Positions 1 to 10,013 of a stretch of DNA of 10,013 bases are shown here, piece after piece. The stretch's first letter is position 1; every line of letters begins with the position of its first letter. This DNA comes from a virus. Taxonomy: Duplodnaviria > Heunggongvirae > Uroviricota > Caudoviricetes. Made by a program: the position numbers and the translations under genes. Below the pieces are notes generated by a model. The model saw only the letters and a program-made list of their open reading frames with translations, was not told the origin of the DNA and did not search any database. The stretch lies in the IMG/VR virus record IMGVR_UViG_2778261352_000004, positions 1 to 10,013 of that record. One strand, given 5' to 3'.

Positions 1-2334
1 TCAGGTTGTCGCAGGGTCGTCACATTTTGGCAGCCAGTCGCCGTAGCTTTCCTCTTTCAGCGTCAGGTTGGTCTGTATCCCCTGTTTGGTATGGCGCTTC
101 TCGTAATTCAGCCCGTATTCCTTCAGCATCACCGGCAGCCCCAGCCCGAACATTTTCAGACTGAGTACATTCCGGTAGCCGTTTGCCTCCATGTAGGCCA
201 GATAGGCGTGATAGAGGTATTTACGGTAATTACGCGGGATGATACTGGCGTTCCCCATATACATGCCGCTGGTCTGCGGCAGGGTTTCCAGATAGCCGAT
301 AAAATCAAACATCGGGTCGGCATCCCGTTTGATGTTCAGTGCCTCGTCTGAGTTCTGCTGGGACTGAAGCAGTGACCGGGCGAGCATCGGGTCGCTGAAC
401 TTCTGCATCAGGTGACGCACGATGACCGCCAGCTCGCGGGTGATTTTGTCCTTAAGCTGCGGGTCGCGCTCCTGCGGGGCTATCTGTTCCGGGAAGTGAA
501 TAATCACCCGCCGGCGTGACACGCCGCCGCTGCGGTCGGTGAAGCGCATCGGGTTATTGTTCACGGCCAGAATCACCGCCGGGATGTGCGTGGAGTACGC
601 ATCCCGGTATTTCGGGTCAACGGACACCGCATCGCCGCCGGTGATGGCCTTGAGTCCGGCTCCGTCGCCGCTCCATTTTTCCTGGTCCGGCAGGCGTATC
701 AGTGAGAAGCCAGTTAACGCGGCACGTTCACGCGGGGATTCCAGCGTCTCGATGGTGGCCGACGTGGCGTTATCCTCCCCGGCCAGCAGGGTGGCTATTT
801 CGGCCATGATACTTTTGCCGCTGCCGCCGGGACCGGTCACCTCCAGAAAGAGCTGCCAGTCGTAGCGGTTTGCCAGCACCATAAACAGTGCGGCCAGAAT
901 CACGTCGCGTTTTTCCGCACGGCCACCGGCGGCACGGTCAAGCCAGCGCCAGAACGCGGGGGCGTGGGTTTCCAGCGTTTCCCCTTCCACCGGCGGGGTG
1001 AAATCCACATCGCACAGGGTGCGCATCCAGTGTGACGGACTGTGCGGGTGGAACGTGCCGTTCTGCGTGTCGAGCACGCCGTTACGAAAGCCAATCAGGC
1101 GGCGGGAGGGGGCTTCCTGCTGCGGAATAATCAGCTTCAGGGTGTCCACCACGGAGGCCACTTTCCCGGAGGAGAACGGCGCGCGCAGACGCTGAAACAG
1201 CCCGGCCACATCCCGGGCAAAGTCCTGTGGTGGCAGTACCTTCCAGACACCATTTTCATAGCGGGACAGAAGCTGGCCGTTGGCATCGACCGCGAGCGCC
1301 TCGCCGTAATGCTCATAGATACGCATGGCCTTTTCGCTGGTACTCATGGCGGAAAACTCCGCTTCGCTCATGGTGTCGAACGGGCTTTCAGCCGGTGGCC
1401 GGATGGCATCATAAATGGCCTTACGGGTGGCTTCCCCGCCGTACTGCGTGAAGGCATCATTCCAGTCACCGAAGACCGGCGGCAGGGCAACAACACCTTC
1501 ACACGCATCTGCGGCTGCGGCGGCTTTTTTCTGGCCGTCACCGCTGAGGTCACGGTCAGCAGCAAGGACAATCTGACAGGCCGGATGCTTCTGCCGGGCA
1601 AGGCTGGCCAGAGAAAGGAGGTTCACGGAAGAAAGCGCCACCATCACCGTTTCACCGGTCAGGTGATGCACGGTAAGTGCGGTCGCGTATCCCTCCGCTA
1701 TCCACAGACGTTTTCCGGCCTGATTCTGTCCTTCAAGGGTGTGACAGGTGCCCCTGACCTGTCCGCCTTTCAGGGTGCGCTTACGGCCGTCAGCACTGAT
1801 TAACTGAAGGTTAACCAGTTCGCCGCTGTCGTCATACAGTGGCACCACAAGGTCACCGGCGCACCAGCTCACGCCACCGGCTCTGTGTGTGCCGGTCAGC
1901 ATCCGGCATTCCCGGCCGGGAAAGCCCTTGCGGGTCAGGTAGGCGTTACCGGTTCCGGGACGGGTTTTTGCCATCAGGGTTTGTGCCAGTGCGGCGGCGT
2001 TCTTCCGGGCAGCGTCTGTTTCAGCGCCGGCGGCGGCCGTCACTGCCGGGTCAGCCGGGGGCAGGCTGCCGGTCACGGCAGCCACCTTTGCGGCCGCGTC
2101 GGACGGGGAAACACCAAACACCTTTTCAACCAGTTTCAGGCCGTCACCGGCACCACACTGATTGCAGTACCAGGTGCCGCGCCCCTCCCTGTCATCAAAA
2201 CGGAAGCGGTCACTCCCGCCACAGACCGGACAGGGCTGATGACGGTTCTTAAGCACCTGAATCCCCAGCGCCGGGAGAATACGCGGCCAGTGGCCGAGCG
2301 CATGGCTGACGGTGGCGGTTACGTTCATTTTCAT
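1..2334 (-). CDS. alpha: P4 alpha-type primase-helicase (origin-binding replication protein), 777 aa, complete
   Basis: N-terminal zinc-binding motif CPVCGG...WYCNQCG (nt 2155-2232); TOPRIM-like acidic residues in LWIAEGYATA...LAADRDLSGDG; Walker A GPGGSGKS (nt 811-834). SD AAGGAG 9 nt upstream of ATG at 2334; stop TGA at 1-3. Length equals recalled P4 alpha. Confidence 0.95.
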   Translation of the reverse strand: MKMNVTATVSHALGHWPRILPALGIQVLKNRHQPCPVCGGSDRFRFDDREGRGTWYCNQCGAGDGLKLVEKVFGVSPSDAAAKVAAVTGSLPPADPAVTAAAGAETDAARKNAAALAQTLMAKTRPGTGNAYLTRKGFPGRECRMLTGTHRAGGVSWCAGDLVVPLYDDSGELVNLQLISADGRKRTLKGGQVRGTCHTLEGQNQAGKRLWIAEGYATALTVHHLTGETVMVALSSVNLLSLASLARQKHPACQIVLAADRDLSGDGQKKAAAAADACEGVVALPPVFGDWNDAFTQYGGEATRKAIYDAIRPPAESPFDTMSEAEFSAMSTSEKAMRIYEHYGEALAVDANGQLLSRYENGVWKVLPPQDFARDVAGLFQRLRAPFSSGKVASVVDTLKLIIPQQEAPSRRLIGFRNGVLDTQNGTFHPHSPSHWMRTLCDVDFTPPVEGETLETHAPAFWRWLDRAAGGRAEKRDVILAALFMVLANRYDWQLFLEVTGPGGSGKSIMAEIATLLAGEDNATSATIETLESPRERAALTGFSLIRLPDQEKWSGDGAGLKAITGGDAVSVDPKYRDAYSTHIPAVILAVNNNPMRFTDRSGGVSRRRVIIHFPEQIAPQERDPQLKDKITRELAVIVRHLMQKFSDPMLARSLLQSQQNSDEALNIKRDADPMFDFIGYLETLPQTSGMYMGNASIIPRNYRKYLYHAYLAYMEANGYRNVLSLKMFGLGLPVMLKEYGLNYEKRHTKQGIQTNLTLKEESYGDWLPKCDDPATT

Positions 2335-2348
2335 GGTGTTGTTCTCCT

Positions 2349-2669
2349 TCAGTGCAGTACCGGCGCTTTTATGTGACGGGCACAGAGTTCATCCATCACA
2401 ACCAGCCCGAGAAAGGACAGCGACGGCGCGGCCTTCAGGGGGCCGGATTCCATTAAATCTTCCAGCAGGGCACAGGCTATCTGACGCCCTTTTTCCTCAC
2501 CGTGCTGGCGCAGATAAAAGCCTTCCAGCTCAGCGGCGATGGCCGCCTCCAGTGACTCAAGGGTAAGATGCGGGTAGCGGTGCTGACGTTCGCACACGGT
2601 CAGCCAGGCACAGGCGACAGCGCGACGGTAAAGGGCAGCGCGTAAGACGGGCGGTAAGGGTGTTTTCAT
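2349..2669 (-). CDS. conserved hypothetical protein, P4 orf106-like (106 aa), immediately upstream of alpha
   Basis: Strong SD GGGAGG 7 nt upstream of ATG; stop TGA overlaps the alpha SD region; same strand and operon as alpha. Size and position match recalled P4 orf106; no function inferable. Confidence 0.7.
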
Positions 2670-2750
2670 TTGCTTTCCTCCCTGTGACAGATGACTGCAT
2701 TCCGTGCCGGTTGCATTAACTGATAAGGCATATCTGCTTCTCCTGAAGAC

Positions 2751-2776
2751 GTGCGTATCCCTGCGCGAATACGCAC
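2751..2776. promoter_or_regulatory. 8-bp perfect inverted repeat (GTGCGTAT-N10-ATACGCAC) between the orf151-like and orf106-like genes; possible attenuator, terminator or protein-binding site
   Basis: Read directly: gtgcgtat 2751-2758, loop 2759-2768, atacgcac 2769-2776. On the plus strand it is followed by ATTTAATTTTT; on the coding (minus) strand there is no U-tract after it. Confidence 0.3.
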
Positions 2777-2804
2777 ATTTAATTTTTCGGGTGTCGTTTT
2801 TTAA

Positions 2805-3260
2805 TTACAGATAATTGCGGTAACTGTTATCCGGGGTGATTTCCGGGTCAGGCTCCGTGCGGGGAATTTCCCGCCATTCCCGCGCCACCGGTGCCGCCCG
2901 GCTGACCGGAACAGGGTCCTGCGGGTAAATATCCAGATATTTCTCCCGCCATTTCTGTAATTCCGGGTCTCCGGCCATTTCTTTCAGTACCGCATGCCGG
3001 TTTACGGGGCTGCGTTTAAACAGGTCAGGACGGTCACAGGTAAATTCCCGCAGAAAACGCCCCAGCGGGATGTCTGTGGTGCGCCCGTCGGCGAGGATAC
3101 GCACAAGGATACTGAATTTACGGCGGTACGGATTCCAGACAATGTCCGGGCAGCGGTACGGCATTTCCCACGGAATACCGTCTTCCAGAATGCCGACCAC
3201 GGCCACATCGGGAAAACCGGCAGAACGGTAAATCTCACCGGGCTGGGGAAAATCAAACAT
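2805..3260 (-). CDS. conserved hypothetical protein, P4 orf151-like (151 aa)
   Basis: ATG at 3260-3258 overlaps the last codons of the upstream 95-aa gene (stop TGA 3255-3253); stop TAA at 2807-2805. Same strand as alpha operon; size matches recalled P4 orf151. Confidence 0.7.
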   Translation of the reverse strand: MFDFPQPGEIYRSAGFPDVAVVGILEDGIPWEMPYRCPDIVWNPYRRKFSILVRILADGRTTDIPLGRFLREFTCDRPDLFKRSPVNRHAVLKEMAGDPELQKWREKYLDIYPQDPVPVSRAAPVAREWREIPRTEPDPEITPDNSYRNYL

Positions 3261-3540
3261 GCGTCCTGTCTCCCCGGTCTTTCTGCTGGGCGAGAAAATC
3301 GCGGCACAGGCCTTTGGCTTTCAGCTCATTCAGCACAAAATCAATATCTTCATTCAGGTAGCTGAAAATATGCGGAATGTAGAGCTGATGCAGGCCGGAG
3401 AGTTCACGGTGAATCAAATCACCCCCAACAAACTGGGATACGGCGCTGGCGCGGTTGAGCTTATGGTAAGCCTCAATGCTGAGGTGTTCACGGGCGTCAT
3501 GACGCGCTGAGACGGTCTGAGGGGCTTTTTTATTACGCAC
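3253..3540 (-). CDS. 95-aa left-operon protein; candidate epsilon-like (helper derepression) gene by position and size only
   Basis: GTG start at 3540-3538 preceded by strong SD GGAGGTG with about 6-nt spacing; in-frame ATGs further upstream lack any SD. Start overlaps the stop of the kil-position ORF and stop overlaps the orf151-like start. No motif recognised. Confidence 0.45.
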
Positions 3541-3730
3541 GGGACACCTCCACCACCGGCAGACGGGCAGCAAGGGAGAGCACATAGTCACGGACAAGGG
3601 AACGGCGGGCGCTGCGTTCATCACCGGCGACGGTGCGAAGCATACAGATACGGGGATGACGGTCTGCGCGACGGACAGCCGCAAACACAAAGACAAATTC
3701 AGGGTGTGAGGGGGTAAGGGTCGTAGCCAT
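3533..3730 (-). CDS. 65-aa first gene of the left (immunity-controlled) operon; kil-position small protein
   Basis: ATG at 3730-3728 with strong SD GGAGG 7 nt upstream (3742-3738); stop TAA 3535-3533. The same frame stays open upstream to 4168, so a longer nested form cannot be excluded. Confidence 0.45.
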
Positions 3731-3802
3731 AAGGCAACCTCCGATAACAGCGTAAATGACGCTATCGCCGGAGTTCTCACGCTCGATGGCGATAGCCCAG
3801 AC

Positions 3803-3831
3803 GGGGGTGAGAATACCGGCGTTATCGGAAA
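3803..3831 (-). promoter_or_regulatory. antisense-type element in the immunity leader, complementary to two sense repeats (3995-4025 and 3741-3780)
   Basis: Minus-sense RNA here reads UUUCCGAUAACGCCGGUAUUCUCACCCCC. Its CCGAUAAC and UUCUCAC blocks are exact complements of GUUAUCGG and GUGAGAA, which occur in both flanking repeats; 13 of 15 contiguous nt pair with the copy abutting the kil-position SD. Confidence 0.3.
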
Positions 3832-3969
3832 CCGGCCAGCCCGGAGGCTGCCCCGCCTGAGCTACCATTGACTCAGTGGCATAACATGCGATTGCGAACA
3901 GGATCATACCTGCACGGCAAACCACACGCCACACCATAATCTGGTGCTCTGTGGCGTTGATTGCGACAC

Positions 3970-3991
3970 AAAAAAAGACGCATGGCGCGTC
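3970..3991 (-). terminator. Rho-independent terminator in the immunity leader (hairpin GACGC-GCCAU-GCGUC followed by U7)
   Basis: On the minus strand: 5-bp GC-rich stem (plus 3977-3981 / 3987-3991) immediately followed by seven T (plus-strand A-run 3970-3976). Lies about 130 nt downstream of the vis stop. Confidence 0.55.
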
Positions 3992-4047
3992 ATATGTCGC
4001 CGATAACATACTCGGGTTCTCACGCCCGGCTGCCGATTTTGCGGCAG
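3970..4047 (-). ncRNA. candidate small structured RNA (about 78 nt, promoter-to-terminator unit), possibly a P4 CI-like immunity RNA or leader
   Basis: Candidate sigma70 promoter just upstream (4055-4084), then a 7-bp hairpin GCUGCCG-N6-CGGCAGC (4029-4048), further short helices, and the intrinsic terminator at 3970-3991. Contains the sense repeat GUGAGAAC...GUUAUCGG. Confidence 0.3.
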
Positions 4048-4054
4048 CGGAAAA

Positions 4055-4084
4055 ACTATATCCGCAAATGCCGGAAAAAGGCAA
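4055..4084 (-). promoter_or_regulatory. candidate sigma70 promoter (P_LE-like): -35 TTGCCT, 18-bp spacer, -10 TATAGT, reading leftward
   Basis: Read directly on the minus strand: TTGCCT at plus 4084-4079, TATAGT at plus 4060-4055. Motif match only; no expression data. Confidence 0.3.
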
Positions 4085-4119
4085 GCCAGAAAAAGGGAGT
4101 TTTTGCAGAGCGGGCATCA

Positions 4120-4386
4120 TCATGCGTCGTACCCCCGTTTGCGTCCGGCAATGCGTCCGGCCATCCATGCGGTGACTTCAGAGTGCAGCCAGGCCACATT
4201 TTTACCGCCAAGACTCACCTGCGGCGGAAATTCCCCCTTACGGATGAGTTCATAGATGGTCGAGCGTGACAGGCCGCACAGGTGCATCACTTCCGGCAGA
4301 CGTAAAAAACGCTCCTGCGTGATGTCCGGCAGCGGCATCAGTGGCGTCACAGGGGCGGGAGACGGGGAAGAAAAAACAGCTTGCAT
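4120..4386 (-). CDS. vis: Vis/AlpA-family DNA-binding regulator (excisionase-like), 88 aa; P4 orf88/vis equivalent
   Basis: Protein carries the AlpA-family signature region FLRLPEV...[17 protein letters not shown]...[21 protein letters not shown] 5 nt upstream of ATG at 4386; stop TGA 4122-4120. Confidence 0.9.
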
Positions 4387-4488
4387 CGGGCTACCTCGTT
4401 AATGTCCATACAGCACCGGATAAGTCCGTCCGGCTTCGGGTAGCGCTTTATTTTGTGAATATTTTTGGCAGACGCAACAGGGGGGATT

Positions 4489-4506
4489 TGTTCCGGCAGC
4501 CTTACA
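4489..4506. promoter_or_regulatory. TGT-N12-ACA dyad upstream of vis; candidate Delta/Ogr activator site of the leftward late promoter (P_LL-like)
   Basis: Read directly: TGT 4489-4491, 12-nt spacer, ACA 4504-4506; a TGT-N11-ACA near-copy lies at 4512-4528. The consensus is recalled from P2/P4 late promoters. Confidence 0.4.
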
Positions 4507-4664
4507 ATGGCTGTGCATTTTTTGTACATCAGCGCCAGATAGCTTTAAAACGCTCTGGAAGGAGCTGGAAAAAATTATAGTGAAATACAAATTGTTTTTT
4601 CTTATTTATTTCAGTGAATTAATAAAAATAAAAAGTAATAAACAGCACAAAAAGCCCATCAACG

Positions 4665-4769
4665 GGTGAACAGTGGTGAACAGACGGTGAACAGTCATTA
4701 CTGCGATTGTTCACCCTTTAACTTATTGTATTACTTATCTTTTTTCTTATGGTGAACAGAGGTGAACAG
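4665..4769. repeat. origin-like iteron cluster: five direct GGTGAACAG copies plus one inverted TGTTCACC, inside an AT-rich tract (candidate ori, alpha-binding type I iterons)
   Basis: Copies at 4665-4673, 4675-4683, 4686-4694, 4751-4759 and 4761-4769, with inverted TGTTCACC at 4708-4715. Flanked by very AT-rich sequence from about 4575 to 4800. The octamer TGTTCACC is recalled as the P4 alpha-binding iteron. Confidence 0.7.
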
Positions 4770-4847
4770 TAAAATATAAAAAAACAAACAGTAAGCCGGT
4801 TTTTCCTGCGACCTTTTCCTGGCTTGCCGGTCTGAGGATGAGTCTCC

Positions 4848-4865
4848 TGTGTCAGGGCTGGCACA
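4848..4865. promoter_or_regulatory. TGT-N12-ACA dyad about 75-90 nt upstream of sid; candidate Delta/Ogr-activated P_sid promoter element
   Basis: Read directly: TGT 4848-4850, 12-nt spacer, ACA 4863-4865, placed where a -55-centred activator site for a start near 4910 would sit. Confidence 0.45.
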
Positions 4866-4937
4866 TCTGCAATGCGTCGTGTTGTTGTCCGGTGTACGTC
4901 ACAATTTTCTTAACCTGAAGTGACGAGGAGCCGGAAA

Positions 4938-5672
4938 ATGTCTGACAACACCATCCCTGAATATCTGCAACCCGCACTGGCACAACTGGAAAAGGCCAGA
5001 GTCGCTCATCTTGAGAACGCCCGCCTGATGGATGAGACCGTCACGGCCATTGAACGGGCAGAGCAGGAAAAAAATGCGCTGACGCAGGCCGACGGAAACG
5101 ATGATGACGACTGGCGCACGGCCTTTCGTGCAGCCGGTGGTGTCCTGAGCGACGAGCTGAAACAGCGCCACATTGAGCGCGTGGCACGCCGGGAGCTGGT
5201 ACAGGAATATGACAATCTGGCCGTGGTGCTGAATTTTGAACGTGAACGCCTGAAAGGGGCGTGTGACAGCACGGCCACCGCCTACCGGAAGGCACATCAT
5301 CATCTTCTGAGTCTGTATGCAGAGCATGAGCTGGAACACGCCCTGAATGAAACCTGTGAGGCGCTTGTCCGGGCAATGCATCTGAGCATCCTGGTACAGG
5401 AAAATCCGCTCGCCAACACCACCGGCCATCAGGGCTATGTCGCACCGGAAAAGGCTGTCATGCAGCAGGTGAAATCATCGCTGGAACAGAAAATTAAACA
5501 GATGCAAATCAGCCTCACCGGTGAGCCGGTTCTCCGGCTGACCGGACTGTCAGCGGCAACACTTCCGCACATGGATTATGAGGTGGCAGGCACACCGGCA
5601 CAGCGCAAGGTGTGGCAGGACAAAATAGACCAGCAGGGAGCAGTGCTTAAGGCCAGAGGACTGCTGTCATGA
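4938..5672 (+). CDS. sid: Sid, capsid size-determination (external scaffold) protein, 244 aa
   Basis: ATG at 4938 with SD GAGGAG 8 nt upstream; the GTG at 4920 in the ORF track has no SD. N-terminus MSDNTIPEYLQPALAQLEK; stop TGA overlaps the delta start in an ATGA junction (5669-5672). Length matches recalled P4 Sid. Confidence 0.92.
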   Translation: MSDNTIPEYLQPALAQLEKARVAHLENARLMDETVTAIERAEQEKNALTQADGNDDDDWRTAFRAAGGVLSDELKQRHIERVARRELVQEYDNLAVVLNFERERLKGACDSTATAYRKAHHHLLSLYAEHELEHALNETCEALVRAMHLSILVQENPLANTTGHQGYVAPEKAVMQQVKSSLEQKIKQMQISLTGEPVLRLTGLSAATLPHMDYEVAGTPAQRKVWQDKIDQQGAVLKARGLLS

Positions 5673-6169
5673 TTTACTGCCCGTCGTGTGGACATGTTGC
5701 TCACACCCGTCGCGCACATTTCATGGACGATGGCACCAAGATAATGATTGCACAGTGCCGGAATATTTATTGCTCTGCGACATTTGAAGCGAGTGAAAGC
5801 TTTTTCTCTGACTGTAAAGATTCAGGAATGGAATACATTTCAGGCAAACAGAGATACCGCGATTCACTGACGTCAGCCTCCGGCAGTATGAAACGCCCGA
5901 AAAGAATGCTTGTTACCGGATATTGTTGTCGGAGATGTAAAGGCCTTGCACTGTCAAGAACATCGCGACGTCTGTCTCAGGAAGTCACCGAGCGTTTTTA
6001 TGTGTGCACGGATCCGGGCTGTGGTCTGGTGTTTAAAACGCTTCAGACCATCACCCGCTTCATTGTCCGCCCGGTCACGCCGGACGAACTGGCAGAACGC
6101 CTGCATGAAAAACAGGAACTGCCGCCAGTACGGTTAAAAACACAATCATATTCGCTGCGTCTGGAATGA
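5669..6169 (+). CDS. delta: Delta, Ogr-family zinc-finger late-gene transcriptional activator (tandem Ogr-like domains), 166 aa
   Basis: Two Cys-cluster halves (CPSCG...CRNIYC and CCRRC...CTDPGC) typical of duplicated Ogr-like zinc fingers; translationally coupled to sid; length matches recalled P4 Delta. Confidence 0.92.
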   Translation: MIYCPSCGHVAHTRRAHFMDDGTKIMIAQCRNIYCSATFEASESFFSDCKDSGMEYISGKQRYRDSLTSASGSMKRPKRMLVTGYCCRRCKGLALSRTSRRLSQEVTERFYVCTDPGCGLVFKTLQTITRFIVRPVTPDELAERLHEKQELPPVRLKTQSYSLRLE

Positions 6170-6242
6170 GGGCTGCCGGTTAACACCGGCCGTCGCCGCA
6201 CACCGTATTTTTATTCTTCAGCATGATGAGAAAGAGATAACG

Positions 6243-6815
6243 ATGGAAAGCACAGCCTTACAGCAGGCCTTTGACACCTGTCAGAATAACAAAGCAGCAT
6301 GGCTGCAACGCAAAAATGAGCTGGCAGCGGCCGAACAGGAATATCTGCGGCTTCTGTCAGGAGAAGGCAGAAACGTCAGTCGCCTGGACGAATTACGCAA
6401 TATTATCGAAGTCAGAAAATGGCAGGTGAATCAGGCCGCCGGTCGTTATATTCGTTCGCATGAAGCCGTTCAGCACATCAGCATCCGCGACCGGCTGAAT
6501 GATTTTATGCAGCAGCACGGCACAGCACTGGCGGCGGCACTGGCACCGGAGCTGATGGGCTACAGTGAGCTGACGGCCATTGCCCGAAACTGTGCCATAC
6601 AGCGTGCCACAGATGCCCTGCGTGAAGCCCTTCTGTCCTGGCTTGCGAAGGGTGAAAAAATTAATTATTCCGTACAGGATAGCGACATTTTAACGGCCAT
6701 CGGATTCAGGCCTGACGCGGCTTCGGTGGATGACAGCCGTGAAAAATTCACTCCTGCGCAGAACATGATTTTTTCGCGTAAAAGTGCGCAACTGGCATCA
6801 CGTCAGTCTGTGTAA
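6243..6815 (+). CDS. psu: Psu, polarity suppression protein (Rho antagonist / capsid decoration), 190 aa
   Basis: Position after delta and about 165 bp before cos; length matches recalled P4 Psu; N-terminus MESTALQQAFDTCQNNKAAWLQRKNELAAAEQEY. Confidence 0.9.
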   Translation: MESTALQQAFDTCQNNKAAWLQRKNELAAAEQEYLRLLSGEGRNVSRLDELRNIIEVRKWQVNQAAGRYIRSHEAVQHISIRDRLNDFMQQHGTALAAALAPELMGYSELTAIARNCAIQRATDALREALLSWLAKGEKINYSVQDSDILTAIGFRPDAASVDDSREKFTPAQNMIFSRKSAQLASRQSV

Positions 6816-6845
6816 AATTCCCCGAAAATCCGCCCGTTTTTACTG

Positions 6846-6890
6846 AAAAAAGCCATGCATCGATAAGGTGCATGGCTTTGCATGCGTTTT
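6846..6890 (+). terminator. candidate intrinsic terminator of the sid-delta-psu operon (9-bp stem AGCCATGCA/TGCATGGCT, 9-nt loop, T-rich tail)
   Basis: Stem 6851-6859 / 6869-6877, followed by TTGCATGCGTTTT; an A-run precedes it, so it may act in both directions. Confidence 0.45.
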
Positions 6891-6979
6891 CCTGCCTCAT
6901 TTTCTGCAGACCGCGCCATTCCCGGCGCAGCCTGAGCGTGACTGTGCAACTGCATTAAAACCGCCCTGCAAAGCGGGCG

Positions 6980-6998
6980 GGCGAGGCGGGGAAAGCAC
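6980..6998. other. cos site: 19-nt P2/P4-type cohesive-end sequence GGCGAGGCGGGGAAAGCAC, uncleaved
   Basis: Exact 19-mer read at 6980-6998, preceded by inverted repeat CCGCCC-N8-GGGCGG (6961-6980). Matches the cohesive end as I recall it for P2/186/P4; spacing from the psu stop fits P4. Confidence 0.75.
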
Positions 6999-7102
6999 TG
7001 CGCGTTAGACTTAACTAAAGTGATTGATTCAGATGCTAAAAACGCGTAGAAAAAGGAATGCAACTACCCCTATCAGTGCTCCTCTTGAAGGATAAATAAA
7101 AA

Positions 7103-8788
7103 ATGAGCATTATTCACGTAAATCAAATTGGCAGTAAAGTTAAGGCATTATTTGCTGATAAAATTGATAACAGTGATCTCAATCATAAAGATAAAGAAAT
7201 ACAAACTAAAATATTGACTCGTTGTCTTTCTGCTTACGCTGTTTTTTGTATTGGAGATACCTCGATAGATGAGGCTGCGTCAGCAGTTGTTGATGGTGCC
7301 GATGATAATGGTATCGATGCAATTCATTATTCTCCTTCAAGTAAGAGGATGATTATTGTTCAATCTAAATGGAAAAAGGATGGAACAGGAGAACCTGATA
7401 ATGGTGATTTGAGGAAGTTTAAAGATGGTGTATTAGACCTCATTAATCTTGAGCTTGATAAATTTAATAACAAAGTAAATCTAAAAAAACAGATGATTGA
7501 AACAGCTTTGGGTGAGTTTGATACAAAATTTGATCTTGTTTTAATTCACACAGGTGCGAATACTCTAAGCAAACATAACCAACAAGTAATGGATTCAATT
7601 CTTAATGAATTAAACGATGCCGGTGATGGAACCAGTGAGGATGTTGTTAGTTTCCACCATCTGAATCAAGCGATAATTCATAGTGGTCTTGCCTCTGGTA
7701 TGGATGGGGAACCAATCGATTTGGAAATCGGTCTTTCACAATGGGGAAAAATTGAAGAGCCACATCAAGGTTTTTTCGGGATTGTAGCTGGTGAGGAGGT
7801 TGCAAATTGGTGGTTAAAAAAAGGGAAAAGACTATTTGCCAAAAATATTAGGCAAATGTTAGGTGCTACTGAAGTTAATGATGAGGTTAAGAGAACAATT
7901 GAGGAACAACCTGAGAATTTTTGGTATTACAATAATGGTATAACTATTGTTGCTGAATCTATAAAAAAATCGATGGTTGGTGGAAATAGTAGAGATATTG
8001 GTTCGTTTAAAGCGAGTAATATAAGCATTGTTAATGGTGCTCAGACTGTAAGCGTAATTGGTAAATATTCGCAAGAAGGAGGGGCAAATCTTGCTAAATT
8101 GCGTTTACCTATCCGATTGATTTCATTAGAAGGTGCGCCAGAAGACTTTGGTGCAAATGTGACAAAAACTAATAACCGTCAAAATAGAATCGAAAGCAGA
8201 GACTTTGTTTCCTTAGATGATGAGCAAATCCGGTTAAAAAGAGAACTATCCTTGGAGGGGATTGAGTATAATATAGTAAGGAGTGAGAATGTTAAGACAT
8301 CGGCTAGCATAATCGATTTATCTGAAGCGACCATTGCATTGGCTTGTGCGTCTACGCAGGTGGGTTTAGCAGTTCAAGCGAAAAGAGAAATAGGTCGATT
8401 CTATGACAATCTTAATAAAGCGCCATATAAAACAATTTTCAACCCGCAAACCAATGGTATTTATTTACGAAATACGGTATTTGCATTACGAAAAATAGAT
8501 GAAATAATTGGCGAAATGATTGCGAACATACCTAAAAAATCTGGTAAAGAGTATGGTGTTCTTGTTCATGGGAATAGGATGTTGGCATTTTTGGTTTTTA
8601 GAAAGTTGATGATACATAAAATCGCAAATAACTTTGATTTTGATATGTCTTCAATTGATTGGTATGAAACCACATCAGATATGCTTGAGAAATTGATGTC
8701 GGAAATTGAAGAGAATTATAAGGATAAGTTTCTTGCTACTTTATTTAAGAACGCAAGTATTTGTAAGGCTATATCCGAGAAAATATAA
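7103..8788 (+). CDS. hotspot cargo: 561-aa protein with N-terminal Mrr-type PD-(D/E)xK nuclease-like motif and AIPR-like (abortive infection) features; candidate single-gene anti-phage defence protein
   Basis: Single long ORF in a strongly AT-rich block flanked by GC-rich satellite DNA. N-terminal GADDNGIDAIHY...MIIVQSKW (D-G-I-D ... Q-x-K; Q87/K89 at 7361-7369). Also WYYNNGIT (7922-7945) and IVNGAQT (from 8027), which I recall as AIPR-type motifs. SD-like AAGGA upstream; stop TAA 8786-8788. Family assignment is from memory of motif patterns, not a search. Confidence 0.55.
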   Translation: MSIIHVNQIGSKVKALFADKIDNSDLNHKDKEIQTKILTRCLSAYAVFCIGDTSIDEAASAVVDGADDNGIDAIHYSPSSKRMIIVQSKWKKDGTGEPDNGDLRKFKDGVLDLINLELDKFNNKVNLKKQMIETALGEFDTKFDLVLIHTGANTLSKHNQQVMDSILNELNDAGDGTSEDVVSFHHLNQAIIHSGLASGMDGEPIDLEIGLSQWGKIEEPHQGFFGIVAGEEVANWWLKKGKRLFAKNIRQMLGATEVNDEVKRTIEEQPENFWYYNNGITIVAESIKKSMVGGNSRDIGSFKASNISIVNGAQTVSVIGKYSQEGGANLAKLRLPIRLISLEGAPEDFGANVTKTNNRQNRIESRDFVSLDDEQIRLKRELSLEGIEYNIVRSENVKTSASIIDLSEATIALACASTQVGLAVQAKREIGRFYDNLNKAPYKTIFNPQTNGIYLRNTVFALRKIDEIIGEMIANIPKKSGKEYGVLVHGNRMLAFLVFRKLMIHKIANNFDFDMSSIDWYETTSDMLEKLMSEIEENYKDKFLATLFKNASICKAISEKI

Positions 8789-8810
8789 TCTGGCACTCCG
8801 TTATATTAAG

Positions 8811-8832
8811 AAATGCCGCTTATGCGGCATTT
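8811..8832. terminator. bidirectional hairpin between convergent cargo and integrase genes (AAATGCCGC-TTAT-GCGGCATTT)
   Basis: 9-bp perfect stem with 4-nt loop, 8811-8832, between the cargo stop (8788) and the integrase stop (8841); A/T-rich flanks on both sides. Confidence 0.5.
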
Positions 8833-8840
8833 GTCTATTA

Positions 8841-10013
8841 TCAGAAAAATGAATAGATATAATTACTATACCATTGCATCATAGAGCGTCTTTTCTCTAA
8901 ATACTGAGCATGGTTATATGTTCCACGAATACTATTTTTATCAACATGTGCCAATTGCATTTCAATCCATGAGCTATCAAACCCTTGTTCGTGCAATATT
9001 GTCGACATGGTATGTCGAAAACCGTGGCCTGTAGCACGGCCTTTGTAGCCAAGTAACTCAATTACCTGTGAAACACTTTCTTTTGAGATCGGCTTGCTAC
9101 GATTGTTCCTTCCAATAAAAATGTATGGGTAATGTCCTGTAATAGGTTTGAGTTGTTTAAATAGGGTAATTACCTGTGTAGATAAGGGAACAATGTGTGG
9201 TCTACGCATTTTCATTCTTTCTGCTGGTATTTCCCATATACCCTTTTCCAGGTCTACTTCATTCCATGTGGCAAAGCGCATTTCCTGAGTTCTTATGCCA
9301 GTTAACATGACTATCTTTGTCGCATTTTTAGTGATGATGCTTCCGGTGTATGCTTCAAGATCTTGAATAAAATAAGGCAACTCTTCGGCAGATAAAAATG
9401 GGTGGTGTTTTTGTTTAGGAACGGTCAGAGCGATAGCTAAATCAGGTGCGGGGTTGTATTCAGCTCGGCCAGTTATGATTGCATAACGAAAGACCTCACC
9501 GCATCTTTGGCGCACTTTTCTGGTCTTCTCTAGTGCTCCTCGTTTCTCTATTCGTCGCAACACTTCAAGCAGTTCTAATGGTTTGATTTCACTGATAGGA
9601 CGTTTACCAATGAACGGGAAGACATCTTGCTCGAATGTCTTAATGATTTCTTCTCGATAGGCTACAGTCCAGCGGTCAGCTTTGTTGGTATGCCATTCTC
9701 GACATATTGCTTCGAAAGAATTTTCTATTGATAGCTTTTGAGCGAGTCTTAAAGCTTTGCGTTCCTCTACCGGGTCAATGCCATTAGCAACCTGCTTACG
9801 GGCGATATCACGCTTCTCACGTGCTTCTGCGAGGCTTACTAAATCGTAGCTGCCAAATGACATTAACCGCGCTTTCCCTGCAAACCGGAAACGGAAACGC
9901 CAGCCTTTCGAGCCATCGGGATTGATAAGCAATGACAGACCTTGTCCATCGTTCAATGTGTATGGTTTGTCTTGTGGTTTTGCGCGTTTGATCTGTATAT
10001 CGGTTAGAGCCAT
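8841..10013 (-). CDS. int: tyrosine site-specific integrase (P4-type, N-terminal arm-binding domain), 390 aa, complete
   Basis: ATG at the last three window bases (10013-10011); N-terminus MALTDIQIKRAKPQDKPYTLNDGQGLSL typical of P4-family integrases. Catalytic-type motifs LTGIRTQE, HGFRHT, LAHVD and RGTYNHAQY; stop TGA 8843-8841. Any SD or promoter lies outside the window. Confidence 0.9.
   Translation of the reverse strand: MALTDIQIKRAKPQDKPYTLNDGQGLSLLINPDGSKGWRFRFRFAGKARLMSFGSYDLVSLAEAREKRDIARKQVANGIDPVEERKALRLAQKLSIENSFEAICREWHTNKADRWTVAYREEIIKTFEQDVFPFIGKRPISEIKPLELLEVLRRIEKRGALEKTRKVRQRCGEVFRYAIITGRAEYNPAPDLAIALTVPKQKHHPFLSAEELPYFIQDLEAYTGSIITKNATKIVMLTGIRTQEMRFATWNEVDLEKGIWEIPAERMKMRRPHIVPLSTQVITLFKQLKPITGHYPYIFIGRNNRSKPISKESVSQVIELLGYKGRATGHGFRHTMSTILHEQGFDSSWIEMQLAHVDKNSIRGTYNHAQYLEKRRSMMQWYSNYIYSFF

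Follow-up and report, generated by a model that had tools for sequence, protein, structure and literature searches.

The region between vis and the 65-residue first gene of a P4-like satellite raises the question of whether expression there is governed by a small RNA, which of its segments would act in trans, and with what specificity. For this region of the window—that is, the whole 10,013-nt stretch of DNA analyzed—the initial annotation had proposed an arrangement resembling the CI RNA and seqA–seqB–seqC of phage P4, and this reading is backed by Rfam matches, by identity with P4, and by co-variation among relatives. The locus is the known P4-type antisense-RNA immunity switch, in a P4-like satellite prophage of E. 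coli, and we put at roughly 90% the probability that it is an immunity (lysogeny-maintenance) module functioning as in phage P4. The mechanism is already known; the allele is new. All of the elements proposed earlier were recovered in place, on the minus strand, and the features of the region are as follows.

4120–4386, minus strand: vis, AlpA-family excisionase/regulator, 88 aa (Pfam Phage_AlpA, E = 7e-21)
3533–4123, minus strand: eta ORF, 196 aa, in frame with kil (PGAP; open frame in relatives)
4055–4084, minus strand: P_LE-type constitutive promoter, TTGCCT-18 nt-TATAGT, inside the eta ORF
3970–4048, minus strand: leader RNA (P4 seqA region), 79 nt (Rfam isrK and c4-a1b1)
4017–4023, minus strand: a1 target block, GUGAGAA, loop of leader hairpin 2
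4000–4007, minus strand: b1 target block, GUUAUCGG
3970–3991, minus strand: intrinsic terminator (P4 t1), 6-bp GC-rich stem, then U7
3873–3969, minus strand: variable spacer between t1 and the CI RNA, with a 9-nt deletion relative to P4
3785–3872, minus strand: C4/CI antisense RNA, by homology the trans-acting immunity factor (Rfam C4)
3821–3828, minus strand: b' recognition block, CCGAUAAC, loop of C4 hairpin 2
3807–3813, minus strand: a' recognition block, UUCUCAC, single-stranded C4 junction; same allele as P4
3774–3780, minus strand: a2 target block, GUGAGAA, 5' part of seqC
3761–3768, minus strand: segment X, GCGAUAGC, within the a2–b2 spacer
3738–3748, minus strand: b2 target block including the Shine–Dalgarno (SD) sequence, with GUUAUCGG at 3748–3741
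3533–3730, minus strand: kil, 65 aa, Icd-like, first gene translated from P_LE transcripts (NCBIfam phage_ICD_like)

The surrounding genes show the set and order of a P4-like satellite, with int, cargo, psu, delta, and sid facing a replication side composed of vis, eta/kil, epsilon, orf151, DUF5375, and the alpha primase. Pfam matches in the window comprise Psu, Ogr_Delta, Phage_AlpA, Derepression, DUF5375, primase/D5, and integrase, with no match obtained in the Pfam search for the ORF at the sid position. The vis gene, the counterpart of P4 ORF88, ends in a stop codon overlapping the start of eta (ATGA). The 65-aa first gene, recognized in the initial annotation, is real (3730–3533): a phage_ICD_like domain extends over residues 12–59 (E = 1.6e-21), and the sequence is nearly identical to that of P4 Kil. 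Overall, the immunity region was found to be 94.2% identical to that of phage P4, with 100% coverage of 951 nt. An identical immunity region is present in a prophage of E. coli 504237, located at tRNA-Sec, and at least 123 complete genomes of E. coli contain the C4 allele of the window; E. coli ATCC 8739 carries an identical C4 allele. Counting all alleles, 878 E. coli genomes contain a C4 module, with no more than 3 in any one genome. Furthermore, a query with the 65-aa Kil against species-representative genomes returned at least five loci.

The promoter-like motif at 4084–4055 is the sole sigma-70-like site within positions 3500–4500 (0.4 expected), and in the alignment each of its bases is the same as in P4, whose constitutive promoter is internal to eta (PMC10111431). 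Transcription is predicted to start at about position 4048 on the minus strand. The structured segment, first estimated at about 78 nt, was measured to be 79 nt (4048–3970; minimum free energy (MFE) of −30.4 kcal/mol, z = −2.2), and contains, in order, hairpin 1, hairpin 2 with a1 in its loop, single-stranded b1, and terminator t1. The latter, located where it was initially placed, consists of GACGCGCCATGCGTC and T7, with the stem at 3991–3977 and the T-run at 3976–3970. The covariance-model search suggested at that stage, when run against Rfam, yielded full-length matches that all exceed the gathering score, namely C4 (RF01695; model positions 1–87 of 87, 76.2 bits versus 45, E = 6e-14), isrK (RF01394; 4048–3971, full length, 71.2 bits versus 50, with both 5' hairpins and the Rho-independent terminator present), and c4-a1b1 (RF03163; 4061–4009, upstream of the C4 RNA, 50.8 bits versus 46.7). 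This trio is also present in P4 and five other genera. Indeed, seqA has been described as an IsrK-like RNA and CI as C4 (PMC3632133), the equation of the seqA leader with IsrK-like RNA being made elsewhere as well (PMC4825925).

According to the initial annotation, the segment acting in trans could not be decided from sequence. It can be decided: because of its homology to P4, the middle segment is assigned as the trans-acting C4/CI RNA. The CI of P4 is an antisense RNA whose targets are seqA and seqC, and its precursor is a transcript that is not translated (PMC4825925). The predicted mature CI of the window (approximately 3866–3787) encloses two hairpins in a basal stem of 16 bp and ends in GCCA as its 3' tail, with an MFE structure that coincides with the centroid (−47.2 kcal/mol, z = −5.6). 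This C4 architecture—that is, a long basal stem around two hairpins—leaves the recognition sequences unpaired: in the predicted fold b' lies in a 10-nt loop and a' in an 8-nt junction, with a1 of the leader in a hairpin loop. The acceptor-like stem followed by GCCA is a sequence signature consistent with maturation of the window CI by RNase P, CI and c4 being documented substrates of this enzyme (PMC5499578).

The two-block target occurs in duplicate, upstream and downstream of C4, with the downstream copy at the ribosome-binding site (RBS) of the first gene. Both copies lie where they were originally placed (3995–4025 and 3741–3780), block 1 being GTGAGAAC at 4023–4016 and 3780–3773, and block 2 being GTTATCGG at 4007–4000 and 3748–3741. 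The segment between them (3803–3831) had been called complementary to both; this holds in full for block 2 (CCGATAAC, 3828–3821, 8/8) but only at 7/8 for block 1 (TTCTCAC, 3813–3807), because the eighth base of block 1 as originally delimited is non-complementary. The second copy does abut the SD, as had been noted: b2 overlaps the kil SD GGAGG (3742–3738), its last two bases beginning the SD, which is placed 8 nt 5' of the ATG at 3730, and the C4 loop pairs at 12 of 12 positions, G·U included, with UGUUAUCGGAGG at b2. Exactly three occurrences of GTTATCGG or its complement were found in the 10-kb window, all within the element (0.28 expected; three reached in 1 of 200 shuffles). Block 1 alone, with one mismatch allowed, is not above chance (8 found versus 6.2 expected), and its reality rests on homology and covariation.

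Covariation was evaluated in relatives gathered from IMG/VR by DNA patterns. Because these patterns fix parts of C4 and the sample is that of the matches listed, type frequencies among the relatives are not prevalences, nor does taking a single sequence for each type make every type an independent event. Pairing was scored at fixed offsets of ±3 nt, the same for cognate and non-cognate comparisons. Among the matches listed, 172 related modules contain at least 46 combinations of a' and b' (6 × 25), and all four target blocks are perfectly paired in 161 of the 172 complete modules, with non-cognate b blocks showing 8/8 pairing in only 3–5% of comparisons. Across the 46 types among the matches listed, the four intermolecular helices are 97–100% paired, with five to seven both-side-changed positions each, as against 36–47% in slid controls, and their covariation score was attained by none of 500 shuffles. 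Individually, in these same types, a1–a' has 99.7% of cells paired (both-side changes at 6/7 pairs), b1–b' 97% (7/8 pairs), a'–a2 100% (6/7 pairs), and b'–b2 98%. RNAalifold, given no prior information on them, recovered both a1–a' and b1–b'. The internal structures, again in the 46 types among the matches listed, are likewise maintained: the three internal C4 helices are 100% paired, with both-side changes in the C4 basal stem and hairpin 1; the isrK-model helices of the leader are 99–100% paired; the t1 stem is 100% paired and its T-run conserved; the tail 3' of the C4 stem is RCC followed by A or C in 46 of 46; and GGAG directly follows b2 in 45 of 46. By duplex energies, 37 of the 46 target sets among the matches listed are bound best by their cognate CI. 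This covariation evidence excludes a chance origin of the repeats. Blocks that were unconserved or did not co-vary in related satellites had been named at the outset as the finding that would speak against the proposal, and the outcome is strongly opposite.

A further element, segment X, forms an inverted repeat with the 3' strand of the C4 basal stem (3796–3789), to which it is complementary, and RNAalifold also predicts that the two pair. Among the matches listed, this helix is 98.4% paired with both-side changes at 5 of 8 pairs, and its covariation score was reached by 0 of 500 shuffles. A local a2–b2 hairpin, scored in fixed columns, was found to be 69% paired, no better than shuffles; its register may shift between types. 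An attenuator-like model (1:2/3:4 versus 2:3) is reduced to speculation, the a2–b2 hairpin being unsupported.

From the genetics of P4 and P1 we infer that CI is processed by RNase P, that it affects termination, and that it confers immunity, and the following sequence of events can be proposed. Transcription from P_LE (4084–4055) would cover the leader and the CI RNA as well as the replication operon (kil, epsilon, orf151, DUF5375, and alpha primase). The CI/C4 RNA of approximately 80 nt (3866–3787) would be excised from read-through transcripts, RNase P cutting its 5' end at the base of the tRNA-acceptor-like stem that bears the GCCA tail, and its b' (hairpin loop) and a' (junction) would pair with both block pairs on nascent P_LE transcripts. 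Binding of CI to a1/b1 in the leader would promote termination at t1, thus limiting its own synthesis, and binding to a2/b2 before kil would create a duplex reaching the SD and block kil translation. The untranslated kil RNA would then be subject to termination, Rho-dependent and at other sites, and the replication genes would stay off because untranslated RNA is terminated. On transcripts from the upstream late promoter, Eta would instead be translated through the entire region in coupling with vis, and because of this translation these transcripts would escape immunity. What t1, t4, and timm each do in P4 was reportedly described by Briani and co-workers in 2000 and by Forti and co-workers in 1999. 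A secondary summary of the P4 terminator roles is available (PMC10111431).

The region labeled "leader" in the initial annotation is not purely non-coding, as it lies within the eta ORF, whose frame is that of kil. This ORF overlaps the promoter, leader, terminator, and CI RNA. In 147 of 169 relatives among the matches listed, this frame has 300 nt or more without a stop 5' of kil, as against 15 and 4 for the other frames; indels across the region are multiples of three, and the t1–CI spacer differs in length by multiples of three in 168 of 172 modules among the matches listed. In P4, eta is translated only from upstream P_LL transcripts, as part of the eta/kil logic (PMC10111431). As a separate observation, PHROG families do match the upstream part of the 196-aa ORF.

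A long conserved ORF across the region, annotated as a protein by PGAP, PHROGs, and the GenBank P4 records alike, could be taken to mean that the region is simply protein-coding (the historic P4 "cI repressor protein") and that the repeats are peptide motifs; in the identical prophage, RefSeq/PGAP lists only a 196-aa "Icd-like" CDS and no RNA genes. We regard this reading as extremely improbable. The repeats are sense/antisense rather than direct, base pairing is what is conserved, G·U and both-side changes included, and the sole curated domain match (NCBIfam phage_ICD_like) is confined to the last 65 aa; Eta is real but coexists with the RNA genes rather than replacing them (PMC10111431). A protein-motif origin of the repeats is excluded by the covariation evidence. 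It is also improbable, if not to the same degree, that the functional trans-acting sRNA is the t1-terminated 79-nt IsrK-like leader and not the C4-like RNA, whether as a sponge or decoy titrating CI or as an activator opening the downstream mRNA in the manner of Gifsy-1 IsrK. The leader does match isrK over its full length (71 bits), has its own promoter and terminator, and, having sense blocks identical to those of seqC, would be its competitor for CI; moreover, in Gifsy-1 the long isoform is the trans target of the short IsrK (PMC4825925), and TraDIS in S. Typhi shows a requirement for the IsrK-like elements of P4-like prophages (PMC3632133). However, because its blocks have the same sense as a2/b2, the leader is unable to pair with the RBS region and can pair only with CI, and in P4 the immunity factor has been identified genetically as CI (PMC4825925, PMC10111431). 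The processing signature and the strongest structure are likewise found in C4 (z = −5.6 versus −2.2), and activity of the leader could be an extra role rather than an alternative one.

With C4/CI as the trans-acting RNA, a direct comparison with P4 bears on specificity. The promoter, hairpins, terminator, C4 scaffold, a blocks, and kil are conserved, a1, a', and a2 matching P4 at every base, and the three copies of block b have all undergone compensatory replacement: b' is CCGAUAAC versus CCUGUGAA in P4, and the b target is GUUAUCGG versus UUCACAGG. The b' block differs from that of P4 CI at 5 of 8 positions, and both targets are changed to match. Window CI can form only 4 of 8 pairs on the P4 b targets, and P4 CI 6 of 8, G·U included, on those of the window; the predicted duplexes of window CI on its own seqA/seqC are −30.7/−32.3 kcal/mol, compared with −22.3/−25.3 on the P4 targets. 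With the P4 immunity specificity group defined by identical a and b blocks, the window has the same a and a different b. The element probably carries an immunity specificity different from that of P4, and is predicted to be heteroimmune to P4, or weakly cross-immune at most, because b differs in three copies while a is shared. Partial cross-immunity with P4 may occur, and is conceivable because a is identical, 6 of 8 b pairs can form, and the non-cognate duplexes are at approximately −22 to −25 kcal/mol. We consider it unlikely that the shared a suffices for functional P4 immunity through the P4 mechanism, with the b difference representing neutral drift: a1, a', and a2 are indeed those of P4, and types sharing only block a form duplexes predicted to be approximately 4–6 kcal/mol better than those of types sharing nothing, but three concerted 8-nt replacements have occurred on a backbone otherwise approximately 90% identical over the 326-nt module, and substitutions between close backbones cluster in the 45 block columns (e.g., 15/44 versus 11/281 and 21/44 versus 13/281). 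At least 25 b alleles are each held complementary in triplicate, and therefore point to selection on b pairing. Furthermore, in P1/P7, heteroimmunity arises from small changes in the blocks of c4 (PMC12197685).

Among known systems, phage P4 has the same order (vis, P_LE, leader/seqA, t1, CI, seqC, kil/eta, epsilon, orf151, and alpha), the same Rfam matches, and a promoter, block a, and kil that are the same or nearly identical. It differs in having another b allele in place of that found in all three copies of the window element, in the 9-nt in-frame deletion and clustered changes that the window shows in the t1–CI spacer, and in the cargo gene, which is AbiU/AIPR-like in the window. The immI region of P1/P7 belongs to the same Rfam families, C4 and c4-a1b1, and likewise has a processed antisense RNA between two copies of a two-block target; the P1 c4-icd-ant operon similarly begins with an Icd-like gene and has its downstream target copy over the RBS of this gene. 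However, the regulated downstream function is an antirepressor in P1/P7 and the replication operon in the window element, the host elements being a plasmid-prophage and an integrated satellite, respectively, and no nucleotide match between P1/P7 and the window immunity region was obtained in the phage collection search. The retronphage phiR73, a P4-like satellite, is reportedly heteroimmune to P4, a result credited to Sabbattini and colleagues in 1996. It embodies the same idea, heteroimmunity through seqA/B/C changes; it is P4-like at selC, and the window-identical immunity region lies at tRNA-Sec in E. coli 504237. No retron reverse transcriptase was found in the window; among the relatives, such genes are present at loci L110, L146, L158, and L162, none on a module of the window type.

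More distant likenesses were also found. In the Salmonella Gifsy-1 IsrK/STnc1160–orf45–anrP system, whose isrK model the window leader fits at full length, a C4-like processed RNA also lies downstream of IsrK (PMC4825925). The short IsrK of Gifsy-1 activates orf45 translation and hence the antirepressor, unlike the window regulator, a C4-like RNA that would act by repression; Hfq binding and trans-activation of a downstream ORF are properties of Salmonella IsrK (PMC4825925). With respect to the anti-immunity CB RNA of N15/phiKO2, phiKO2 and related Klebsiella phages match the leader and C4 part at 77–82%, these matches falling on features labeled "transcriptional repressor," "terminator," and "Icd-like." N15 and phiKO2 differ in being linear plasmid-prophages in which the RNA controls an antirepressor, and approximately 22% of the query is alignable.

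Quite possibly, though still tentatively, P4-like satellites share a large modular RNA-immunity "address code," in which a and b alleles reassort inside the translated eta. The code would consist of a 7-nt a and an 8-nt b, each in triplicate, with at least 6 × 25 alleles and at least 46 combinations; the six block copies are interleaved as a1–b1…b'–a'…a2–b2, and the combinations differ on nearly identical backbones. Among isolate genomes, with the best match per record, one carries two loci (L045 and L092), and these are of different types. If such a code exists, there would be many mutually heteroimmune satellite lineages, kept by diversifying or frequency-dependent selection, and concerted change at three sites would be needed, for example by short-patch conversion or repeated triple substitution. 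No survey of such allele diversity was found in the open literature searched, so the diversity may be known in part already, as for phiR73 versus P4.

Overall, classical P4 antisense-RNA immunity fully explains the feature in the window, with every part given coordinates. This has value for annotation, as RefSeq carries no RNA genes here even though the C4 allele recurs across the complete E. coli genomes counted above. The immunity specificity of very common satellites is readable directly from two short blocks, and therefore heteroimmunity groups might be predictable from sequence; the rules of co-residence could be examined across thousands of genomes. The system might also find a second use, as a panel of orthogonal RNA repressors. 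Of the by-products of the analysis, the combinatorial range of specificities is the most interesting.

Downstream of vis, and all on the minus strand, lie the elements that the initial annotation had described: a promoter-like motif at 4055-4084, a structured segment of about 78 nt with an intrinsic terminator, and two copies of a pair of blocks flanking a complementary segment. Each was recovered, with both block copies at the claimed positions and the complementary segment inside the middle structure.

Features of the immunity region
4386-4120, minus: vis, AlpA-family gene (Pfam Phage_AlpA)
4084-4055, minus: sigma-70-like promoter TTGCCT-18-TATAGT (motif scan), constitutive P_LE type
4048-3970, minus: structured leader, 79 nt, ending in a GC-rich hairpin and U7
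3991-3977, minus: terminator stem (t1), GC-rich hairpin then U7
3873-3969, minus: spacer between t1 and the CI RNA, 97 nt
3872-3785, minus: C4/CI structure, 88 nt (fold and Rfam C4)
4023-4016 and 3780-3773, minus: block 1, GTGAGAA(C), as targets a1 and a2
4007-4000 and 3748-3741, minus: block 2, GTTATCGG, as targets b1 and b2
3828-3821, minus: complement of block 2, CCGATAAC (b'), inside the middle structure
3813-3807, minus: complement of block 1, TTCTCAC (a'), inside the middle structure
3742-3738, minus: SD GGAGG, followed by ATG 3730 of the 65-aa ORF (kil)

The promoter is the sole such site within 3500-4500, and the C4/CI structure is very stable (−47.2 kcal/mol, z = −5.6). Within the 10-kb window, GTTATCGG and its complement together account for only three occurrences, against 0.28 expected, all of them in the element; the frequency of block 1 alone was not statistically unusual.

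A covariance-model search of the whole window, as proposed in the initial annotation, returned three full-length minus-strand matches exceeding the curated Rfam thresholds: C4 antisense RNA at 3872-3785 (76.2 bits; gathering score, 45), isrK at 4048-3971 (71.2 bits; 50), and c4-a1b1 at 4061-4009 (50.8 bits; 46.7). The IsrK-like element of Rfam corresponds to P4 seqA, and C4 to the P4 CI RNA (PMC3632133; PMC4825925). Over its full length, the segment 4450-3500 (951 nt) is 94.2% identical to phage P4, and it is flanked on one side by integrase, an AbiU/AIPR-like cargo gene, psu, delta, and a sid-position ORF, and on the other by vis, kil/eta, epsilon ("Derepression"), orf151, DUF5375, and the alpha primase—the gene set of a P4-like satellite. 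The Rfam trio, the P4 identity and this gene set confirm the proposed P4 CI RNA/seqA-seqB-seqC arrangement. The trans-acting segment, earlier held to be undecidable from sequence, is the middle one (C4/CI RNA), because of homology to the known system. The feature is real and belongs to a thoroughly studied system, with a new allele but not a new mechanism.

Relatives of 4450-3500 are found in 1049 of 5426 complete E. coli genomes, and the identical C4 allele in at least 123, including ATCC 8739. The cargo gene between psu and int (7103-8788, plus strand) encodes a 561-aa AIPR/AbiU-like protein (Pfam AIPR, 1.4e-32; PADLOC AbiU, 1.2e-33), at a position that is a known defence hotspot of P4-like satellites. 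E. coli 504237 has a prophage adjoining tRNA-Sec whose immunity region is 100% identical, yet the gene at this position belongs to the SIR2 family; therefore, cargo and immunity module are exchanged independently.

In the predicted folds, b' (CCGAUAAC) occupies the 10-nt loop of the second C4/CI hairpin, a' (UUCUCAC) an 8-nt junction leading into the basal stem's 3′ arm, and a1 (GUGAGAA) the loop of the second leader hairpin. Block b1 starts 9 nt after a1, directly before the terminator; a2 starts 4 nt past the end of the Rfam C4 match, and the final two G's of b2 begin the SD. The C4 loop can pair at 12/12 positions (G·U counted) with UGUUAUCGGAGG, so the predicted duplex directly covers the ribosome-binding site. 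The mature CI RNA is predicted at about 3866-3787 (80 nt); that of P4 is 79 nt. A tRNA-like GCCA tail immediately follows the basal stem, and RCC[A/C] is present in 46/46 types examined, a type being one a'/b' combination. This conservation fits processing by RNase P, of which CI and c4 are documented substrates (PMC5499578). In the window allele, an extra leader hairpin, GUAUGUU/GACAUAU (3992-4011, minus strand), takes up part of b1 and is apparently absent from P4 as judged by eye from the sequence, and a local hairpin at 3739-3773 (minus strand; −23.9 kcal/mol, z = −3.0) sequesters b2 and part of the SD. Such allele-specific hairpins might tune target accessibility.

In a pairwise alignment, P4 and the window have the same promoter, a1, a2 and a', and the leader hairpins, terminator, C4 scaffold, and nearly all of kil differ at isolated positions only, whereas the remaining differences cluster in the t1-CI spacer and at the three b sites.

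The b sites of the window and P4
b1: window GUUAUCGG; P4 UUCACAGG
b': window CCGAUAAC; P4 CCUGUGAA
b2: window GUUAUCGG; P4 UUCACAGG

These three changes compensate for one another. CI of the window forms only 4/8 pairs with the P4 b targets, and P4 CI 6/8 (with G·U) with those of the window; predicted duplex energies for the window CI are −30.7/−32.3 kcal/mol on its own seqA/seqC versus −22.3/−25.3 kcal/mol on P4 targets. Because of this poor cross-pairing, the weaker predicted duplexes, and the analogy of P1/P7 c4 RNAs (PMC12197685), the element is predicted to be heteroimmune to P4, with partial cross-reaction possible since block a is common to both. Satellite phiR73, reportedly heteroimmune to P4, offers a second analogy. 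C4-like RNAs of this family occur in 878 of the 5426 complete E. coli genomes, at up to three copies per genome, two copies being on plasmids; the multi-copy genomes are a natural setting in which to test whether co-resident satellites are heteroimmune.

Relatives were collected by a Kil protein search, which yielded loci in Kosakonia, Enterobacter, Phytobacter, Kluyvera, and Mixta, and by two DNA patterns on IMG/VR with the recognition blocks left free. Both C4 and isrK matches were obtained in P4 and in 5/5 genomic loci found via Kil. The matches listed contained 172 complete modules, parsed by fixed offsets and pattern-selected, so that counts are not prevalences; they comprise at least 46 a'/b' combinations, from at least six a' and at least 25 b' alleles. 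Co-variation in related satellites, put forward at the outset as a test of the idea, was clearly favourable: all four target blocks are perfectly paired in 161 of the 172 modules listed, and all four helices covary in alignment A2 (one sequence per type, 46 types). Among the same modules, non-cognate b' reaches 8/8 pairs with b1/b2 in only 3–5% of comparisons, and non-cognate a' 7/7 pairs in at most 1.2%.

Covariation of the intermolecular helices in alignment A2
a1-a': 99.7% of cells paired; both-sided changes at 6/7 pairs
b1-b': 97.0% of cells paired; both-sided changes at 7/8 pairs
a'-a2: 100% of cells paired; both-sided changes at 6/7 pairs
b'-b2: 98.1% of cells paired; both-sided changes at 5/8 pairs

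When the partner was slid by 1–3 columns, only 36–47% of cells paired, and the covariation score observed for the four helices was reached by 0/500 shuffles. RNAalifold, unprompted, found both a1-a' and b1-b' when run on the contiguous transcript, and the cognate CI was the best predicted binder for 37/46 target sets and among the top three for 45/46. Exceptions include two loci (L033 and L041) whose b', CCTATGAC, has no cognate targets and whose b2 is 2 nt shorter through a deletion, a hybrid (L082) with a1 GTGAGAA but a' and a2 of the TTCCTAC type, one b2 mismatch (L073), and 7/8 b2 pairing in a Mixta locus (L008); such elements may have decayed, lost immunity function, or recombined recently.

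RNAalifold also proposed that the C4 basal stem, through its 3′ arm (3796-3789), pairs with segment X, GCGAUAGC (3768-3761), both on the minus strand; segment X lies in the a2-b2 spacer, and the helix is inverted repeat I4. It is 98.4% paired in the 46 types (A2 columns 270-277 for the stem arm and 301-308 for segment X), with both-sided changes at 5/8 pairs, and its covariation score was reached by 0/500 shuffles, resting on about three haplotypes only. Since it is not colinear with the CI-seqC duplex (a'-a2/b'-b2), this helix would be an alternative precursor fold or play some other role, and it may be related to t4, an atypical terminator of P4. A competing local hairpin in the a2-b2 spacer was unsupported in the fixed columns of A2.

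No stop interrupts the kil frame upstream of kil, across C4, terminator, leader, and promoter, as far as an ATG overlapping the vis stop (ATGA, 4123-4120), giving a 196-aa ORF, eta, that PGAP labels "Icd-like", with the Icd-like domain spanning the Kil part only. In the locus L003, RefSeq/PGAP annotates 9328-9918 (window 4123-3533) as a single 196-aa "host cell division inhibitor Icd-like protein", the domain match covering only the last 65 aa (Kil), and neither a C4 nor an IsrK RNA gene is annotated in that stretch; in old P4 GenBank records, a 137-aa ORF is still named "cI gene product". Among the modules listed, 147/169 have no stop in the kil frame over at least the 300 nt preceding the kil ATG, versus 15 and 4 of 169 for the other two frames. 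No part of the module varies more than the t1-CI spacer, where the window shows a 9-nt, frame-preserving deletion and clustered substitutions relative to P4. Spacer length shifts almost exclusively by multiples of 3: leader-to-C4 distances of the relatives listed range from 124 to 214 nt, in nine distinct lengths, and are multiples of 3 in 168/172 modules. P4 eta contains the constitutive promoter, seqA and CI, its translation prevents termination, and Kil is a truncated form translated from P_LE transcripts (PMC10111431); the frame in the window matches this description. Three PHROG families (phrog_995, 821, and 3960; "transcriptional regulator") match residues 76-145 of the 196-aa ORF (3533-4123, minus strand), the part overlapping C4 RNA. 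What unites these families may partly be an RNA gene that is conserved and translated in one frame; alternatively, they may stem from the "Bro network" relationship to which PMC10111431 refers.

The analysis itself shows the anatomy of the module, its homologous relationship to P4, recognition blocks that are exposed in the folds, and selection that maintains pairing in all four helices; the roles of CI processing, seqA, seqC, and P_LL (the upstream late promoter) have been described in P4/P1 (PMC4825925; PMC10111431). By extension, CI would be processed from P_LE read-through transcripts; its pairing with seqA would increase termination at t1, making CI autoregulatory, and its pairing with seqC would block kil translation, leading to termination ahead of the replication genes. 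Transcripts from P_LL would escape immunity because they are translated as Eta. Further basis for the roles of CI, t1, seqC, and P_LL is reportedly to be found in Briani et al. of 2000 and Forti et al. of 1999.

Among the modules listed, one b allele can accompany several a alleles, CCAAUAAG at least four. On the E. coli backbone nearest the window, blocks a and b vary independently. Relative to the window, the locus L092 differs in block a alone, in all three copies, and P4, L013, and L023 in block b alone. On close backbones, substitutions are concentrated in the 45 block columns (L023, 15/44 in block columns versus 11/281 elsewhere; L095, 21/44 versus 13/281). Because the six copies alternate along the module (a1 b1 ... 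b' a' ... a2 b2), a and b are not easily reassorted by simple recombination. This combinatorial specificity repertoire within a translated frame is the part of the system that might repay more work.

Follow-up and report, generated by a model that had tools for sequence, protein, structure and literature searches.

An AT-rich region with six iterons between vis and sid of a P4-type satellite of Escherichia coli, very probably the replication origin ori1 known from phage P4

Replication of the satellite phage P4 is reportedly independent of DnaA, DnaB, and DnaG; its origin (ori) reportedly forms, together with a second site named crr, the alpha-dependent replicon I, the alpha protein is said to bind both ori and crr, and Cnr, which is said to antagonise alpha, reportedly has a role in the control of copy number. 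As described in the P4 literature, alpha is built, in this order, of a DnaG-type primase, an SF3 helicase, and a winged helix, the last of which binds the origin repeats (P4 literature citing Ziegelin & Lanka 1995 and Yeo et al. 2002); PDB entry 1ka8 was published, according to its structure title, as the "phage P4 origin-binding domain". As far as this literature reports, binding of the origin by alpha and replication dependent on alpha and crr have been shown experimentally for P4 itself. Since P4 is described, in the titles of the references, as having two replicons, the site is now named ori1.

The GenBank record of P4 (X51522) gives the most detailed description of the relevant sites. Its rep_origin feature (9086–9809) contains six "ori type 1 repeats", at 9310, 9320, 9331, 9353 (the only one on the plus strand), 9396, and 9406, while crr, annotated as the "cis required region", extends over 4291–4590, 46 bp past the alpha stop codon, and holds ten annotated octamers. 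The rep_origin interval spans both late promoters of the region and is far wider than the core formed by the iterons and the AT-rich DNA.

The DNA analysed here is a single stretch of 10,013 bp (the window), positions 1–6979 of which are 97.4% identical to phage P4 (X51522, 4636–11624). Near its centre lies a region that is, with little room for doubt, the replication origin (ori1) of a P4-type satellite inserted in an E. coli chromosome at selC, a tRNA gene, its function being one that near-identity would allow to be transferred from P4. The origin is already known, in that it is the annotated and experimentally characterised ori of P4, found here in a P4-like prophage. The features on which the argument draws are the following, in window coordinates and with the strand where the feature has one:

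1–2334, minus strand: alpha gene, the cognate initiator; intact ORF of 777 aa, assigned by its Pfam domains and the P4 annotation.
2349–2669, minus strand: ORF106 (cnr), predicted copy-number regulator of alpha-dependent replication; full-length DUF5375, orthologous to P4 ORF106.
4120–4386, minus strand: ORF88/vis, first gene of the leftward late transcript; AlpA-family HTH.
4489–4506: TGT-N12-ACA dyad, putative Delta/Ogr site of P_LL; pattern match.
4533–4578: variable cassette of ~45 bp, CGCCAGATAGCTTTAAAACGCTCTGGAAGGAGCTGGAAAAAATTAT, in place of the P4 type 2 repeats (P4 9172–9222).
4579–4660: left AT-rich block, GC 0.19–0.30; candidate DNA-unwinding element.
4665–4672, minus strand: type 1 iteron 1, exact TGTTCACC, reading GGTGAACA on the plus strand; orthologous to P4 9310–9317.
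4675–4682, minus strand: type 1 iteron 2, exact match, 10 bp from iteron 1.
4686–4693, minus strand: type 1 iteron 3, exact match, 11 bp from iteron 2.
4708–4715, plus strand: type 1 iteron 4, exact match, inverted, after a 12-bp gap from iteron 3.
4716–4750: AT-rich spacer of 35 bp between the inverted iteron and the iteron pair, GC 0.17.
4751–4758, minus strand: type 1 iteron 5, exact match.
4761–4768, minus strand: type 1 iteron 6, exact match, 10 bp from iteron 5.
4771–4795: right A-rich tract flanking the iteron pair, GC 0.16 (relatives average 0.23).
4848–4865: TGT-N12-ACA dyad, distal putative Delta/Ogr site of P_sid; pattern match, as in P4.
4886–4903: second TGT-N12-ACA dyad, proximal to the sid start; pattern match, as in P4.
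4938–5672, plus strand: sid, first gene of the rightward late operon (sid-delta-psu); ORF with P4 homology.

Exactly six copies of the octamer TGTTCACC are present in the window, all of them within 4665–4768, five being on the minus strand and one, inverted, on the plus strand; 0.36 copies are expected by chance, and six were reached in none of 200 dinucleotide-preserving shuffles. On the plus strand the five direct copies can be extended to GGTGAACAG(T/A), with start-to-start distances of 10, 11, 65, and 10 bp; the inverted copy at 4708 is a match over the 8-mer only, because its ninth base differs. When one mismatch was allowed, six more matches were found in the window, scattered, not above chance, and forming no second cluster. 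The octamers stand as GC-balanced islands inside AT-rich DNA, the GC content being 0.19 at 4560–4639, 0.35 at 4680–4759, and 0.29 at 4720–4799, well below the 0.50–0.62 of the flanking genes. Iterons 3 and 4 can pair as an 11-nt inverted repeat, 91% complementary (4686–4696 and 4705–4715); a terminator-like match at 4686–4715 was rejected as a terminator, since it is precisely iteron 3 paired with the inverted iteron 4. A full-text literature search for the octamer returned unrelated primer sequences only.

The same arrangement is found in P4. The spacing of the iterons (10/11/22/43/10 bp) and their orientation are those of the P4 type 1 repeats; in an alignment of the window with the P4 rep_origin, the columns average 95% identity over 560 bp, the iteron block (4642–4796) is almost base-for-base that of P4, and the sequence from the iterons to sid is essentially identical. 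An earlier note on this DNA had described six octamers, five direct and one inverted, in a very AT-rich block at 4575–4800, and had taken the octamer for the P4 type I iteron, present six times in ori: the exact count and the shuffles bear out the former, the contrast in GC content with the flanking genes agrees with the AT-richness, the coordinates frame the AT-rich block and the iterons correctly, and X51522 annotates six orthologous copies. As to ori2, which has been reported to lie inside the P4 alpha gene, a search of the window alpha gene (1–2334) for its signature gave no iteron cluster and just two single-mismatch matches, a chance level; if ori2 is present in the window, it is not iteron-based at the stringency used.

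The second iteron cluster, crr, lies outside the window and was observed solely in genomes to which the window is identical. Over its full length the window matches E. coli strains A17 and TUM1887 at 100% identity; in the latter, the element is found between setC and tRNA-Sec, window position 1 corresponding to position 6001 of the extracted locus (L003). Five exact copies of TGTTCACC occur there at L003 5687–5950, 51–314 bp past the first position of the window; degenerate copies can be made out in the surrounding sequence. The exact copies are contained in two direct repeats of 120 nt lying 181 bp apart (L003 5655–5774 and 5836–5955), which together take up 46–346 bp from the same point. In its exact matches the cluster follows the annotated P4 crr, and the site lies just past the alpha stop codon, 4.7 kb from ori; a second cluster beyond the 3′ end of alpha, which the earlier note had placed outside the window, is indeed present in these genomes.

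The origin is widespread and its organisation is deeply conserved. Of 5426 complete E. coli genomes, 1006 carry the 291-bp origin region, always on the chromosome and in most cases with an identity of at least 95%; no RefSeq feature underlies the origin among the matches listed. A scan of one genome per species yielded 80 loci with an alpha homologue (57–99% identity) from many genera of Enterobacterales, in which exact octamers concentrate 1.6–2.6 kb upstream of alpha and 50–330 bp after its stop codon. When clustered 7-mers were sought de novo, the iteron core GTGAACA/CTGTTCA came out first upstream of alpha in most of the loci whose alpha is at least 74% identical, and it again ranks first in the zone after the alpha stop. 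The layout 0/10/53/75/86/96 (counted from the sid side) is retained, with a tolerance of 1–2 bp, down to Rosenbergiella, where alpha is 57% identical. In an alignment of the window with 47 relatives, the iteron positions are 91% conserved, compared with 62% for the spacers, a difference that is partly circular because the loci were chosen for at least four near-matches; the GTGAA core is conserved at 98–100% at all six sites. Variation of GGTGAACA is confined to positions 1 and 7, the Pantoea group showing CTTCACC. The winged helix, which is 82%, 68%, and 58% identical in the three classes of alpha identity, diverges at the pace of the remainder of the protein, and a search of the distant elements for iterons of altered specificity found the GTGAA core invariant and gave no evidence of a specificity switch.

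Four of the loci (L005, L006, L007, and L040) carry an alpha 98–99% identical to that of the window under metagenome-assembled genome labels of Clostridiales, Ferruginibacter, Ruminococcus, and "bacterium"; almost certainly, contigs of E. coli satellites were binned wrongly in these cases. A survey of P4-like satellites (PMC8628076) does not discuss origins.

With up to one mismatch allowed, the crr zone holds 8.6 hits per kb, compared with 1.0 per kb in the background, and the clusters found in the background are crr-like units displaced downstream. Such a unit lies 0.7–2.3 kb past the alpha stop in eight loci (L012, L030, L031, L032, L035, L036, L039, and L057), sometimes in addition to one adjoining alpha, which points to insertions that separate crr from alpha or the two crr repeats from each other. 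The size of crr in the relatives also varies, one unit (~92 bp) or two (~260 bp) being present. At the threshold used, 20 of the 58 loci with full flanks, mostly those with alpha at 79% identity or below, have an ori cluster and no downstream cluster, and 5 of the 58 have neither, so that a two-site rule is not established for the distant relatives. In the Pantoea/Erwinia loci L046–L053, L056, and L081 (alpha 68–70% identical), there are few downstream matches resembling TGTTCACC, and CTTCACC is enriched.

The initiator itself is intact in the window, its Pfam domains comprising a zinc ribbon/Toprim primase and a D5_N/SF3 helicase followed by a C-terminal segment. Residues 671–770 are identical to PDB 1ka8 at 99 of 100 positions, in keeping with the earlier proposal that the C-terminal domain of alpha is the part that would bind the iterons. 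By analogy with what the P4 literature describes, the winged helix would bind the octamers in both ori and crr, the bound alpha would unwind the DNA through its SF3 helicase and lay primers through its DnaG-type primase, a host polymerase would then take over, and Cnr (ORF106) would restrain the copy number. The distance across iterons 3–5 is 65 bp, or ~6.2 helical turns, and that across all five direct copies is 96 bp, or ~9.1 turns; such phasing at 10–11 bp, close to whole helical turns, suggests that alpha protomers would be aligned along the same side of the helix. The DNA probably opens first in the 35-bp AT-rich spacer (4716–4750) or in the left AT-rich block.

These two AT-rich segments behave differently among the 47 relatives. 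The left block has a mean GC of 0.29, a length of 80–105 bp, and a positional identity of just 45%, being conserved in composition and not in sequence; the 35-bp spacer has a mean GC of 0.17, a length fixed at 34–36 bp, and many positions conserved at 90% or more, and it may be where unwinding or priming takes place. The left block (4595–4605) and the spacer (4740–4750) share TTTTTTCTTAT, a perfect direct repeat of 11 nt, and a 21-nt inverted repeat, 81% complementary, links the same two segments (4620–4640 and 4729–4749); both may simply reflect AT-rich composition. A search for the DnaA box TTWTNCACA with at most one mismatch found none within 4575–4800, the nearest lying at 4520–4528 and the count over the window being at chance level, and a search of 4575–4800 for the IHF consensus gave no match; these results fit a self-contained initiator, and DnaA boxes adjoining the iterons, as in DnaA-dependent iteron plasmid origins, are not found here.

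The position of the iterons between two late promoters invites a second reading, in which the octamers would be mainly operators through which alpha or another protein regulates P_LL and P_sid, replication being secondary or absent. The cluster does lie in a 550-bp gap between two divergent, activator-dependent promoters, and this placement is conserved: in 48 of 55 loci the ori cluster is flanked by the homologues of sid and vis, while seven loci have no detectable Sid match. The gene name Vis for ORF88 is taken from the literature, and TGT-N12-ACA is described there as the consensus of P2-type late promoters; the dyad at 4489–4506 would belong to P_LL by its position upstream of vis. A sigma-70 promoter scan of 4380–4960 found nothing, as expected since the late promoters are activator-dependent, and it is therefore uninformative on the location of P_LL and P_sid. 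However, the iterons are 158 bp from the dyad on the P_LL side and 79 bp from the nearest P_sid dyad, and overlap neither; the octamers are found again in crr, past the end of alpha, a place without any such pair of promoters; and in P4 the orthologous site bears the annotation rep_origin and is described as an origin. We therefore regard a primarily regulatory function as very unlikely, although alpha bound at the iterons may have a regulatory side-effect. By the same distances, the claim that the origin is interleaved with the late-promoter control region was too strong: it does lie between vis and sid, as had been proposed, but it is enclosed by the promoters on its two sides.

At one place only, the cassette at 4533–4578, is the alignment with P4 lost. 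The corresponding P4 sequence carries three 10-bp "ori type 2 repeats" (9176–9205), which fit the Cox-box consensus of P2, TTAAA(G/C)NC(A/C), and Cox is described in the literature as binding upstream of P_LL. Phased Cox boxes, present in P4, were not found in the window cassette, and a phased run of them at the equivalent position was found in none of the 55 relatives outside E. coli that keep the iterons; within E. coli, 373 genomes have the window type of cassette and ~440 the P4 type. As the type 2 repeats match Cox boxes, are absent from the window, and were not detected in the relatives, they fall outside the conserved origin, and we take them to be an activation element of P_LL and not a defining part of the origin. 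It is conceivable, though rather doubtful, that the cassette is an allelic module for helper recognition; if so, the lineage of the window would be derepressed by the Cox-like protein of another helper, or without any Cox, and, given that the cassette abuts the AT-rich flank of the origin, binding of a helper protein there could also influence origin firing.

A third reading takes the element for the remnant of a prophage that has become domesticated and immobile, and the origin for a relic, its sequence kept and its firing lost. The element is chromosomal, and its cargo is unlike that of P4, an AIPR gene replacing gop-beta-cII; on the other hand, the parts needed for replication are all intact (the 777-aa alpha, the full-length ORF106, six exact iterons, and a crr of two units), and so are the integrase, sid, and the delta and psu genes that follow sid in the window, all of them uninterrupted ORFs. 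That 1006 of the 5426 complete genomes have the 291-bp region, in most cases with at least 95% identity, speaks for selection and mobility that still continue, and a relic seems to us highly improbable. An origin of the repeats by chance or from low-complexity sequence in intergenic DNA, as the AT-rich flanks of simple sequence might suggest, can be dismissed, as the octamers are GC-balanced, exceed by far the 0.36 copies expected (0 of 200 shuffles reach six), and keep their layout and core across many genera of Enterobacterales.

The satellite to which this origin, in our preferred reading an active ori1, would belong differs from P4 in its variable region. The AIPR-family protein (abortive-infection type, 561 aa; 7103–8788, plus strand) lies between psu/cos and the integrase and represents a different cargo at the place where P4 holds gop-beta-cII. 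The integrase is a tyrosine recombinase of 390 aa (8841–10013, minus strand), compared with 440 aa in P4, and adjoins tRNA-Sec (selC; L003 16176–16270); a related element in E. coli 2012EL-2448 adjoins tRNA-Leu. At the end of the P4 homology, window ~6935–7010 is 89–95% identical to P2 and P2-like phages (Peduovirus, Yersinia, Escherichia), presumably a shared cos site.

As a discovery the result amounts to little, for it re-identifies, from raw sequence, one of the best-characterised origins of satellite phages. Its practical value lies in annotation: the origin is present in ~1000 of 5426 complete E. coli genomes and is unannotated among the matches listed, and the rule of six octamers at 0/10/53/75/86/96 between the sid and vis homologues could be tried as a means of annotating the ori of P4-like satellites. 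A further indication from the comparison is that the conserved origin does not include the "type 2 repeats" of the GenBank P4 record. A mild residual interest attaches to the allelic cassette at 4533–4578, to the depth at which the layout is conserved, and to the missing annotation among the matches listed.

Among the known systems, the Pri-Rep origins of the Gram-negative PICIs differ in several respects: as described in PMC6092414, the Pri-Rep sequence is unlike P4 alpha, the iteron sequences are not shared with the P4 type, and the origin adjoins the rep gene, whereas the P4-type ori lies 2.3 kb upstream of alpha. The iteron plasmid origins, such as the Rep-dependent origins reviewed in PMC4980987, are similar in having helically phased direct repeats bound by a winged-helix initiator, an adjoining AT-rich unwinding region, and, at another place on the replicon, a further cluster of iterons that contributes to control; they differ in that the P4 initiator is itself helicase and primase, that the window origin has no DnaA box, and that the P4 crr is required in cis and is not purely inhibitory. 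The closest system remains P4 ori1, from which the window differs in ~45 bp left of the AT-rich block (the P4 type 2 repeats), unrelated in sequence, in scattered substitutions within the left AT-rich block, and in the element that carries it, which is located at tRNA-Sec with an AIPR gene in place of gop-beta-cII. The two agree in the following: the same six TGTTCACC iterons are found with the same spacing and orientation in an iteron block of identical sequence, the site lies in both between ORF88/vis and sid, the initiator is the same, with a winged helix 99% identical, and crr, 4.7 kb away, has the same architecture.

Follow-up and report, generated by a model that had tools for sequence, protein, structure and literature searches.

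The window, by which we mean the whole stretch of 10,013 nucleotides that was analysed, carries the P4 core gene set in P4 order: an alpha primase-helicase, sid, delta, psu, an AlpA-like regulator and an integrase. Pfam matches were found for the alpha domains, Ogr_Delta, Psu, Phage_AlpA and the integrase. At 3785-4061 the Rfam models C4 (76 bits), isrK and c4-a1b1 each scored above the gathering score, which marks the CI/C4 antisense RNA immunity region. Window positions 1-6979 align with positions 4636-11624 of P4 (NC_001609) as a single collinear block from alpha to the cos end with 97.4% identity. The ORF lengths equal those of P4 (alpha 777, orf106 106, orf151 151, orf88 88, delta 166 and psu 190); sid is 250 from an upstream GTG here and 244 in P4. 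The initial annotation had described the backbone from alpha through psu and cos as co-linear with P4 and matching in gene length. The collinear block and the ORF lengths agree with this description, and P4 has the same C4/CI RNA immunity region. The final backbone gene ahead of the hotspot is psu (6243..6815, plus strand; Pfam Psu, 1.2e-88), which lies within the 97.4% P4-identical block. The slot between psu/cos and int is laid out as follows: psu ends at 6815, cos lies at 6980-6998, the cargo gene at 7103-8788, and the int stop at 8841.

Two hairpins are found in this region and both beat shuffled controls in folding. The upstream one (6849..6879, plus strand) has a 13-bp stem and a 5-nt loop (-22 kcal/mol, z -3.8), and 0 of 200 shuffles folded as well. 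It is identical in P4 and in the related elements L003-L006. Since it lies upstream of cos, in sequence kept by P4 and all relatives examined, it is the psu terminator in the conserved backbone and not a cassette boundary. The downstream hairpin (8811..8832; 9-bp stem and 4-nt loop) was detected by terminator scan and folding on both strands (z -3.7); it folds at about -15 kcal/mol whichever strand is taken and sits between the convergent cargo and int genes. The cos cohesive-end sequence GGCGAGGCGGGGAAAGCAC occupies 6980..6998 (plus strand): the P4 record ends at window position 6979 and restarts with GGCGAGGCGGGGAAAGCAC, which is invariant across six aligned elements. P2-like phages match 60-66-nt stretches spanning cos (window ~6939-7010) at 89-95%. 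The last conserved bases, TGCGCG (6999..7004, plus strand), place the left recombination junction at 7004|7005. In the six-element alignment every column is conserved through 7004 and unrelated from 7005 on, and it is at 7005, six bases after the cohesive end, that similarity to P4 and all other P4-like elements stops. pFR77, a clone of a near-identical cassette made by Rousset et al. (2022, PMC9122126), differs from the window at 10 of the 311 nt to the left of 7004 and matches all 88 nt to the right. In all aligned elements the left junction falls at cos, irrespective of cargo. The cargo had initially been described as bounded by hairpin terminators at 6846-6890 and 8811-8832. Both hairpins are real and the second is indeed the cassette terminator; the first belongs to psu, and the true left recombination edge lies at cos + 6 bp.

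The exchangeable cassette as a whole, with leader, ORF and terminator, spans 7005..8840 (plus strand) and has no similarity to P4 or L003-L006. Its GC content is 35% versus 56% for the backbone. In 300-bp windows the values were 0.356 +/- 0.028 for the cassette and 0.560 +/- 0.061 for the backbone, where only the ori region is equally low in GC. The 5' leader (7005..7102, plus strand) is AT-rich (GC 0.347) and contains a GAAGGA ribosome-binding site and a presumed promoter, which we infer only, because a promoter scan of the leader detected no strong sigma-70 consensus site. The product of the cargo gene (7103..8788, plus strand) is an AIPR/AbiU-family protein of 561 aa with the same sequence as WP_032211572. 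The gene has a GC of 0.350 and a GC3 of 0.265; the backbone genes have GC 0.49-0.61 and GC3 0.48-0.72. In the NC_001609 annotation gop (247-648), beta (651-1718) and cII (1746-2540, minus strand) are found between cos and int (2607-3926), as the initial annotation had stated. P4 positions 20-2600 (gop-beta-cII) have no match in the window, and past the cos end no DNA match to P4 was found. The proposal of one AT-rich gene in place of gop-beta-cII was borne out: a 1.84-kb cassette with a single AIPR gene stands where P4 has three genes (about 2.6 kb).

The integrase (minus strand; Pfam domains Arm-DNA-bind_3, Phage_int_M and Phage_integrase) is 390 aa long and 37% identical to P4 Int (439 aa, annotated as 440). 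That this integrase is not of the P4 type was a point missed in the initial annotation. Its composition had been called intermediate, and the measured GC of 0.421, which goes up from 0.382 near the cargo to 0.456 near att, is in line with this. The cargo-proximal 3' part of the gene (8841..9390, minus strand, GC 0.382) is divergent and cassette-linked, with 72-89% identity to other selC-type integrases. The att-proximal 5' part (9391..10013, minus strand, GC 0.456) is common to other selC-resident satellites and is 96-100% identical to the L003 integrase; the identity over the whole segment is 98.2% to L003 and 95.5% to L004. With an integrase that is non-P4, selC-targeting and mosaic, the right cassette edge is graded inside int, and the integrase/att arm also differs from that of P4. 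Alignment to P4-like relatives thus gave a sharp left junction and a graded right edge. The attachment site of P4 is leuX; the one used here is selC (tRNA-Sec). A tRNA gene beyond position 10013 was found in an identical genomic copy, in which tRNA-Sec lies 163 bp past the window end and an att repeat also flanks the element. Exact att repeats of at least 14 nt were not found, and a degenerate att copy was detected once one mismatch was allowed. The element is ~10.7 kb in length and resides at selC, which encodes the selenocysteine tRNA. The whole locus is very probably a P4-type phage satellite of E. coli with the known cos-adjacent variable defence hotspot, holding an AIPR/AbiU cassette.

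Of 5426 complete E. coli genomes, 20 contain the cassette, 2250 the cos flank and 958 at least 80% of the backbone. The copy in NZ_CP013662 has the same cassette DNA (100% identity). Strain D1 and E1167 (pFR77) carry it with 99.8-100% identity on backbones that differ by 1-5%. The elements L003-L006 carry a dCTP deaminase, SIR2, PARIS or a helicase pair at the same position, and their backbone segments are mostly 95-99.5% identical, with the exception of L004 sid-psu (93.1% over 47% coverage). Backbones 98.8-99.2% identical to that of the window hold other cargo, and segment identities are discordant between the backbone and the cassette plus int arm. Near-identical backbones with PARIS, a helicase pair, a dCTP deaminase or SIR2 in the slot support cassette exchange. 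The modular exchange expected from the start is further upheld by the rarity of the cassette, by its presence on different backbones and by the different cargos in one slot.

In the explanation that we prefer, the self-contained cassette 7005-8840, with one ORF and its own leader and terminator, would stand in for gop-beta-cII of P4 and would have been gained through recombination between related satellites. The left breakpoint would always lie at cos + 6 bp and the right breakpoints would be scattered within the integrase gene; the cargo would thereby take the 3' part of int along, and selC-type elements would keep the 5' part in common. Among complete E. coli genomes the int allele (at least 99% identity) was seen only alongside the AIPR cargo; as the cassette is always linked to this one allele, it is solely the mosaic pattern of int that suggests exchange of the cargo by itself. 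It is possible, if somewhat doubtful, that the exchanged unit was the whole right arm with cargo, integrase and att specificity. There would then have been a single recombination at cos between two satellite lineages, after which the AIPR gene was simply passed on with its selC integrase. Consistent with this, 20/20 complete genomes pair the cassette with the same int allele (at least 99%) at selC, the cassette and int of D1 are both 99.8% identical on a 95-99% identical backbone, and the nearest backbones differ in cargo and integrase jointly. However, compared with selC elements that hold dCTP deaminase or SIR2, the 5' third of int is 96-100% identical and the 3' part only 72-89%, a contrast that shows recombination inside int, parting the cargo from the att-side portion. 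In Morganella, Rahnella and Aeromonas, moreover, the cargo gene is found in the absence of this integrase. Exchange of the whole arm is a refinement of cassette exchange and not a contradiction of it.

Other origins of the cargo fit the data poorly. The chance that it is a conserved core gene of the satellite lineage whose composition merely drifted, the reading that the initial annotation had set against its own, is close to nil. Nothing except the constant presence in the 20 carriers speaks for it, and it was ruled out by the counts (20 genomes with the cargo versus 958 with at least 80% of the backbone), by the GC3 of 0.265 versus 0.48-0.72 in the backbone, and by other cargo on 98.8-99.2% identical backbones. 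Insertion by a transposon, an insertion sequence or an integron-like site-specific mechanism is highly improbable. In Rahnella and Aeromonas some of the loci with the homologue also have an rve-family transposase nearby, but the cassette here has no flanking direct repeats or terminal inverted repeats and the window no transposase ORF, and a transposon- or IS-borne cargo was rejected on these grounds. Also against such insertion, the left junction is at cos in every element whatever the cargo, and a 2026 survey reports that transposable elements are almost absent from these hotspots (PMC13586616).

The P4 hotspot was defined by Rousset et al. (2022, Cell Host Microbe, PMC9122126), whose Table S1A lists NZ_CP013662 / AIPR / WP_032211572 in it. 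The position (after cos, before int), the sharp switch from conserved to variable at the cos-proximal sequence and the kinds of alternative occupants (PARIS, helicase pairs, SIR2, deaminase) are the same here, with no essential difference. The hotspot, its AIPR occupants and the exact protein were already known, and the locus is an ordinary, previously described case; since the gene was also screened without validation, it carries little weight as a discovery. What is added is the exchange unit at base resolution, with a left edge at cos+6 and a right edge graded in a mosaic integrase, and the assignment of the terminator to the cassette, with which it moves, and of the hairpin upstream of cos to the backbone.

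The cargo protein matches Pfam AIPR with 114.1 bits (gathering cutoff 25) over residues 245-395, corresponding to model positions 1-154 of 308, and the same family is matched by 35/35 aligned homologues. PADLOC AbiU (PDLC02357, E 1.2e-33) aligns residues 51-559 to model positions 37-532 of 537, and phrog_1841 is matched at 2.9e-116. There are 3227 homologues, and the best 120 of the 3227 are almost all about 561-563 aa long. D72, Q87-S88-K89, VNGAQT and NNRQNR are invariant in the homologues. In the AlphaFold2 model (mean pLDDT 81, pTM 0.42) D72 precedes strand 73-77 and Q87-S88-K89 lies on strand 82-89, with Q in place of D/E before K. Q at this motif position occurs in some Mrr-type enzymes. 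The predicted N-terminus has a restriction-endonuclease-like (PD-(D/E)xK superfamily) fold. For the central core alone, structure ranking put ParB-N, PadC, BrxU, KorB, DUF262 proteins, SspE and sulfiredoxin at the top. Foldseek with the full model against PDB gave nothing with E <0.1, likely because the model is multidomain (pTM 0.42), and PDB sequence searches with the protein and with a 35-sequence profile detected no relative. A permissive Pfam scan of the 35 homologues found no ParBc, DUF262 or DndB and gave only marginal matches to Mrr_cat, DUF234 and BamHI (Mrr_cat in 3 of 35, best E 0.039). The cargo is predicted to join a FokI-like PD-(D/E)xK nuclease domain to a ParB-like core. The nuclease prediction agrees with the published analysis of lactococcal AbiU, whose AlphaFold model resembles FokI and was aligned to 1FOK (PMC13064643); AbiU-1 was assigned to the PD-(D/E)XK superfamily (PMC13099982). 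An older paper described the AIPR N-terminus as a HEPN domain (PMC3506569), which conflicts with the fold result here. Our results add this structural hypothesis for AIPR/AbiU proteins; they could point mutagenesis to D72, K89 and N311-T315 and guide recombination work likewise.

By HMM the cargo shows near-full-length homology to Lactococcus lactis AbiU (AbiUi/AbiU1) and Pfam PF10592, and it is likewise a single-gene system. Unlike lactococcal AbiU, the cargo rides a Gram-negative phage satellite and has no AbiUii/HEPN neighbour. The lactococcal gene is reportedly located on a plasmid, as Dai et al. are said to have described in 2001. Compared with GmrSD/BrxU and SspE (DUF262/ParB-like domain plus nuclease), the domain order is reversed in the cargo, with the nuclease first. 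The predicted cargo nuclease is of the PD-(D/E)xK type and the arginine of the DGQQR/DGQHR-type motif is missing; GmrSD-type enzymes carry an HNH/DUF1524 nuclease domain. The likeness to these enzymes is one of architecture and not of family membership. An AIPR core is also common to the cargo and MzaE of the MZA system (residues 227-378; PADLOC MzaE 4.7e-15, NCBIfam MzaE 3.2e-15). Identity with MzaE/MZA was rejected: the score was 55.7 bits against a curated cutoff of 1050, the core alone aligned, and there are no adjacent mza genes.

The cargo probably serves as an anti-phage effector. Its predicted N-terminal PD-(D/E)xK nuclease (D72 ... Q87-S-K89) would cut nucleic acid, and a putative central ParB/sulfiredoxin-like core, with the VNGAQT and NNRQNR motifs, and the C-terminal helical domain would control the nuclease. 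The analysis establishes the anatomy of the locus, its junctions, the distribution in the population, the protein family and the predicted folds; we infer that the gene would have its own promoter, and its product a nuclease activity, a trigger and a defence phenotype in E. coli. Rousset et al. (2022, PMC9122126) obtained pFR77 from E. coli E1167, a construct that agrees with the window in its leader and in residues 1-399 of the protein, and challenged it with eight coliphages; they list it with the 'additional tested systems', outside the validated set. For lactococcal AbiU a delay of phage transcription is reported, and its effect is just 10- to 100-fold (PMC13064643). We consider it unlikely that the cargo lacks an anti-phage effector function in E. 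coli and is instead baggage without activity, a selfish gene of the addiction type, or a factor directed at helper P2 or competing satellites and not at unrelated phages. The position of pFR77 outside the set validated against eight coliphages would fit such a role, as would the lack of a partner gene in the window; homologues in the cos-adjacent slot of P2-like prophages are compatible with a part in helper-satellite conflict. On the other hand, the ORF is intact and 99.6-100% conserved in 20/20 carriers, one of which is a degraded satellite that lost sid-psu and kept the cargo. The protein belongs to a large family whose catalytic-type motifs are strongly conserved, it is homologous to the experimentally active lactococcal AbiU, and a panel of eight phages is small.

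Close homologues of the cargo occupy the equivalent cos-adjacent slot of P2-like prophages, and AbiU has been reported in both P4 and P2 (PMC13586616). The locus adds an example of one cassette type common to the P4 and P2 cos-adjacent hotspots. It may be speculated that hotspot turnover starts at the terminase-cut cos ends, the sole sequence shared by P2 and P4, and occasionally moves cargo between helper and satellite; we rate this as decidedly unlikely. The boundary at exactly cos+6 and the same cassette in the satellite and in a P2-like Rahnella prophage would fit turnover initiated at cos ends. The 2026 survey describes helper-satellite cargo transfer as almost absent and calls this absence puzzling (PMC13586616). 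A cos-like sequence (up to 3 mismatches) was not found in the Morganella, Rahnella and Aeromonas loci. The Morganella copy aligns across 6950-8839, and similarity stops at 8839. The Rahnella P2-like prophage holds the leader, ORF and terminator hairpin of the cassette, with 88% amino-acid and 78.5% nucleotide identity and the same hairpin core. The last 65 nt of the leader (7038-7102) accompany the gene into this prophage, and the terminator core ATGCCGCTTATGCGGCAT is retained after the homologous gene.

The sequence in the window belongs to a phage satellite of the P4 type. Positions 1-6979 align with P4 (NC_001609) 4636-11624 in a single block at 97.4% identity, which agrees with the backbone collinearity claimed in the initial annotation. 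ORFs of P4 length are found for alpha (777 aa), orf106, orf151, an AlpA-like protein (88 aa), delta (166 aa), and psu (190 aa). Only sid differs, at 250 aa from a GTG start further upstream vs 244 aa in P4. Rfam places the RNA immunity system of P4 (C4 antisense RNA, isrK, and the c4-a1b1 target, all above the gathering score) at 3785-4061 on the minus strand. The 19-nt cos cohesive end (GGCGAGGCGGGGAAAGCAC) is found at 6980-6998, and the P4 record terminates at the right cos end. Chromosomes of E. coli A17, TUM1887, and 08-00022 carry elements identical or near-identical to the window. Searching past 10013 for the tRNA/att site, as had been proposed, we found tRNA-Sec (selC) 163 bp from the integrase start in strain 08-00022, and a degenerate second copy of the tRNA-Sec 3′ end (TTTGGCGGAAGATCACAGGAGTCGAA) about 500 bp past alpha. 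The element is therefore approximately 10.7 kb, and the window falls short of its two ends only. The 08-00022 copy (L002 10124-10857 vs window 4920-5672) is 1 base shorter and its sid is annotated as frameshifted; the window sid is intact. Immediately beyond the distal att copy, a rhuM pseudogene fragment was detected in all four selC-resident loci with the distal flank retrieved (08-00022, L002 4450-4611; an E. coli satellite with other cargo, L003 2033-2194; E. coli KSC64, L013 5264-5425; and a further locus, L014 1440-1601). This suggests a remnant of an earlier island at selC.

In the P4 record the cos-int interval is occupied by gop, beta, and cII, as stated in the initial annotation. The window slot carries a single AT-rich gene (ORF 7103-8788) with GC 0.350 and GC3 0.265, vs GC 0.49-0.61 and GC3 0.48-0.72 for the backbone genes. 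In 300-bp windows the mean GC is 0.356 for the cassette (7005-8840) and 0.560 for the backbone. The backbone is as AT-rich as the cassette in the ori region only (4501-4800, GC 0.333); by offset, this stretch is within the annotated P4 replication origin (P4 9086-9809, window 4451-5174). The integrase gene is indeed intermediate (GC 0.421). All of the elements first described are present, and the observation is confirmed; the interpretation is supported after correction of the boundaries and the integrase.

The left edge of the cassette is sharp. In a cos-region alignment of six elements (the window, P4, and four E. coli satellites with other cargo), the cohesive end plus TGCGCG are conserved up to 7004, and no relatedness is seen from 7005. 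An E. coli E1167 fragment (Rousset et al., 2022) differs from the window at 10 of 311 nt to the left of 7004 and matches it at all 88 nt to the right, so that the junction is the same (7004/7005). The cargo had been described as bounded by two hairpin terminators. Both hairpins (6849-6879 and 8811-8832) are far more stable than shuffled sequence (z about -3.7 to -3.8), and the second one belongs to the cassette: it is located between the stops of the convergent cargo and int genes and is assigned there because a P2-like prophage of Rahnella keeps its core behind the homologous gene. The first was rejected as a cassette boundary; it lies to the left of 7004 within the stretch conserved across the six elements and is the psu terminator. 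No direct or inverted repeats flanking the cassette were found in the window.

The right edge is graded. Similarity to other selC-resident satellites begins at ~8850, just within the int 3′ end. The cargo-proximal 3′ part of int (~8850 to ~9390) is 72-89% identical to other selC-type integrases, and the 5′ part (~9400-10013) is 96-100% identical to L003 and 86-100% to L004, both satellites with other cargo. Given this step in identity, the integrase is mosaic and the boundary lies inside int. The alignment pattern suggests crossovers within int, by which the 3′ part would move with the cargo. The identity drop parallels a fall in GC from 0.456 on the att side to 0.382 on the cargo side. The integrase/att arm, too, is unlike that of P4, with 37% identity to P4 Int and the element residing at selC. 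Roughly 500 selC-type integrase loci were retrieved. The int allele at 99% identity or more was found exclusively alongside the cargo, in 20 full-length records and one deleted variant; every complete E. coli genome with the cargo has one and the same int allele. In NCTC11023 (NZ_LS483297; matches H36 and H100), window 6887-7267 is joined to 9768-10013, and the product carries the annotation "Arm DNA-binding domain protein". This appears to be a deletion variant in which the beginning of the cargo region is fused to the int 5′ end.

Cassette exchange, as proposed initially, is supported as the origin of the slot difference. Of 5426 complete E. coli genomes, 20 have the cassette, 2250 the cos flank, and 958 at least 80% of the backbone. 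Other selC-resident elements carry an anti-phage dCTP deaminase or a SIR2 protein in the slot. Strain D1 is 99.8% identical to the window across the cassette and int and merely 95.2-98.9% across the backbone. The cargo is therefore not a conserved core gene of this lineage; that alternative, which also assumes backbone-like composition, was rejected on the 20 carriers vs 958 backbones and on GC3. Three genomes (KSC64, L013 6010-12136; H34; H35) have a degraded satellite at selC in which the orf151-psu region is lost and alpha, orf106, the integrase, and an intact AIPR gene remain.

The hotspot has already been published. Rousset et al. (2022; PMC9122126) defined it in P4-like satellites as the psu/cos-int interval, showed an abrupt change from conserved to variable sequence beside cos, and count AIPR among its thirty commonest occupants. 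The entry NZ_CP013662/AIPR/WP_032211572 in their Table S1A is the protein encoded by the window cargo. Their clone pFR77 holds a near-identical cassette of strain E1167 and is placed in Table S2B ("additional tested systems"), outside the validated set (Rousset et al., 2022; PMC9122126); over the first 399 residues and the leader it is identical to the window cassette. A 2026 survey (PMC13586616) reports AbiU in P4 and P2 elements alike and rapid swapping of hotspot cargo without transposons. The additions made here are small: the exchange unit is described to the base, the integrase is recognized as mosaic, a structural hypothesis is offered for the AIPR protein, and a P2-like prophage is found to have a homologous cassette at its cos-adjacent hotspot.

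The cargo protein (561 aa) matches Pfam AIPR (114 bits, cutoff 25), PADLOC AbiU near full length (E 1.2e-33), and phrog_1841 (E 2.9e-116). MzaE identity was rejected; the match is restricted to the shared core and far under the curated cutoff. There are 3227 homologs at E <= 1e-5, and almost all of the best 120 are ~561-563 aa in length. They range over Enterobacterales, Aeromonas, Vibrio, Gilliamella, and beyond, with further relatives in Aggregatibacter phage S1249, P2-like prophages, and small plasmids. D64-G-x-x-D68-x-G-x-D72 ... Q87-S-K89 is invariant near the N-terminus, and FWYxNNGIT, VNGAQT, and NNRQNR-x3-RD are conserved centrally. As a working model, we infer a putative nuclease effector that would be controlled by a ParB-like domain. 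The experimental data all come from lactococcal AbiU, which modestly lowered plaquing and delayed phage transcription (PMC13064643).

Two Rahnella loci (L009 9001-10689 and L010 7879-9567) carry a copy with 88% aa and 78.5% nt identity to the cargo, located in a P2-like prophage with gpA on one side and the portal gene on the other, at the P2 cos-adjacent hotspot. Compared with window 7038-8832, 65 nt of leader and the terminator hairpin core are retained. Only one closely related (>85%) defense gene common to P4 and P2 has been reported (PMC13586616); the Rahnella cassette may be that gene or a second such case. A Morganella morganii copy (L007 and L008, 8844-10737) is 94% identical, with DNA similarity extending from window 6950 to 8839. 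Since the similarity starts within the cos-proximal backbone, the island looks like a remnant of a P4-like element. Its neighbors are a type I restriction-modification system, RhuM, and a 164-aa Pox_D5 fragment.

Follow-up and report, generated by a model that had tools for sequence, protein, structure and literature searches.

A joined P2/P4-type cos site, probably of a P4-like satellite prophage, bordering a defence-gene hotspot in Escherichia coli

Introduction

The cos site of phage P2 and satellite P4, its 55-bp core, its position beside a gene hotspot and the AIPR locus treated here have all been published, and as such are already known. The conserved unit corresponds to the '55-bp core cos' of Ziermann and Calendar (1990), as cited in later work (PMC2231350, PMC5694545, PMC9594776). 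Plasmids carrying P4 cos are packaged in vivo (PMC2231350, PMC9594776), with covalently closed circles being the preferred packaging substrate (PMC2231350), and longer flanks around cos have been found to improve transduction (PMC9594776). In P4-like satellites and P2-like phages, Rousset et al. (2022, PMC9122126) placed the psu-int hotspot right beside cos, and retron insertions beside the cos of a 186-related prophage were described by Dodd and Egan (1996), as cited in PMC5694545.

In this study, we relate these findings to a viral record of 10,013 nucleotides from IMG/VR, the whole of which we refer to as the window. We compared its putative cos site with the P4, P2 and 186 references, with homologous regions of other viral records and with bacterial genomes, and examined the genes on either side. 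Taken together, we consider it highly probable that the site is the joined, uncut cos of an approximately 10.7-kb P4-like satellite prophage located at selC in E. coli, whose cleavage, packaging and mobility would follow the pattern known from P4.

Results

The sequence GGCGAGGCGGGGAAAGCAC is found at positions 6980-6998 on the + strand, and it occurs only once in the window, even when three mismatches are allowed. No match was seen in any of 200 dinucleotide-preserving shuffles, and the chance expectation is approximately 7e-8 per 10 kb. All 19 positions agree with bases 1-19 of P4 (NC_001609) and with bases 1-19 of P2 (NC_001895), the latter labelled 'cosL; left cohesive end' in the P2 record, which carries the same 19 nt again at its right end as cosR. 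The counterpart in phage 186 (NC_001317), GGCGTGGCGGGGAAAGCAT, differs at two positions; its record describes these 19 positions with the words 'top strand cut at 5' end and bottom strand cut at 3' end'. Further, positions 1-6979 of the window correspond to P4 4636-11624 with 97.4% identity; the last base of the linear P4 record matches window position 6979 and its first base matches 6980. The window therefore carries a joined, uncut cos. From the identity to the P4 and P2 ends, the top-strand nick would be predicted between 6979 and 6980 and the bottom-strand nick between 6998 and 6999, such that the 19 nt enclosed by these terminase nicks (6980..6998, + strand) would form 5'-protruding cohesive ends. 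An earlier reading of this DNA, made from its sequence only, had proposed that the exact 19-mer is present in uncleaved form, as fits an integrated or circular copy. Our comparison with the cos ends of P2, 186 and P4 bears this out, with the cohesive ends of P4 and P2 identical and only 186 deviating.

To what extent the 19-mer identifies a cos site depends on the scale of the search. In one genome per species across bacteria (596 Gb, both strands), we found the exact 19-mer 38 times, in 33 cases together with the whole core. These 33 core-bearing matches are from Enterobacteriaceae and from a few metagenome-assembled genomes (MAGs) and isolates with implausible labels. Five of the 38 matches (L134, L135, L151, L154, L164) show no flank similarity, where approximately four would be expected by chance in 596 Gb. 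Because chance matches without flanks occur at database scale, the bare 19-mer is diagnostic within a 10-kb window and not at that scale; it is the flanks that define the cos site. Complete enterobacterial P2/P4 cos cores were present on contigs labelled as Bacillota, Clostridiales and Lachnospiraceae MAGs and as Vagococcus sp. (L133, L139, L149, L156, L158), which are likely to be mis-binned or contaminating. We also considered genuine spread of the 19-mer to distant taxa and rejected it, such matches being either enterobacterial phage contigs with the full core that are probably mis-binned, or chance matches lacking flank similarity.

The block common to the P2 and P4 references extends from TGCATTAAAA to TGCGCGC, that is from -29 to +25 relative to the nick, and measures exactly 55 bp. 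Its equivalent in the window, delimited by alignment and by the conservation profile, is situated at 6951..7005 and consists of TGCATTAAAACCGCCCTGCAAAGCGGGCG, then the 19-mer, then TGCGCGT; it is the presumed site of recognition and cleavage by a P2-type terminase. The window core matches that of P4 at 52/55 positions, that of P2 at 51/55 and that of 186 at 46/55, and P2 and P4 match each other at 52/55, making the core of the window as close to P4 and P2 as these are to each other. To place these values in a wider context, IMG/VR was scanned for GGCGNGGCGGGGAAAGCA, which identified 120 loci; flanks were taken for 118 sites, yielding 113 distinct 319-nt regions, and the cos regions were divided into 18 P4-like (with a Psu homologue upstream) and 100 P2-like. 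Across the 113 distinct regions, information content is high from approximately -35 to +25 relative to the top-strand nick (window 6945-7005) and low beyond. The conserved unit at 6951-7005 fits the published 55-bp P2/P4 cos core. The sequence-only reading had drawn the site more narrowly, at 6961-6998, a span that takes in 38 of the 55 core bp but leaves out TGCATTAAAA at the left edge of the core (6951-6960) and TGCGCGT at its right edge (6999-7005).

Three substitutions separate the window core from that of P4, all of them C to T, at -13, +19 and +25. The T at -13 is also found in 8 of 100 distinct regions, and the T at +19 is common to P2, 186 and 99 of 100 distinct regions. The T at +25 is restricted to 3 of 100 distinct regions, all P4-like, this position being C in P4, P2, 186 and 95 of the 100. 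In bacterial genomes, a 61-bp cos block was identified at 2919 places in 2135 of 5426 complete E. coli genomes, and it is also present across Enterobacteriaceae.

Two further features of symmetry are associated with the core. Upstream, a conserved palindrome (6944..6955; consensus ATGCA-AC-TGCAT, here GTGCAACTGCAT) partially overlaps the left edge of the core and extends past the published 55 bp. It is 91-94% conserved in 100 distinct regions, P2-like as well as P4-like; nevertheless, it is probably not essential, because the P2 reference lacks its left half. We also observed a heptamer, GCG(G/C)GC(G/A), directly 5' of both predicted nicks, one per strand (6973-6979 and 6999-7005). With a slash marking the nick, it reads GCGGGCG/G on the top strand, and on the bottom strand GCGCGCA/G in the consensus and ACGCGCA/G in the window. 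The presence of the heptamer at both nicks therefore gives the site a partial two-fold symmetry around the 19-mer, which is reminiscent of lambda cosN.

Beside the top-strand nick is a 6-bp inverted repeat (6961..6980), composed of CCGCCC (6961-6966) and GGGCGG (6975-6980) with an 8-nt spacer and 100% complementary arms, whose last G is at the same time base 1 of the 19-mer. In a single-stranded DNA fold, the repeat reaches -8.9 kcal/mol, a modest advantage over shuffled sequence (z = -1.97), with 8 of 200 shuffles folding equally well. The right arm is part of the nick-proximal heptamer GCGGGCG, within an almost invariant AAGCGGGCR abutting the nick, and the left arm is more variable. Among 100 distinct 70-mers, two of the six pairs are often broken on the + strand: pair -18/-1 in 44%, being C-A in 40% of sequences, and pair -16/-3 in 35%, being A-G in 34%. 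Two-sided change was found in only 2 of the 100, as T-A at pair -18/-1. Since there is almost no compensatory change and two of six pairs are often broken, the repeat is better read as a duplex recognition sequence inside the core than as an independently selected hairpin. A conserved hairpin or cruciform kept by compensatory change was accordingly rejected as a selected structure, given that two-sided change is limited to those two sequences. The sequence-only reading had described an inverted repeat adjacent to the cos site. The repeat does exist, but it is situated inside the conserved core and does not represent a separate structural element.

We also considered whether the repeat doubles as an intrinsic terminator of the minus strand, which would shield psu and the late operon (old/tin in P2) from transcription running leftward across cos out of the variable region. 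A scan did call a terminator-like site on the - strand, formed by CCGCCCGCTTTGCAGGGCGG and then TTTTAATGCA (a hairpin followed by TTTTAAT), but one such site was found where 0.5 were expected, which is not significant. As - strand RNA, the hairpin folds at -8 kcal/mol or below in 88% of the 100 P2-like and 94% of the 18 P4-like regions, and the frequent G-to-A change at -1 would be tolerated as a U-G wobble on this strand only. Against this, the C-to-A change at -16, seen in 34% of regions, breaks the pair on both strands and is uncompensated, two-sided change being confined to two sequences, and conservation of the terminase core is enough to account for both the T-run and the right arm. Cargo genes are found in either orientation (PMC9122126), which speaks for such shielding; in the window, however, no - strand gene points at cos, and the AIPR gene is on the + strand. 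In our view a terminator function is therefore unlikely. A broader structural role, in which the repeat together with the heptamer symmetry would act as a cruciform in supercoiled circles or as a minus-strand terminator insulating the conserved genes from the cargo, appears very unlikely to us. Were the cruciform reading true, it would help to explain the preference of P2-type terminase for closed circular substrates. We thus retain the reading of the repeat as part of a duplex recognition sequence.

The left flank of the site is that of a P4-like satellite, the core set of which (alpha, epsilon, vis/alpA, sid, delta, psu, int) is present in P4 order. Using tblastn, identity to the P4 proteins was 99.0% for alpha, 100% for orf106, 98.7% for orf151, 98.9% for epsilon, 84.8% for the cI region, 98.9% for orf88/vis, 98.0% for sid, 97.6% for delta, 98.4% for psu and 37% for int. 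The P4 genes from alpha to psu are all full length, at 97.6-100% amino acid identity to P4 except for the cI region (85%). The same search with P4 proteins gave no match in the window for gop, beta or cII. The sid gene (4938-5672, + strand; capsid size determination) and the delta gene (5669-6169, + strand; transactivator of helper late genes, Pfam Ogr_Delta) are both intact, with no indels relative to P4 in the nucleotide alignment. They are followed by psu (6243..6815, + strand; Pfam Psu, E = 1.2e-88), which encodes a capsid-decoration and polarity-suppression protein; no further conserved satellite gene lies between it and cos. Between psu and cos lies a hairpin (6849..6881, + strand) with the features of an intrinsic terminator closing the late operon: perfect arms of 10 nt, 13 bp in the predicted fold (DNA fold -12.8 kcal/mol, z = -3.9), T-rich sequence behind it and conservation in P4. 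It is likely to be the terminator of the sid-delta-psu operon, and + strand transcription therefore probably does not cross cos.

The cI/immunity region (3536-3940, - strand) stands apart from its neighbours, having 85% amino acid identity to P4 where the neighbouring genes have 98-100%, which suggests a different immunity type. The RefSeq name for an ORF overlapping this region is 'Icd-like cell division inhibitor'.

Over 10 kb, the window is 99.96% identical to a region of E. coli 08-00022 (NZ_CP013662, L003), with three substitutions and one indel, and positions 6600-9000 are found at approximately 100% identity in five complete E. coli genomes. In NZ_CP013662, the element adjoins tRNA-Sec (selC) and the crr repeats are situated just past the left end of the window. 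A 23-nt att direct repeat, TTTGGCGGAAGATCACAGGAGTC, is present there in two copies identical at 22/23 positions (L003 2903-2925 and 13574-13596). The element size of approximately 10.7 kb was measured between these att repeats in NZ_CP013662, as the window stops short of the element ends. The far boundary of the hotspot is formed by a tyrosine integrase specific for tRNA-Sec (selC) (8841..10013, - strand; Pfam Arm-DNA-bind_3, Phage_int_M and Phage_integrase). This integrase is 37% identical to P4 Int, and its target is selC and not leuX, while the rest of the element is approximately 98% identical to P4; the difference from P4 in integrase and att thus represents a module swap.

The sid gene of E. 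coli 08-00022 carries a 1-nt deletion (the A at window position 5068) and is designated 'frameshifted' in RefSeq, a change specific to this strain. A frameshifted sid in the window itself was considered and rejected, as sid aligns to P4 without an indel. The frameshift in the nearly identical 08-00022 element nevertheless means that some copies of this satellite lineage are decaying.

To the right of cos, similarity among related elements ends abruptly. Pairwise comparison of the 18 P4-like loci gave median identities of 0.88 from -135 to -36, 0.95 in the core and 0.27 from +26 to +125. Between P4-like and P2-like loci, the corresponding medians are 0.42, 0.90 and 0.27, and the core is the sole common part. 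Because conservation among P4-like loci stops approximately 26 bp past the top-strand nick, the variable psu-int defence hotspot has its left border, judged by this profile, at the end of the cos core. That cos marks the hotspot boundary had been part of the sequence-only reading, and it holds up well, with identity in the 18 P4-like loci falling from 0.95 in the core to 0.27 in the next 100 bp.

The single hotspot cargo between cos and int is a 561-aa gene of the AIPR/AbiU family (7103..8788, + strand; Pfam AIPR PF10592, E = 1.4e-32; PADLOC AbiU, E = 1.2e-33), which takes the place of P4 gop-beta-cII. Its product is named 'AIPR family protein' in RefSeq (WP_032211572), and NZ_CP013662 with AIPR WP_032211572 is included in Table S1A of Rousset et al. 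(2022, PMC9122126). Table S2A of the same work ('validated defense systems') includes pFR77 from E. coli E1167 (PMC9122126), for which the authors cloned the psu 3' end, cos and the stretch leading to AIPR, with expression from the native promoter (PMC9122126). We found the cloned pFR77 sequence to have the identical 19-mer and cos-to-AIPR junction. A simple scan of the stretch from cos to the AIPR start codon (6999-7102) found no sigma-70-like promoter on the + strand.

Two ORFs overlap cos, at 6868-7008 (+ strand) and 6803-7063 (- strand), of 46 and 86 aa, respectively; neither has a Pfam match, and they should not be called genes. In several deposited records of P2-like phages, a 'hypothetical protein' has been placed across the homologous cos region, which is probably over-annotation.

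Discussion

To discern what this site could do, it is important to consider which parts of the element act on it. By homology with P4 and P2, activation of a P2-like helper would be followed by excision of the satellite from selC via Int and Vis, and replication by the alpha primase-helicase with ori and crr would generate covalently closed circles. In these, the 55-bp core at 6951-7005 would be recognised by the terminase of the helper (P2 gpM and gpP), which would nick between 6979 and 6980 on the top strand and between 6998 and 6999 on the bottom strand, yielding linear DNA with 19-nt 5' cohesive ends. This DNA would be threaded into small capsids, with Sid setting their size and Psu supporting their stability. 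In a newly injected cell, the ends would anneal and be ligated, restoring the sequence as it stands in the window.

The sequence-only reading had taken sid, delta and psu as a sign that the element is packageable. That these genes are intact, at 97.6-98.4% amino acid identity to P4, was confirmed, but terminase recognition depends on cos and not on them. Sid, Delta and Psu support the notion of a functional satellite; they do not make the DNA a terminase substrate. According to the literature, the terminase acts on closed circles, so that functions for excision and replication are required as well. Of these, the window has intact alpha, vis (orf88) and epsilon genes at 99% identity to P4 and an intact int at 37% identity to P4 Int, and crr and the att repeats are found in the 99.96% identical NZ_CP013662. 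It appears that the carrier would be able to form the covalently closed circular substrate.

An alternative to a mobile satellite is that cos is intact but the element itself is domesticated or defective, fixed at selC as a defence island, with the site persisting as a recent, unused relic. The 99.96% identical copy in E. coli 08-00022, with its 1-nt deletion frameshifting sid, is in keeping with such decay, as is the deviation at +25 from a near-invariant C. The force of the first point is reduced by the fact that loss of sid is not known to abolish P4 packaging, the DNA then going into large heads. Moreover, the P4 genes from alpha to psu are all full length with 97.6-100% identity outside the cI region (85%), int is intact, the related genome NZ_CP013662 contains crr and the att repeats, and the core is as close to P4 and P2 as P4 and P2 are mutually. 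We therefore regard an unused relic as quite unlikely. A chance match, or an origin in a P2-like helper prophage rather than a satellite, is virtually out of the question and was refuted: bare 19-mers do arise by chance at database scale (5 of 38 exact matches had no flank similarity), yet in the window the 19-mer is unique, the whole 55-bp core is present, the left 7 kb are 97.4% identical to P4, and the right side has an AIPR gene and an integrase instead of P2 portal/terminase genes.

With the site read as the joined cos of a P4-like satellite, the value of this work lies mainly in correct annotation, as cos identifies the element as a P4-like satellite with the potential for mobilisation. 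It also fixes the left border of the defence-gene hotspot of the element.

Among the named systems, the closest locus is that of pFR77 and NZ_CP013662 (Rousset et al. 2022, PMC9122126), which is near-identical and shows no difference of substance at the junction. P4 itself (NC_001609, cos at the junction of bases 11624 and 1) shares the identical 19-nt cohesive end and 52/55 core positions. Its cos is likewise positioned immediately after psu and the terminator, with a left flank from alpha to psu that is 97.4% identical. In contrast, the right flank of P4 is unrelated past +26, carrying gop-beta-cII where the window has the AIPR/AbiU gene, and its target is leuX as opposed to selC, with an Int that is only 37% identical.

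P2 (NC_001895, cosL/cosR) and other Peduoviridae have the identical 19-mer, and in P2 the core agrees at 51/55 positions, with T at +19 as in the window. P2 and P4-like elements are also alike in having a variable accessory-gene hotspot adjoining cos (PMC9122126, PMC5694545). They differ in that the right flank of P2 leads to the portal/terminase genes Q and P and its left flank holds old/tin, and P2-like and P4-like loci have no similarity outside the core (median identity 0.42 on the left, 0.27 on the right). Phage 186 (NC_001317) retains the same architecture and nick positions with a core identity of 46/55; it differs by two positions in GGCGTGGCGGGGAAAGCAT, and its A at -1 weakens the inverted repeat.

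Follow-up and report, generated by a model that had tools for sequence, protein, structure and literature searches.

The only gene between the cohesive-end site and the integrase of a P4-like satellite from an E. coli chromosome is a single-gene candidate anti-phage nuclease of the AbiU/AIPR family. It is likely to be a stand-alone anti-phage defence gene carried as psu-cos-int cargo, in which a predicted N-terminal nuclease would be gated by the central AIPR domain together with the C-terminal part of the protein. The gene is located at 7103-8788 on the plus strand of the window, i.e., the whole analyzed stretch of 10,013 nucleotides, it starts with ATG and it encodes 561 amino acids. It shows 100% nucleotide identity to a gene in NZ_CP013662 that is annotated as 'AIPR family protein' and encodes WP_032211572, and the 100% identity to NZ_CP013662 covers positions 7000-8840 of the window. 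The gene, its family name, its location in the hotspot and a cloning experiment are already in the literature, so that the locus adds nothing new in these respects; the remaining value lies in the mechanism of AbiU/AIPR, a large family of single-gene defence systems that extends across phyla. The domain picture described here, an invariant D/D/D...QxK head followed by a probably ParB/DUF262-like AIPR core, offers point mutants and hypotheses for the family.

With the Pfam family AIPR (PF10592; cutoff 25) the protein scores 114.1 bits (E=1.4e-32), with an alignment that comprises residues 245-395 and the first half of the model only (1-154 of 308). The PADLOC model for AbiU (PDLC02357) is matched nearly over its full length (E=1.2e-33; residues 51-559 against positions 37-532 of 537, 92% of the model), and phrog_1841 is matched with E=2.9e-116. 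The preliminary description had read an AIPR-type abortive-infection protein from sequence motifs, and this assignment is supported by the profiles; the motifs it quoted are all present, namely GID72...Q87-S-K89, WYYNNGIT (274-281), IVNGAQT (309-315) and NNRQNR (357-362). The family encompasses 5354 clusters at 50% identity with E<=1e-3 and 608 clusters with E<=1e-30, and the architecture of ~560 aa is collinear down to ~32% identity. As expected for AbiU as a single-gene system, the cargo stands alone between cos and int, and homologs are solo genes in five unrelated contexts. An N-terminal HEPN domain, as in the HEPN-containing AIPR proteins described by Makarova (2012), was not found. MzaE (NCBIfam NF041935) was rejected as an assignment, as the score of 55.7 bits is far below the equivalog cutoff (1050) and no Mza genes are in the vicinity; the AIPR core is shared with MzaE of the MZA system, and this match is restricted to the central domain (residues 226-378). 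Searches of PDB sequences with phmmer and with a profile of 71 sequences gave no meaningful match, and a Foldseek search against the PDB likewise returned nothing significant.

An AlphaFold2 model was built from 71 homologs (mean pLDDT 79.6) and residue conservation was analyzed in 69 representatives of 31-46% identity. The N-terminal domain (7190-7702, plus strand; residues ~30-200) is a predicted PD-(D/E)xK-fold nuclease domain and has the alpha-beta-beta-beta-alpha-beta core of this fold. Its top structural neighbour is FokI and not an entry of the Mrr family, followed by AspBHI (8.1), AF1548 (7.9), N.BspD6I (7.7) and MspJI (7.5), with EcoT38I, LlaBIII, Avs4, HamA, NucS and Upx as further neighbours. 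D72 is positioned at the start of the strand formed by residues 73-77 and Q87-x-K89 (Q87-S-K89) resides in the strand formed by residues 82-89 of the model. D64, D68 and D72 are conserved in 69/69 representatives, while Q87 and K89 are conserved in 68/69, which argues for constraint on the protein. A Gln thereby occupies the position of the second acid of the (D/E)xK motif, with D64 and D68 as additional invariant acids. The same D/Q/K residues are invariant in AIPR proteins of 20-33% identity from Klebsiella, Rhodococcus, Clostridium, Enterococcus plasmids and a P2-like Salmonella phage. The Mrr-like N-terminus proposed in the preliminary description thus holds at the level of fold and motif and fails at the level of the family: Pfam Mrr_cat (PF04471) gave no match at E<=1, neither with the full protein nor with residues 1-231 alone, and membership in Mrr_cat was rejected on this basis. 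In contrast to Mrr/Mrr_cat-type nucleases, including the heads of LlaBIII and Avs4, the cargo protein is structurally nearest to FokI. The isolated pieces 1-231 and 396-561 did not match any Pfam family.

The central AIPR domain (7766-8302, plus strand; residues ~222-400) contains the invariant motifs N248-x-R250, NNG(I)T (277-281), NGAQT (311-315) and N358-x-QN361. Its best fold matches are BrxU of the GmrSD family, SspE and DndI, and it is probably a ParB/Srx/DUF262-like domain. The Arg motif of such domains (DGQQR/DGQHR/GxxR) is absent; in its place stands the invariant block N311-G-A-Q-T315, with the Thr in 68/69 representatives and without an Arg. Unlike GmrSD/BrxU and SspE, which combine DUF262 with DUF1524, the cargo protein has its predicted nuclease at the N-terminus (inverted order) and of the PD-(D/E)xK instead of the DUF1524/HNH type, NGAQT replaces DGQQR and no relationship is detected at the sequence level. 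The C-terminal domain (8303-8785, plus strand; residues ~401-561) is all-helical in the AlphaFold2 model (pLDDT 82-96) with conserved HGNR (489-492) and LFKN (547-550) motifs, and it gave no informative fold match.

The psu-int hotspot of P4 was defined by Rousset et al. (2022; PMC9122126), and Table S1A of this study contains the entry NZ_CP013662 / AIPR / WP_032211572. The preliminary description had left it undecided whether this variant is already characterised, and this exact protein is the one in the published table. Table S2B ('additional tested systems') contains the plasmid pFR77 with 'AIPR' from E. coli E1167, cloned together with the native upstream region of the gene. The pFR77 protein is identical to the ORF of the window over the 399 residues shown in the table, so both are the same protein, with the window copy originating from a strain other than the cloned E1167. 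The insert of pFR77 corresponds to approximately positions 6694-8844 of the window, with ten SNPs in its first 399 nt (the portion tabulated), all of which fall into the psu-cos flank. For the phage challenge, each system was carried on a pSC101 vector in MG1655 under its native promoter and exposed to lambda, T4, P1, 186cIts, CLB_P2, LF82_P8, AL505_P2, and T7, and AIPR is not among the validated systems (Table S2A). The cloning and phage-panel experiment suggested in the preliminary description had therefore already been done with pFR77, and the gene stayed outside the validated list. The authors stated that a small panel and native-promoter expression underestimate activity, and PARIS from strain O42 needed induction (Rousset et al., 2022). 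The P4-borne member from E. coli is part of a published set of plasmids, with no phenotype assigned to it.

For other members of the family more has been reported. According to a 2026 review, AbiUi of Lactococcus lactis alone is sufficient for resistance, with a 10- to 100-fold drop in efficiency of plating (EOP), delayed phage transcription and an AlphaFold model that is FokI-like. A Vibrio AbiU was validated in a 2024 preprint, which also describes 'Surt', a phage inhibitor of it; a 2026 preprint placed AbiU in P4 and P2 hotspots, and analyses based on DefenseFinder assign AbiU-1 to the PD-(D/E)XK superfamily. The literature yielded no study on the mechanism of an enterobacterial AbiU and none with a positive functional result, and neither a biochemically established mechanism nor a demonstrated nuclease activity was found for any AbiU. 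The cargo protein resembles AbiU from L. lactis pND001 (AbiUi/AbiU1) in its near full-length HMM match, its size (~560-590 aa), the sufficiency of one gene, the FokI-like PD-(D/E)xK N-terminus in both AlphaFold models, the Pfam AIPR domain and its location on a mobile element. It differs in being only distantly related, with ~20-22% identity to AIPR proteins of Firmicutes. Moreover, the second gene of the lactococcal locus, the HEPN-like AbiUii, dampens resistance, while the cargo gene has no partner gene. Host and carrier differ as well, being E. coli and a P4-like satellite.

The location of the gene is that of a P4-type hotspot, with psu and cos on the left and int on the right. The left conserved flank is formed by psu (polarity suppression/capsid decoration; 6243-6815, plus strand; Pfam Psu, E=1.2e-88; 'phage polarity suppression protein' in RefSeq), and 3' of psu a terminator-like hairpin is found (6849-6879, plus strand), in which a stem of 13 bp precedes UUUGCAUGCGUUUU (fold -22 kcal/mol, z=-3.2 vs shuffles). 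The consensus terminator scan did not call this hairpin; if it acts as a terminator, it suggests that transcription of the late sid-delta-psu operon does not simply continue into the cargo gene. Downstream, an exact match to the 19-mer GGCGAGGCGGGGAAAGCAC, the known cohesive-end sequence of P2/P4 cos, is located at 6980-6998 on the plus strand. The P4 reference and further hotspot clones from Table S2 of Rousset et al. (2022) contain the same 19-mer. The variable cargo begins with an AT-rich leader of 98 nt (7005-7102, plus strand; GC 34.7%). Between the convergent cargo gene and int, the terminator scan identified a further terminator-like hairpin (8811-8832; fold -14.9 kcal/mol, z=-3.5), and the tyrosine integrase (8841-10013, minus strand; Pfam Arm-DNA-bind_3, Phage_int_M and Phage_integrase) forms the right flank. 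The ORF list contains no second credible gene in the cos-int interval, with short antisense ORFs only inside the cargo gene, and together with the match to the cos 19-mer this agrees with the preliminary description of a sole 561-aa ORF in the interval. The description as a variable hotspot is likewise confirmed: among 5426 complete E. coli genomes the psu-cos flank is present in 1052 and the AIPR cargo in 20, and the entry of Table S1A is in line with this.

The cargo ORF has a GC content of 35.0% (GC3 26.5%), compared to 52.7% for psu and 61.1% for alpha. Similarity to five P4-type sequences, the P4 reference and hotspot clones, stops at ~7004, six bases after cos, and this break in homology coincides with the fall in GC content. 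The difference in composition that had been taken as a sign of separate acquisition is sharp on the left side only (35% vs 53-61% in the backbone), as the integrase on the right has a low GC content as well (42.1%, GC3 37.1%). The int allele (>=99% identity) occurs in 21/5426 E. coli genomes, essentially the cargo-bearing set, and the next-closest int alleles are ~91% identical. Hence, the cargo is foreign-looking at its left border, and acquisition of the gene alone is not separable from a block of int and cargo or from one clonal lineage; either int moves jointly with the cargo, or a single clonal lineage of the satellite accounts for the 20 copies. A repeat search around the cargo revealed no flanking direct or inverted repeats that would point to mobilisation as a transposon or cassette. 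In 20/20 genomes the ORF is intact, with at least 99.8% identity. In E. coli NCTC11023 (NZ_LS483297.1, ~52892-53403) positions 7000-7267 of the window are joined to 9768-10013; this locus, which looks like a deletion derivative, keeps the leader and ~166 nt from the start of the AIPR gene, abutting a 5' int fragment annotated as 'Arm DNA-binding domain-containing protein'.

All examined homologs stand alone, in surroundings that are either mobile or related to defence. The homolog of Aggregatibacter phage S1249 (54% identity; locus L002, 3317-5698) is located directly downstream of a cI-type repressor gene and co-oriented with it, the place at which rexAB is found in lambda, and by this analogy expression in the lysogen is suggested. 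A Vibrio cholerae homolog with 64% identity (GCA_024217395.1; locus L003, 6001-7689) resides among DUF645, Phd/ParE and acetyltransferase cassettes, an array typical of the superintegron, suggesting that this defence gene is also spread in the form of an integron cassette. Further homologs are encoded in an integrative element of Geomonas and in a type I R-M/RhuM island of Morganella. The AIPR protein of the P2-like Salmonella phage RE-2010 (22% identity), which is encoded next to the portal gene (locus L014, 481-2145) and carries the note 'prevents superinfection', keeps the D...QxK and NGxQT motifs. AIPR genes are often linked to R-M operons.

For the expression of the cargo gene, an AAGGA Shine-Dalgarno-like ribosome-binding site is present at 7088-7092 and the leader is predicted to be unstructured by RNA folding. 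A promoter scan identified no sigma-70 consensus promoter upstream of the ORF on the plus strand, which makes native expression of the gene uncertain; the missing consensus could by itself explain the negative result obtained with pFR77 in 2022. Under the favored reading as a stand-alone defence gene, a weak promoter of the gene itself would drive production of the protein in the lysogen, where the protein would be held inactive. Upon infection, the AIPR and C-terminal parts would read a cue, for example a protein or nucleic acid of the phage or modified DNA, with the ParB/Srx/DUF262-type module acting as putative nucleotide- or nucleic-acid-sensing regulator and the helical C-terminal domain as scaffold or region of trigger recognition. 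The cue would license the N-terminal D...D...QxK PD-(D/E)xK nuclease, the presumed effector, to cleave nucleic acid of the phage and possibly of the host. Expression of phage genes would thereby be delayed or aborted and the satellite-carrying population be protected. In favor of defence count the HMM matches, the invariant residues D64/D68/D72/Q87/K89, the P4 hotspot, the mobile contexts of the homologs and the precedents of AbiUi and Vibrio AbiU; against it count that pFR77 was not validated against eight coliphages, that no promoter consensus was found, the Gln in the (D/E)xK motif, the absence of a PDB match and the fact that the lactococcal prototype reduces EOP only 10- to 100-fold.

The principal alternatives to this gated defence gene concern the way in which the protein would act. 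It could perform direct, type IV-like restriction: as in GmrSD/BrxU/SspE, phage DNA with a modification or other mark would be recognised by the AIPR domain, it would be cut by the PD-(D/E)xK domain, and the cell would survive. We regard this as unlikely, even with modification-dependent enzymes (AspBHI, MspJI) among the neighbours of the nuclease domain, BrxU, SspE and DndI as best matches of the central domain and frequent R-M linkage of AIPR genes, exemplified by the Morganella ortholog that adjoins type I R-M. It is quite improbable that the N-terminal PD-(D/E)xK domain is catalytically dead and serves nucleic-acid binding or sensing, with the effector residing in the AIPR domain, the C-terminal domain or a host partner. 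This would be in accordance with the replacement of the second catalytic acid by Gln (Q87, 68/69), with the lack of a sequence-level match to any nuclease Pfam family and with the absence of AbiU nuclease activity from the literature; however, D64, D68, D72 and K89 are invariant in the family, as expected of a metal-binding active site, and no other catalytic domain was detected in the protein. Moreover, Mrr-type PD-(D/E)xK enzymes can carry a Q-x-K variant of the motif and be active, which also speaks against a dead nuclease.

The least probable reading is that the gene is not a working defence in E. coli, being either silent or serving the satellite otherwise, e.g., in competition with the helper or with other P2/P4 elements, or in element maintenance. 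No protection was reported for pFR77, a clear promoter was not found upstream of the ORF, the deletion derivative in NCTC11023 retains only the leader and the start of the gene, and with 20/5426 genomes the gene is rare. These points are opposed by the intactness and near identity of the ORF in all carriers, by the collinear ~560-aa architecture with its invariant motifs over the 608 clusters at E<=1e-30 and by the authors' own statement that their assay underestimates activity (Rousset et al., 2022). The presence of homologs in many non-satellite contexts makes a P4-specific role unlikely. Returning to the stand-alone defence gene, a more specific and tentative idea, for which we see a limited chance, is that AbiU/AIPR proteins are 'inverted GmrSD-like' enzymes, in which the ParB/Srx-type domain, with NGAQT for DGQQR, would respond to a nucleotide or to phage nucleic acid that carries a mark and thereby control the QxK nuclease, and that the P4 copy would protect against a class of phages outside of the 2022 panel. 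If true, a mechanism would for the first time be available for this widespread family, which comprises >5000 clusters at 50% identity and has been known since 2001.

The remainder of the window represents the satellite backbone. The alpha primase-helicase (1-2334, minus strand) was identified as ORF and by Pfam, an AlpA-type regulator was likewise identified (Pfam), and the delta gene is located at 5669-6169 (Pfam). Rfam matches above gathering score were obtained on the minus strand for the C4 antisense RNA (3785-3872; 76 bits), isrK (3971-4048; 71 bits) and the c4-a1b1 target (4009-4061; 51 bits); these form the P4-type RNA immunity region, by which the satellite backbone is confirmed. A second stretch of low GC content (~38-42%) at ~4400-4900, between the AlpA-type regulator and the sid-like gene, is presumably a divergent promoter/regulatory region of the satellite. 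The sid-like ORF (4920-5672, plus strand) is intact with 250 aa and a GTG start, and it has no Pfam match. In NZ_CP013662 the corresponding sid-like CDS (window positions 4939-5672) is annotated by RefSeq as a frameshifted pseudogene, 'glycoprotein 3', while the reading frame is intact in the window. According to the RefSeq context, the satellite in NZ_CP013662 adjoins tRNA-Sec. Just beyond the alpha gene, outside of the window to its left, NZ_CP013662 contains a rhuM pseudogene fragment (locus L001, 1266-1427), and RhuM is also encoded in the neighbourhood of the Morganella AIPR ortholog.
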